NCBI GenBank assembly: GCA_963840455.1
Contig: CAWIYV010000014.1
Location: 384,001 to 448,000 of the forward strand
Direction of reading: 5' to 3'
Length of the DNA: 64,000 nt
DNA from: Nitrospirota bacterium
GTDB taxonomy: Bacteria > Nitrospirota > UBA9217
Position numbers and translations under genes: made by a program. A model generated the notes under the pieces. The model searched no databases and had not been told where the DNA came from. It saw only the letters and a program-made list of their open reading frames with translations. Positions 1 to 64,000 of the stretch are shown here, in pieces; the stretch's first letter is position 1; each line of letters starts with the position of its first letter.

Positions 1-596
1 ACTGGGACAATACCGTGCTTCAATCAGAGTATAGGGCGATTTATGAACAAAGGGGAATGAAGCCGGAGGATCCTGTATTCATGCTTCGCTTCAAGACGGA
101 TTTGTTGATACACGAATTCCTGCACATACTCCAGGTCCACCAGGGAATTGATAGTCGTTTGTGTTACGAAGCGGTTGCGCGATGGTATAGAGATCCGCGG
201 TATGGCATGCCGTCTCCGAGTGGCGTAGTCTACGCTGACACGACGAAAGACAGAAGACTTGATGCACTCGCGATGAATAGGATGAAATATATTGTATGGC
301 ATGAGTTGTACAATTATCGAAAGTTAAGCGATGTGCCTCAGGACGAGAGTTGGAAGAATATGCATTATGGGGAAAGGTACCGGTTGGCGGAAAAGGGAGT
401 GGAGGAGTTCGCCTACATCGGGCAAGAAATACTCTCCAGCGGAAGCAGTTCTGAGAACTACGTTAAGACAGGTCAGTGGTGCGATAAGGACTGGAAGAAT
501 AAGAAGATGAGGTTGTTGGAGGTCTCCCCAGAAGTTATTGCAGTTTTCAGGGGCGTGTTCAATCCTGAATTGACGCGCCAGCAAATGCCGAACTAG
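1..596 (+). CDS. Hypothetical protein with HExxH motif, probably 5'-truncated by the window edge; likely integron gene cassette
   Basis: ORF contains LIHEFLHILQ; visibly lower GC than neighbours; stop TAG lies immediately after the R'' box of an attC-like site. Confidence 0.6.
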   Translation, partial: WDNTVLQSEYRAIYEQRGMKPEDPVFMLRFKTDLLIHEFLHILQVHQGIDSRLCYEAVARWYRDPRYGMPSPSGVVYADTTKDRRLDALAMNRMKYIVWHELYNYRKLSDVPQDESWKNMHYGERYRLAEKGVEEFAYIGQEILSSGSSSENYVKTGQWCDKDWKNKKMRLLEVSPEVIAVFRGVFNPELTRQQMPN

Positions 597-657
597 GCGT
601 TCGAGCGGACAGCGGCAGCGGTCACCTACATGCCGCCGCTCAATGCCGGTGTTCACC
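587..657 (+). mobile_element. Integron attC-like recombination site
   Basis: GCCGAAC (R'') - 5 nt - GTTCGAGC (L'' with extra C) ... GCGGCA/TGCCGC stem ... GCTCAAT (L') ... GTTCACC (R'); 71 bp imperfect palindrome. Confidence 0.7.
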
Positions 658-700
658 GAGAGCTGCACCTGTCTTCATAATCCTGTAGTTCGGTCCCCCT

Positions 701-1243
701 ATGGCCTCTGCATTCACTCATGGATTCGTCGCTCTTGCCGCCGGGAAGCTGGTCGTCCCGGAGCGGATGCCTATGCGTTTCTGGGTCCTGTTGATCGTCT
801 GCACGGTCCTGCCGGACGTTGACGTGGTCGGCTTCTTTCTCGGGGTGCGTTACAGCACCGCTCTGGGCCACCGCGGTTTTTCGCATTCCCTCCTGTTCGC
901 CCTTCTCGTTGCTGCTCTGGTCACGGCCGCCGCGTTCCCTGCTGTCAGGCGGCTCTCGAAGCAGTGGTGGCTGCTGATCGCCTGCTTTTTCGTGTCGACG
1001 GCCTCCCACGGTGTTCTCGACGCCATGACCGACGGGGGGTGCGGCGTCGCGTTCTTCAGCCCCTTCAGCAACGTCCGCTACTTCCTTCCCTGGCGTCCGC
1101 TCGAGGTCGCGCCCATCGGTGTGCGCGGCTTTTTCAGCCGGTGGGGGTGGGATGTTCTCATGAGCGAACTGCTCTGGATCTGGGTGCCGGTGACGCTGCT
1201 TCTGGTCGTCGTATCCCTTGCCCGGAGACAGCGTTCGAGTTGA
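701..1243 (+). CDS. Inner-membrane metal-dependent hydrolase (YdjM-like)
   Basis: Motifs FTH, LPDVD, HRGFSHSL, SHGVLDAMT; hydrophobic helices. Confidence 0.85.
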   Translation: MASAFTHGFVALAAGKLVVPERMPMRFWVLLIVCTVLPDVDVVGFFLGVRYSTALGHRGFSHSLLFALLVAALVTAAAFPAVRRLSKQWWLLIACFFVSTASHGVLDAMTDGGCGVAFFSPFSNVRYFLPWRPLEVAPIGVRGFFSRWGWDVLMSELLWIWVPVTLLLVVVSLARRQRSS

Positions 1244-1404
1244 CCGCATCGTGCATCCATCGTCCTCGATTTTACCGCTCAGTATCCGCGAGAAGGCCCG
1301 TCAATGCCCTGATTCCGATTGACTTTTCCCGCTTCAGGGGCTAATATTCCAGTCTGTATCTCCAGAACCGAAACGCAGGGAAAATCAGAGGATTTACCGC
1401 ATCA

Positions 1405-3585
1405 ATGCCCAAGGTCCAGTTCATCTTCGCCATCCATAACCATCAGCCTGTCGGGAACTTCGACTCCGTCGCCGAGGAAGCGTACCAGAAGGCCTACCTT
1501 CCGTTCATCAATGTGCTGAAGCGCTACCGGTCGGTCAAGATCACCCTCCACTATACGGGCATCCTGTACCGGTTCTTTGAGGAGAAGCACCCGGAGTTCA
1601 TCGACACGCTCCGGGAACTTGTTGCCGAGGGCAGGGCGGAGGTCCTGTCGGGAGGCTTCTACGAGCCCATCCTGGCAGTCCTGCCCGACGAGGACAAGGC
1701 CGGCCAGGTACGGGCTCTCTCGGACTATGTTAAAAAGAAGATCGGCTACGACTGCCGCGGCATGTGGCTGGCCGAGCGGGTCTGGGAGCCGCACCTTCCA
1801 CGGTGCATAGCCGAGGCCGGCATCGACCATGTGGTGGTGGACGACTTCCATTTCAAGATGGCGGGACTCCGCGACCCCGACCTCGACGGCTACTACCTCA
1901 CCGAGGAGCTGGGCGGTCTGATCCGCATCTTCCCGGGCAGCGAGAAGCTCCGGTACCTGATCCCGTTCCACCGGCCTGAGGAGACAATCGAGTTCCTTGC
2001 GACGCTCAAGTCCACGGAGCGCAACCGGCTGGCGGTCATGGCGGACGACGGTGAGAAGTTCGGCGTCTGGCCGGAGACCCACAAGACGGTCTATGAAGAA
2101 GGCTGGCTCGAGCGGTTCTTTGCGCTGCTCGAGCAGAACAACGAATGGCTCGAGACAACGACCTTTGCCGAGTATCTCCGGATGGAGCCGGCCCGGGGCA
2201 GGACCTACCTGCCCACCGCGTCGTACATGGAGATGGGGGAATGGGCGCTCCCGACGGCGACGATGATGGAATACGAGGACGCCCTCACCATGCTGAAGGG
2301 GCTGCCGGACGGCGGGAAGATCCGGCCCTTCATCAAGGGCGGCATCTGGAGGAACTTCCTGGCCAAGTATCCCGAAAGCAACCACATGCACAAGCGCATG
2401 CTGATGGTGAGTGAAAAGGTCCACCGCGTCCTCGATGCGCCGGGATCCGCCGCGAAGCTCGACCGGGAATCGGCCCGCATGCTCGACCATCTCTATCAGT
2501 GCCAGTGCAACGACTCCTACTGGCATGGCGTGTTCGGCGGGCTGTACCTGCCGCACCTCCGTTCTGCAGTGTACGAGCATCTCATCCAGGCGGAGTACCT
2601 TGCGGACAGGGTACTGAAGATGCAAGGTCCGGTGCTGCGGGGCAAAGCTCCGGGGAAAAAAGCAGCGAAGGACTCCTGGCTTTCCATCGAGCGGGGCGAC
2701 TTCGACCGGGACGGGAACGAGGAGTTCATGGCGAACACCGAACTGATGAACATCTTCGTGGACCCGGCCGACGGCGGCAGGATCACGGAGCTGGACTGGA
2801 AGCCCCGCTCCTTCAACCTGACGAACAGCCTCACGCGCAGGCGCGAAGGCTACCACGACAAGATCGTCCATGCGGGCAAGGAGTCCCCGGCGGGCGGCGC
2901 GAAGACCATCCATGACCGGGTGGTGGTGAAGGAGGAGGGCCTCCAGCACCATCTGCAGTACGACTGGTATACGCGCGGATCGCTCCTCGATCATTTCCTG
3001 GAGTCCGGCGTGGACCTCGCAAGCTTCATACGGTGCGAGTACTACGAAGCAGGCGACTTCGTCCTCGGTGCCTATGGGGCGACGGTACGGAAGCAGCGGG
3101 ACAGCGCGGCCCTCGTCCTCGAGCGCGAGGGGAACGCCGCAGGGCTCCGCACGCGCATCTGCAAGACCATAGCGCTTCGCGCATCCGGTCACGCGGTCAC
3201 GGTGCGGTACGAGATCACGAACCTGGACAAGGAAGAGCTGAACACCACCTTTGGAAGCGAGTTCAATTTCTCGCTCCTGGCGGGCAACGCTCATGACCGC
3301 TACTACGATATCCCCGGACACATCCTGGACAAGCGCAACCTGGCATCCCTTGGCGAGACGAACAATGTACGGCAGGTGAGCCTGGTGGACGAGTGGCTGA
3401 AGCTCTCCATAATCCTGGCGTTCTCCCAGGCCGCCGTTCTCTGGCGCGCGCCGGTGGAGACGGTTTCACAATCCGAGGCGGGGTTCGAGCGGGTTTACCA
3501 GAGCTCGATGGTGATGCCGCTCTGGCGCATCTCCCTCGGCCCGGGCAAGACCTGGGAGACGGAGATCACGATAGGGATCGAATAA
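1405..3585 (+). CDS. GH57 alpha-amylase / 4-alpha-glucanotransferase
   Basis: HNHQPVGN, GMWLAERVWEP, DDGEKFG, QCNDSYWHGVFGGLYLPHLR motifs. Confidence 0.92.
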   Translation: MPKVQFIFAIHNHQPVGNFDSVAEEAYQKAYLPFINVLKRYRSVKITLHYTGILYRFFEEKHPEFIDTLRELVAEGRAEVLSGGFYEPILAVLPDEDKAGQVRALSDYVKKKIGYDCRGMWLAERVWEPHLPRCIAEAGIDHVVVDDFHFKMAGLRDPDLDGYYLTEELGGLIRIFPGSEKLRYLIPFHRPEETIEFLATLKSTERNRLAVMADDGEKFGVWPETHKTVYEEGWLERFFALLEQNNEWLETTTFAEYLRMEPARGRTYLPTASYMEMGEWALPTATMMEYEDALTMLKGLPDGGKIRPFIKGGIWRNFLAKYPESNHMHKRMLMVSEKVHRVLDAPGSAAKLDRESARMLDHLYQCQCNDSYWHGVFGGLYLPHLRSAVYEHLIQAEYLADRVLKMQGPVLRGKAPGKKAAKDSWLSIERGDFDRDGNEEFMANTELMNIFVDPADGGRITELDWKPRSFNLTNSLTRRREGYHDKIVHAGKESPAGGAKTIHDRVVVKEEGLQHHLQYDWYTRGSLLDHFLESGVDLASFIRCEYYEAGDFVLGAYGATVRKQRDSAALVLEREGNAAGLRTRICKTIALRASGHAVTVRYEITNLDKEELNTTFGSEFNFSLLAGNAHDRYYDIPGHILDKRNLASLGETNNVRQVSLVDEWLKLSIILAFSQAAVLWRAPVETVSQSEAGFERVYQSSMVMPLWRISLGPGKTWETEITIGIE

Positions 3586-3728
3586 AGACCAGTGCTCTTC
3601 ACCGCAGAGGTCGCAGAAGATGCGGAGAAAAGCATCCATGGTCCATCAATTCAGGTTCAAGCCCTGCGAGCTCTGCGTTCTCCGCGGTACAGGAGCTTTT
3701 GATGATCAATAGAAAAAGAGGATATGAA

Positions 3729-5528
3729 ATGAAAAAGGTACATGTGATCGTGATCCTGGTGTCCATGTTCATTTCTTCGGTGGCCTTTGCAGACAAGCCC
3801 CTGGGCCCGGTGGATATGACCTCGATCGATGAGCTGGCCTATGCGATCGCCTCGTACTTCCCGAAGGTGCAGGGCGGGGTGACGGCGGTGCACGGCGACC
3901 TGCTCACCATCGCTCTCGGCGAGAAGAACGGGCTCGTGCCCGGCATGGTCCTGACGGTATGGAGGGACGGCAGCGAGATCCTGCATCCGGTGACCAAGGC
4001 CGTCATCGGCCGGGCCGAGGACGAGGTCGGGACGATCGAAGTGGTGAGCGTCAAGGAAACAACGTCCGAAGCCGTGATGAAAAAACAGGTGAAAGAGCCG
4101 AAAGCGGGTGACCGGGCGAGGATCACGCCGAAGAAGATCAGCATCGGCGTCCTGCCGCTCCAGAACGACCGGCCCGAGATCATCCTTGGACTTACGGGGC
4201 GCCTGGGCGAGCTGGGCAGGTTCACGGTGCTGGGGAACGACAAGGTCTCGGCGTTCCTGAAGGACCGGAAACAGTTGGACGCATCCGTGATCAAGGAGAT
4301 GGGCAGCACCTTCAGCCTCGATGCGGTGGTGGCCGTGGGCATATTCCCCTCGGAAGGGAAGTATATCGTCACCGGCAGGATATTCACTGCCGACGACGCA
4401 AAGCCCATCGACACGATCGTGGCGCGCCTGAACCTCACCTCGAAACGCGAAGCGCTGGGCGATGTCCGGCCGTTCTTCGCGCCCGTGAAGGACCTGTCGG
4501 GGAAGATGCCGGACGTGCCGGTTGCAGCGCGCTACTTTGCCATTGCCGACCTCGACGGGGATGGTGCTGTCGAGTACGTTTTCTCCGATGAGAAAAAGCT
4601 CTCTATCTATCGGGCCGACAAATCCGGATGGAAGGAAGTATGGACGGAGCCCGTCGAAAGGAAAGAGCAGGAGATGCAGCAGTTCCGGATCGACGTTGCC
4701 GACATCAACGGGAACGGACGGCCTGAGATCTTCGTGACGCGTATGCTCGACGGGAGGGTCTCCTCCTATGTTGTGGAGTTCGAGAACGGGTCCTTTCGCC
4801 GGACCGCAGACATCCCGGGGTTCCTGCGGGTGGTTAGATATCCCGGCAGGGGGTTGGTGCTGATCGGGCAGGATTATGCCCCCGAGAGCTTCTTTGCCGG
4901 GCAGCCCCACGAATATGCATGGTCCGGAAGCGCATACAGTCCCGGTGCGCCGGTGGTACTTCCGAAGGGGACCGACCTCTACAGCTTTGTCTACGCAGAT
5001 TTCGGCGAGGGGCGCCCGCTTCTGGTCTCCTTTGATGACGACCGGCATCTGGTCGTGTATTCCGGGGATACGGCCCTGTGGAAGAGCGAAGAGCGCTACC
5101 ATACGTTCGAGACCGTGCTGACAAAGCCCCTGACCGGGATCGATGCTGCCGTGGCGAGCGACTCTGCCGATTTTAACAAAGCGAATATTCTGCCAGGCCC
5201 TATGATCGACAAGAGCCGGCTGGTCCATATCAACGGCAGACTGATCGCGGTCGACCTGTACGGGAGCGGCAAGGACGACCTTGTTGTTGCGAAGAACACC
5301 CCGCAGACCCTCCTCGGCGGGTACAAGGGAGGGGAGCTGGAGATCCTCACCTGGACCGGCGTCCGGCTTGAACCTCGTTGGAGTTTCAAGGACCTAGCCG
5401 GGCCGGTCCTTGATATCCAGGTCTCCCGGCCCGACAAGGCCGGCGTGCAGGTCAACGGATTGGTGAAGGTGTCCGGCGGTATCTTCAGCAAGGACGCGCT
5501 GCGGGTGGAGAAATACGAGGGAAAGTAA
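3729..5528 (+). CDS. Secreted FG-GAP/VCBS repeat protein
   Basis: Signal peptide MKKVH...AFA after GAGGA RBS; repeats IADLDGDG, VADINGNG, AVDLYGSG. Confidence 0.75.
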   Translation: MKKVHVIVILVSMFISSVAFADKPLGPVDMTSIDELAYAIASYFPKVQGGVTAVHGDLLTIALGEKNGLVPGMVLTVWRDGSEILHPVTKAVIGRAEDEVGTIEVVSVKETTSEAVMKKQVKEPKAGDRARITPKKISIGVLPLQNDRPEIILGLTGRLGELGRFTVLGNDKVSAFLKDRKQLDASVIKEMGSTFSLDAVVAVGIFPSEGKYIVTGRIFTADDAKPIDTIVARLNLTSKREALGDVRPFFAPVKDLSGKMPDVPVAARYFAIADLDGDGAVEYVFSDEKKLSIYRADKSGWKEVWTEPVERKEQEMQQFRIDVADINGNGRPEIFVTRMLDGRVSSYVVEFENGSFRRTADIPGFLRVVRYPGRGLVLIGQDYAPESFFAGQPHEYAWSGSAYSPGAPVVLPKGTDLYSFVYADFGEGRPLLVSFDDDRHLVVYSGDTALWKSEERYHTFETVLTKPLTGIDAAVASDSADFNKANILPGPMIDKSRLVHINGRLIAVDLYGSGKDDLVVAKNTPQTLLGGYKGGELEILTWTGVRLEPRWSFKDLAGPVLDIQVSRPDKAGVQVNGLVKVSGGIFSKDALRVEKYEGK

Positions 5529-5561
5529 CGCTATTATTGCGGATTGCGGAATGTGGATTTC

Positions 5562-5767
5562 GGATCGAAGATTCCCTGCAGCCGGCTGCAGGGAATCTCT
5601 AATCGCTCGCTAACCCGGCAGCACGCTGCGGGGAATGCGCTCGCTCCTGGATTTAAGCTCCCAGATGCATACTGCATGGAGCTTCGATCCTCAGGGTAGT
5701 ACGTTTATCCTAATCGCTCGCTATTCCCGCAGCAAGCTAAGGGGAACGCGCTCGCTCCTGGATTCAA
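5562..5767 (-). repeat. Palindromic ~110-bp dispersed repeat (PATE/REP/MITE-like), about two units
   Basis: Reverse complement of ATCCAGGAGCGAGCG..hairpin..TTAGCGAGCGATTAG and GGATCGAAG(A/C)T(T/C)CC..GGGAGCTT units also found at 6562, 13643, 31667, 62820. Confidence 0.85.
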
Positions 5768-5813
5768 TAAAAAAGAGGGACGACCACCGATCTAGACGCG
5801 GATCACGGGCAGT

Positions 5814-6605
5814 ATGAAAAAGAAAGAGTCATCAATAGCAGATCTCCGGGCGCGGCTTGATCCGGACAGCGTGCCCAGGCACATTGCCATCATCATGGAC
5901 GGCAACGGGCGCTGGGCGGTTCGGCGCGGCATGCCGAGGATCATGGGGCACAAGCGGGGGGCCGAAACGGTCCGGAACGTGGTGGAGCAGTGCCGGAAGC
6001 TCGGCATCGGGGTCCTGACGCTGTATGCCTTTTCCGACGAGAACTGGGGGAGGCCGCGGCAGGAAGTGAGCTTTCTCATGAACATGCTCGGCGGCTACCT
6101 CCGGTCCGAGATCGCGACAATGAAGACGAACGGCATCCGGTTCCGCACCATCGGCAGGACCGAACGGCTCCCGAAAACGGCGCAGAAGTGGGTCCAGAAG
6201 GCCGTCTCCGAGACCACGCGGAATACCGGCATGATACTGAACCTGGCACTGTCCTACGGCGGAAGGGGCGAGATCCTCGAAGCCGTACGGCGGCTTCGGT
6301 CCTCTGCAGGCATCCCCGAGGAACTCGACGAGGCACAGTTCTCATCATATCTCGATACGGCGGGGCTGCCCGATCCGGACCTGATCGTCCGCACGAGCGG
6401 CGAGAAGCGGATCAGCAACTTCCTGCTGTGGCAGGCTGCTTACGCCGAGCTTTATTTCACCGATGTCCTCTGGCCGGACTTCAATGAGAAGGAGCTGCTT
6501 GCCGCACTCCTCGATTACCAGGGGCGGCAGCGCCGTTTCGGCCTCACCGAGGAGCAGCTCGAATCCAGGAGCGAGCGCAAGCCCGGCAGCGTGCTGCGGG
6601 GTTAG
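5814..6605 (+). CDS. uppS: Undecaprenyl diphosphate synthase
   Basis: HIAIIMDGNGRWA, YAFSDENWGRP, RTSGEKRISNFLLWQ. Confidence 0.95.
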   Translation: MKKKESSIADLRARLDPDSVPRHIAIIMDGNGRWAVRRGMPRIMGHKRGAETVRNVVEQCRKLGIGVLTLYAFSDENWGRPRQEVSFLMNMLGGYLRSEIATMKTNGIRFRTIGRTERLPKTAQKWVQKAVSETTRNTGMILNLALSYGGRGEILEAVRRLRSSAGIPEELDEAQFSSYLDTAGLPDPDLIVRTSGEKRISNFLLWQAAYAELYFTDVLWPDFNEKELLAALLDYQGRQRRFGLTEEQLESRSERKPGSVLRG

Positions 6606-6784
6606 CAAGCGATGAGAATAAAGGAGTTCCTTGAGGATCGAAGCTCCAAGCCTTTTGTAGCCGGGAGCTTAAATCCAGGAGCGAGCGCAAGCCCGGCAGC
6701 GTGCTGCGGGGTTAGCAAGCGATGAGAATAACCATGCTACGCTGAGGATCGAAGATTCCCTGCAGCTGGCTGCAGGGAGCTTCA
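6562..6784 (+). repeat. Palindromic dispersed repeat, two tandem ~110-bp units
   Basis: Exact 60-bp direct repeat 6562-6621 = 6672-6731; hairpin CCCTGCAGC..GCTGCAGGG; overlaps the uppS 3' end. Confidence 0.9.
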
Positions 6785-6848
6785 CCGCAGTTCCGGCGGC
6801 CCGCTCCGGCCGTCCGCGCTCAAATCCCGAGAGTAACGGAGACCCTGT

Positions 6849-7652
6849 ATGAGCACGACCCGTGTCCTGAGCAGCCTCGCGCTGGTCCCCATCCTTTTAG
6901 TCGTGGTCTGGCTGCTGCCGCCCGCGTATTTCACCGGGTTGGCGGTCTTCGCGGCCGCCTTGGGACAGTACGAACTGTACGGCATGGCGAAGGCTCGGGG
7001 CATCATGCCGCAGACCGCGGCCGGCATCGTGCTCGGGTCCCTGATCGTCATCAATTTCTACCGTCCGCTTTACCCGTACGTGGGCGGGACCTTGTTCTGG
7101 ACCACGCTGTGCATACTGGCGGTCATGGTCACACGGCTCTTTTCCCGACGGGCCGTGGAGGGCGCTCTTGAGGACATTGCGGTCACGGCTGCAGGCATCT
7201 TCTACGTTGCACTGCTGTTCGGGTTCCAGGTCGCGATCCTTGCAGGCGGTCCCGGGAAGAGGTGGCTGGTGTTCCTGTACCTGGTGATCTGGGCATCGGA
7301 CACGGGAGCGTACTATGTAGGGACGGCCTTCGGCAGGCACCGTCTCTACGAGAAGATCAGCCCCAAGAAGAGCATTGAGGGGCTTCTGGGCGGGCTGCTT
7401 GCGTCCATGATCATTGCGCTGCTCTGCAAAGTGTGGCTCGTGCCATCGGTCGGCCTCCTCGAAGCGGCCGTTCTCGGAGCTTTCCTTGCGGCAGTCGGCA
7501 CCGTGGGAGACCTTGTTGAATCGCTCATAAAGCGGAGCGCCGGGGTCAAGGACTCCGGGTCCCTCATCCCCGGGCATGGCGGTATCCTGGACCGCATGGA
7601 CAGCATGCTCTTCGCCGCTCCGGTGCTGTTCTACTATCTGAGAATGAGATGA
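6849..7652 (+). CDS. cdsA: Phosphatidate cytidylyltransferase
   Basis: ISPKKSIEG, KDSGSLIPGHGGILDRMDS; synteny with uppS and dxr. Confidence 0.95.
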   Translation: MSTTRVLSSLALVPILLVVVWLLPPAYFTGLAVFAAALGQYELYGMAKARGIMPQTAAGIVLGSLIVINFYRPLYPYVGGTLFWTTLCILAVMVTRLFSRRAVEGALEDIAVTAAGIFYVALLFGFQVAILAGGPGKRWLVFLYLVIWASDTGAYYVGTAFGRHRLYEKISPKKSIEGLLGGLLASMIIALLCKVWLVPSVGLLEAAVLGAFLAAVGTVGDLVESLIKRSAGVKDSGSLIPGHGGILDRMDSMLFAAPVLFYYLRMR

Positions 7653-7751
7653 GGAACGTCCGGGAGACAGGGGCCAGGAGACAGAATACAGAAGAGAACC
7701 GGTTGCATCTTCCGTATCTTCCCCTGACCCCTGGCCCCTGACACCTGCATT

Positions 7752-8924
7752 ATGAAAAAGATCGCCATACTCGGTTCCACCGGCTCCATCGGCACCTCGA
7801 CGCTCGCGGTTGCGGAACAGTTCCCGGACCGGTTCAAGGTCGTGGCCATTGCCGGAGGGAACAACAGTAAGCTCCTGGAATCGCAGATCCGGAAGTTCAA
7901 ACCGTCCCTCACGGCCATTGCGGACGCGAAGGCCGCGGAATCCCTGCGGAAGAAGTGCAATGATATGCCGGTCAGGATCGTCTCGGGCGTGGAAGGGATG
8001 ATCGAGGTAGCGACAGCGGAGGATGCGGACATCACCGTGTCCGCCATCGTAGGCACCGCAGGCCTCGTGCCCACCATTGCGGCGATCCAGGCAGGCAAGG
8101 ACATCGCCCTGGCGAACAAGGAGGTGCTCGTCACCGCCGGGGAACTGGTCATGGCGGAGTGCCGCAGATGGAACGTACGGCTCTTCCCGGTGGACAGCGA
8201 GCACAGCGCCATCTTCCAGTGCCTGCATTCGGGACAGCGCGGCGACGTGAAGCGGCTCATTCTTACGGCGTCGGGCGGCCCGTTCCGGAACCATTCGAAA
8301 GATGATCTTGCAAAGGTGAGGCTGGCCGAGGCGCTCAAGCATCCGAACTGGAGCATGGGCAGGAAGATCACCATCGATTCGGCCACGCTCATGAACAAGG
8401 GGCTCGAGGTGATCGAGGCGCACTGGCTCTTCGGCATGGCGCCGGAGCAGATCAAGGTGCTGGTCCACCCTCAGAGCATCGTGCATTCGCTCGTGGAGTA
8501 CCGGGACGGATCCGTCGTTGCCCAGCTCGGCATGCCCGACATGAAGGGGCCCATTGCCTACGCACTTTCCTATCCAGAGCGGCTTCCCGATGTGTCGCCG
8601 GGTCTCGATCTCGCGTCCATCGCCACGCTTACCTTCCAGGAGCCGGACCGGGACCTGTTCCCCTGCCTGGGCTACGCCTATGATGCGCTCAAAGCGGGAG
8701 GCAGCATGCCGGCCGTCCTGTCCGCGGCCAACGAGGTGGCGGTCAGATATTTCCTGGAGGAGAAGATCGGGTTCCTCGATGTCCCCCGGGTCCTGAAGTT
8801 CGTCATGGAGGCCCACACACCGGTCTCCCTCAAGACCGTGGACGAGGCGCTTGAGGCGGACCTCTGGGCGCGGCAGGAGGCGGAAAAGGTCATTGCGGAT
8901 CTCGGATTGCGGATTGCGGATTAA
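7752..8924 (+). CDS. dxr: 1-deoxy-D-xylulose 5-phosphate reductoisomerase
   Basis: LGSTGSIG, LANKE, PVDSEH, HPNWSMGRKITIDSAT. Confidence 0.97.
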   Translation: MKKIAILGSTGSIGTSTLAVAEQFPDRFKVVAIAGGNNSKLLESQIRKFKPSLTAIADAKAAESLRKKCNDMPVRIVSGVEGMIEVATAEDADITVSAIVGTAGLVPTIAAIQAGKDIALANKEVLVTAGELVMAECRRWNVRLFPVDSEHSAIFQCLHSGQRGDVKRLILTASGGPFRNHSKDDLAKVRLAEALKHPNWSMGRKITIDSATLMNKGLEVIEAHWLFGMAPEQIKVLVHPQSIVHSLVEYRDGSVVAQLGMPDMKGPIAYALSYPERLPDVSPGLDLASIATLTFQEPDRDLFPCLGYAYDALKAGGSMPAVLSAANEVAVRYFLEEKIGFLDVPRVLKFVMEAHTPVSLKTVDEALEADLWARQEAEKVIADLGLRIAD

Positions 8925-9067
8925 AGACCATAACAGGGAACCGCGAAGGCGCAAAGGACGCGAAGGAAATCTTGGAGATCTTGCAGTAAAGCAAAATAAC
9001 TTTTGTTTTTGACGTTCTTCGCGTTCTTTGCGTCTTCGCGGTAAACATTCTTTCCTTAGGAGTTGAA

Positions 9068-10351
9068 ATGACCTTAGTATATTTCTTGATCGTGATCGGC
9101 ATCCTCGTATTCGTGCATGAGTTCGGCCACTTCATCATGGCGAAGCGGGCCGGCGTGCGCGTGGAGAAGTTCTCCCTCGGCATGGGGCCGAAACTGTTCG
9201 GCTACAAGAAGGGCGACACGGACTACATCATTTCGGCGCTTCCGCTCGGAGGATACGTGAAGATGGCCGGCGAGAACCCCGATGAGGAGCCCACGGGCGC
9301 GCCGGACGAGTTCCCGTCCAAGACCGTCTGGCAGCGCGCAAAGATCGCCGCGGCCGGCTCACTCACGAACATCGTGCTCGCCTTCCTGCTGATGCCGTTG
9401 GTGTTCATGGTCGGCACCTACGCCGAAGGCCCGGCGAAGGTCGGGTTCGTGGAAAAGGGCTCTCCCGCAGAGAAGGCCGGGTTCCAGGCGGGCGACGTGA
9501 TCGAGGAGATCAACGGCAGGCGGATCAGCGACTGGACCAAGGCCCTGACGCTCATTGCGGTGAATCCCGATACGGACGTTGCGGTCACGCTGGACCGGAA
9601 CGGCGAGAAAAAGGTCCTCGCGCTCCGGCCCGAGGCGGTCTCGGAGCTCCGGATCGGATCCTCGGGGCTCATGCCGGACATGCCTGCCGAGATCGGCAGG
9701 CTCCGGCCCGGACTTCCCGCGGAAAAGGCCGGCCTCAGGGTGAACGACAAGATCCTAGAGGTCAACGGCAAAACGATCTATCACTGGAACCAGTTCTCGC
9801 TCATGGTGAAAGAGAGCGAGGGCAAGGACCTTCTGATCCTCCTGTCGCGCGAGGGGAAGCGCGAGCAGAAGACCATCAAGCCCGTCATGGACGGCGGGCG
9901 GTTCGTTATCGGCGTCGAACCAGCTGTCCGGCTGGTCTTCAAGAAGTACGGCTTCTTCGAGTCGGTGCAGATGGGATTCACCAAGACCGTCGAGACCGCC
10001 GACCTGACCTTCATCACGCTCAAAAAACTGTTCACATTCTCGCTCTCCATCAAGACGCTGGGCGGGCCGGTCATGATCGCCCAGATGTCGGGGCAGGCCG
10101 CTGCGGCGGGGCTTTCGGCCTTCATCGCGCTCATGGCGACCATCAGCCTTTCCCTCGGCATGCTGAACCTGCTGCCCATCCCGGTGCTCGACGGGGGCAT
10201 GCTCCTGTTCCTCGCCATCGAGGCGGTCCGGAAGCGGCCCCTGAGCCAGAAGGTCATGGAAGTCAGCCAGGGCATCGGCGCGGCGCTCTTGATAACCCTG
10301 ATCGCGGTCGTATCGTACAACGACGTGATGCGGCTGTTCTTCAGCAAATAA
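9068..10351 (+). CDS. rseP: RIP metalloprotease RseP
   Basis: HEFGH, two PDZ domains, NLLPIPVLDGG. Confidence 0.95.
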   Translation: MTLVYFLIVIGILVFVHEFGHFIMAKRAGVRVEKFSLGMGPKLFGYKKGDTDYIISALPLGGYVKMAGENPDEEPTGAPDEFPSKTVWQRAKIAAAGSLTNIVLAFLLMPLVFMVGTYAEGPAKVGFVEKGSPAEKAGFQAGDVIEEINGRRISDWTKALTLIAVNPDTDVAVTLDRNGEKKVLALRPEAVSELRIGSSGLMPDMPAEIGRLRPGLPAEKAGLRVNDKILEVNGKTIYHWNQFSLMVKESEGKDLLILLSREGKREQKTIKPVMDGGRFVIGVEPAVRLVFKKYGFFESVQMGFTKTVETADLTFITLKKLFTFSLSIKTLGGPVMIAQMSGQAAAAGLSAFIALMATISLSLGMLNLLPIPVLDGGMLLFLAIEAVRKRPLSQKVMEVSQGIGAALLITLIAVVSYNDVMRLFFSK

Positions 10352-10409
10352 CGACGCTTGCAGGCCTGCAGGCTGGCAAGCATGCAAGCTCGGGCGGAAC
10401 GCGAGACCC

Positions 10410-11483
10410 ATGAATCCCATTCCCCGCAAGAAGACCCGCCAGATAACGCTCGGCCCCGTGAAGATCGGCTGGGGCGCGCCGGTGGTGGTGCAGTCCATGT
10501 GCAACACGAACACCCGGGACGTCGCGGCGACGCTGGCACAGATCGATCGGCTTGAGGCCGCCGGCTGTGAGGTCGTGCGGCTCGCGGTCCCGGACGAGGA
10601 CGCAGCGAAGGCGCTCGGGAATATCAGGAAGGGAACGAAGGTCCCCCTGGTCGCGGACATCCATTTCAGCCATACCCTCGCGATGGAAGCAGTGAAGCAG
10701 GGCGTGGACGGGCTACGGATCAACCCGGGCAATATCGGCGGCAAGGACAAGGTCAGCGAGGTCGTGAAGGCCTGCAAGGAAAGGAAGATACCCATCCGCA
10801 TCGGCGTGAACGCCGGCTCGCTCGAAAAGCATCTGCTCGAGAAGTACGGCCATCCCACGCCCGAGGCCATCGTCGAGAGCGCCTTCGGCCATCTACGCAT
10901 CCTCGAGGACCTGGATTACGGGGAGATCAAGGTCTCGCTCAAGGCATCGGACGTGCTCACGACGGTTGAGGCGTACCGGCTCTTCGCGACGCAGTCGGAC
11001 TACCCCGTGCACATCGGCATTTCCGAGGCGGGGACCATCCACGCCGGCACGATCAAGTCGAGCGTGGGCCTCGGTATCCTTCTGGCCGAGGGCATCGGCG
11101 ATACCATGCGGGTCTCGCTTACCGCAGACCCGGTCGAGGAGGTCCGCGTCGCCTACGAAATATTGAAATCCCTCAAGGTCCGGCAGCGCGGCGTGAACCT
11201 CATCTCCTGCCCCACCTGCGGCAGGACCGAGATCAACATCATCGGACTTGCCGAGGAAGTAGAGCGGCGGCTCAGTCACATCAAGGAGCCGCTCACGGTG
11301 GCGGTCATGGGCTGCGTGGTGAACGGCCCCGGCGAGGCGCGCGAGGCGGACATCGGGATAGCCGGCGGCAAAGGCGTGGGAATGCTGTTCAGGCACGGCG
11401 AGATCGTCAGGAAGTTCGATGAGAAGGACCTGGCGGATGTGCTGGTGAAGGAAGTGGAAGAGATCGTTAAGAGTAGACAGTAG
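10410..11483 (+). CDS. ispG: (E)-4-hydroxy-3-methylbut-2-enyl diphosphate synthase
   Basis: VQSM, ADIHF, RINPGN, SCPTCGRT, MGCVVNGPGEA. Confidence 0.97.
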   Translation: MNPIPRKKTRQITLGPVKIGWGAPVVVQSMCNTNTRDVAATLAQIDRLEAAGCEVVRLAVPDEDAAKALGNIRKGTKVPLVADIHFSHTLAMEAVKQGVDGLRINPGNIGGKDKVSEVVKACKERKIPIRIGVNAGSLEKHLLEKYGHPTPEAIVESAFGHLRILEDLDYGEIKVSLKASDVLTTVEAYRLFATQSDYPVHIGISEAGTIHAGTIKSSVGLGILLAEGIGDTMRVSLTADPVEEVRVAYEILKSLKVRQRGVNLISCPTCGRTEINIIGLAEEVERRLSHIKEPLTVAVMGCVVNGPGEAREADIGIAGGKGVGMLFRHGEIVRKFDEKDLADVLVKEVEEIVKSRQ

Positions 11484-11616
11484 ACGGTAGACGGTAAACA
11501 AGAGAAAAAAGCAGACGGTAAACGGTAGCGGCAAACAGGAGACAGGAAACTGCAAGCATCAAAGCCTTTCCCGTATACCGTATGCTGTATACCGTCTACC
11601 GCTCTTCGGAGGTTCC

Positions 11617-13308
<1,692 letters not shown>

Positions 13309-13404
13309 CGGCAGTTCAAAGCGCACAGTTCAAAGTTCATGGTGTGCATGCACAGTCTGTTTTTTCTCTGAACGACGAACTCAGAACTCTGAACTGGAGG
13401 TATC

Positions 13405-13644
13405 ATGGACCAGGACATCGAGAAGATCAAAGCGGTCATTGCGGAGAAGAGCAAGCGGTACCAGTCAAAGATGGGCGAAGTGACCTTCGCCGGCATCGAG
13501 GGCGGTACCGTGAAGATCGCTCCGTCGGGCTTCTGCTGGCGTTGACACGTCACCCGGATAGCCCTGGTCGAGGGCTTGCAAAAGGAGCTGAGCGCGGCGT
13601 TCCCCTGGGTCAAAAGGGTCATTGTGGTCAGGCCGGAGCCGTGA
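13405..13644 (+). CDS. NifU-like C-terminal domain protein with CxxU motif (probable selenoprotein, 79 aa)
   Basis: GGAGG RBS, ATG 13405; reads ...GEVTFAGIEGGTVKIAPSGFCWR-TGA(13543-45)-HVTRIALVEGLQKELSAAFPWVKRVIV; TGA sits at the second Cys of the NifU GxCxxC motif; downstream hairpin. Confidence 0.8.
13561..13575 (+). promoter_or_regulatory. Putative bacterial SECIS hairpin
   Basis: GCCCT-GGTCG-AGGGC, starting 16 nt after the in-frame TGA. Confidence 0.65.
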
Positions 13645-13903
13645 ATCCAAGAGCGAGTGCGCCCCCCGCGGCTTATCGCGGGGTTAGCGAACGAATAGAA
13701 TAACGATAGTTCCTTGAGGATCGAAGCTCCATGCCTCTTGCAATAGGGAGCTTGAATCCAGGAGCGAGCGTAATCCCCGCAGTTTGCTGTCGGGTTAGCA
13801 AGCGATTAGGATAAATATATATCCTGCGGATCGAAGATTCCCTGCAGCGGGGCTGCAGGGAGCTTCAATCCAGGAGCGAGCGCATTCACTGCAGCTTGCC
13901 GCA
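13643..13903 (+). repeat. Palindromic dispersed repeat, about 2.5 tandem units
   Basis: Three GAATCCA(A/G)GAGCGAG-type starts and two GGATCGAAG..GGGAGCTT hairpins. Confidence 0.85.
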
Positions 13904-13981
13904 GAGAGGTGCAATTGCACAAAAAAAGCTTGAATTCCCGTGGTGAAGTGCCTATAATTTACTCCATTGGAGGCTCACACC

Positions 13982-14212
13982 ATGGCCGATGATGCTTTAA
14001 GACTGAAGCTCACCCCCCAGCAGAGTGCAGAGATCAAGAAGCAGATCGGTTTCGAGCTTACTGAGATCTATCTCACCAAGCGTGCCTTGAACAAGCTCAG
14101 GGTGTTCCGGCTCCGCCTCAGCGAGGACCAGCAACAGAGCATCGCCGATGCCTGGGGGCAGAAGGTGAAGGAACTGACGGTTACGCGGTCGGTGGCAACG
14201 CGGATCATGTAG
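13982..14212 (+). CDS. Small hypothetical protein with internal duplication
   Basis: TTGAAT-17-TATAAT promoter and GGAGG RBS; LRLKLTPQQ..IKKQIG / FRLRLSEDQQ..IADAWG repeat. Confidence 0.65.
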   Translation: MADDALRLKLTPQQSAEIKKQIGFELTEIYLTKRALNKLRVFRLRLSEDQQQSIADAWGQKVKELTVTRSVATRIM

Positions 14213-14306
14213 TTAGTACCGGTCCCGTCCGGTGCCCGCATGGCCCCTTCAGATACTATTTATCCTGTTCATTCTGACGACATACCATGAAAGGAGGTGA
14301 CCTTCC

Positions 14307-14504
14307 TTGAGAAAACTGTTCGCAGTACTGCTTTCATTGCTTATCGTAGCGGCATTCGTTCTTATCGGCTGCGAGAAGAAGCCCGCACCCCCGAAACCTG
14401 CCCCGGCCCCGGTGGTAACGCCGCCGCCCGCACCGGCTCCCGCACCGGCGCCAGCTCCGGCACCGACGCCAGCTCCGGCACCTGCGAAGCCCGCGAAGAA
14501 GTAA
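14307..14504 (+). CDS. Small Pro/Ala-rich lipoprotein
   Basis: AAGGAGGTGA RBS, TTG start, lipobox LIGC, (PA)n tail. Confidence 0.75.
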   Translation: MRKLFAVLLSLLIVAAFVLIGCEKKPAPPKPAPAPVVTPPPAPAPAPAPAPAPTPAPAPAKPAKK

Positions 14505-14538
14505 TAGCCTGCGGGAACGATCAGCTTGAGATCCTATC

Positions 14539-14566
14539 AAGGCCCCCGTCTGGGGGCCTTTTCTTT
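14539..14566 (+). terminator. Rho-independent terminator
   Basis: AAGGCCCCC-GTCT-GGGGGCCTT followed by TTCTTT. Confidence 0.8.
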
Positions 14567-14756
14567 GGCGAGAGCAAGGGCTGACCGCGCACCGGATGCA
14601 AAGGGCGCCTTGGATTCAACATCATTTGCCGCCGAGAACTTGGCCGCAGACCACAGGCAGGTTCACCGGGAGAGGCCATGATCAGGAGCATGCTCGGCTT
14701 TCCTCTGTGTCCTCGGGGGTGAACAATAGGTTCTTCTCTTTCTTCATACATCATTT

Positions 14757-16550
14757 ATGAACAGACTCACCACAGAGATGCTTTCCGATATCCTGCTCAG
14801 GGCGGGGAAGATCGGGCCCGAGCAGGCAAAAGAGATCAAGTTGAAGCAGGACGTCCAGCGGATGAAGATCCTGAAGGCCCGGGGCGACCATCTCCGGGGC
14901 AGGGTGCATCTCGAGGACGAGGTGTCCGCCATCGAGGTCGCCGTGAGCCTTGAGCTGGAGCTGCCCGGAGAGCCCGGCAAGAAGCTCACCGAGGACATGA
15001 TCACCGAGGCCGTTGCCCGGCATGCCGGCATGCCGTTCAAGAAGATCGATCCTCTGATGCTCAATCCCGAGATCGTCACCCAGATTCTTCCCCGGGCCTT
15101 TGCCCGAAAGAACAGCGCCGTGCCGATCGAGCGGGCCGAGGACAAGCTCATTGTCGCCGTCTCGGACCCTTACAACCTCGAGGTCGTGGAGAACATCGAG
15201 CGGATGGGGTATAAGGTCGCCCGCGTGCTGTCGCCCAAGACGGACATCCTGAAGATCATCACCGAGTTCTACGGGTTCCGGTCCTCGGTGAGCGCTGCGG
15301 CCAAGGAGATGGGCTCGGAGGTGGACCTGGGGAACCTCGAGCAGTTCGTGAAGATGAAGGCCGTGAGCGAGATCGAGGCCACGGACAAGCACATCGTGAA
15401 CGCCGTGGAGTTCCTGTTCCGCTATGCCTTCGACCAGCGGGCCAGCGACATCCACATCGAGCCCAAGCGCGACCATTCCGAGGTCCGGTTCAGGATCGAC
15501 GGCATGCTCCACACGATCCATAAGGTCCCGAAGCAGGTGCACCCGGCGTTCGTCTCGCGCGTCAAGATGCTTTCCCGCATGGACATCGCCGAGAAGCGCC
15601 GGCCCCAGGACGGCCGCATCAAGACCGAATACAAGGGCCGCGAGGTCGAGTTCCGCGTGTCCACCATGCCCGTGGCCTTCGGCGAGAAGGTGGTCCTCAG
15701 GATCTTCGACCCCGACATCATCCTGCAGGACCTGGAAGAACTGGGATTCTCGCCGCGGGAATACGAGCTGTTCCGTTCCTTCATCACGCGGCCCCACGGC
15801 ATCATCCTCGTCACCGGCCCAACGGGGAGCGGCAAGACCACAACGCTCTATTCGGCCCTCAAGACCATTTCCACTCCTGAAGTGAACGTGATCACCGTCG
15901 AGGATCCCATTGAAATGGTCTATGACCGCTTCAACCAGGTAGGCGTCCAGCCGCAGATCGGCGTCACCTTCGGCACGACGCTGCGGACCATCCTGCGTCA
16001 GGACCCGGACGTCATCATGGTGGGCGAGGTCCGCGATCTCGAGACCGCCGAGAATGCTGTTCAGGCTTCCCTGACCGGCCATCTGGTCTTCTCGACCCTG
16101 CACACCAACGATGCGCCCAGTTCCATCACCCGTCTCCTGGACCTGGGTCTGCCGGCATACCTCATCGCTTCCACGGTCGTGGGCATCATGGCCCAGAGGC
16201 TGCTGCGGAAAATCTGCAAACACTGCGAACGGTCGTACCAGCTGCTGCCCGAAGAGGCCGCTGCCGTGGGCCTCGCTTCGGACCTGAGCAAACCCATCAT
16301 GGTGAAGTACGGCGAGGGCTGCGCCCAGTGCCGGGGCACCGGCTACCTCGGCAGGACCGGCATCTTCGAGGTCATGGAAGTGAACGACAAGATCCGTCCG
16401 CTGGTCACCGAGAAGGCCGATGCCGAGTTCATCAAACGGACGGCCATTGCGGACGGTATGGTGCCCCTCCGCGAGGGAGCGGTCCGGAAGATGCTGAACG
16501 GCGAGACGACGTTCGATGAAGTGATCCGCGTGACGGGGGAGAAGATCTGA
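14757..16550 (+). CDS. GspE/PilB-family secretion ATPase (stand-alone paralog)
   Basis: ASDIHIEP, GPTGSGKTTT, LRQDPDVIMVGEVRD, CxxC...CxxC zinc motif. Confidence 0.9.
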   Translation: MNRLTTEMLSDILLRAGKIGPEQAKEIKLKQDVQRMKILKARGDHLRGRVHLEDEVSAIEVAVSLELELPGEPGKKLTEDMITEAVARHAGMPFKKIDPLMLNPEIVTQILPRAFARKNSAVPIERAEDKLIVAVSDPYNLEVVENIERMGYKVARVLSPKTDILKIITEFYGFRSSVSAAAKEMGSEVDLGNLEQFVKMKAVSEIEATDKHIVNAVEFLFRYAFDQRASDIHIEPKRDHSEVRFRIDGMLHTIHKVPKQVHPAFVSRVKMLSRMDIAEKRRPQDGRIKTEYKGREVEFRVSTMPVAFGEKVVLRIFDPDIILQDLEELGFSPREYELFRSFITRPHGIILVTGPTGSGKTTTLYSALKTISTPEVNVITVEDPIEMVYDRFNQVGVQPQIGVTFGTTLRTILRQDPDVIMVGEVRDLETAENAVQASLTGHLVFSTLHTNDAPSSITRLLDLGLPAYLIASTVVGIMAQRLLRKICKHCERSYQLLPEEAAAVGLASDLSKPIMVKYGEGCAQCRGTGYLGRTGIFEVMEVNDKIRPLVTEKADAEFIKRTAIADGMVPLREGAVRKMLNGETTFDEVIRVTGEKI

Positions 16551-16761
16551 CAGAGTGAGGCCCGGGCACAGGAGCAAGGGTCCCGGTAAGCATTGAGCAG
16601 TTCTTGACCCCTGGCCATACAGCGTATTTACGGACAAGGGCATAAAGATTTTGCCACAGAGGTCTGCGAGGACACCGAGAAAAGATTACGAAAATTCAGT
16701 TGTAGCCGGCCCTTCTCGGTGCTCTCTGTGTTCTCTGGCGGGGACAGATGGTATCAATACT

Positions 16762-18060
16762 ATGCACTCCTTTATAACTATGGATTCGTTCACCACATTT
16801 CTTTCCGAACACGTGTACCTTTTTGCCGGAGTGCTCGCCAGCATCCTGATGGCGGCCTTCTTCGCCGCATCCGAAACGGCCATGCTGTTCGCGAACAAGG
16901 CGCGTCTGCATCAGCTTGCCGATGCGGGGAACGCCCGGGCCGGAGCAGCGCTGAAGCTCGCCCTTGAGCGGGAACGTTTGCATAGCGCCCTCCTGCTGGT
17001 GGAGAACTTCTTCCTTGTCCTGGCGGTGGTCTTGAGCACGGTCATCGCGCTTGACCTGTTCGGCGGAACGCTTGCGGCGATTGTGGTGACGGCGGTCGTG
17101 ATGAGCATCGTGGTCGTCTTGTTCGCCAAGCTCGCGCCCAAGGGGCTCACCGCGCGCGATCCTGACAGCCTGGCACTCATTGTTGCCTATCCCATGCTGT
17201 TCGTCATGAAGATGGTCTCCCCCGTTTCCCGCATGGTCGCCGCCGCCGCGGATCTCTTCTCCGGTCCCGCCGCGACCCGGGGGCTTTCCTGCACCGCGGT
17301 GGTGACCGAGGAAGACATCAAGGCGATGATAAACCTCGGCGAGGAGGAGGGGGCCCTCAAAGAGGAGGAGAAGGAGCTCCTGCACAAGGTCTTTGAGTTC
17401 GGCGACACCCTGGCGTCGGAGGCCATGCGGCCGCGTACCGAGATCGTCAGCATCCCTGCCGCCGCGGCGATCAAGGACGTGCTCGCGCTGGTCTCTGAGT
17501 TCGGTTTTTCGCGCTACCCGGTCATCGAGCAGACCGTGGACACGGTCACCGGCATCCTGTATATCAAGGACATCCTGATCGCCATGTCCGCGGGCGACGT
17601 GAAACGCGAAGACCCGATCCAGCCGTTCGTCCGGCAGTCCTACTTCATCCCCGAGAACAAGAAGGTCAGCGAGCTTCTCGCCGAGATGCAGCGGGACAAG
17701 TTCCAGATCGCCATCGTCATCGACGAGTTCGGCGGCACGGCGGGCCTGGTGACGCTGGAGGACCTCATCGAGGAGATCGTTGGCAGCATCCACGACGAAC
17801 TGGAGTCCGTGGACAGGGACGTGGAGGTTGTTGACGAGAAAAATGTGATGGTGTCCGGCCAGTCGGAGATCGACGAAGTGAACGAACTCCTCGACACCCG
17901 CATCCAGACGACGGATTTCAACACCATAGGAGGGTTTGTCTTCGGGCTCTTCGGCAGGATGCCCAGGGCGGGCGAGCAGATCCGGTACAAGGACCTCAAG
18001 TTCGAGGTCCTGGAGCTCGACGGGAGGAAGATCGACAAGATCAAGATCACGAAATTATAA
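16762..18060 (+). CDS. HlyC/CorC family (CNNM + CBS) transporter-associated protein
   Basis: FFAASETA, FSRYPV, DEFGGTAGLVTLEDLIEEIVG; start approximate. Confidence 0.9.
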   Translation: MHSFITMDSFTTFLSEHVYLFAGVLASILMAAFFAASETAMLFANKARLHQLADAGNARAGAALKLALERERLHSALLLVENFFLVLAVVLSTVIALDLFGGTLAAIVVTAVVMSIVVVLFAKLAPKGLTARDPDSLALIVAYPMLFVMKMVSPVSRMVAAAADLFSGPAATRGLSCTAVVTEEDIKAMINLGEEEGALKEEEKELLHKVFEFGDTLASEAMRPRTEIVSIPAAAAIKDVLALVSEFGFSRYPVIEQTVDTVTGILYIKDILIAMSAGDVKREDPIQPFVRQSYFIPENKKVSELLAEMQRDKFQIAIVIDEFGGTAGLVTLEDLIEEIVGSIHDELESVDRDVEVVDEKNVMVSGQSEIDEVNELLDTRIQTTDFNTIGGFVFGLFGRMPRAGEQIRYKDLKFEVLELDGRKIDKIKITKL

Positions 18061-18240
18061 AAGAGCACCATGACGGGGGGGAATATCAAAAGGATATTTG
18101 ACACTGATGACACTGAGAAAGTCTATGAAACATCCAGCCCTTCCTTTTCATAGCCTTGTCTGTATCCTCAGTGTCTGAATGGTTATTTCCAATCTCTGTG
18201 TCCCTGTGGTGGACGTTGATATTTTTTTGGGAGGTGTATC

Positions 18241-19164
18241 GTGCGGAAGAAAGTAACGGTTATCGGAGCAGGCAATGTGGGCGCGACGCTCGCGCAGCGG
18301 ATCGCGGAGACGGACCTCGCTGACGTGGTGCTGGTGGACGTGGCGGAGGGTGTGCCGCAGGGCAAGGCGCTGGACCTTGCGGAGTCCGGCCCCATCCTGG
18401 GGTATGACTCGCGGCTGACCGGGACGAACGGCTACGATGATACGGCGGGATCGGATGTGATCATCATCACGGCCGGGCTGGCGCGGAAGCCGGGCATGAG
18501 CCGGGATGACCTGCTGGCGGCGAATGGCGACATCGTGAAGGCCTGCGCAACGGAGTCCGGCAAGCGGTCACCCAAGGCGGTCATGATCGTGGTGACGAAC
18601 CCCATGGATGTGATGGCCTTCGTGGCAATGAAGGCGACGGGATTTCCCCGCGAGCGCGTCTTCGGCATGGGCGGCGTGCTCGACTCGGCCCGATTCCGGA
18701 CGTTCATCGCCATGGAACTGAAGGTGTCGGTCGAGAACACCCACGCATTCGTGCTCGGCGGGCACGGGGACACCATGGTCCCGCTGCCGCGCTTCTCGAC
18801 CGTGGCGGGCATCCCGATCACGGAGCTCCTGAGCACCGACCGGATCAACAAACTGGTCGAGCGGACGCGGAACGGCGGGGCCGAGATCGTATCATTGCTC
18901 AAGACCGGGAGTGCGTACTATGCGCCGTCCGCGGCGGCGCTCGAGATGGTGGAAGCTATCCTTCTGGACAAGAAGAAGATCCTCCCCTGCTCGGCGCTCC
19001 TGGAGGGCGAGTACGGCGTGAAGAGCGTGTTCGCCGGAATTCCGGTGAAGCTCGGCGCCAAGGGCATCGAGCAGTTCGTCGAGGTAAAGCTCAATGCAGA
19101 GGAGAAGGCCGGGTTCATGAGGTCCGTGGAGGCGGTGAGGTCGGGATGCGCGAAATTCATGTAG
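18241..19164 (+). CDS. mdh: Malate dehydrogenase (LDH-like)
   Basis: [39 protein letters not shown]. Confidence 0.95.
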
Positions 19165-19985
19165 ACGAGATCCGGGACAATGTGGCGCAGATCTGCATCG
19201 AGGCCGCCTACGACCTGAGCGAGGACGTCTGCACGGCCTTCGACCGGGCGCAGGAGACCGAGACCGCGCCTGCGGCCAAAGCGGTCATCGGCCTCCTGAA
19301 AGAGAACGCCCGCATCGCCCGGGAGGACCGCATCCCCATCTGTCAGGACACGGGCATCGCCGTGTTCTTCGTCGAGATTGGACAGGACCTGCGGATCAAG
19401 AATGGGTTCCTGACCGACGCCATCAATGAAGGGGTGCGGAAAGGCTACAAGGAGGGCTACCTCCGGAAGTCCGTGGTCGACCCCCTGACGCGGAAGAACA
19501 CCGGCGACAATACCCCGGCAATCATCTACACCGAGGTTGTGCCGGGCGACAAGCTCAGGATCTCCTTCATGCCCAAGGGCGCGGGGAGCGAGAACATGAG
19601 CGCCATCAGGATGCTCCGCCCCACCGAAGGGATCGAGGGCATCAAAGATTTCGTTCTGGAATGCGTTAGGAAGGCAGGGGCCAATCCCTGTCCGCCGATC
19701 GTTGTCGGCGTCGGCATCGGCGGCACGTTCGAGAAGGCTGCGGTGATGGCGAAAAAGTCGCTCCTTCGCCATATCGGCAGCCCCAATCCGAAGCTCGAAC
19801 TCGCGGCGCTCGAAGAGGATCTGCTCAAGGCGGTGAACCGGATGGGCATCGGGCCCGAGGGGTTGGGCGGCGAGGTGACTGCCATGGCCGTGCACGTGGA
19901 GAGCCATCCGTGCCATATCGCGAGCCTGCCCGTGGCGGTGAACATCAACTGCCACGCAGCACGGCACAAGACGATCATTCTGTAA
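19146..19985 (+). CDS. Class I fumarate hydratase alpha subunit (Fe-S hydro-lyase, split type)
   Basis: [39 protein letters not shown]. Confidence 0.9.
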
Positions 19986-20154
19986 AGAAACCACGGATGA
20001 CCAAAAGTAGGCGCCTCTAGGCGACACGGCCAGAACCTTTTCACCACAGAGGACGCAGAGAACGCTGAGGAAGATTCAATGTCTTTTTAATAATTCAAGC
20101 TCAAATCTTTTCTCTGCGCGCTCCGCGATCTCTGCGGTAAATACATGGTGATTC

Positions 20155-20721
20155 ATGACTGAACCTATCAAAATAACTCCTCCCCTGACCGACGAGGTCA
20201 TCACAAAGCTCAAGGCAGGCGACCGGGTACTGATCACCGGTGTTATCTACACGGGCAGGGACATGGCGCACAAGGCCATGGTCGAGGGCCACAGGAAGGG
20301 GCAGCCGTTCCCCTTCGATCTTGCGGGACAAGTACTGTACTATACCGGTCCTACTCCGGCGCCGCCGGGACGGCCCATTGGTGCGGCGGGCCCGACCACG
20401 AGCTACCGCATGGACAAGTATGCGCCGTACTTACTTGAGCACGGGCTCAAAGGCATGATCGGAAAAGGACCGCGCGGAACCGAGGTCAAGGACTCCATCA
20501 GGAAGAATACGGCCGTCTATTTTGCCGCCATCGGCGGTGCAGGCGCGCTCATCTCAAAGGCCATCAAGAAGGCCGAGGTCATCGCGTACCCTGAGCTCGG
20601 CACCGAGGCGGTCATGCGGCTCGAGGTGGAGGACTTCCCCGCCTTTGTGGTGAACGATGTCCACGGCGGAGACCTTTACGAGATGGGAGTCAGGGAGTAC
20701 GGCGAAGTAAAAGAGAAATAA
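20155..20721 (+). CDS. Class I fumarate hydratase beta subunit
   Basis: TGRDMAH, AAGPTTSYRMD, MIGKG, GGAGAL, NDVHG. Confidence 0.9.
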   Translation: MTEPIKITPPLTDEVITKLKAGDRVLITGVIYTGRDMAHKAMVEGHRKGQPFPFDLAGQVLYYTGPTPAPPGRPIGAAGPTTSYRMDKYAPYLLEHGLKGMIGKGPRGTEVKDSIRKNTAVYFAAIGGAGALISKAIKKAEVIAYPELGTEAVMRLEVEDFPAFVVNDVHGGDLYEMGVREYGEVKEK

Positions 20722-20895
20722 GAAAAAAGTGATTTTACCGCAGAGGACGCAGAGGAAAAAACGACCGAACACGAATGTCACGAATAAACGAATAGCACGA
20801 ATGAATGCAGGACCTTGATTTAGATCTATTCGTGTCATTAGTCCCATTCGTGTCATTCGTGATAAAGCTTTTGATCATGCTTCAGGAGGATTTAG

Positions 20896-21429
20896 ATGAC
20901 GATCAAGTCAAAGATCAGGACCGTGCCAAACTACCCCAAGAAAGGCATCATGTTCCGCGACATCACCACGCTCATCAAGGACCCCGTGGGGTTCCGGCTG
21001 GTGATCGACACGATCACGCAGCGGTACATCCATGAGAACTACAACTTCAACGTCATCGTGGGTATCGAATCGCGCGGGTTCATCATCGGCGGCGCGCTGG
21101 CCTACACGCTCGGCAAGGGATTCGTGCCCATCCGAAAGAAGGGCAAGCTGCCGGCCGAGGTGGTCTCGCAGGAGTACCAGCTCGAGTACGGCACGGACAG
21201 GATTGAGGTCCACAAGGACGCCATCAAGAAGGGCGACCGGGTGCTGCTGATCGACGACCTGCTTGCCACAGGCGGCACGGCGCTTGCTGCCGCGGCCCTC
21301 ATCGAGAAGCTTGGCGGTACGATCGTGGAGATGGCCTTCATCGTGGATCTGCCGGACGTGGGCGGGAAGAAGAAGCTCAAGGAGAAGGGTTATAAGGTCT
21401 ACGCGTTGACGGAGTTCGAAGGGGATTAA
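20896..21429 (+). CDS. apt: Adenine phosphoribosyltransferase
   Basis: FRDITT, ESRGF, RKKGKLP, YQLEYG, IDDLLATGGT. Confidence 0.95.
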   Translation: MTIKSKIRTVPNYPKKGIMFRDITTLIKDPVGFRLVIDTITQRYIHENYNFNVIVGIESRGFIIGGALAYTLGKGFVPIRKKGKLPAEVVSQEYQLEYGTDRIEVHKDAIKKGDRVLLIDDLLATGGTALAAAALIEKLGGTIVEMAFIVDLPDVGGKKKLKEKGYKVYALTEFEGD

Positions 21430-21456
21430 GACCATCCCGGACAAGGACGGAACGGG

Positions 21457-21490
21457 AAAGGCCCTGCTCGGTATTTGCAGGGCCTTTTTT
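21457..21490. terminator. Terminator between convergent apt and hydrogenase operon, probably bidirectional
   Basis: AAAGGCCCTGC...GCAGGGCCTTTTTT. Confidence 0.8.
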
Positions 21491-21519
21491 ATTGCATGGT
21501 CATTAATAGAGCAGCGGGG

Positions 21520-22794
21520 TCAGTGCACCGAGCAGGAGATGCACGGGTCGTAGGACCGGACGAGCATCTGGGCGAGGAGCTCGATGTCCCGGTCCTTCTT
21601 TCCTTCTTTTGCATACTGCTCCGCCAGCGCGGTCAGGTCATGCTGGATGTTGGCGTGGTTCTGGCTCGTAGGGATCACGCAGTCGCTCTTAACGATCCTG
21701 CCTTCCCTGTCGAACTCGTAGCAGTGGTAGAGGATCCCGCGCGGTACTTCCACGGCACCCACGCCGACACCTTCCTTCGGCACCACCTTCTGCCGTGGCT
21801 CCTTCCAGTCCGAATCGATCATCCCGTTGATCAGGTCGATCGACTCCATGACCACATGCACGCATTCCACGAGCTGGGCGATGTTGTTCATGAAGGGATT
21901 GTGGTTCACCGGTCTGAGCCCGAAGCCTTGCGAGATCTCTTTGGCTGCCGGGTGGAGGAACTCGAAGTTGTTGTTCAGCCGGGCGAGGGCGCCGACTGCC
22001 AGGGACGCGCGCGAGAGCTTGCTCCATTTGGAGGTCGACGTGGAGACCATATATTCGTTCGTCATTAGCCGGTACTCGTGCTCTTTCTTCACCACGCCGT
22101 CGGTCGAGACGAGGTCGCCGCCGATGAAGGGATAATCGCTCTTGCCCTTGAGCGACACGAACTCGGTTTCGCGGCTGAAGTCCGGCAGGCTGAACTGGTG
22201 GAAGAGCTCGGCGGTCCGGGTGAGATCATCCACGATGTCCTGGAGCCGGTACTTGAACGTGCGGAGCTCTTCCTTCTTCGGCAGCATGGTGAACCCGCCC
22301 ACGATTGTCCGGGTCGGGTGCATGCGCCTGCCGCCGACGCAATCGCAGAGGTCGTTCGCCAGGAGCTTGATCTTGGCTGCGCGCTTCACCACGTCGGGGT
22401 GGGAGTTGATGAGCGGGAACACGCTGCCCACGTTCACGAAATCCGGGGCCGCAAGGAAGTAGAGATGGAGGATGTGGCTCTGGAGCGTCTCCATGTGCTT
22501 GAGCAGGATGCGAAGCTTCTTCGTCTGGTCCGTCGGCACGATGCCGAAGGCGTTCTCAACCGCCCGGATGCTGGCGAGCGTGTGCCCGATGGAGCAGATA
22601 CCGCAGATCCTGCCGCAGATCCAGGGCGCGTTCTCCCACTTCTTGTTGACCAGCATGGCCTCGAAGAAGCGCGGCGTCTCGACGACCTCCCAGGCCGCTT
22701 CCTCGACCTTCCCGTCCTTGATGGCGATCCTGATGTTGCCGTGGCCTTCGACCCGGGTGAGATGGTGTATGTCGATGGACTGGGAAATTTTCAT
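21520..22794 (-). CDS. Group 3b-type [NiFe] hydrogenase large (alpha) subunit
   Basis: TRVEGHG, RICGICSIGH (L1), EVPRG, DPCISCSVH (L2) at the very C-terminus. Confidence 0.93.
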   Translation of the reverse strand: MKISQSIDIHHLTRVEGHGNIRIAIKDGKVEEAAWEVVETPRFFEAMLVNKKWENAPWICGRICGICSIGHTLASIRAVENAFGIVPTDQTKKLRILLKHMETLQSHILHLYFLAAPDFVNVGSVFPLINSHPDVVKRAAKIKLLANDLCDCVGGRRMHPTRTIVGGFTMLPKKEELRTFKYRLQDIVDDLTRTAELFHQFSLPDFSRETEFVSLKGKSDYPFIGGDLVSTDGVVKKEHEYRLMTNEYMVSTSTSKWSKLSRASLAVGALARLNNNFEFLHPAAKEISQGFGLRPVNHNPFMNNIAQLVECVHVVMESIDLINGMIDSDWKEPRQKVVPKEGVGVGAVEVPRGILYHCYEFDREGRIVKSDCVIPTSQNHANIQHDLTALAEQYAKEGKKDRDIELLAQMLVRSYDPCISCSVH

Positions 22795-22904
22795 ATGAGT
22801 CAATAGTATTTGCCACAGGGCACACAGAGTTCACCGACGAGAGAAGGATCGCGAGCTTTTCACTGTGCTCTCGGTGACCTTGGTGGCAAAAATCCCTTCT
22901 GTAG

Positions 22905-23714
22905 TTATTTTGCAGTCTGCCTTCTTAATTCTGCTGCGTGTACAGCGAATCCCCCGAAGCACTCCAGCCGATCGAGCATCGTCTCCTCGGAGAATCCGTA
23001 CTTCTTCATGATCTCCCGCATCTGGTCCACATTGGCGTCCACGGTCGGGCCGCGGCAGCCCCAGCATCCGAAGCGGCTGTTCGGGCACCATGAATCGCAT
23101 CCGCCCCGGGTGATGGGCCCCAGGCAGGGTTCGCCCAGGTCGAAGAGGCAGGTGTTCTCGTTCGCCTTGCACTCCATGCAGACAGGGTATTTGGGATGGA
23201 CGATGGTCTTCCCGAGCACCACGTTCGTCACGATCTTCTCGACCTCTTCCTTCTTGACCGGGCATCCGTAGATTTCAAGGTCCACCTTCACGAAGTCCCC
23301 GAGCGGTCTCGCCTCGTCGTTCGTCTCGATGGGGTTGGATCCGTAGACCTCCCGCCTGACCCACGCGGCGTCCTGGAACCGGTTCCTGAGCTGGTTCACA
23401 CCGCCGAAGCAGGCGCAGGAGCCGAAGGCCACGAGTACGGCTGCCTGCCCGCGGATTTTCTTAAGCCGCTCGATCTCATCGCTGCGGGTGACGCTGCCCT
23501 CGACAAAAGCAATGTCGTAATCATCATGCTTTTCCGTCATGGCCTCGCGGAATGTCCGCACGTTTACGAGGGACAGAAAGTCGAGCAGCGTGGCCTCGTT
23601 GTTCACAAGCTGGAGCTGGCAGCCCTCGCAGGAGGAGAGCTCGAAGAAGGCGACCTTCGGACGGTGAACGGGCAGTCCGAGGTAGGTCCTGGTCTCGCTG
23701 GCTTTCGAGTCCAT
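22905..23714 (-). CDS. [NiFe] hydrogenase small (delta) subunit
   Basis: SSCEGC, EGS, GSCACFGG, GCP, CLGPITRGGC..CP..CWGCRG; ATG overlaps the upstream TAA. Confidence 0.92.
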   Translation of the reverse strand: MDSKASETRTYLGLPVHRPKVAFFELSSCEGCQLQLVNNEATLLDFLSLVNVRTFREAMTEKHDDYDIAFVEGSVTRSDEIERLKKIRGQAAVLVAFGSCACFGGVNQLRNRFQDAAWVRREVYGSNPIETNDEARPLGDFVKVDLEIYGCPVKKEEVEKIVTNVVLGKTIVHPKYPVCMECKANENTCLFDLGEPCLGPITRGGCDSWCPNSRFGCWGCRGPTVDANVDQMREIMKKYGFSEETMLDRLECFGGFAVHAAELRRQTAK

Positions 23715-24619
23715 TAGATGGCCTCTTTCAGGTTCATGACGGTCCAGTAGTCGAACACCGGCCCCTTGAGGCAGGTGTAGGTGGAGCCCACGTTGCAGCG
23801 GCAGCACTTGCCCATGCCGCAGTGCATCCGGCGCTCCAGGTCCACGAACATCTTCTGCATGGGCACGCCGCGCTCGGAGAGCATGGTGCAGACGGACTTG
23901 AACATGACGGGCGGGCCGCAGACGATGGCATACGTGTTGGCGAGGTAGGAATCGTCCCGGCCCTTCACGATCTCCTCCAGGACCTTGGTGGTGAATCCCA
24001 CCGGCCCGGTCCAGGAGGGATCTGCTTTTTCCAGGATGATGTGGAGCCCGATGTCATCCTTCTTCCACATCTCGTACTGGAACTTGAAGAGCAGGCGGGA
24101 GGTGTCCTTCGTGCCGTACACGATGTCCACTTTGTCGAACATGCTCCGGTGCTCCTGCACGTGGGCGATGGGCGATCGCAGGGGAACGAGGCCCAGCCCG
24201 CCTGCGATGAGCAGGATGTTCCCGCCGTGCATGCGCTCCATGGGGAAGCTGGTGCCGAAGGGGCCGCGGATACCGACGCGCGTGCCACGCTCGGCCCGGC
24301 TCAGGAAGGTCGTCAGGTTTCCCACGGCTCGGATGCAGAGTTCGATGTCCTCATGGTTGCTCGGCGACGACGAAATGGAGATGGGCGATTCGCCGATGCC
24401 CGGAAGTTCGAGCATGATGAACTGGCCGGGGCGGAAGGAGAAGTGCCTGCGGTCCTCGTTGTCCAGTATCCGGATGCGGTACAGGTTCTCCTGTTCCGTG
24501 AGCTTGTATACGCTCGTGATCTCGGCCTTGTAAGTGAACTCGAAACTGTCGAGGTCGGCTTTGCGATGGTACCTGTGGTAGTGGGGGTGCACGTCGTGGA
24601 ACGCGAGACGGTGGTCCAT
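23714..24619 (-). CDS. Hydrogenase gamma subunit (FAD/NAD(P)-binding, 2Fe-2S)
   Basis: [35 protein letters not shown]. Confidence 0.92.
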
Positions 24620-24620
24620 A

Positions 24621-25664
24621 TCAGTGCTCCTCTCCCCGGACGCTTGCGATCACCTCGGGCACGGTGATGCCGGCAAGGCAGGCCTCGCCGCAGCGGCCGC
24701 AGCCCACGCAGAGAGACTCCTCGTAGGCTTCAACGAACCCGCGGTGCTTGTGGTAGTAGCGGTACTTGAGCCTGGTGCTCCGTTCGGGCCGGAAGTTGTG
24801 GCCGCCGGCGACCTCGGCGAAGTCCACGATATTGCAGGAATAGAGCGATTTGGTCTTCTTCGCGTGCTGGAGATCCACATCCACGGTCTCCTCCACGCCA
24901 TAGCAGTAGCAGGTGGGGCAGACGTTGGCGCAGGTGCCGCAGCCCAGGCACTTGTCGCCCCACTGCTTCCAGACCGGGGACTGGAACTCCATGTCCAGGA
25001 TCTTGGTGAGGTCCGTGGTGTCCACATGTGCGGTGAACTGCTTGTTCTTCTCCGCCACGGTCCGCATGTACTGCAGGTGGTCGGATTCCTTCGGTGCCTC
25101 CGTTTTCAGGTCCTTGGCGATCTCGTAGGCCTCGGCCGAAAGGATCTCGATGAAATACTTGTCGCCGATGTCCGTCAGGAAGAGATCGAAGCCGTGGAGC
25201 ACGGTGTCGGCGCCCATGGAGCGGCAGAAACAGAAGGGCTGGGGCCGGCAGTCGATGCCGATGATGAACATGTTCTTCCGCTTCGCCGCGTAGTAGGGCA
25301 TGGGATAGACAGGGCCCATCAGCACCTTGTCGAGCTTGTTCAGGGCGTTGATGTCGCAGGCGTGGAGCCCGAAGAGCACATAGGGCCGGTCGATGTTGTA
25401 GCCGATCTGCTTGGTCCATTCCCTGCCGCTTATCGTGAAGGTGGCGAGGTCCTCGCGGAAGGGGAGGAAGTACCGCTTTGCCGGGAGGCGGGTAGTGGTG
25501 TAGCTAAGGTCGAGCTTCTGAAAATCCGCTATCTGCTCGAAGGCGTAGAGGGGGGCGCCGTTCCGGTCCTTGCCCGTCGGGACCGGTCCGACAACCGCGT
25601 TCGTCTCGGCGAGCATGTTGTAGAGAGTTTTGATCTCGTTTTTTTCGGCGACACGGAAGAGCAT
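24621..25664 (-). CDS. Hydrogenase beta subunit (AsrA-like 4Fe-4S protein)
   Basis: [34 protein letters not shown]. Confidence 0.9.
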
Positions 25665-25838
25665 GGTCGGCTACCACGATGAAAAAGTCAGATGAAAAAG
25701 ATGAAGCTCAAAAGTGAAACTAGGCTAATTATAGCAGGCAGTGGCGAATATAATGCAATTTATTATTCATTGCGGGAATTTGGAGGGACGCGGATTCCGC
25801 CTTGAAGCAGGAAAGGTCATTCGTTGCGATAGGAAGGA

Positions 25839-27788
25839 TCAGCTCAGGCCTGACACGAGCTGGTGGAGCGCCGGGTAATCGTTCTGCGCAGTGGTGGTCT
25901 CTTCCCGCAGCAGCCGGAGCGCCTCGGGGACGTACTTCAGGAAATACTTCTTGCCCTTCAACGCGGAGAGGAACCCGTACGCACCAAGTGCCTGCATGTG
26001 GCGCTGGAGTCGGCAGGAAAGCAGTGTTTCGCGGAAAGCGTCGGCGTCGAAGTCCTTCGCAGATCTTTTCATCTCCTCGATATAGTACGAGATAAGCCGC
26101 TCCCGCATCGTGTCGTCGAGCCGGTGGTAGGGGTCCCAGAGGATCGAAGCGAGGTCATAGGCCGGCGGGGCCATGCGGGCGCCCTGGAAGTCGATGACGT
26201 GGGGAATACCGGCTTTCATCATGATGTTCTGACTCTGAAAGTCCCGGTGGATGATCGCCGGCAGGAAGGAACTGACGGACTTCGCGAGGTTGTGAAGATC
26301 CTCATCGAGCGCTTTCCGGTCCGCGATCCGCGCTTTTCTGAGGCCGGTGACGAACCGCTCGAGGAAGTATGTTGTTTCCCAGCGCAAATGGTCGTAATCG
26401 AACATCCGTGATGCAAGCGGCGGGCACTCGTCGACGTGCTCCGATGCCCGGCCGTGGAGGCCGACGAGGATGTCGAGCACGCGGCGATAAAGGGCTTCAA
26501 CGATGTCGGCGTCATGGGGGAACCTGAGCCAGGAGTGGAGCGACAGGTCGCCGAGGTCCTCGAAAAGCGCACGCTTGCCCGCCTCGTCGGTCCCGAGGAG
26601 GCGCGGAACCGGAACACCGTGGCTATGGAAGAACTTCGTGTAGGTGAGATGGCGTTCGTAGTCGGGATCCTCGCGGCCGCACTCCATCAGGACCGCGGAA
26701 AGCGTCCCCTTTTGCACCCGGAAATAGCGGCGGTCGGAACCGCCGAGGCCGATGAGGACCGCCTTCGCGATGCTGCCTTTGCCCGCGGCCGGGGCGTCGA
26801 AGTGGGAGAACAGCGGGCCGGCGAGGCCGACGTCCTTTTTCATCGCCCAATGGGTCGACGGCTGCATCTCGATCTCCCTGAGCGGGAGCTCGTAGTCGGG
26901 GCCGATGATGCAGTTCTCGTGGCTGCCGGCGACCTCCGTGCCGGGCATGATGATGCAGTTCCTGAGCGTGCTGCCGCCCCGCACCGCACAGCCCTGTTCG
27001 ATCACCGCGTAGCCGTCCACATCGATCTCCCCGGCTCGCGCCGAGGAGGAGCAGTAGACCGTCTCCCCGATCATCCGAAGCGTGTCCAGGACCGCCGCGG
27101 CGTAGCTCGTGGGAGTGCCGATATCGCTCCAGTAGGAGCCGGTGAAGTCCACGGTCTTGACCTTGTAGCCGGCCCGGGAAGCGGCGATCCATGCGTCGGT
27201 CGCATGGGACACGCCGGGGGACAGGAACCTGAGGATGTCGGGCGAATAGACGGCCACGCCGGTGTAGGCGACCTTCTTGCCGATGCGGGCAGGGTTCGGC
27301 CGCGAGTCGCCCGGGTTCTCGACGTCGATCACGCAGTCGTTCTCGTCAATGACGACGTTGCTGAGCGCGGGATGCCGATGGGTCACGAGGGTGGCGATGT
27401 TGCCCGAGGCGAAATGGGCCTCGGTGAGCTTGCTGAACGAGATGTCCAGCAGGATGTCGGCGTTGTGGACGATGAAATGTCCCTCGGCAAGCAAGGGTTC
27501 GGCGTTCTTGAGCGCTCCGCCGGTGCCGAGCAGGGCGTCCTCATGAAAGAACGTTACCTGGTTCGCGTAGGAAGAGCTCCGGAACCACTCGCGGATCATC
27601 TCCGGCCGGTGATGGAGGTTGACGCCGATCTTGCCCTCGCAGATCGAGGTGAGCTTCCCAAGGATGATGCCGATGAGCGGCCGGCCGAGAAGCGGCAGCA
27701 GCGGTTTCGGGATGTGGTTCGTCACCGGCCTGAGCCGCTCGCCGAGGCCGGCTGCGGGGAGGAATATGTTGAGCGGGATCTTGGGCAT
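25839..27788 (-). CDS. Fused nucleotidyltransferase (MurU-like) and anomeric sugar kinase (AmgK/APH-like)
   Basis: N-terminal AAGLGERLRPVT..PKPL, LLGTGG, NADI; C-terminal GGSDRRYFR, FEDLGD, HRDFQSQNIM, IDFQGA, QRHMQALGAYG. Confidence 0.85.
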   Translation of the reverse strand: MPKIPLNIFLPAAGLGERLRPVTNHIPKPLLPLLGRPLIGIILGKLTSICEGKIGVNLHHRPEMIREWFRSSSYANQVTFFHEDALLGTGGALKNAEPLLAEGHFIVHNADILLDISFSKLTEAHFASGNIATLVTHRHPALSNVVIDENDCVIDVENPGDSRPNPARIGKKVAYTGVAVYSPDILRFLSPGVSHATDAWIAASRAGYKVKTVDFTGSYWSDIGTPTSYAAAVLDTLRMIGETVYCSSSARAGEIDVDGYAVIEQGCAVRGGSTLRNCIIMPGTEVAGSHENCIIGPDYELPLREIEMQPSTHWAMKKDVGLAGPLFSHFDAPAAGKGSIAKAVLIGLGGSDRRYFRVQKGTLSAVLMECGREDPDYERHLTYTKFFHSHGVPVPRLLGTDEAGKRALFEDLGDLSLHSWLRFPHDADIVEALYRRVLDILVGLHGRASEHVDECPPLASRMFDYDHLRWETTYFLERFVTGLRKARIADRKALDEDLHNLAKSVSSFLPAIIHRDFQSQNIMMKAGIPHVIDFQGARMAPPAYDLASILWDPYHRLDDTMRERLISYYIEEMKRSAKDFDADAFRETLLSCRLQRHMQALGAYGFLSALKGKKYFLKYVPEALRLLREETTTAQNDYPALHQLVSGLS

Positions 27789-27994
27789 GGGATAGATGCA
27801 GAAGTCAAAAATCAGGAGTCAGGTGAAAATCCAAGGGATGCAAACGGCTTTTCACCCCGAAGACGCGACCAAAAGTAGGCGCTTCTAAGCGAGGACGCCA
27901 GGAAATCCTGGACGGGGACTCTTAAGTCGTTACCTTCGCGACCTTAGCGCCTAAGCGGTTCATGACTCTTATCGGCTTCCTGTCCGGCTCCTTT

Positions 27995-29179
27995 TCATTT
28001 ATACAGTAAGTACTGCCTGCGGACCTTCTCGAACGCCTTCGTTTCTTCCTTCCACCACGCTTCCATTTCCCTGATGTCCTTCCAGGCCTCGATGTCCTTC
28101 CGGAGCCGTTCGCTTCCCGCCAGGATGTCGATGGGCATCTTGATCTCTTCGTACTCATAGGGCGGCTGCTTCCAGGCGAAATGGCGGGGCCAGGTGTTGT
28201 GGACCGCCTTCAGGATCGCCACGCCGGTGCGGAAGGGTCTGAACTTCTCCCGGTCTGTCACATGGATCTGGGCGCCGCCGCAGAGCCTGCCCGCGTGTTT
28301 CTGGAACGTGGGTTGGAAGGAGATCGGCCGGAAGACGACACCGGAGAGCCTGAACTCTCTGAGCTCCTTCACGATGGTCTCGGGATCGATGAAGGGCGCG
28401 CCGAACATCTCGAAGGGCCGGGTCGTGCCGCGGCCTTCCGACAGATTCGTGCCCTCGAGCAGGCACATGCCGGGATAGACGAGCGCGGTGTCGAGCGTCG
28501 GCATGTTGGGCGACGGCAGGACCCAGGGGAGGGCGGTCTCATCGAACCACTGCCTCCGCTTCCAGCCCCGCATCGGAATGACGCGGTAATGGACTCCGGG
28601 ATGGAACTGGTCCTCGAAATAATGCCCGATTTCCGCGATGGTCATGCCGTGCCGTATCGGCAGCGGCCTGAGGCCGACGAAGGACCGGTATCCGGGCTGC
28701 AGCACCGGGCCTTCGGTGAGACGGCCGCCGAGGGGATTCGGCCGGTCGAGCACGACCACGGTCTTTCCCTCCTCGCGGCAGGCCTGCATGCAGAGGTCCA
28801 GGGTCCATATGAAGGTGTAGTAACGGCTTCCCACGTCCTGCAGGTCGATGGCGAGGACGTCAATGTCTTTCAGCATTTCCGGAGAAGGTCTCCTGACCTT
28901 GCCGTACAGGCTATACACGGGCAGGCCGGTGGCGGGGTCGCGAAAGCCCTCCCACTCCACCATGTTGTCCTGCGTCTGTCCGTGGATGCCGTGCTGGGGG
29001 CCGAAGAGCGCACTGAGCCGAAACTTCTTCGAGCGGCGGAAGACGTCAACGGCATGCTCGAGCGTGTGGTCCACGCTCGCTGGATGCGCCACGAGGCCGA
29101 TGCGCGCGCCCTTCAGGTCCTTGGGCCAGAGCTTCTCGACGAGGTCGAGGCCGGTCAGCGCCGCTTTCTTCAAAGCCAT
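27995..29179 (-). CDS. DUF1343 / NamZ-like exo-beta-N-acetylmuramidase
   Basis: LFGPQHG, DLQDVGSRYYT, LDRPNP, RHGMT, PSPNMP, EGTNLSEGRGTTRPFE. Confidence 0.9.
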   Translation of the reverse strand: MALKKAALTGLDLVEKLWPKDLKGARIGLVAHPASVDHTLEHAVDVFRRSKKFRLSALFGPQHGIHGQTQDNMVEWEGFRDPATGLPVYSLYGKVRRPSPEMLKDIDVLAIDLQDVGSRYYTFIWTLDLCMQACREEGKTVVVLDRPNPLGGRLTEGPVLQPGYRSFVGLRPLPIRHGMTIAEIGHYFEDQFHPGVHYRVIPMRGWKRRQWFDETALPWVLPSPNMPTLDTALVYPGMCLLEGTNLSEGRGTTRPFEMFGAPFIDPETIVKELREFRLSGVVFRPISFQPTFQKHAGRLCGGAQIHVTDREKFRPFRTGVAILKAVHNTWPRHFAWKQPPYEYEEIKMPIDILAGSERLRKDIEAWKDIREMEAWWKEETKAFEKVRRQYLLYK

Positions 29180-29185
29180 GGCCGG

Positions 29186-29262
29186 ATTATAGTGAGTATC
29201 GGCGGTGATGGCAACAGAAATTTCCCCGCACGGTTGAAATATCGCGTTGTCTCCTCTATAAT
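29186..29262. promoter_or_regulatory. Divergent pair of sigma70-type promoters giving leaderless transcripts
   Basis: Minus strand TTGCCA-17-TATAAT-6-ATG(29179); plus strand TTGAAA-17-TATAAT-6-ATG(29269); no SD before either gene. Confidence 0.7.
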
Positions 29263-29268
29263 AGCGCC

Positions 29269-29475
29269 ATGACGTACAAGGTCGTGGAGACAAGCACCGT
29301 GACGGACGAGGAGATCGAGCGCCTGGTGAACGCTTGGGACGCGAAGGGCTACGCCTTTGCCAGCATCCACTTCGTCACCACCCAGGCCTCCCGGCGTCCG
29401 GTGATGGCGTTTTTGTTCTTTACGGGGCCGGGCGATGAAAAATCACCCGGCATTTCGGACAGGACCGGCGTATGA
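29269..29475 (+). CDS. Small DUF4177-like protein
   Basis: MTYKVVET..DEEIERLVNAWDAKGY pattern; overlaps next gene by ATGA. Confidence 0.7.
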   Translation: MTYKVVETSTVTDEEIERLVNAWDAKGYAFASIHFVTTQASRRPVMAFLFFTGPGDEKSPGISDRTGV

Positions 29476-30513
29476 CCAGCAATCCGCTCCGCCAGCTTAA
29501 ATCGGCGGTCTTCGCGCTCGTCCTTCTGGTGCTCATCGGGTCGGCAGGCTATGTGGTGCTCGAAGGGTGGTCCTTCCTGGATGCCCTGTACATGACCGTT
29601 ACCACGATCACGACGGTGGGGTATATGGAAGTTCACTCGCTCAGCCGGACGGGTCGCCTCTTCACGCTGCTGCTCATCGTCTCCGGCGTGACAGTCCTGT
29701 TCTACACGGTCGGCAAGATCGCCCAAGTGATGTTCGAGGGCCAGTTCCAGCGATATTTCGGGAGGATGAAGGTGGAAAAAAAGATCGAATCGATGCGGGA
29801 CCACTATATCATCTGCGGTTTCGGCAGGATCGGCTCGCTTATCTGCAAGGAGTTCGCGGCAAAGCCGCTCTCCGTTCGTTGTCGTGGAGAACAAGCAGGA
29901 CGTGATCGAGAAGCTTGAAGCGGAGGACTACCCCTACCTCCGGGGGAACGCCACGGAGGACGAGACCCTGCTGAAGGCCGGCATCAAGCGCGCCAAAGGG
30001 CTCATCTCCGTCGTGACGTCGGATACGGAGAATGTGTACATTACCCTCACGGCCCGGGGGCTGAACCCCGACCTCTACATCCTTGCCCGGGCAGGCGAGG
30101 AAGGCTCCGAGGTCAAGCTGAAGCGCGCCGGCGCCAACAAGGTGATCTCGCCCTACCACATCGGCGGGAGCCGCATGGCCCAGGCCATCCTGCGGCCGAA
30201 CGTCGTGGATTTCATCGAGATCGCGACGGGACGCGACCATTTCGATCTTCAGATGGAGGAGATCAGCATTCCCGCAGTGTCGTACTGCGTGGGCGAGAAC
30301 CTGCTCTCCTCTGGCTTCCGCAAGCAGACCGGCGTCATCATCGTGGGCGTCAAGAAGACCAGCGGCAAGATGGTGTTCAATCCCGACTCACAGACCCGCC
30401 TCGACGCCCTCGATACCCTGATCATCCTGGGCGAGCCTTCGGCGATCACGAAGCTGGAGCAGCTCGTGGCCCTGAAGAACGCCAACGATGCGGCAATCAG
30501 CGGTACGCGGTAG
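29472..30513 (+). pseudogene. Potassium channel (ion channel + TrkA-N/TrkA-C), frameshifted near 29871
   Basis: TTVGY selectivity filter and ICGFGRIG in one frame; RCK continuation in another; removing one T in CTC-T-CCG-TTC restores [11 protein letters not shown]. Confidence 0.8.
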
Positions 30514-30542
30514 ATCTGTCCTCATGCCCCCGGTGCGTTAAC

Positions 30543-30813
30543 GCTCCCTGCAGCAGGCATCAGGGCATCTTCGATCCCTGAGAATTCTCGTTATCCTAGC
30601 GCGGACAAGCCGGGATCAGATCCTTTGAACCGCCAGGGTGTGAAGGTCGCCGGAAAATCAGCAGCGCCTGATCTTACGCCCAAAACACGTTGCCGTCCTT
30701 CGCGTCTTCGCGGTAAAAATTTCCTGCCATTTTTAGAAGAGTTCGATCCTTGATCAATGGATCACCCGCTGACCCGCAGCAAACTGCGGGGACTGAGTTC
30801 GCTCATGGATTCA
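30543..30813 (-). repeat. Degenerate palindromic repeat units flanking a nonamer inverted repeat
   Basis: GCTCCCTGCAGC..ATCTTCGATCC (30543-30577); ACCCGCAGCAAACTGCGGGG..CGCTCATGGATTCA (30772-30813). Confidence 0.65.
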
Positions 30814-30935
30814 TCTTCCTCTTGCCAAGAATGAGGCAAGTGTCGTATAGTAGGCACGCTCCGGTCAAGGAGCATCGTTGGCCACGTTGTCATTTAGCTC
30901 GCACTGGCGAAGCGGAAACGAAGGATATCCTGTCT

Positions 30936-31625
30936 ATGAAACATCGTGCGGTCTTTCTGGTCCTTGTCCTATCACTGCTGTCCTATGCCGCTGCAGGCTT
31001 CAGCGGCTGCGGCAATAAACACAATTCCCTGTCAGCGATCATCGTGACACCGTTGGATCCGGTCGTTGCCATGGGGAAGACGCTTCAGCTTTCCGTTACC
31101 GCGATCTTTTCCGATGGGCTGATAGTGACATCGTGGTCCCAGGTAACGTGGCAATCATCGGATCCCGCAGTCGCGGCTGTCGGCAGTTCCGGTCTTGTAT
31201 CCGTGTCCACGGTCACAACAGGTGCCGCAGTGATCACGGCAACGGATATCTTCCATCCGCACATCACCCGCAGCGTCACGGTCTACGTCACCGAACTTCT
31301 TTCCATCACGATATCTCCGCCGGACCCCATCATTAGCCTTGGCACCGTTTCATCCCAGACATTTTCGGCAACCGGTCTCTACTCGCTGAATACTCCCTCT
31401 GCCTGGTCTTCTTCTTCCACCTGGCCGCTGGTGGACCTGACGCAGCTGGTTTCCTGGGTCTCGTCGAGCACTGATGTTGCGGTGATCAGCACTGCTACGG
31501 GCACGCGTGGGATCGCTACGGCTGTCTATACGGGAACAACGGGAACAACGGGAATAACGACGATCACTGCAACGGACCCGATATCCGGTATGACGGGAAC
31601 CACGACCTTGACAGTTAACCCTTGA
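30936..31625 (+). CDS. Lipoprotein with Big_2-like Ig domains
   Basis: Signal ending FSGC; VTWQSSDPAVAAV and VSWVSSSTDVAVI repeats; Thr-rich. Confidence 0.75.
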   Translation: MKHRAVFLVLVLSLLSYAAAGFSGCGNKHNSLSAIIVTPLDPVVAMGKTLQLSVTAIFSDGLIVTSWSQVTWQSSDPAVAAVGSSGLVSVSTVTTGAAVITATDIFHPHITRSVTVYVTELLSITISPPDPIISLGTVSSQTFSATGLYSLNTPSAWSSSSTWPLVDLTQLVSWVSSSTDVAVISTATGTRGIATAVYTGTTGTTGITTITATDPISGMTGTTTLTVNP

Positions 31626-31666
31626 CGGTTCACGAGGGTGAGCTGCTGCACGTCACCGGTCGGGTG

Positions 31667-31772
31667 GATCCAGGAGCGAGCGTTGACCCCGCAGCTTGCA
31701 GCGGGGTTGGCGAGCGATGAGAATAATGATAGTTCCCTAAGGATCGAAGATCCCCTGCTACAGGGAGCTTCA
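31667..31772 (+). repeat. Single unit of the palindromic dispersed repeat
   Basis: GATCCAGGAGCGAGCG..CCCCGCAGC..GCGGGGTTGGCGAGCGATGAGAATAA..GGATCGAAGATCCCCTG..CAGGGAGCTTCA. Confidence 0.85.
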
Positions 31773-31900
31773 CTGTCCATCAAGGATACATCCGCCTTTA
31801 TCCGGCGCATATCCGTTCGATCCGTGTCAAATGCCGTTCGCAGTATCATAACGTGTTTCTCGAGAGAGATGAGGAATAGACCTTGCCCGAGAGGGAACCG

Positions 31901-32584
31901 GTGAACGTGCTCATCGTCAAGAATGTTGCCGCCGAAGGCCCCGGCACCATTGAGGACCATCTCCGAGCTGCGAACATCCCTTTTACCCTCATCGACCTCG
32001 AACAGGGTCAAACCCTTCCGGACCTTCAGACCTATTCTCACCTTGTCATCATGGGCGGTCCCATGGCGGTCTACGAGATGGACCGCACCTCCTATCTCCG
32101 GGGCGAGGCCCGTCTCATCGAGAAAGCGATCAACGCGAACAAACACGTCCTCGGTGTCTGCCTCGGCGCCCAGATGCTTGCCCACGTCCTCGGTGCCCGG
32201 GTCTATCCGGGCCACACAAAGGAGATCGGCTGGTACGAGGTGACGCTTACGGAAGAGGGGATGCATGATTCCTGCATGGCGGCGCTCGCTGTACCCGGCA
32301 GACGTGCAGCACAGGTCTTCCAGTGGCATGGCGACACCTTCGATCTGCCTGAGGGAGCAGCACGACTGGCGTCATCAGAACTCTATCCGAACCAGGCGTT
32401 CCGCTATGGCGACCGGGTCTACGCACTTCAGTTCCATATCGAGGTCACACCGGGCATCGTCCACGGGTGGCTCAAGAACGAGAAGGGAATAGACTTTCCG
32501 TTGATCGACACCCGGTCAAAAGAGATCTACGGACCCTATCTCGCAAGGGCGGGAGGATTTTACCGGCGGTTCTTTGGAAGGTGA
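31901..32584 (+). CDS. Type 1 glutamine amidotransferase (GMP synthase-like GATase)
   Basis: MGGPM, GVCLGAQ, QWHGDTF, QFHIE triad motifs. Confidence 0.9.
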   Translation: MNVLIVKNVAAEGPGTIEDHLRAANIPFTLIDLEQGQTLPDLQTYSHLVIMGGPMAVYEMDRTSYLRGEARLIEKAINANKHVLGVCLGAQMLAHVLGARVYPGHTKEIGWYEVTLTEEGMHDSCMAALAVPGRRAAQVFQWHGDTFDLPEGAARLASSELYPNQAFRYGDRVYALQFHIEVTPGIVHGWLKNEKGIDFPLIDTRSKEIYGPYLARAGGFYRRFFGR

Positions 32585-32631
32585 GGGAGGGGAAAACCGC
32601 CGTTTTTCCGCGAAGTTCCGTTCCAAAAGAA

Positions 32632-32660
32632 TTGACAATACCGAAGCATAAGAGTATAAT
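32632..32660 (+). promoter_or_regulatory. Consensus sigma70 promoter of the gsp operon
   Basis: TTGACA-17-TATAAT upstream of gspC. Confidence 0.75.
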
Positions 32661-32677
32661 TTTTTAGGTGCATTATA

Positions 32678-33511
32678 ATGAAGGAAAAAAGCAAAACATA
32701 TGTCCTTACGTTGATCGCGCTTCTTACCCTGTCGGCCTATCTTCTGGCCGATACCGTCGATGCCATGATCGGCAGGAGCCTTGACGCATCCGCGAAGGTT
32801 TCGAGGCCCATGGACCAGGAGCGGTCAGTGATCGAGCCCCGCAGGGAGCTGTCCGACTATTCTTCGATCCTGGAACGCGGGCTCTTCGGAGAGGGCAAAG
32901 GCCCCTCCGCCGGTCCCGCGGCCGCAGAATCCTACTCTTCCTATACGCTCATCGGCACTATCGAGGGCGAGAGCTTTTCCGGGGCCGTGCTCGCCGATGC
33001 CACGAACCAGCAGGCCTTCTATCGCCGTGACCAGAAGCTTCCTGACGGTTCGATGATCGTGAAGGTGAAGCACGACCGGGTGACCCTCAAGAGGTCTGAC
33101 GGGTCGACCGTCGAGCTCCAGACCGTCGACGACACGAAGATCGTGAACGTCGCGAAGGCGGTCCCGGGTAGCGGCGTCAGGAAGGTCGGCGAAGGCAGGT
33201 TCATGGTGGACCAGCGGGAGATAACGTCCAGCACCGAGAATCTGAACCAGGTCCTCACACAGGCCCGCGCCCTCCCCTATATGGAAGCAGGCAAGACCGT
33301 TGGTTTCCGCATCAGTGAGATCGTACCGGGCAGCATCTATGAGAAGATCGGGCTCCTGAACGGCGACGTGGTCCAGCGGGTGAACTCGCAGGACGTCGAC
33401 GATCCGGGCAAGTTCTTCCAGCTCTACCAGGGGCTGAAGGACGAGAAGCGCATCTCCATCGACCTTCTCAGGAACGGCCAGCGGCAGTCCCTCAATTACG
33501 ACGTCCGGTAG
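32678..33511 (+). CDS. gspC: T2SS protein GspC (with PDZ domain)
   Basis: N-terminal TM, LIGTI HR domain, PDZ GSIYEKIGLLNGDVV; first gene of the gsp cluster. Confidence 0.88.
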   Translation: MKEKSKTYVLTLIALLTLSAYLLADTVDAMIGRSLDASAKVSRPMDQERSVIEPRRELSDYSSILERGLFGEGKGPSAGPAAAESYSSYTLIGTIEGESFSGAVLADATNQQAFYRRDQKLPDGSMIVKVKHDRVTLKRSDGSTVELQTVDDTKIVNVAKAVPGSGVRKVGEGRFMVDQREITSSTENLNQVLTQARALPYMEAGKTVGFRISEIVPGSIYEKIGLLNGDVVQRVNSQDVDDPGKFFQLYQGLKDEKRISIDLLRNGQRQSLNYDVR

Positions 33512-33619
33512 CACCGATCATGTAACCACTGGGTCGCCGGGGCACAGAGACATCCTTCCGATCATGCTCTCCGTGCCGCAGCCTCTCCGTGGTTCAATTA
33601 TTCCTGGAGGTCCTCCCAC

Positions 33620-35632
33620 GTGAAAAGAATCACGGCCCTGCTCCTCGCAGGGCTTCTTAGTATCGGCCCGGCCTTTGCCCAGACCGGCGCCCCGCCTGCG
33701 AAGGAGCGGCAGGAGTTTCCGAAGATCAGCAAGGCGGGGGACGACTACATCACCCTCAACTTTTCGAACATCGACATCGCCGCGCTCGTGAAGGTCATGA
33801 GCGAGTTAACGCGCAAGAACTTCATCCTCGACGAGAAGGTCACCGGCAAGGTGACGCTCATGACTCCCACCAAGATCTCTCCGGGAGAGGCATACCAGGT
33901 ATTTCTTTCGGCGCTGGAGATCAAGGGCTTCACCGCCGTGGAGGACGGCAGGATCATCCGCATCGTCCCCACGGCGACGGTCAGGCAGAGCGGCCTCAGG
34001 GTGATGGAGGATGGTGACATGCAGGGTGAGGGCTATGTCACCAAGCTCATCCGCATGAACTACGTGAACCCCCAGGAGATCGTCCGGACGCTTACGCCGC
34101 TCATCACCAAGGACGGCAATCTCATCGCTTATCCCGCCACGAACTCCCTCATCATCACCGACTCCGTATCCGCCATCCGGAAGATCGAGAGGCTGGTCGC
34201 GGCCCTGGACGTCCCGACGCCCACGGGGAAGGGCAAGATCAACGTGTATTATCTCAAGCACGCGAGTTCCGAGGACATCGCCAAGGTCATGCAGGCGCTG
34301 GTGTCGAGGCTCCCGGTCCCGCCGGCGGGCGGCCAGGCCCAACCCGTTGGCCCGGCCACCATCCTCGAGGGAGCGGTCACTATCACCGCGGACAAGCTTA
34401 CCAACTCTCTTATCATCGTTGCCTCGCCCATCGACTACGAGACCATGAAGGACGTTATCCAGAAGCTCGACATCCGGCGGCGGCAGGTGTACGTTGAGGC
34501 GGCCATCATCGAGATGGGGCTGACCAAGTCTCGGGAACTGGGATTTGAGTTCCAGGCGGCCAACCTCGATAAGCTGGGGAACAACCAGACCATGGTCATC
34601 GGCGGGACCAACTTCGGGGGTATCGGCCAGGCGACCTTGAACGGCCCCGCCGCGTTTGCCAATTTCACCGGCCTCGCCGTCGGGGCGGTGAAAGGGACCT
34701 TTACCTACAATGGGACGGAGTTCCTGAACATCGGGGCCCTGCTCCGCGCGCTCCAGTCGGATTCGGAAGTGAACGTACTGTCCACACCCAACATCCTGAC
34801 GAGCGACAACCAGAAAGCCGAGATCATGGTGGGCCAGAACGTACCGTTTACCACCGGTCAGACGCAGAACGCGACAACCGGCAGCGGGAGCATATTCAAT
34901 ACCGTCGAGCGAAAGGACGTAGGCATCAAACTAACGATCACGCCGCAGATATCCTCTGATGATAGCATCCGGCTTGATGTCAACCAGGAGATCTCCGACG
35001 TTGTCCCGGCCTCCTACCTGAATCCCAGCGGCCTCGTCACCAATAAACGGTCGGCGATCACTACCGTCGTGGTAAAGGACCGCGAGACCATGGTCATCGG
35101 CGGTTTGATCAGGGACAATCTGAATACATCGGAGACCAAGGTGCCTTTCCTCGGAGACATCCCGCTCCTCGGCTGGCTCTTCAAGTACAAGACCACGAAG
35201 ATCGAAAAGGTCAACCTCATGCTCTTTGTTACGCCCTATATCATCAAGAACGACGAGGATGCGCAGGACATCACGCGCCGCAAGGGTGATGCCCTTGAGA
35301 AGTTCCGCGATGAGCACCGCATCGAGAAGAAGAACGTGGGCAACCTCATCGAAACCCGCAAGCCCGCCGCACCAGGGAATCGTCCTGAATCGGGCGGAAC
35401 GGACGTTCAGCCCGAAGGAAAGGATGAGTCCACGGGGGCAGGTGCCGTGGGCGCCCCGATGCCTGCGAACGAACTCGGTACGGAGCCGTCGGTCCCCATG
35501 ACGGCCCCCACGTCCACGGGGGCAGGTGCCGTGGGTGCCCCGATGCCTGCGAACGAACTCGGTACGGAGCCGTCGGTCCCCGCGACGGCCCCCACGTCCA
35601 CCGGCACGGACCCCGCGGAGGGACCGAGGTGA
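33620..35632 (+). CDS. gspD: T2SS secretin GspD
   Basis: N domains, QVYVEAAIIE, VLSTPNILT, KVPFLGDIPLLGWLF. Confidence 0.95.
   Translation: MKRITALLLAGLLSIGPAFAQTGAPPAKERQEFPKISKAGDDYITLNFSNIDIAALVKVMSELTRKNFILDEKVTGKVTLMTPTKISPGEAYQVFLSALEIKGFTAVEDGRIIRIVPTATVRQSGLRVMEDGDMQGEGYVTKLIRMNYVNPQEIVRTLTPLITKDGNLIAYPATNSLIITDSVSAIRKIERLVAALDVPTPTGKGKINVYYLKHASSEDIAKVMQALVSRLPVPPAGGQAQPVGPATILEGAVTITADKLTNSLIIVASPIDYETMKDVIQKLDIRRRQVYVEAAIIEMGLTKSRELGFEFQAANLDKLGNNQTMVIGGTNFGGIGQATLNGPAAFANFTGLAVGAVKGTFTYNGTEFLNIGALLRALQSDSEVNVLSTPNILTSDNQKAEIMVGQNVPFTTGQTQNATTGSGSIFNTVERKDVGIKLTITPQISSDDSIRLDVNQEISDVVPASYLNPSGLVTNKRSAITTVVVKDRETMVIGGLIRDNLNTSETKVPFLGDIPLLGWLFKYKTTKIEKVNLMLFVTPYIIKNDEDAQDITRRKGDALEKFRDEHRIEKKNVGNLIETRKPAAPGNRPESGGTDVQPEGKDESTGAGAVGAPMPANELGTEPSVPMTAPTSTGAGAVGAPMPANELGTEPSVPATAPTSTGTDPAEGPR
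35428..35601 (+). repeat. 84-bp tandem duplication in the gspD tail
   Basis: STGAGAVGAPMPANELGTEPSVP(M/A)TAPT twice. Confidence 0.95.
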
Positions 35633-37317
35633 GACGCCTGCTCGGCGAGATACTCGTTGAGTCAGGACTTTCCCCCGAACGGCTCAAGAAGGCCCTCGAC
35701 CTCCAGAAGAAACGGGGCGGCCGCATCGGCACGCTCCTGATACGGCTGAACTTCGCGACCGAGGCCGAGGTGCTCACGGCCCTCGGCGCCCAGCTTGGTC
35801 TCAGCTTCCGGCCGGAGCTCGGCGAAATCGACCGCGAACTGGCCCTGAAGCTCCCCATCACGTACGCCAAGAAGTCCGTCGTCATCCCCCTCAAGAAAGA
35901 GAACGGCACGGTCATCGCTGCCACGTCTGAACCGCTCCTGCTCACGACCGTAGACGACCTTGCCGTGCTGTTCGGCGCCGGCATCGAGCTCTGCATCGCC
36001 CCGTCGGAGCTCATCCTGGACAACCTGAACCGCCTGCACAGCGAGGACCTGAACAAGGCCGAGGACACCGCCCAGGAGATGGAGGAAGAGGACCTGTCAT
36101 TCCTCGCCGCCGAGCTCGAGGAGCCGACGGACCTGCTCGAGGCCACCGACGACGCTCCCATCATCCGGCTGGTGAACTCCCTCCTGTCCCAGGCCATCCG
36201 TGAACGTTCCAGTGACATCCACATCGAACCGTTCGAGAAGGAGGTCGTGGCGCGATTCCGCATCGACGGCATCCTCTACAACATCCTGACCATCCAGAAG
36301 CGCTTCCAGGCCAGCATCGCCTCGCGCGTCAAGATCATGTCGGGCCTGAACATCGCCGAAAAAAGGCTGCCCCAGGACGGCGGCATGCGGATCAAGATCG
36401 GCGGCAAGGACGTTGACATCCGCGTCTCCATCGTGCCCACGGCCTTCGGCGAGCGCATCGTGCTGCGCCTGCTCTACCGTGAGAGCGCGCTCCTGCCGCT
36501 TGAGCAGATCGGGTTCTCCGGAGAAAATCTCACTCACTTTAATGAGCTGATCACGCGGCCGCACGGGATCATTCTCGTGACGGGGCCGACGGGAAGCGGC
36601 AAGACCACAACGCTGTACGCGTCGCTCTCGAAGATAAATTCGCCGGACAAGAACATTATCACCATCGAGGACCCGATCGAGTATCAGCTCAAGGGCATCG
36701 GCCAGATACAGGTGAACGCCAAGATCCAGCTGACCTTCGCGGCCGGGCTCCGGTCGGTGCTGCGTCAGGACCCGGATGTGATCCTCGTGGGCGAGATCCG
36801 CGATGCGGAGACCGCCGAGATCGCGATCCAGGCGGCGCTCACCGGCCACCTCGTTTTCTCCACGCTCCATACGAACGATGCGGCCGGCGCCGTGACGAGA
36901 TTGATCGACATGAAGATCGAACCCTTCCTGATCTCGTCCTCGGTGATGGCGATCCTGGCCCAGCGCCTTGTGCGCGTGCTGTGCAAGGAGTGCCGCGAAC
37001 CGTATCAAATGACTCCCGCCGAGATCACGGAGCTCGAGATAAAGGGCGGGGCCGCGGGGGCCACCGTGTACCGGGCCAAGGGATGTGCCACCTGTTTCAA
37101 TACGGGTTACCTCGGGCGCAAGGCGATCTACGAACTGCTGCTTATCGATGACGAGATCCGCCAGCTCATCATGAAAAACACCGACTCTGCCACCCTCAAG
37201 GCCGTGGCCATGCAGAAGGGCATGCGTACGCTCCGCCAGGACGGCGCGGACAACATTCTCCAGGGCATAACGTCCGTCGACGAGGTCGTGCGGGTGACGC
37301 AGAAGGAAACGCAGTAG
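35629..37317 (+). CDS. gspE: T2SS ATPase GspE
   Basis: DAPIIRLVN, SSDIHIEP, GPTGSGKTTT, RQDPD. Confidence 0.95.
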   Translation: MRRLLGEILVESGLSPERLKKALDLQKKRGGRIGTLLIRLNFATEAEVLTALGAQLGLSFRPELGEIDRELALKLPITYAKKSVVIPLKKENGTVIAATSEPLLLTTVDDLAVLFGAGIELCIAPSELILDNLNRLHSEDLNKAEDTAQEMEEEDLSFLAAELEEPTDLLEATDDAPIIRLVNSLLSQAIRERSSDIHIEPFEKEVVARFRIDGILYNILTIQKRFQASIASRVKIMSGLNIAEKRLPQDGGMRIKIGGKDVDIRVSIVPTAFGERIVLRLLYRESALLPLEQIGFSGENLTHFNELITRPHGIILVTGPTGSGKTTTLYASLSKINSPDKNIITIEDPIEYQLKGIGQIQVNAKIQLTFAAGLRSVLRQDPDVILVGEIRDAETAEIAIQAALTGHLVFSTLHTNDAAGAVTRLIDMKIEPFLISSSVMAILAQRLVRVLCKECREPYQMTPAEITELEIKGGAAGATVYRAKGCATCFNTGYLGRKAIYELLLIDDEIRQLIMKNTDSATLKAVAMQKGMRTLRQDGADNILQGITSVDEVVRVTQKETQ

Positions 37318-37408
37318 CCAGGAGACAGAAATCAGGAGTCAGAAGATCTGCACGTTGACCTTTTCCTTTCTCCTGGCTCCTGTATTCCGGCTCCAGATTA
37401 TTTAACCC

Positions 37409-38629
37409 ATGCCCGTCTACGATTATAAAGGCGTCAATGCCAACGGCAAGAGCATCTCCGGAGTACTCGACGGGGAGAGCCTGAAGGCCGTAAAGTCGAG
37501 GCTCAAGAAGGACGGCATCATCGTCCTTGAGGTCCATGAGGGCGGAGCGCTGCGCGCCGCCGGGCGACCGCGGGAGTTCAAGTTGGGCGCCGGACGGGTG
37601 CGGCTTGGAGACCTTGCGAATGCAACCCGTCAGCTTGCAACACTGCTCTCCTCCGGCATGCCGCTCATGGACTCCCTGACCGTTCTCGTTGAGCAGGAAG
37701 AGACCCAGGCCTTGAAATCGGCGCTTTCGTCGGTGCGGGATGCGGTCCGGGAAGGCGCGTCGCTGGCGGACGCGCTCAAGGCGAAGCCGAAGGCCTTTTC
37801 GCAGCTCTACGTCAACATGGTCTCCGCCGGCGAGGCGAGCGGCACCCTTGAGATCACCCTTGACCGCCTCGCGGATTTTCTCGATGAGCAGGTCAGATTC
37901 CGTGGCAAGTTCGCTGCGGCCCTTGCGTACCCGGCGATCATGACGTTGGTCGGCGTCGGCGTGCTCTTTTTCCTTTTCAGCTTCGTGCTGCCGCGCGTGG
38001 TCGGAATGTTCGAGGACATGAAACAGCAGCTGCCCTTCATGACCCTTGCGCTCCTCTGGCTCGTGCGGATCGTATCCTCGGCGTGGTGGGCGATCCTCAT
38101 CGCCATGGGAGGGGCCGCCTATTATCTCCGGCGCTACTTCGCGACGGCCGAGGGCAAGGCGTGGCTCGATGCGCGCATCCTGCGGCTCCCGGTGTTCGGC
38201 AACCTCATCAAGATGATCGCCGTATCGCGATTCACGCGCACGCTCGGTACGCTCCTCCAAAGTGGAGTGCCGACGCTTATGGCGCTCGATATCGTAAAAA
38301 GCGTGGTCGGGAATACCGTGCTCGCCGACGCCATCCACAAGGCGCGGGAGAACGTGCGGGAGGGTGAGTCGATCGCCGACCCGCTGAGAAGAAGCGGCCT
38401 GTTCCCCCCCGTCGTGATCCAGATGGTCGCGGTGGGGGAAAAGAGCGGCGAACTCGAAAAGATGCTGCTCAAGATCTCCGATTCCTTCGACCGCACCGTG
38501 GAAACGCGCATCACGGCGCTTATGTCGCTGCTTGAGCCGATCATCATTCTCGTGATGGGGTTGATCGTCGGGTTCATCGTCATTGCGATCATGCTGCCGA
38601 TCCTCCAGATGAGCTCAGGCGTGAGGTGA
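37409..38629 (+). CDS. gspF: T2SS inner membrane protein GspF
   Basis: RQLATLLSSG, AGEASG, ALAYP, VGEKSGEL, LLEP. Confidence 0.95.
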   Translation: MPVYDYKGVNANGKSISGVLDGESLKAVKSRLKKDGIIVLEVHEGGALRAAGRPREFKLGAGRVRLGDLANATRQLATLLSSGMPLMDSLTVLVEQEETQALKSALSSVRDAVREGASLADALKAKPKAFSQLYVNMVSAGEASGTLEITLDRLADFLDEQVRFRGKFAAALAYPAIMTLVGVGVLFFLFSFVLPRVVGMFEDMKQQLPFMTLALLWLVRIVSSAWWAILIAMGGAAYYLRRYFATAEGKAWLDARILRLPVFGNLIKMIAVSRFTRTLGTLLQSGVPTLMALDIVKSVVGNTVLADAIHKARENVREGESIADPLRRSGLFPPVVIQMVAVGEKSGELEKMLLKISDSFDRTVETRITALMSLLEPIIILVMGLIVGFIVIAIMLPILQMSSGVR

Positions 38630-38703
38630 AGCAATTGCGGATTTCGGATTGCGGAACGCGGATTGAAATAGCATCGAGTGAAATCCTATTAAGGAGATTG
38701 CAC

Positions 38704-39138
38704 ATGAAGAACCAAAAAGGCTTTACCCTTATTGAGATCATGGTTGTGGTCATTATTCTCGGCCTGCTCGCCGGGCTGGTGCTGCCCAGGATCCTGGGAC
38801 AGGAGGAAAAGGCGAAGTTCGAGGCTGCAAAGGTGCAGATCCGATCGCTGGAGAGCGCATTGGATGCCTTCAAGCTTGACAACGGTTTTTATCCGGCTAC
38901 CGACCAGGGGCTCGATGCGCTCATCAAGAAGCCGGAAGCCGGCCGCATCCCGAACAAATGGCGCGAAGGCGGCTACCTGAAGCCTGCGCGAATCCCCAAG
39001 GACCCCTGGGGCAAAGATTTTGTTTATTTTTCTCCGGGCAGCGAGGGGAGGGAATACGAGATCATCTCCTACGGCGCGGACAACGAGCCGGGCGGCGAGG
39101 GGAATAACGCCGACATCCAGAGCTGGAAGATGGAGTAA
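38704..39138 (+). CDS. gspG: Major pseudopilin GspG
   Basis: GFTLIEIMVV, YPATDQGLDAL, PKDPWG, SYGAD; AAGGAG RBS. Confidence 0.95.
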   Translation: MKNQKGFTLIEIMVVVIILGLLAGLVLPRILGQEEKAKFEAAKVQIRSLESALDAFKLDNGFYPATDQGLDALIKKPEAGRIPNKWREGGYLKPARIPKDPWGKDFVYFSPGSEGREYEIISYGADNEPGGEGNNADIQSWKME

Positions 39139-39142
39139 GGCC

Positions 39143-39727
39143 ATGCGGGCCGCATGTCCATTGCGGATTGCGAATCGCGGATTGCGGAGTAAAAGAAAAA
39201 AACAAAATCTGCATTCCGCATTTCGCGATTCGCGGGCGAAAGGCTTTACTCTCATCGAGCTCGCGGTCGTCGTCGCGATACTCGGGGTCATGATCGCGCT
39301 TGTCGCCCCGAAGCTTGGAGAGCTCGGCGAAGCCAACCTGAAACGGAGCGCCAGGCACCTGACAGGGATGATCCGTTTCCTGCATGAGGAGTCCCAGGCG
39401 AAAAAGATGGAATACCGTCTCCGGTTCGATATCCAGGACGGACGCTACTGGGCTGAATCGTTTAAGCTTATTTCGGAAAGTGCAGGCGAGTTCCAAAAGG
39501 CGACGTCGGTCATCGCAGGAGAAGGAAGTCTTTTTGGACAAACCACGTTCCGCGATATCAAGGCAGGCAGCCACCCCGAAGAACCCTATATCCTGTTCAC
39601 TCCGGATGGTTGGGTGGAAGCTACGATCATCCATCTCCGCGACGGCAGTGACCGGGATTTTTCCCTGCTCGTGAAGCCGCTCACCGCGAATACTGAACTC
39701 CGCGAAGGCTATGTGGAGGAAAGATGA
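39143..39727 (+). CDS. gspH: Minor pseudopilin GspH
   Basis: GFTLIEL prepilin site, FTPDG motif; long repeat-derived leader. Confidence 0.8.
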   Translation: MRAACPLRIANRGLRSKRKKQNLHSAFRDSRAKGFTLIELAVVVAILGVMIALVAPKLGELGEANLKRSARHLTGMIRFLHEESQAKKMEYRLRFDIQDGRYWAESFKLISESAGEFQKATSVIAGEGSLFGQTTFRDIKAGSHPEEPYILFTPDGWVEATIIHLRDGSDRDFSLLVKPLTANTELREGYVEER

Positions 39728-40134
39728 CGGACACGGGGACACGGGGACACGGAGACGCGGGGAAGCACTTCAACGGTTTTACCCTGCTCGAGGTCATGGT
39801 CGCAGTGGCCATCCTGGGCATGGTGCTGGTATCGCTGATCGGATTGAAGAACAGGAGCATGCAGGATGTAGCGCTCGCGGACCACATCACGACGGCGACG
39901 CTGCTGGCAAAGCGCAAGATGAATGAGAACCTTGTGACCGCCGGCACCAGAACGGTCTTTCAGAAAGAGGACGAAGGGGAGTTCCCCGAAGAGGAGTTCA
40001 AAGAGTACACGTGGAAGGAATCGATCTCACAGCTGCAGCCGGTGGAAAACGTCAAGATCACTGAAGTGCGGGTAGCAGTACTCTGGAAGGAAGGCGAACG
40101 GCAGGAGATGGTGGAGCTGAAGAGCTATGAGTAA
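39724..40134 (+). CDS. gspI: Minor pseudopilin GspI
   Basis: GFTLLEVMVAVAIL; position in cluster. Confidence 0.85.
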   Translation: MTDTGTRGHGDAGKHFNGFTLLEVMVAVAILGMVLVSLIGLKNRSMQDVALADHITTATLLAKRKMNENLVTAGTRTVFQKEDEGEFPEEEFKEYTWKESISQLQPVENVKITEVRVAVLWKEGERQEMVELKSYE

Positions 40135-40777
40135 CGCCACTCCACGATCGAGCGGTTTTACCCTTCTCGAAGTGCTTCTCGCCATGGCGATTCTTGCCGT
40201 GATCATGACTGTGGTCTACGCTAGCTTCTCCACGGCGGGAAAGAATGTTGAACAGGCGGAGGCGATCCGGGACGAGAACGATATTGCGCGAATTTTAATG
40301 GCCCGGCTTTCGGATGATATCGCAAATGCATATATTTACCCAAGCACGAATCCGCAGGCAAGCCTGACGATCTTCTATGGGAAGATGGAGGAGGTCGAGG
40401 GTGGACCCGGGAATGAGAAGATCAGGCATGACAGTATTTCTTTTACCACATTGACGCACTGGCGGAAACCCGGATCCAAAGAGACCGAGCTCTGGGAAGT
40501 AGGATACTTCTTTAAAGAGAAACCGGACGGCAAGGGATCTGTTCTCTTCAGGAGGGAAAAGCGGGAGCTCAGCAAGGAAGTGCCGGCGCTCGAAGGAGGA
40601 GACGAGTACGAGATCACGGACCGGGTGGAGAGCCTGCAGTTTCGCTACAAACAGGGGGCCCAGAGCCCCTGGAAAGATTCATGGGATACGAAGAGTGCTT
40701 TGCCGTTGCTCGTTGAGATCGCACTTACCCTTGATACCGGCAAGCTGTATATCACGCAGGTGGCTATAGGTCAGTGA
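40127..40777 (+). CDS. gspJ: Minor pseudopilin GspJ
   Basis: GFTLLEVLLAMAIL; W.DSWD..LP..VEI C-terminus. Confidence 0.85.
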   Translation: MSNATPRSSGFTLLEVLLAMAILAVIMTVVYASFSTAGKNVEQAEAIRDENDIARILMARLSDDIANAYIYPSTNPQASLTIFYGKMEEVEGGPGNEKIRHDSISFTTLTHWRKPGSKETELWEVGYFFKEKPDGKGSVLFRREKRELSKEVPALEGGDEYEITDRVESLQFRYKQGAQSPWKDSWDTKSALPLLVEIALTLDTGKLYITQVAIGQ

Positions 40778-41646
40778 TGACGTTTCCCGAACAAGAGAAA
40801 ATCCTGAGATCGCAGAGAAGGCGGAACGATCGAGGTGTAGCGCTGCTGATCGTGCTCCTGGTGACAGCGCTTTTGATCGCGCTCATCTTCGAATTCTCCT
40901 ATGCGACGCGGATTAGCCTGAACAACGCGATCAATTTTCGCGACAGCCAGCGAGCGTATTTTCTCGCCCGTTCCGGAATATTTGCGTTTATCAAATATGG
41001 GAAGCTGCTTCGAGATATCATTCCTCAGGGCGAATGGGGTGTTGTTCCGATGATCAGTGACGGCGACACCGAGGTCAGGGTGAAATGGGAGGATGAATCC
41101 GGGAAGATCAAGATCAATGATATAAGAAACGATACTGTAACGCTCATGGTTGTCAAAGCACTCTTTGAGAACGTTAAAGGCATCGATACCACCGTCGTTG
41201 ACAGGATCTATGATCCGCAAAGCAATATCGGCAGCCTCGCCTTATTGTCAGGCCTCCATCAGTATATGAGCGACGAAGATTTTAATAAGGTATATGAGAG
41301 TTTAACCGTGGCATCAGTGAGCCAAAATAAAGTTACTATCAACATAAACACTGCTTCAGCCGATGTCCTTCGAAGTCTTGGGATAAATGACCTGGATGTG
41401 AAAAGGATCATGACGGAGAGACAGGCGACACCATATATCGATGCCGATCGCGCGAGCACCGGAACCGGGCGATTATCGTCGATTATCGGAAACATACAGA
41501 TCAATAGACAATATCTGTCGAATTTCTTAACGACGAGTTCAAGTGAATACTACAAGGTATTCGCCTATGCCACGGTCGGTGGCTATACGAAGCAGATAGA
41601 GGCCATTGTCAGAGGAAATACCTTCTCCTACTGGAGAGCATTGTGA
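40774..41646 (+). CDS. gspK: Minor pseudopilin GspK
   Basis: RGVALLIVL, DESGKIKIN, ININTAS. Confidence 0.85.
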   Translation: MMTFPEQEKILRSQRRRNDRGVALLIVLLVTALLIALIFEFSYATRISLNNAINFRDSQRAYFLARSGIFAFIKYGKLLRDIIPQGEWGVVPMISDGDTEVRVKWEDESGKIKINDIRNDTVTLMVVKALFENVKGIDTTVVDRIYDPQSNIGSLALLSGLHQYMSDEDFNKVYESLTVASVSQNKVTININTASADVLRSLGINDLDVKRIMTERQATPYIDADRASTGTGRLSSIIGNIQINRQYLSNFLTTSSSEYYKVFAYATVGGYTKQIEAIVRGNTFSYWRAL

Positions 41647-42968
41647 AGATCGTAGGTCTTAAAATAGAGAAGGGGCTCGTTGCCGCGGCAGTGGTGCAGA
41701 AGGACTTCCGCCGGACGGAACTGGTGGATTCCTTCAGTCAGCCCTTTGCCACTGATGCCGAGCTGGTGGATATCCTCAAGGACAGATCAAAGGACTGGGC
41801 GGGGGCGAAGATCATCTCGTCCATTCCGGGCCACCTCTTCACCCAGCGTACGCTTACGTTCCCCTTTGCCGACCGGAAGCGCATCGAGAAGGCCTTGCCC
41901 TTCGAGGTCGAGGACGCCGTTCCATTTGACCTCGGCGACGTCGTGCTCGACCATCTCATGCTCGGGAGCACGGTCGGGAAGAAAGATGCGGCATCGCAGG
42001 TGCTCTGCTTGATGCTCCCGAAAACAGTCCTGCGCCAGCACCTCGATCTTCTTTCCAGCGCGGGGCTCGATCCCCAGGTCATTGTCCCGTCCTATGCCGG
42101 GCTTTCTGCGGTCGCGAAGATGATGCCGCCGGATACCGGGGCGCTCCTGCTCTGCGGTTCCGATCTGTGTTTCCGGCAGAATGGCGTCCTGAAAACCCTC
42201 CGGAGCTTCTCCGTCAGTCAGTCCACCGGCGGCCTTCACCACATCCTCCAGGCCCTCGAGACCGAGCACAAGGAGAAAGTGGAGAAGGCGGCGCTGCTGA
42301 TCGACGACGGGGCTGCACGGGCTGTCCTGGCTGAAGCTGGCATGGCTGTCGAACTGGTCATTCCCGAGATCAACGGGAGGAAGGCACAGGACCCGGTGAG
42401 CCTGGGGATAGCGCTCCTCGACGACGCGAACTTCCGCAAGGGCGACTTCGCGTACAGGCTGGCCGATGAGGGGACGCGCCGCAGGATGCGTACGCTCATC
42501 ATCGCCGGGGCCGTCGCGGCCCTGCTGTTCACCGTGAATATCGTCGTGAAGTTCTCCGTCATCCAGTCGGGCTATGGAAAGCTCGACGCCGAGATCAAGG
42601 AGATCTACCGCCAGACCTTTCCCGACGGAAAACCGTCGGCAGATCCCGTGCGGCAGATGCGCGACAAGATGAGCGAAGCGAAAAAACTCTTCGGCGCCCT
42701 GGGTTCCGGAACCTCGGCGCTGGATGTGATGAAAACGGTAACGGACGGCATCCCGAAGGAGGTCCGGGTCATCTTCACCGAGTTTGTCTTGGAAGGGGAC
42801 CGGTTGAGACTCCAGGGCGAGGTATCTTCCTTCGATTCCGTGGACAAGATCAAGGCCGAGCTCCAGAAATCGCCGCTCTTCACCGACGTGTCGGTGCAGG
42901 ACACACGCATGGGCGTGGACAACAAGGTGAAATTCCGGCTCGAGATGAAGCTGAAGCAGGCGATGTAA
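41643..42968 (+). CDS. gspL: T2SS protein GspL
   Basis: ALPFEVED actin-like domain, NFRKG, TM, PilN-like C-terminus. Confidence 0.85.
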   Translation: MKIVGLKIEKGLVAAAVVQKDFRRTELVDSFSQPFATDAELVDILKDRSKDWAGAKIISSIPGHLFTQRTLTFPFADRKRIEKALPFEVEDAVPFDLGDVVLDHLMLGSTVGKKDAASQVLCLMLPKTVLRQHLDLLSSAGLDPQVIVPSYAGLSAVAKMMPPDTGALLLCGSDLCFRQNGVLKTLRSFSVSQSTGGLHHILQALETEHKEKVEKAALLIDDGAARAVLAEAGMAVELVIPEINGRKAQDPVSLGIALLDDANFRKGDFAYRLADEGTRRRMRTLIIAGAVAALLFTVNIVVKFSVIQSGYGKLDAEIKEIYRQTFPDGKPSADPVRQMRDKMSEAKKLFGALGSGTSALDVMKTVTDGIPKEVRVIFTEFVLEGDRLRLQGEVSSFDSVDKIKAELQKSPLFTDVSVQDTRMGVDNKVKFRLEMKLKQAM

Positions 42969-43044
42969 TCCGAAGCTGGAATACGAAAGAATGGTAGTTT
43001 GATATGCCGTTATCTGTGTTCATCTGTGGTTGCGAGGTCGTTCT

Positions 43045-43545
43045 GTGAAGTTAGAACCGAGAGATAAAAAGACGCTCATCATCGGCGGGTCCGTCGCGGC
43101 GGTCATCGTGCTGTACACCTTCGTCCTGTCGCCGTTCCTTTCCGACCTGTCACGCAAGCGCGACCTGATCCCCAAGAGGGAACATGATCTGGTCGAAATG
43201 AAAAAGCTTCGCGATGAGTACCGGGAGATCCAGAAACAGCTCCTGGTGGCCCAGGAGGCCGCGTCCAAGCGCGGCCCGCTGCTCACGGAGATCGAGAACC
43301 TTACGAAGCGCGCGAACCTGAACAGCAAGATCGTCTCCCTCAAGCCCCAGACGGGGAGCCAGACCGCAGGCTTCAAGGAAAGCATCGTTGAGATCAGGCT
43401 CGACAGCATCACGCTCTATGACGTGGTGAACTACGTATATCTGCTGGAGAAAGCCACGCTCCGTGTGCGGAAGCTCTCTTTCAAGCCGCGGTTCGACAAC
43501 CCCAAGCTCCTGAACGCCACGCTCCTTGTTTCCAGCGCAGGGTAG
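43045..43545 (+). CDS. gspM: T2SS protein GspM
   Basis: LEPRDK + TM + coiled coil; follows gspL; GTG start after GAGG (approximate). Confidence 0.78.
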   Translation: MKLEPRDKKTLIIGGSVAAVIVLYTFVLSPFLSDLSRKRDLIPKREHDLVEMKKLRDEYREIQKQLLVAQEAASKRGPLLTEIENLTKRANLNSKIVSLKPQTGSQTAGFKESIVEIRLDSITLYDVVNYVYLLEKATLRVRKLSFKPRFDNPKLLNATLLVSSAG

Positions 43546-43598
43546 GATCTTGGACAATTCGCACCCTACGCTCGAGGGAACTACGGGATCGCCTTATC

Positions 43599-44429
43599 AT
43601 GATCGATAGACCGACACTCATCCGCAGGCTTTCCTTCGCCCTCTATTTCGTCATTGCCTTCATGACGTTCCTCGTTGTCCTGTTCCCTTTTGACCGGATC
43701 AAGACCAAGCTGGAATCCGAGACCCGCTCGCGGACGTCCCTGGAGCTGAACATCGCACGCATCTCGCCGCGGTTTCTCAACCGGTTCGTCCTGGCCGATG
43801 TAGTGCTGTCCGACCCGACCGGCAGGGTCCTGTTCGAGAGTCCAGTGGTCCATGCGCATGTTTCGCTCTTCGGGTTCCTCAGGGGCCTTCTCTCCGTGGA
43901 CTTCAAGGCCCAGGCCTATACGGGCGAGCTGCACGTCCGGACCGAGCAGGGGGCGAAGCGCCAGTTCTTCGCCGTCGATGCCGAAAGCCTCGACCTGGCA
44001 TCCTATGCGCTCCTCAAGAACCTCGGGCTGAAGCTGTCGGGCAGGCTCGGGGGAGCTTTCGAAATGAGCGGCGACGCAGGCAAGGGGCGGTTCCTGATCA
44101 AGAACCTGGCGAGCCGCGAGCTCAAGATCAAGGGTTTTCCCGTCCCGGACCTGGACTTCGAGCAGGGTTGGATCGAGGGAGACGTCAAGGGCGACCGGTT
44201 GACGATCAAAAAGCTGGAACTGGACGGCAAGGAACTGAAGGTGCGAGTGTCCGGGGACCTGGTGATGCGGGAGCGCGGCACGTTGAACCTTGCCGTGAAG
44301 CTGAAAGTATCGGAGCGGCTCGCAAAGGAGCAGGCCGGACTGCTGTCCCTGCTGAAGAACCGGGACCCCGAAGGATTCTACCTGTTCTCGCTCGGGGGGA
44401 CAGTGGCTGAACCGATGCCGCGGTTGTGA
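43599..44429 (+). CDS. gspN: T2SS protein GspN
   Basis: N-terminal TM + FPFD, beta-rich, LGGT..P C-terminus; last gene of cluster. Confidence 0.8.
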   Translation: MIDRPTLIRRLSFALYFVIAFMTFLVVLFPFDRIKTKLESETRSRTSLELNIARISPRFLNRFVLADVVLSDPTGRVLFESPVVHAHVSLFGFLRGLLSVDFKAQAYTGELHVRTEQGAKRQFFAVDAESLDLASYALLKNLGLKLSGRLGGAFEMSGDAGKGRFLIKNLASRELKIKGFPVPDLDFEQGWIEGDVKGDRLTIKKLELDGKELKVRVSGDLVMRERGTLNLAVKLKVSERLAKEQAGLLSLLKNRDPEGFYLFSLGGTVAEPMPRL

Positions 44430-44450
44430 CTTGCTCGTGATACGGTTGTG

Positions 44451-45497
44451 TCAGAACCAGCGGCTGAAGAGGACGGTAATTGTTGTCTGCTGTGACGTGA
44501 TCTTGTCGTTGATGCCGGTGTAAACGAGCCCTGATCCATCATAGAATGTCTGGGTCTGGGTCCCCGTCGTGTCGATCTTGAGGTACTGTCCCCCGACCTG
44601 AAGACAGTCGTTGTCCTGAATGTTCCATTGCATGGTGGCCGTTGCAAGGTACGCTTTTCCCGTGGTGCTTGCTTTCGACACCTTTTGCCTCAGGATATGG
44701 TCGTCCCTATCGTCAGCCCAGGCCCAGGGACTGTATCCGAGGTCAATGATCGTCTGGAACTGATGCCCGAGCTGAATTTGCGAATGGACGCCCAGATACG
44801 GTATGGCGTAGGTCACTTCGTAGGTCAATACCTTTCCCGGAACGGTCACTGTATACCATGGCGAATAGGGACCGTATCCCACTTGCTGCACGTTGCTCGC
44901 GTCAAATTGGAATTTCTGATAGAGGAACCCACCGGAAGGCCCCACGCTCAGGGTGCCTGAGATCCAGTTGTTGTACGACCCCCGGATATCGATGATGTTC
45001 GCTTTTAACGATATGTCGGACTCGGAATAGATATCCTTGCCGGGATGGGGATATCCCGAGTTGGGAGGATTCGGCGGTGACGGCGGGGCCTGGATATCGT
45101 AGTTGTTCGTGAGCCAATCCGAGTCCTTGAGTTTGCCCGAACCATGATCGATGCTCGTCAGCCACTGCAGTGTTATCTTGACCTTATCCCGCCCCTTCGG
45201 GTCCTTGCTGAGATACCCGCCCTGGATACTGAACAGAAATGTCTTGAGCGGGAACTCAAGCTCGCTTTCGATCCCTTGCCCCGTCGTGTCATAACTGCTG
45301 ATATGATAGAGCGTGTTCCCGTTCAGATAACCGATCCCGAGACCGAACGTAATGTCGTTCGAACTCTGCTGTACCGGCTGGGCGGCCTGTACTGTCACGG
45401 ATGACGAGAGGAACAGGCATATTGCCGCCATAATAACGGGGATGCAGACGCGATACAAGGCCATGTATCTTCGATGCTGTCCGGATTTTCTTGGCAT
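44451..45497 (-). CDS. Omptin family outer-membrane protease
   Basis: SELEFP, DSDW and DDH catalytic pairs, terminal Phe. Confidence 0.8.
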   Translation of the reverse strand: MPRKSGQHRRYMALYRVCIPVIMAAICLFLSSSVTVQAAQPVQQSSNDITFGLGIGYLNGNTLYHISSYDTTGQGIESELEFPLKTFLFSIQGGYLSKDPKGRDKVKITLQWLTSIDHGSGKLKDSDWLTNNYDIQAPPSPPNPPNSGYPHPGKDIYSESDISLKANIIDIRGSYNNWISGTLSVGPSGGFLYQKFQFDASNVQQVGYGPYSPWYTVTVPGKVLTYEVTYAIPYLGVHSQIQLGHQFQTIIDLGYSPWAWADDRDDHILRQKVSKASTTGKAYLATATMQWNIQDNDCLQVGGQYLKIDTTGTQTQTFYDGSGLVYTGINDKITSQQTTITVLFSRWF

Positions 45498-45506
45498 GAC
45501 GGCGGT

Positions 45507-46715
45507 CTAGAACATCAGCGCAAGGCTCGCCGAGGCCTGGGCTTCCTGCTCCTTGAAGTCATAGGCGCCGGCAAGGTCGAGCCGAAACGCGGCCAGACGC
45601 AGGCCGAGCCCCGCGGTATAGACCACGTTGGCATTCGTGTTCGCGGTGTTCTTGTACGCGCCGGCACGCAGGCTCAGGACCTCATTCAGCATCGTCAGCT
45701 CTACGCCTCCTGCCACGGTCTGGTCCTCGGTGCGCTCGGTAAAGGACTTGTTCTTGGACAGGTCATAATCCGCCGACAGGGTCAGATTATCCAACGGCTT
45801 CCACGCGACGCCGGCACGGTATTGCGGTTTCAACTCGATCTCGTCGGTCACCGGCAGGGTCGATATCTGCACATCACCATCGCCCTGTTGCACGGCAACC
45901 TTGCCGGTGATGGGGAAGGACGGGGAATTCAGGTATCTTCCCACAACGCCCAGGTTCAGGTTCTTGACGGGTTTGACCAGGATGCCCGCATCGACGGACG
46001 CTTTATTGCTTTTGGTCTCACTGTTGTTCAGGTTGCTGATAAAGGTGCTGTAGTCTCCTGTCCGGAGGTAGTCGGAATGGATGAAGGTGCTGGCATAGAT
46101 CATCTTGGCATTGGCTCCGATGAAGATGCTGTCGCCCAGCGATGTGGCGAACGAAATCGCCGGCTCGACAGTGACTATGCCGATGCCGGTGGCAGCGGAA
46201 TCATTGAGAGCAATGTTGGTGGCTGTCAGTGTCGGTGACGTATTGAGGTGAAAGGTATCGATCGTAGGGATGATCTCGGCAGATCCCAGGCCGAGCGCGC
46301 TGAGCGCGATGGCCGACCTTCCGACGGGGATCGACAGGAGCAAGCCGCCGGAAGCGTCCAGGTTGGTGACGGAGTCGGGCTTGTTCAGGTCGAGGAGCAT
46401 TTGTTGCAGCTGGGCTGCCGCTGCCGGATCTCCTGCGAGCCCGGCTGAATAGATATTGTTGATATCCGACCACGTGGTTTTGAGCCCTGCATAATCTCTG
46501 ACAGCCGCGCTGGCTGGGATGCGGATATCGACCTTCCTGAAATCGGCAAGGGCCGCTGGGTTCCAGTAGACGGCCGTGGAGTCGTTTACCGCGGCTACCG
46601 ACGCGCCGCCCATGCCGAGGGCGCGCGGGCCAACGACGGAGAACTGGGCTGCGTGCGCCGAGACCGGCGCGACCAGCAATGCTGCGGTCAGGAGCAAAAA
46701 GGAATATTTATTCAT
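45507..46715 (-). CDS. Outer-membrane beta-barrel, TraF/FadL-like family
   Basis: Signal peptide; GPRALGMGGA..AVYWNPAAL plug motif; LRAG; terminal Phe. Confidence 0.75.
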   Translation of the reverse strand: MNKYSFLLLTAALLVAPVSAHAAQFSVVGPRALGMGGASVAAVNDSTAVYWNPAALADFRKVDIRIPASAAVRDYAGLKTTWSDINNIYSAGLAGDPAAAAQLQQMLLDLNKPDSVTNLDASGGLLLSIPVGRSAIALSALGLGSAEIIPTIDTFHLNTSPTLTATNIALNDSAATGIGIVTVEPAISFATSLGDSIFIGANAKMIYASTFIHSDYLRTGDYSTFISNLNNSETKSNKASVDAGILVKPVKNLNLGVVGRYLNSPSFPITGKVAVQQGDGDVQISTLPVTDEIELKPQYRAGVAWKPLDNLTLSADYDLSKNKSFTERTEDQTVAGGVELTMLNEVLSLRAGAYKNTANTNANVVYTAGLGLRLAAFRLDLAGAYDFKEQEAQASASLALMF

Positions 46716-46914
46716 TCGCTGTTACCTCCTAAAGATCTCTATACTGCGGGATTAGGAGAAGAATAGCATGGAGACACTATTTGTCAAGTATTTGGATCAC
46801 AAAAGAGGAACATCGAGAGGAACCCTCTGCGGGGGACGCGTCCTTCTCTTTTCCTCAGGCGGGCCGTCATACATATTATTAAAAGGACCGTGCCGGGCCG
46901 GTGGGAAATAGGGT

Positions 46915-46943
46915 TTGACAAGGGTATGGCTTAACAATAGAAT
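46915..46943 (+). promoter_or_regulatory. Sigma70 promoter of radA (near-leaderless)
   Basis: TTGACA-17-TAGAAT, 9 nt before ATG, no SD. Confidence 0.65.
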
Positions 46944-46952
46944 GCCTGCATC

Positions 46953-48323
46953 ATGAAAGCAAAGGTCAAAACCGTCTACGTCTGCCAGTCATGCGGCTCC
47001 CAGTCCCCGCGGTGGATGGGGAAATGCCCGGACTGCGGCCAGTGGAACACCTTGGTCGAGGAGCGGGTTGAGAAGCCGAAGGACATCGGGAGCGCCAAGC
47101 GGGGCCACGGCACTGAGCCCCTGTCCCTGGACGAGATCAAGACCGGCGACGAGGACCGCTTCGTCACCAGGATCGGTGAGCTGGACCGCGTGCTGGGCGG
47201 CGGGATCGTGACAGGCTCGGTGGTGCTGATCGGCGGCGACCCGGGCATCGGTAAGTCCACGCTGGTGCTCCAGATGCTCCGCCAGGTCTCGGAGTTCCGC
47301 GGCAAGGCGCTCTATGTCTCGGGCGAGGAGTCTCCCGCCCAGATCAAGATGCGCGCCCAGCGGCTGGGCGTCAAGGCAGAGAACCTCTACGTGCTGGCCG
47401 AGACGTCGCTCGACGAGGTCCTCCGCGCGGCTGATGAGCTCCAGCCGCAGGTGATCGTCGTCGATTCGGTCCAGACGGTCTACACTTCGGAGCTGCCTTC
47501 GGCCCCCGGCAGCGTGGGCCAGGTGCGCGAGGTGTCGGGCAGGCTCATGCTCTATGCCAAGCGCACGGGCATTCCCACCTTCCTCGTCGGCCACGTGACC
47601 AAGGACGGCGCCATCGCCGGCCCCCGCGTGCTCGAGCACATCGTGGACACGGTGCTCTATTTCGAGGGCGACCGGGGACACGCGTTCCGCATCCTGCGCG
47701 CGGTCAAGAACCGCTTCGGCTCAACGAACGAGATCGGCGTGTTCGAGATGAAGGAGAGTGGCCTTGCCGAGGTGGCGAATCCCTCGGAGCTGTTCCTGGC
47801 GGAGCGGCCGAAGGACGCAACAGGCTCGGTCGTTGTCTCTTCCCTCGAGGGCACGCGGCCCATCCTGGCCGAGCTCCAGGCGCTGGTGACGCCCACCAAG
47901 ATGACCATGCCGCGCCGCACCTCCATCGGCGTTGACTACAACCGCGTGTCGCTGCTCATCGCGGTGCTCGAGAAGCGCGTGGGCATGCACCTCATGGGCA
48001 TGGACGTGTTCGTGAACGTGGTGGGCGGCCTCAAGATCGACGAGCCGGCTGTTGATCTCGGCATCATCGCGGCCGTGGCGTCGAGCTTCCGCGAGAAGCC
48101 GATCAACGCGAATACCGTGGTCATGGGTGAGGTGGGCCTTGCCGGCGAGGTGCGGGCCATCAGTCAGGCAGAGCTTCGGCTGAAGGACGCGGCCAAGCTC
48201 GGGTTCACGCGCTGCATCCTGCCGGCCGTGAACGTGGAGAAGCTCGAGAAGACAGCGGGCATTGCCAAGATGCAGCTCATGGGCGTGCGGACTGTGGACG
48301 AGGCGATGGAGAGGCTGTTTTAG
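46953..48323 (+). CDS. radA: DNA repair protein RadA/Sms
   Basis: C4 zinc finger, GGDPGIGKSTL, KNRFG motif, Lon-like C-terminus. Confidence 0.97.
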   Translation: MKAKVKTVYVCQSCGSQSPRWMGKCPDCGQWNTLVEERVEKPKDIGSAKRGHGTEPLSLDEIKTGDEDRFVTRIGELDRVLGGGIVTGSVVLIGGDPGIGKSTLVLQMLRQVSEFRGKALYVSGEESPAQIKMRAQRLGVKAENLYVLAETSLDEVLRAADELQPQVIVVDSVQTVYTSELPSAPGSVGQVREVSGRLMLYAKRTGIPTFLVGHVTKDGAIAGPRVLEHIVDTVLYFEGDRGHAFRILRAVKNRFGSTNEIGVFEMKESGLAEVANPSELFLAERPKDATGSVVVSSLEGTRPILAELQALVTPTKMTMPRRTSIGVDYNRVSLLIAVLEKRVGMHLMGMDVFVNVVGGLKIDEPAVDLGIIAAVASSFREKPINANTVVMGEVGLAGEVRAISQAELRLKDAAKLGFTRCILPAVNVEKLEKTAGIAKMQLMGVRTVDEAMERLF

Positions 48324-48482
48324 CATCACCACTCCTTTTAACTTTGCGTTATGAAATGTTATAAAAAATGGGGAACCGCCAAGGCGCGAAGGACGCGAAA
48401 TGGAACAATAACCATAACGATCGTGCCTCCCTTTGTGCTCGTAGCGTCTTCGCGGTAAACTTCCTTCTCGTTCGCTTTCACT

Positions 48483-50390
48483 ATGGCCATCGGCACGCTC
48501 TGGAAATTTTTCGGCAACCGCCGCGGGATGATCATCCTTCTCATCCAGCTCGCCCTCCTGCTTACCTTCCTTCATTATTTTAGCGGCTATCAATCGAGCG
48601 ATAGATGTGCAGCCTGCCACGCGGACAAGGAGCGCATGACGAAACTGGGCTATCCTCAGTTCGTGATGACGCGCGAGCAGGTCCAGAAGGAATCGCGCCA
48701 CCCGAACACCGAATGCCGCGACTGTCACCTGGGCAACGGCCTCTCCGACGACCCTGACAAAGCGCACAAGGGGATGCTGAAGCTCATTGTGCTGGACAAT
48801 GACCTGAACGTCATGCCGCGGAAAGGGCATGTCACGCGGCTCCTCCCGTCAGGCAGCGACCGCCAGCGGAACATGCTGCCCCGCCTGGCTGACGGCGAGC
48901 TCGATTACGACGTGGGTACGCTCATGTGGCACGACCGAGATCCTGTCACCCTCGGCTACGACCCGAAGATCGCAGAGAGGACCTGCGGCAAGGCTGCCTG
49001 CCATCCCGACCAGGTGAAGCAGTTCTCCACGAGCAACATGGGATCGAACTTCCGGCAGCGGTCCATGCGGACGTGGAACGACATCCACGGCCCGAACAAT
49101 TGAGGCCCCTCCTTTGCGGACACCCTGCCGGTCGGCAGGGCGGAAGGCGACAAGTTCTCCTTCGATAACACCAGCAAGATCATGGAAGAGATCAACTACC
49201 CGCTGTCGCGTGAGCAGGCGGTGGCAAAGCAGAAGGCCTGCAACATCTGCCACACCGGCTGCCTCGACTGCCACTACACGCCGACAAAGGAGCGGGGCTC
49301 CCATGCCATGAGCCGCATCCCCCCTGCGCTGAACTGCACCGGGAACGGCAGGAGCACCTTCGTCTGCCATGCGGGCACCATGGAGCGCAGGCGCGGCGAC
49401 AGCTATCTGGGCAATGACTTCTCCGAGCCGGCCGGGCTTCCCGAGGACGTGCACGTGAAGCAAAAGATGGAATGCGTTGACTGCCACCAGACCGGACCGG
49501 GCGGTATGGGCCACATCGAACGTCGCGCCACCTGCCAGGATTGCCATCCCGAGGTCGAACAGGCCATGGCGCGGAGCATGCACAGGAACGTGGCCTGCGA
49601 GTCCTGCCACGTGAAGATCCTCGGCGGCTACGAGATGACCTCCTGGGGACCGGGCATGGTGCTGTCCCGGCCGAACCCCTTCAAGAAGTATTCATTATAT
49701 TACGGCCCCCAGGCGCCACCGATCCTCATCAAGGACCAGAAGGGCATCTGGATCCCGACCAAGATCTGGCCGAACAGTATGGGCGGCTTCAAAAATAGGG
49801 TCCAGCCGAAACCGGGCCTCGTGTTCCGGTGGCCTGACGGCCAGACGCGGGACGCCTACGCCCAGCTCGGGACCTTCAGCGTTCCCGGCGGGAACAACAA
49901 CTACCTCGCCTGGATCCAGGTGGAGCAGGTGGCCCATCCGCTCGGGAAATCCCGCACCTGCGGGAGCTGCCACGACGGCGCGGCGCAGACCGCGAAGGTG
50001 GCGTGGAGGTTCTTCGACACTCAGGGCGCGGAGCCTTTCACGGGCAGCCAGAAGGTGGTGGCGGACAGGAACGGGCTCCAGGTAAAGGACATCAAGGCCA
50101 CGTCGTCGATCACGCTCATGGAAGGCGGAAAGATCGAGAACTTCGCGGCATGGATGAAGCTCGGTGATATCTGGAAAACGAGCGGGGATTTCTCGATCCC
50201 CAAGTCGGATCCCGTGAAGTATCGGAAGCTGGAGGCCGGCATCCGCGATGCCATGAGGAAGCTCGATGCGGAGGACCGCGAGCTCAAGCGTCGCGAGGCG
50301 AATGGCGATGATATGAAGAAGCTGCGGCGCAGGTGGAAAGAGGCGAAGGCTGCTGCGGTGCATGAGGCCGGTCAGGTGGTGTTCCCGTGA
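48483..50390 (+). CDS. Membrane-anchored multiheme cytochrome c, probable selenoprotein (in-frame TGA 49101-49103)
   Basis: ORFs 48483-49103 and 49182-50390 are one frame separated only by a TGA (HGPNN-U-GPSF); 8 CxxCH plus CX4CH and CX9CH; SECIS-like hairpin. Confidence 0.82.
49123..49140 (+). promoter_or_regulatory. Putative bacterial SECIS hairpin
   Basis: CCCTGCC-GGTC-GGCAGGG, starting 20 nt after the TGA, with possible lower stem CCTT/AAGG. Confidence 0.7.
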
Positions 50391-50547
50391 GATATCCTTC
50401 GAGGACCCGCGACGACAGGATCGACCGCCGGGATGCGCTCATGACAGCGCTGATCGCATCCGCGCTGTTCTGTGGGTCTCCTGGACGGATAAACAGGGAA
50501 TCTGAGCCCGGCCCGGACCGCGACCGGCGTCAAGCAGGGGACACCCC

Positions 50548-51159
50548 ATGAACACCCTCATCAAGACCATCGAGGTCATCGGCATCTTTGCCTTCGCGAT
50601 CTCGGGCATCATCGAGGCGCGCAAGAAGGGCATGGACATCGTGGGCATCTATGTCGTCGGGATGGTCACGGCCTTCGGCGGCGGCTCGCTCCGTGACCTG
50701 GTCCTGAACCGCCATCCGCTCTTCTGGGTGGAGCACTACTGGTATCCCGTCATCCTGCTGTTCCTCTCCGCGCTTGCCAGCGCGATCGTGCGGCACGTGA
50801 CCGAGCACACGCGGTCCATGACCGTGGTCCAAGTGCTCGACGCGTTGGGCCTGGGGCTTTTCGCCGCCTCCGGTGCGTCGGTGGCCCATCAGGCCGGAAC
50901 CAACCCCTTCATTTCCTCGCTCATCGGGGTCATGACAGGCGTGTTCGGCGGCGTGTTCCGGGACATCATCTGCAACGAGATCCCCTATGTGTTCCAGCGC
51001 ACGGAGCTCTATGCGACCTGCGCGTTCGCGGGGGCGTGGTCCTATCTGCTGGTCATCGGCGCGGGGGGCGACGAGCTTACGGCCGTGATGAGCTGCATCA
51101 CCATCACCTTCGTGTTGCGGATTCTGGCGATACGGTATAAGATCAGGCTGCCGGTATAG
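50548..51159 (+). CDS. Trimeric intracellular cation channel (TRIC/UPF0126) family protein
   Basis: FAISG, TAFGGGSLRD, LDALGLG, TGVFGGVFRD duplicated motifs. Confidence 0.9.
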   Translation: MNTLIKTIEVIGIFAFAISGIIEARKKGMDIVGIYVVGMVTAFGGGSLRDLVLNRHPLFWVEHYWYPVILLFLSALASAIVRHVTEHTRSMTVVQVLDALGLGLFAASGASVAHQAGTNPFISSLIGVMTGVFGGVFRDIICNEIPYVFQRTELYATCAFAGAWSYLLVIGAGGDELTAVMSCITITFVLRILAIRYKIRLPV

Positions 51160-51227
51160 AGAACGTGATGCGTGAAGGGTCAGGGGTAAGGCGAGAGATA
51201 AGAGACGAGGGACGAGGAGACCACACC

Positions 51228-51434
51228 ATGCCATATGTGAACATCAAGATCACGAATGAAGGTGCTACCGCAGAGAAAAAGGCGCAGTTGATCGCCGGGG
51301 TGACCAAGATGCTGCAGGACATCCTGGGTAAGAACCCCCAGACGACCTGTGTGGTCATCGAGGAGGTCCCGACGGACAACTGGGGCATCGGCGGTGAGAC
51401 CATCACGGAGAGGCGGAAGCGGGAGAAGAAGTAG
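51228..51434 (+). CDS. 4-oxalocrotonate tautomerase family protein
   Basis: MPYVNIK (catalytic Pro1), EEVPTDNWGIGG. Confidence 0.9.
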   Translation: MPYVNIKITNEGATAEKKAQLIAGVTKMLQDILGKNPQTTCVVIEEVPTDNWGIGGETITERRKREKK

Positions 51435-51666
51435 GAAGACCTTTTTACCGCAGAGAACGCAGAGCTCGCTGAGGTGGTTCAAGATCAACGGCGAAGGAAC
51501 ATCTGGTGAACATACGGCTGGGCTCACGTTAAAGCCACGGCTAGATCCTGTTTTGCGATGTACTACAGAAGAACGCTAACAGAAGAGATGCATGAGGACA
51601 TTGTACTTTGCTTTTCTCCGCGTCCTCTGCGTTCTCTGCGGTAATACAGCTGTTGGAGGGGCTTTC

Positions 51667-60905: not shown

Positions 60906-61043
60906 GCAAGATCTCCTTCGATTGATAGATTGTTACTGCTGGAGTAACCTAACAGACGGCTTGCTCCCTGATGGGGCAGCCGTGTTCGCAGACATGATCC
61001 CATCACCTCCTTGTGGACGCCCGCCTGTGCGCGCTCGTTCGAA

Positions 61044-61091
61044 CAAAAAAGCCGGGCGCCTCGATATCGAAGATATTTCGGCAGCCCGGCT
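61044..61091 (-). terminator. Riboswitch expression-platform terminator
   Basis: GCCGGGC...GCCCGGC-TTTTTT on the minus strand, overlapping the aptamer 3' end. Confidence 0.8.
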
Positions 61092-61155
61092 GTCTCATGG
61101 AGATCCTGGGGTTTTCCGCCCCATCCTCGCGGATGGTTGAGTATTATCGTGTATC
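61072..61155 (-). ncRNA. GEMM-I cyclic dinucleotide riboswitch (c-di-GMP-I family, probably the 3',3'-cGAMP-sensing subtype)
   Basis: Minus strand CGAUAAUACUCAACCAUCC-GCGA-GGAUGGGGCGGAAAACC..GAGACAGCCGGGCUGCCGAAAUAUC; GNRA-capped P2 and layout as in Geobacter GEMM-Ib aptamers. Confidence 0.88.
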
Positions 61156-61173
61156 TATTGTTGCCTGCCTTAT

Positions 61174-61189
61174 AGCAAGGGCCGTGCCA
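61174..61189 (-). promoter_or_regulatory. Sigma54 (RpoN) -24/-12 promoter
   Basis: TGGCACG-GCCC-TTGCT, exact consensus, just upstream of the riboswitch. Confidence 0.85.
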
Positions 61190-61437
61190 ATTCCGGCAAG
61201 ACAGGCTTTAAGCGTTGTTTACGAGGATATTCGCGGTGTTACGAAGGAGTCGCAGAAGAGTTTTCCCCGGCGTGCTGTAGGCTTTTTCCTACGATCAAAG
61301 TGACCGTCCGATGGGAAAAAAGGGAGATGCACTGGAATATCAACAAGTTCAGGAGCTGTATGCTTTTGCAAACAGATGGAGGGTAAAGCCTAGATCGTTT
61401 CGGATCAGATGAATTTAACGAGGTCACCCCATGCCGA

Positions 61438-61887
61438 TCAAAACATCCCGTTCGTGTTGGCGGCTTTCTCGGGTATCTCCTGGTTAACGTCCCAGTGCTC
61501 CACGATCTTGCCGTTCTCGAGCCTGAAGATATCGACAATGGCGCTGCCGCGTGTGCCAGGCTCCCGTACTGCGTGCACGTGCAGGATTACATGGTCTCCG
61601 TCGGCGAACACGCGCTTGATCTCGCTGTGCGAGTTCGGATACCTTTCCCGAAGGAACTTGAGGAACGCTTGCAGCCCCGTTGCGCCGTCGGCTGCATTCG
61701 GGTTGTGCTGGGTGTATTTCGGGCCCATGTACTTCGAGGCTGCCTCGAAATCCTTCTGATTGATCGCCTTCTCGTAGAATTCGACCACGGCCCTCTTGTT
61801 CTGTTCCTCCTGCTTGTCGGCACCGAATACCGCGTGCGTCATAAGGACCAAGCCTAAGATCATTACAGCGCTCACGATCCTGATCAT
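61438..61887 (-). CDS. Secreted SnoaL/NTF2-like protein
   Basis: Signal peptide; NKRAVVEFY, YTQHNP, VDIFRLENGKIVEHWDV. Confidence 0.88.
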   Translation of the reverse strand: MIRIVSAVMILGLVLMTHAVFGADKQEEQNKRAVVEFYEKAINQKDFEAASKYMGPKYTQHNPNAADGATGLQAFLKFLRERYPNSHSEIKRVFADGDHVILHVHAVREPGTRGSAIVDIFRLENGKIVEHWDVNQEIPEKAANTNGMF

Positions 61888-62116
61888 ACCGTCCTCCGCG
61901 TATTACCTGTTACCAGGGATTTGATCTGTCTTTCTCTTCATTATTATATCAGCAAAACGAGGTGTGTTCTCATATCGCAAAGTGTACATATCGTCTCCCT
62001 GCATCTCAGGTCGCCTGCCCGGTACTTTCTCCGCTGGCATCCCCGAAGTTCTCCCTGCGATGTATAATACCATTAGGGAATGATCTGACATTATCCGGGA
62101 AAAGGAGGACCTGCTT

Positions 62117-62503
62117 ATGAAACAGCTTGCAAAGTATGAAAGTCAGGCCTACGCCTTGATGCGCATCGTGGCGGGATTCATGTTCTCATTCCATGGAGCA
62201 CAGAAGGTCCTGGGGATGCTCGCTGAGATGCAGCCGGCGATTGGATCGCAGCTCTGGATCGGCGGAGTCATCGAACTCGTCGGAGGGCTTGCGATCATGC
62301 TGGGCTTAAGGACCCGCTGGGCCGCCTTCATCTGCAGCGGCGAGATGGCCGTGGCCTATTTCCAGTTCCACTGGAAGTTCCAAATGGGACCCGCGTTTTT
62401 TCCCGGCGTGAACAAAGGTGAGCTGGCCGTCCTCTACTGCTTCGTGTTCCTTCTCATTGCCTGTAAAGGCGCGGGCATATGGAGCCTGGACAAGGCGGAT
62501 TAA
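62117..62503 (+). CDS. DoxX family membrane protein
   Basis: RIVAG..FHGAQK, ELVGG, GEMAVAYF, NKGEL, GAGIWSLD. Confidence 0.9.
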   Translation: MKQLAKYESQAYALMRIVAGFMFSFHGAQKVLGMLAEMQPAIGSQLWIGGVIELVGGLAIMLGLRTRWAAFICSGEMAVAYFQFHWKFQMGPAFFPGVNKGELAVLYCFVFLLIACKGAGIWSLDKAD

Positions 62504-62819
62504 AGAACAGCACCGAAAATCATCAAGGTGGATCATCCTGCTTGTCTGTTATTTACCACGATTATCTGGGAACACGAGATCTCTCATATCTGCAAGGCTT
62601 CTGCCTGCTTGATTACAAGGAGCCCTGCAGACCAGCGTGAAAACGAAGGTCTTCAGGCGCTCCTCGACCGGGTCCATCCGTTTCTTTATTGCCACCACAT
62701 TCGATGGTTTTTCATGTTCATCACCTTCCGTTCCGGGACAGGCATTGGATCGCGGTAAATCTTCGCTTATGGGCTCTATTCATTTGGGAGCTGCTGCTAC
62801 TTGCCGGCAGCCGGCGAGG

Positions 62820-62881
62820 GATCCAAGTGGAGCGCATTCCCCGTAGTTTGCTGCGGGTTAGCATGCTGCAGGGAGCTTCAA
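62820..62881 (+). repeat. Truncated unit of the palindromic dispersed repeat
   Basis: GATCCAAG..GAGCGCATTCCCCGTAGTTTGCTGCGGGTTAGC..GCTGCAGGGAGCTTCAA. Confidence 0.75.
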
Positions 62882-63228
62882 TGCCTTGACCCGCCGCCTT
62901 CCATGAATATTATAACTCTCTGGACATCGATGGGTTGCATCGCCATGGATAACGTAGGGCATGCAGAAGACATACCGCTCGAACCTGACTCGGTACCCGG
63001 TTGCCACCTGTTTTGTACGTCCGTTCCCCAAACGATTTGAAGGTGTCCCGTCATCAGGCTGCGATCAGGATGACCATTTCACTTTGAAACGCTTTTGCCC
63101 AACACTGCGCACCTATGCAAGCTGATCAAAAAAATTGTGTTAGAGTTGTGTTTGATTATAAGAATTCCACGGAGTTATAATATAGAGCAGTTGTATATGT
63201 TGGACAGAGGGAAGGAGGTGTATTGATC

Positions 63229-63867
63229 ATGTTGAAGCGAATTATCGCGACCATGCTTTCCCTGGCGTTGGTAACCATGTTCACAGCGGCTCCACCCGCA
63301 GCCTGGGGAAAGGGCATGAAGGAGACGCCGAAAGGCGTTGAGCTGAAGATGGCGTTGCGGGACCTGTGGCTGGGACATATTTTCTGGGTCCGGTCCGTGG
63401 TCTTCGCGACAAATTACGGTGACGCCGGTTCGGCCAAGGTGGCCGAGGAGAACGTGGTGAAGAACGCACGGGCCATCGGCGATGCCGTTGCCGGCTATTA
63501 CGGGAAGGAAGCGGGCGACAAGCTGTTCGGGCTGCTCGCAGGCCATTACGGCGCGGTGAAGGAGTATCTGACCGCGGCCATGGCTGGTAACAAGGGCGGC
63601 AAGGACACGGCGGTCGACAAGCTGAAAAAGAACGCCGAGGAGATCGCAACGTTTCTGAGTTCAGCGAATCCGAAGAACTGGCCGAAGGAAACGCTGGTGT
63701 CGCTCCTGATGGCCCACGGTGGTCATCACATCATGCAGATAGATCAGGTCATCATGAAGGACTATGGCGCCGAAGCGGCGACCTGGGACACCATGCGGAT
63801 GCATATCTACACGATCGCTGATGCGCTGGCAGGCGGGATCGAGAAGCAGTTCCCGAAGAAGTTCTAG
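63229..63867 (+). CDS. Secreted helical protein with regularly spaced His residues (unknown function)
   Basis: AAGGAGGTG RBS; signal peptide; LWLGH, LLAGH, LMAHGGHH, MRMH; KQFP end. Confidence 0.75.
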   Translation: MLKRIIATMLSLALVTMFTAAPPAAWGKGMKETPKGVELKMALRDLWLGHIFWVRSVVFATNYGDAGSAKVAEENVVKNARAIGDAVAGYYGKEAGDKLFGLLAGHYGAVKEYLTAAMAGNKGGKDTAVDKLKKNAEEIATFLSSANPKNWPKETLVSLLMAHGGHHIMQIDQVIMKDYGAEAATWDTMRMHIYTIADALAGGIEKQFPKKF

Positions 63868-64000
63868 CGTATAGAAGAAATAACGATGAAGGTGAAGGGA
63901 ATGGATCGAGCAGGTCCATTCCCCTTGTTCGTTCTTTATCCGGCGGTTGCTCGTTTCACGACATCTCACCGGGCAGGACCTTTTCTTCAGGGCTTTGAGC

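Follow-up and report, generated by a model that had tools for sequence, protein, structure and literature searches.

The octaheme tetrathionate reductase (OTR) reduces nitrite and hydroxylamine as well, and the cited part of PMC4484225 designates its heme II the catalytic one. The OTR family is also listed as a GenBank-annotated selenoprotein family, and the table of selenoprotein families in the same 2026 review includes ExtKL and the GSU2204-family CXXCH protein beside it (PMC13188914, in part). MccSep/ExtKL (GSU2937-2936) was characterised in 2026 as a pentaheme, selenocysteine (Sec)-containing polysulfide reductase (PMC13510729, in part). The original prediction for the locus described here held Sec-containing multiheme proteins to be rare, a statement that the cited portions of PMC13510729 and PMC13188914 make out of date. 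Sec-bearing cytochromes were already known, and the ten-heme Nitrospirota family is a distinct addition to a class that has just been recognised.

RESULTS

A single reading frame interrupted by one TGA

Two ORFs are predicted in this part of the window (the whole stretch of 64,000 nucleotides that was analysed), 48483..49103 (206 amino acids) and 49182..50390 (402 amino acids), and they share a frame. Read-through translation with TGA = U yields a product of 635 residues, confirming the original view of the two ORFs as a single frame broken by one TGA; the sole internal TGA (49101-49103) is codon 207, in the context HGPNN-U-GPSF. Full-length homologs of 624-656 amino acids align to this product from end to end. 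The segment 48483-50390 is one gene, encoding a membrane-anchored ten-heme cytochrome in which the internal stop is almost certainly read as selenocysteine (Table 1).

A sequencing error had been named as a possible flaw, but contigs from three DNA runs of other studies list no difference at 49101-49103, and one contig of 355 nt (n = 1) spans the TGA. The RNA run X20 gave just two contigs of 151 nt, at 48718-48998, and shows neither transcription nor read-through; no promoter or terminator was predicted on the + strand by a scan of 48200-50650. Public gene calls split the Sec forms in two, and C-terminal pieces that begin right after the TGA account for 41 of the 120 database proteins among the matches listed.

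Table 1. Features of the ten-heme cytochrome locus, in window coordinates
Feature	Position	Strand	Basis and remarks
Whole CDS, probable ten-heme selenocysteine cytochrome	48483..50390	+	635 codons plus terminal TGA 50388-50390; single frame with TGA = U
N-terminal hydrophobic helix, residues 15-33, signal anchor or TM	48525..48581	+	Mean Kyte-Doolittle 2.12; modelled helix 13-37
Heme motif CAACH, residues 42-46	48606-48620	+	Translation; nearly invariant in 95 sequences
Heme motif CRDCH, residues 78-82	48714-48728	+	Translation; nearly invariant in 95 sequences
OTR-like octaheme module, residues 162-575	48966..50207	+	VIA-align, Foldseek, hhalign
In-frame UGA, codon 207, almost certainly read as selenocysteine	49101..49103	+	Cys-invariant column; TGA/TGC/TGT alternation in loci
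SECIS-like three-tier stem-loop	49102..49159	+	RNAalifold consensus, 35 Sec-type sequences
SECIS-like basal stem	49102-49105 with 49156-49159	+	RNAalifold consensus
SECIS-like middle stem	49111-49115 with 49143-49147	+	RNAalifold consensus
SECIS-like apical stem, loop GGUC 49130-49133	49123-49129 with 49134-49140	+	RNAalifold consensus
Heme motif CNICH, residues 253-257, counterpart of OTR heme 2	49239..49253	+	hhalign pairs KQKACNICHTG with NWPRCTSCHAG
CX9CH motif, C285...C295-H296	49335..49370	+	R290 invariant; then invariant G298 and RRG (303-305); 95 sequences
C-terminal helical hairpin, residues 577-625	50211..50357	+	AF2 model secondary structure; matches only generic helical bundles

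Codon 207 falls in a column of cysteine

If the TGA specifies Sec, homologs are expected to have Cys or TGA at this position and not a residue such as Trp, and this is what all full-length homologs have. The column is Cys in 78 of 78 full-length database homologs among the matches listed, Cys is invariant there in both the 24-sequence and the 95-sequence alignments, and distant relatives likewise have Cys (motif [GA]P[HQ]xCG). In the 95-sequence alignment, this is the only conserved Cys outside the heme motifs. Across 80 genome loci, the codon is TGA in 34, TGC in 29 and TGT in 16, with no site in the remaining one; a second, distant Sec clade contributes 6 further loci with TGA at the column. 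The tree requires at least two Cys/Sec switches, and a single origin of Sec, suggested by the 80-locus sample, was overturned by TGA forms in another taxonomic family. Among the genome matches listed first, 51 of 105 carry one internal TGA by hand count, but such a TGA can lie elsewhere than at the Sec codon: when 8 of these genes were fetched, the column held TGA in 6 and TGC in the other 2 (G054, G002). The sole Cys form within the Sec clade, L002, retains only a remnant of the hairpin, in a genome without a selA hit. The family lends itself to natural experiments, Sec having been gained twice independently, with SECIS stems that differ, and once lost again to Cys where selA was not found.

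A conserved SECIS-like hairpin follows the TGA

The perfect 7-bp hairpin with a GGTC loop that had been predicted after the TGA is present at 49123-49140: CCCTGCC (49123-49129), GGTC (49130-49133) and GGCAGGG (49134-49140). The hairpin begins 19 nt past the TGA, and its loop begins 27 nt past. The loop had been called the same as that at 13543, and GGTC does recur after the TGA at 13543-13545, but there it is part of a 5-nt loop on a 6-bp stem (AGCCCT-GGTCG-AGGGCT). Three FdhA-like genes of the same genome also have an in-frame TGA followed by hairpins with a GGUCU loop.

Bacterial SECIS elements are stem-loops directly 3' of the UGA, within an allowed range of distances, with G or U in a small apical loop. 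The stem-loop here lies directly 3' of the UGA and has G and U in its small apical loop. Its consensus pairs form in 86.5% of cells, compared to 43-54% in slid registers, and a CCnnnCC-GGTC-GGnnnGG hairpin is found at 34 of 34 TGA loci and intact at 0 of 45 Cys loci. In clade A, 218 of 238 cells of the apical stem are paired (50-122 of 238 in slid registers), as are 41 of 42 in clade B (19-27 of 42); the clades pair the same columns with different stem sequences, 4 of the 7 apical pairs having both bases changed. Codons +7, +9 and +10 are ACC, CCG and GTC in 34 of 34 sequences, and mean synonymous entropy is 0.355 within the apical stem versus 0.96 outside it (Mann-Whitney p = 0.0037).

It is this comparative evidence, and not the single-sequence fold, that places the hairpin beyond chance. 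The 81-nt fold of 49095-49175 is unexceptional (z = -0.69), being equalled or bettered by 42 of 200 shuffles. Covariation within clade A is weak by itself (both-side changes number two versus a shuffled mean of 1.2, equalled in 178 of 500 shuffles), and in 20 of 34 distinct clade A sequences pair 26-37 does not form. The minimum free energy of Sec loci is -24.0 kcal/mol versus -15.2 kcal/mol for Cys loci, a gap that is partly one of composition because GC content is 0.61 versus 0.53. An Rfam gathering search of the whole window returned no SECIS family, and its sole find was a c-di-GMP-I riboswitch.

The genome encodes the machinery for Sec decoding

The genes expected of a Sec-decoding organism are all in the genome: selA (606.9 bits), selB (383.5 bits) and selD (359.8 bits, with a TGA of its own) exceed their curated cut-offs, and ARAGORN calls a tRNA-SeC with anticodon TCA. 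selA was found in 12 of the 12 Sec-form genomes tested versus 8 of 12 Cys-form genomes. The alternation of Cys and TGA, the conserved covarying hairpin, the Sec machinery and the co-occurrence with selA strongly support the original reading of the TGA as Sec, and from these sequence comparisons we consider that TGA 49101-49103 is almost certainly selenocysteine. In the proposed mechanism, the stem-loop starting at the UGA would recruit SelB and Sec-tRNA(Sec), with the 7-bp apical helix presenting its GGUC loop 27 nt downstream, and UGA207 would thereby be recoded.

Two other readings of the TGA are both very improbable. One is that it is a true stop, belonging to a pseudogene, to two separate genes or to an assembly error, as might be suspected from the split gene calls, the C-terminal pieces among the listed database entries and the statistically unexceptional single-sequence hairpin. 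However, the same TGA is present in 34 of 80 independent loci and in 6 loci of a second clade, both halves are under purifying selection with no other stops, and the fragments of the downstream part start at differing places, with no start codon conserved at one position; in addition, the contigs of three other studies agree at this codon, and the Sec machinery is complete. The other is read-through without selenium, by near-cognate insertion of Trp or Cys or by an alternative genetic code. This would equally keep the frame open, and nothing specific favours it; other genes of the window and genome, and the cytochrome gene itself, end in TGA, the homologs have Cys rather than Trp at the column, and both the hairpin and the presence of selA in 12 of 12 genomes would go unexplained.

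The protein has ten heme motifs and an N-terminal helix

The translation contains the protein features that had been predicted: an N-terminal TM segment, here residues 15-33, which are strongly hydrophobic and form the only 19-residue window with mean hydropathy >1.6, and eight CxxCH motifs together with two atypical ones, CGKAACH (CX4CH, residues 168-174) and CTGNGRSTFVCH (CX9CH, residues 285-296). The two N-terminal motifs (48606..48728) precede the region that aligns with OTR and lie outside the OTR-like module. The motifs of the octaheme module start at C168 (CX4CH), C253, C260, C285 (CX9CH), C331, C351, C372 and C493, and a beta-rich domain occupies about residues 383-540 within it. The AF2 model used was built from the 95-sequence alignment (pLDDT 89.7) and replaced an earlier one (24 sequences, pLDDT 71) that was too weak in the heme region.

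Attachment of c-type heme requires export, and the product would be exported and held by its N-terminal helix, with ten covalent hemes arranged as two N-terminal ones and the eight-heme module, followed by the helical hairpin. About seven His outside the motifs are conserved (H95, H150, H274, H324, H367, H485, H627), so with ten hemes some must use other ligands.

The octaheme core is distantly related to OTR

The S. oneidensis structure of OTR (1SP3) is the only VIA hit to the model at Z ≥ 8 (1sp3_A, Z 9.1, rmsd 3.9 Å over 241 residues, model 162-575 versus chain 16-432; next best 6.5) and the only Foldseek hit at E ≤ 0.001 (E 4.3e-4). In hhalign, the 95-sequence alignment matches the OTR-family alignment with a probability of 97.6% (E 3.3e-12) and seven heme motifs paired in order; the eighth motif of the core is brought in by the VIA alignment, not by hhalign. 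The octaheme core is thereby shown to share the order and fold of OTR, as superfamily-level homology only. Searches of PDB sequences with the 24- and 95-sequence profiles matched only segments of NrfA, NrfH and reaction-centre cytochromes and returned neither 1sp3 nor an MccSep entry, though the PDB copies searched may lack the latter. The OTR family model TIGR04315 (cut-off 375 bits) is not hit by the ten-heme protein at E ≤ 0.01, and the gene is absent from the 7 matches at E ≤ 10 when the genome is searched with that model. OTR has eight heme motifs, whereas the ten-heme protein has ten as well as an N-terminal membrane helix, the CX4CH and CX9CH motifs and a C-terminal helical hairpin; in hhalign, the CX9CH motif aligns to the heme-4 CxxCH of OTR with a 7-residue insertion. 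The ten-heme Nitrospirota family is thus a separate, unannotated and distant relative of OTR.

On these alignments, Sec207 falls between the counterparts of OTR hemes 1 and 2, in the loop that precedes the match to the catalytic heme. In the OTR family, this loop contains an invariant G79-K80, whereas the ten-heme family has no Lys at ≥90% between H174 and C253; the Lys of the GK pair is the heme-2 ligand, as Mowat et al. reportedly described in 2004. Twelve TGA-bearing genes of the OTR family were fetched, and in 12 of 12 the TGA occupies the position of the invariant NN[FY]C Cys, which precedes the heme-2 motif by 10 codons. In each family, the loop joining the first and second hemes of the octaheme module carries a Cys interchangeable with Sec. 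The Cys/Sec precedes the catalytic-heme motif by 46 residues in the ten-heme protein (heme 4) and by 10 in OTR (heme 2); counted from the preceding heme His, Sec207 lies at 33 residues, compared to 31 for the OTR Lys and 39 for the OTR Cys. The alignment of the inter-heme loop is unreliable, and hhalign sets Sec207 on a non-conserved Lys; the Cys/Sec context is PxNC/PNNU in the ten-heme family and NN[FY]C in OTR.

MccSep and other cytochromes are not close relatives

MccSep, as described in the cited part of PMC13510729, resembles the ten-heme protein in being a multiheme c-type cytochrome of the periplasm whose single Sec is specified by UGA and a SECIS-like hairpin, in having both Cys- and Sec-type homologs, in occurring in Nitrospirota and in being split by gene callers. 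The same source places the Sec of this five-heme protein in a DGUP motif of a C-terminal Ig-like domain, with a separate heme-ligating Cys; in the ten-heme protein, Sec lies in NNUGP in the N-terminal third, and there is no second conserved free Cys. NF040886, the MccSep/ExtKL model (cut-off 250 bits), is not hit by the ten-heme protein at E ≤ 0.01, and the true MccSep of this genome is another gene (C4:2287-3561; NF040886, 563 bits). BLASTP between the two proteins gave a best E of 0.006, away from the Sec site, and hhalign a probability of 9%. An identity with MccSep/ExtKL was therefore rejected, the family model, motif count, Sec context, BLASTP and hhalign all being negative; MccSep is nonetheless a possible model for Sec chemistry beside a heme.

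The nearest named sequence neighbours are ExtM and ExtN of the Geobacter 'selenite/tellurite reduction operon' (NF040943, NF040967). Hits of the ten-heme protein to ExtN/ExtO are weak (E about 2e-3), and the family profile reaches ExtM-like proteins as its furthest hits, at 131-349 bits, far below a cut-off of 800, and there the Cys column is not conserved. TsdA and SoxAX, as cited in the part of PMC13510729 drawn on, have His/Cys-ligated catalytic hemes, in which S-S chemistry falls to one chalcogen residue at a c-type heme; this comparison is to how such proteins work and claims no homology, and heme ligation by residue 207 would here be a possibility only.

DISCUSSION

A proposed role for Sec207

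The original prediction had made Sec a heme ligand or catalytic residue of an enzyme handling sulfur or selenium, a proposal consistent with the distant OTR homology and with where Sec207 lies. Because the matching OTR loop holds an invariant Lys and a Cys/Sec flanking heme 2, we lean towards Sec207 acting at the catalytic heme, which would be heme 4. As a nucleophile, it might attack an S-S bond, an S-Se bond or one of similar kind in an anionic substrate bound by the invariant Arg290, Arg303 and Arg304, with electrons arriving via the heme chain from the membrane side; alternatively, Sec207 might be the distal ligand of that heme. We tentatively propose a sulfur or selenium oxyanion or polysulfide as the substrate, a class left wide because OTR itself reduces nitrite and hydroxylamine. 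Direct oxidation of quinol by the N-terminal part is rather doubtful. OTR and the ten-heme family appear to have recruited Sec separately, and thus the swappable Cys/Sec is probably the chemical heart of the OTR-type reaction, the physiological substrate of which is still debated. The link to OTR leads to a concrete and testable hypothesis, in that Cys is swappable for Sec in a loop beside the catalytic heme in both families.

A bolder proposal, which we consider unlikely, is that Sec207 is an axial ligand of a catalytic c-type heme, making a natural selenolate-ligated heme in which Sec replaces the heme-2 Lys of OTR, and that the protein is a self-contained, membrane-anchored quinol-to-sulfur/selenium-anion reductase of uncultured wetland/subsurface Nitrospirota. 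We know of no natural enzyme with a selenolate-ligated heme, and the Sec of MccSep is said to lie merely beside a Cys-ligated heme.

It is equally unlikely that the protein is purely an electron-transfer (or quinol-oxidising) cytochrome in which Cys/Sec207 is an axial ligand that tunes the potential of a heme and is not a nucleophile. This would suit a membrane-anchored protein with about seven conserved non-motif His for ten hemes, with C/U207 as its only conserved non-motif Cys and with no substrate-handling partner gene conserved nearby, and one of the distant relatives, P0124, matches NapC/NirT weakly (E 7.7e-5). However, the invariant Arg290, Arg303 and Arg304 and the strict CX9CH segment resemble an anion-binding active site, the homologous OTR is an enzyme with its catalytic heme in the matching module, and Sec, an expensive residue that usually serves in catalysis, was gained two or more times at column 207 and, in the OTR family, at an active-site Cys. 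Less probable again is a reductase of nitrogen oxyanions (nitrite or hydroxylamine), resembling NrfA or OTR as assayed in vitro, in which Cys/Sec207 would be accessory, with no job in sulfur or selenium chemistry. Such an activity is known of OTR (PMC4484225, in part), and the PDB sequence that the family profile matches best is that of Geobacter lovleyi NrfA (6v0a, E 2.3e-8, profile 309-387), but that match spans just an 80-residue heme segment, and the ten-heme protein has neither a CxxCK motif nor a conserved Lys ligand. Moreover, an invariant Cys/Sec beside a catalytic heme is a hallmark of sulfur-handling cytochromes such as MccSep, TsdA and SoxAX, to judge from the cited part of PMC13510729.

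Distribution and genomic neighbourhood

The family profile has matches (E ≤ 1e-50) in 121 of 301 sampled Nitrospirota genomes and in 53 of 63 genomes of the window's own family, and annotation pipelines need a model for the ten-heme family. Housekeeping genes (radA, UPF0126, RodZ, RNase R) adjoin the locus and say nothing of its function, and among 76 ORFs surveyed in the surroundings of 20 loci, none encodes a conserved partner for redox or sulfur chemistry. At individual loci, we noted a Rieske protein and a cytochrome b encoded downstream of the cytochrome gene in one case (L077) and an FtrD-like gene upstream in two others (L060, L070).

A selenocysteine codon within a ten-heme cytochrome gene

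The ten-heme gene of the window is a real selenoprotein gene of ordinary mechanism, in a distinct, unannotated family. The two ORFs that were called separately at this locus are, as the original prediction held, one frame whose sole interruption is a TGA at codon 207 (Sec207), and translation through this codon yields a product of 635 residues. The eight CxxCH and two atypical heme motifs that had been predicted were found in this translation, the atypical motifs being of the CX4CH type (CGKAACH, residues 168-174) and the CX9CH type (CTGNGRSTFVCH, residues 285-296); residues 15-33 form its single hydrophobic segment.

Coordinates of the genes, codons and RNA elements discussed in the text
Feature	Location	Strand	Details
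ORF 1	window 48483-49103	+	called separately, 206 codons
ORF 2	window 49182-50390	+	called separately, 402 codons
Ten-heme gene	window 48483-50390	+	read-through frame
TGA of codon 207	window 49101-49103	+	
Hairpin after codon 207	window 49123-49140		19 nt past the TGA
NifU-like ORF	window 13405-13643	+	79 codons; Pfam NifU, E 2.8e-8
TGA of NifU-like ORF	window 13543-13545	+	in C-W-R-U motif
Hairpin after NifU-like TGA	window 13560-13576		AGCCCU-GGUCG-AGGGCU; 6 bp, GGUCG loop
Hint/Tim44-like ORF	window 53148-55775	+	875 residues
c-di-GMP-I riboswitch aptamer	window 61077-61152	-	37.3 bits (gathering score 35)
selD	C14:252661-253584		in-frame TGA, …SRTCG-U-AAKIG
MccSep/ExtKL homolog	C4:2287-3561 (locus L102:1477-2790)		NF040886, 563 bits; TGA, …AIPDG-U-PTPNR

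If the TGA encodes selenocysteine, homologs were predicted to carry Cys or TGA at the same column, and this is what we find. A search of a 5.8-billion-protein collection gave 403 matches; among the 120 matches listed, all 78 proteins of at least 560 aa have Cys in GP[HN]N-C-GPSF, 41 proteins of at most 440 aa lack the Cys motif and start shortly past the TGA position, and one is 550 aa. The 41 short proteins are therefore C-terminal halves of Sec forms split by gene callers. Cys207 is invariant in alignments of 24 sequences and of 95 sequences, the latter taking in relatives to 27% identity, and the farthest full-length relatives also keep the column, as [GA]P[HQ]xCG. At the DNA level, in 80 loci retained out of 194 relatives on one-genome-per-species contigs, codon 207 is TGA in 34 (Sec forms), TGC in 29 and TGT in 16 (Cys forms), and the site is absent from one. 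An assembly error does not explain the TGA, because contigs from three studies (one of which may be the window's source) cover the codon and the hairpin with no listed difference, one of them, 355 nt long, running across the TGA. Metagenomes of wetland, subsurface and freshwater origin, from at least three studies, contain DNA nearly identical to the window gene.

The genome (4.03 Mb, 14 contigs) holds the selenocysteine machinery on which the prediction depended, with selA, selB, selD and tRNA-SeC all present; selA adjoins selB on contig 7, and the tRNA has anticodon TCA. The in-frame TGA of selD makes selenophosphate synthetase itself a selenoprotein in this organism. A crude genome scan for in-frame TGA codons with a GGT-loop hairpin picked up, besides the ten-heme gene, three FdhA-like genes (GGUCU loops) and a membrane protein (GGUC loop), and GGUC-type loops are thus the house style of the organism's SECIS elements. 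Among the genomes searched, selA was detected in 12 of 12 with the Sec form compared to 8 of 12 with the Cys form. The window also contains a second candidate selenoprotein, a NifU-like ORF whose own TGA, mentioned in the original prediction, is likewise followed by a hairpin.

Conservation of the hairpin in Sec forms

The predicted perfect 7-bp hairpin with a GGUC loop (CCCUGCC-GGUC-GGCAGGG) is indeed present, and taken alone is not statistically unusual (z -0.69; 42 of 200 shuffled sequences reach at least as stable a fold). Across loci, it is kept in all 34 with TGA and intact in none of the 45 with Cys. Over the 60 nt that begin at codon 207, the MFE averages -24.0 kcal/mol for Sec loci and -15.2 for Cys loci, a gap that is due in part to the greater GC content of the Sec loci (0.61 versus 0.53). 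The RNAalifold consensus of 35 Sec sequences is a three-tier stem-loop that begins with the G of the UGA, and 86.5% of cells in the stem-loop of this first clade are paired, compared to 43-54% when the register is slid. Covariation within the clade is thin, with compensatory changes in two pairs, while 20 of 34 distinct sequences have a mismatch at one apical pair. Within the apical stem, Thr, Pro and Val are always encoded by ACC, CCG and GTC (34 of 34 Sec sequences), and the mean synonymous codon entropy at conserved residues is 0.355 bits within the apical stem versus 0.96 outside it (p = 0.0037).

A wider genome search brought up a second clade of Sec forms (loci L137-L142), which belongs to a different taxonomic family and has the motif YGPQN-U-GPSF. 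Its hairpin occupies the same columns with another sequence, (A/G)U(A/G)CCUCC-G(U/G)C-GGAGGU(A/G)(U/G/C), which pairs in 41 of 42 cells, and 4 of the 7 pairs are altered on both sides relative to the first clade. The frozen synonymous sites and this second clade are stronger evidence than covariation within the first clade. In an 84-row tree, which followed a smaller one of 75 rows, the two Sec groups are separate, well-supported clades amid Cys forms, and the starred branches require at least two Cys/Sec switches. The only Cys form nested within the Sec clade, locus L002 (= G313/G107), retains a decayed hairpin remnant, and selA had no match in the genome carrying it; L002 looks like a Sec-to-Cys reversion after the Sec trait was lost.

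Relationship to known multiheme cytochromes

Known families account for little of the ten-heme protein: Pfam reports a Cytochrome_C7 segment only, and NCBIfam only ExtN/ExtO matches at 17 bits. The protein is also distinct from MccSep/ExtKL, described in 2026 as a pentaheme Sec polysulfide reductase (PMC13510729). The MccSep/ExtKL model, NF040886, gives no match to the ten-heme protein, and BLASTP and hhalign comparisons of this protein with the genome's own MccSep homolog were negative. That homolog is genuine and has its own TGA, so known and new Sec cytochromes coexist in the organism. One protein of the representative library, P0144 (1152 aa), is an apparent fusion: a match to the ExtKL/MccSep model around the Sec region of that model (residues 327-381, E 2.5e-7) is followed by one to the ten-heme family (residues 515-1140).

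The family occupies little sequence space, as its profile finds only 184 matches at E <= 0.001 among 1.84 billion representatives, and the farthest matches of the profile are sub-threshold ExtM-like cytochromes. At E <= 1e-50, profile matches are common across Nitrospirota, occurring in 121 of 301 sampled genomes of the phylum and in 53 of 63 genomes of the window's own family.

The fold points to octaheme tetrathionate reductase (OTR). The AlphaFold2 model from the 95-sequence alignment (pLDDT 89.7, pTM 0.88) has a sole significant structural match, Shewanella OTR (1SP3; Foldseek E 4.3e-4, probability 0.98). VIA-align superposes model residues 162-575 on 1SP3 chain residues 16-432, aligning 241 residues at Z 9.1 and an rmsd of 3.9 A; the runner-up (Z 6.5) is confined to the C-terminal helices. 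The OTR model TIGR04315, which is over cut-off in 20 of the 301 Nitrospirota genomes, failed outright on the ten-heme gene. With an OTR-family profile built from 11 of those Nitrospirota genes, hhalign gave a probability of 97.6% (E 3.3e-12, 188 columns) and lined up hemes 3 to 9 of the ten-heme protein, in order, with OTR hemes 1 to 7, the CX9CH motif aligning with an ordinary OTR CxxCH by a 7-residue insertion. The ten-heme protein belongs to the OTR superfamily as a remote branch, outside the OTR family, from which it differs by an extra membrane helix, two added hemes at the N-terminus and a helical hairpin at the C-terminus.

Sec207 and the counterpart of the OTR catalytic heme

Heme 4 of the ten-heme protein (CNICH, residues 253-257) corresponds to OTR heme 2. 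A passage of PMC4484225 calls this OTR heme catalytic, and a passage of PMC9250108 describes it as penta-coordinated and places it in the N-terminal module. Hemes 1 and 2 are separated in the OTR alignment by a loop with an invariant G-K and, eight residues on, an invariant Cys (NNFC) that lies 10 residues ahead of the heme-2 motif. In Shewanella OTR the Lys is Lys56, notable as an atypical heme ligand, and the Cys is Cys64. Among 67 over-cut-off TIGR04315 matches in a 401-genome Desulfobacterota sample, 28 have one TGA by hand count, and in all 12 genes fetched (L125-L136) this TGA is at the Cys of NN[FY]-Cys, with its own hairpin after it. Part of a 2026 review lists OTR as a GenBank-annotated selenoprotein family, leaving the residue unnamed (PMC13188914).

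Sec207 lies within the corresponding loop between hemes, and its context, PNN-U, is similar. It follows the preceding heme His by 33 residues, a spacing that in OTR is 31 to the Lys and 39 to the Cys. However, the next heme motif lies 46 residues ahead, not 10 as in OTR, the ten-heme loop has no conserved Lys, and the hhalign placement within this loop is not trustworthy. From the shared loop and context, we infer that Sec207 may act at the catalytic heme, as nucleophile or ligand. This is also supported by the 95-sequence alignment, because C/U207 is the only conserved non-motif Cys of the family and because Arg290, Arg303 and Arg304, near the CX9CH heme, are invariant; these arginines would suit an anionic substrate. 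A catalytic role for Sec207 is plausible.

Genomic context is uninformative on function, since a neighborhood survey of ten-heme loci found no conserved sulfur-handling partner gene. The window gene is flanked by radA and a UPF0126 membrane protein with no companion genes, and the neighbors of Cys-type relatives are RodZ and RNase R.

Sec-bearing multiheme cytochromes are already known, and the ten-heme family adds another. Among the papers listed on selenocysteine multiheme cytochromes, Nitrospirota cytochrome selenoproteins and selenoproteomes, we found no description of it, although supplementary tables could list it. In the part of the review that tabulates Sec cytochromes, the only entries are ExtKL, a GSU2204-family protein and TIGR04315 (PMC13188914), and the main text of the BSepDB paper, supplementary tables apart, makes no mention of cytochromes.

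Elsewhere in the window are a c-di-GMP-I riboswitch aptamer and an ORF of unusual architecture, in which PT-HINT, Hint_2 and intein N-/C-terminal splicing region matches are followed by a Tim44-like domain.
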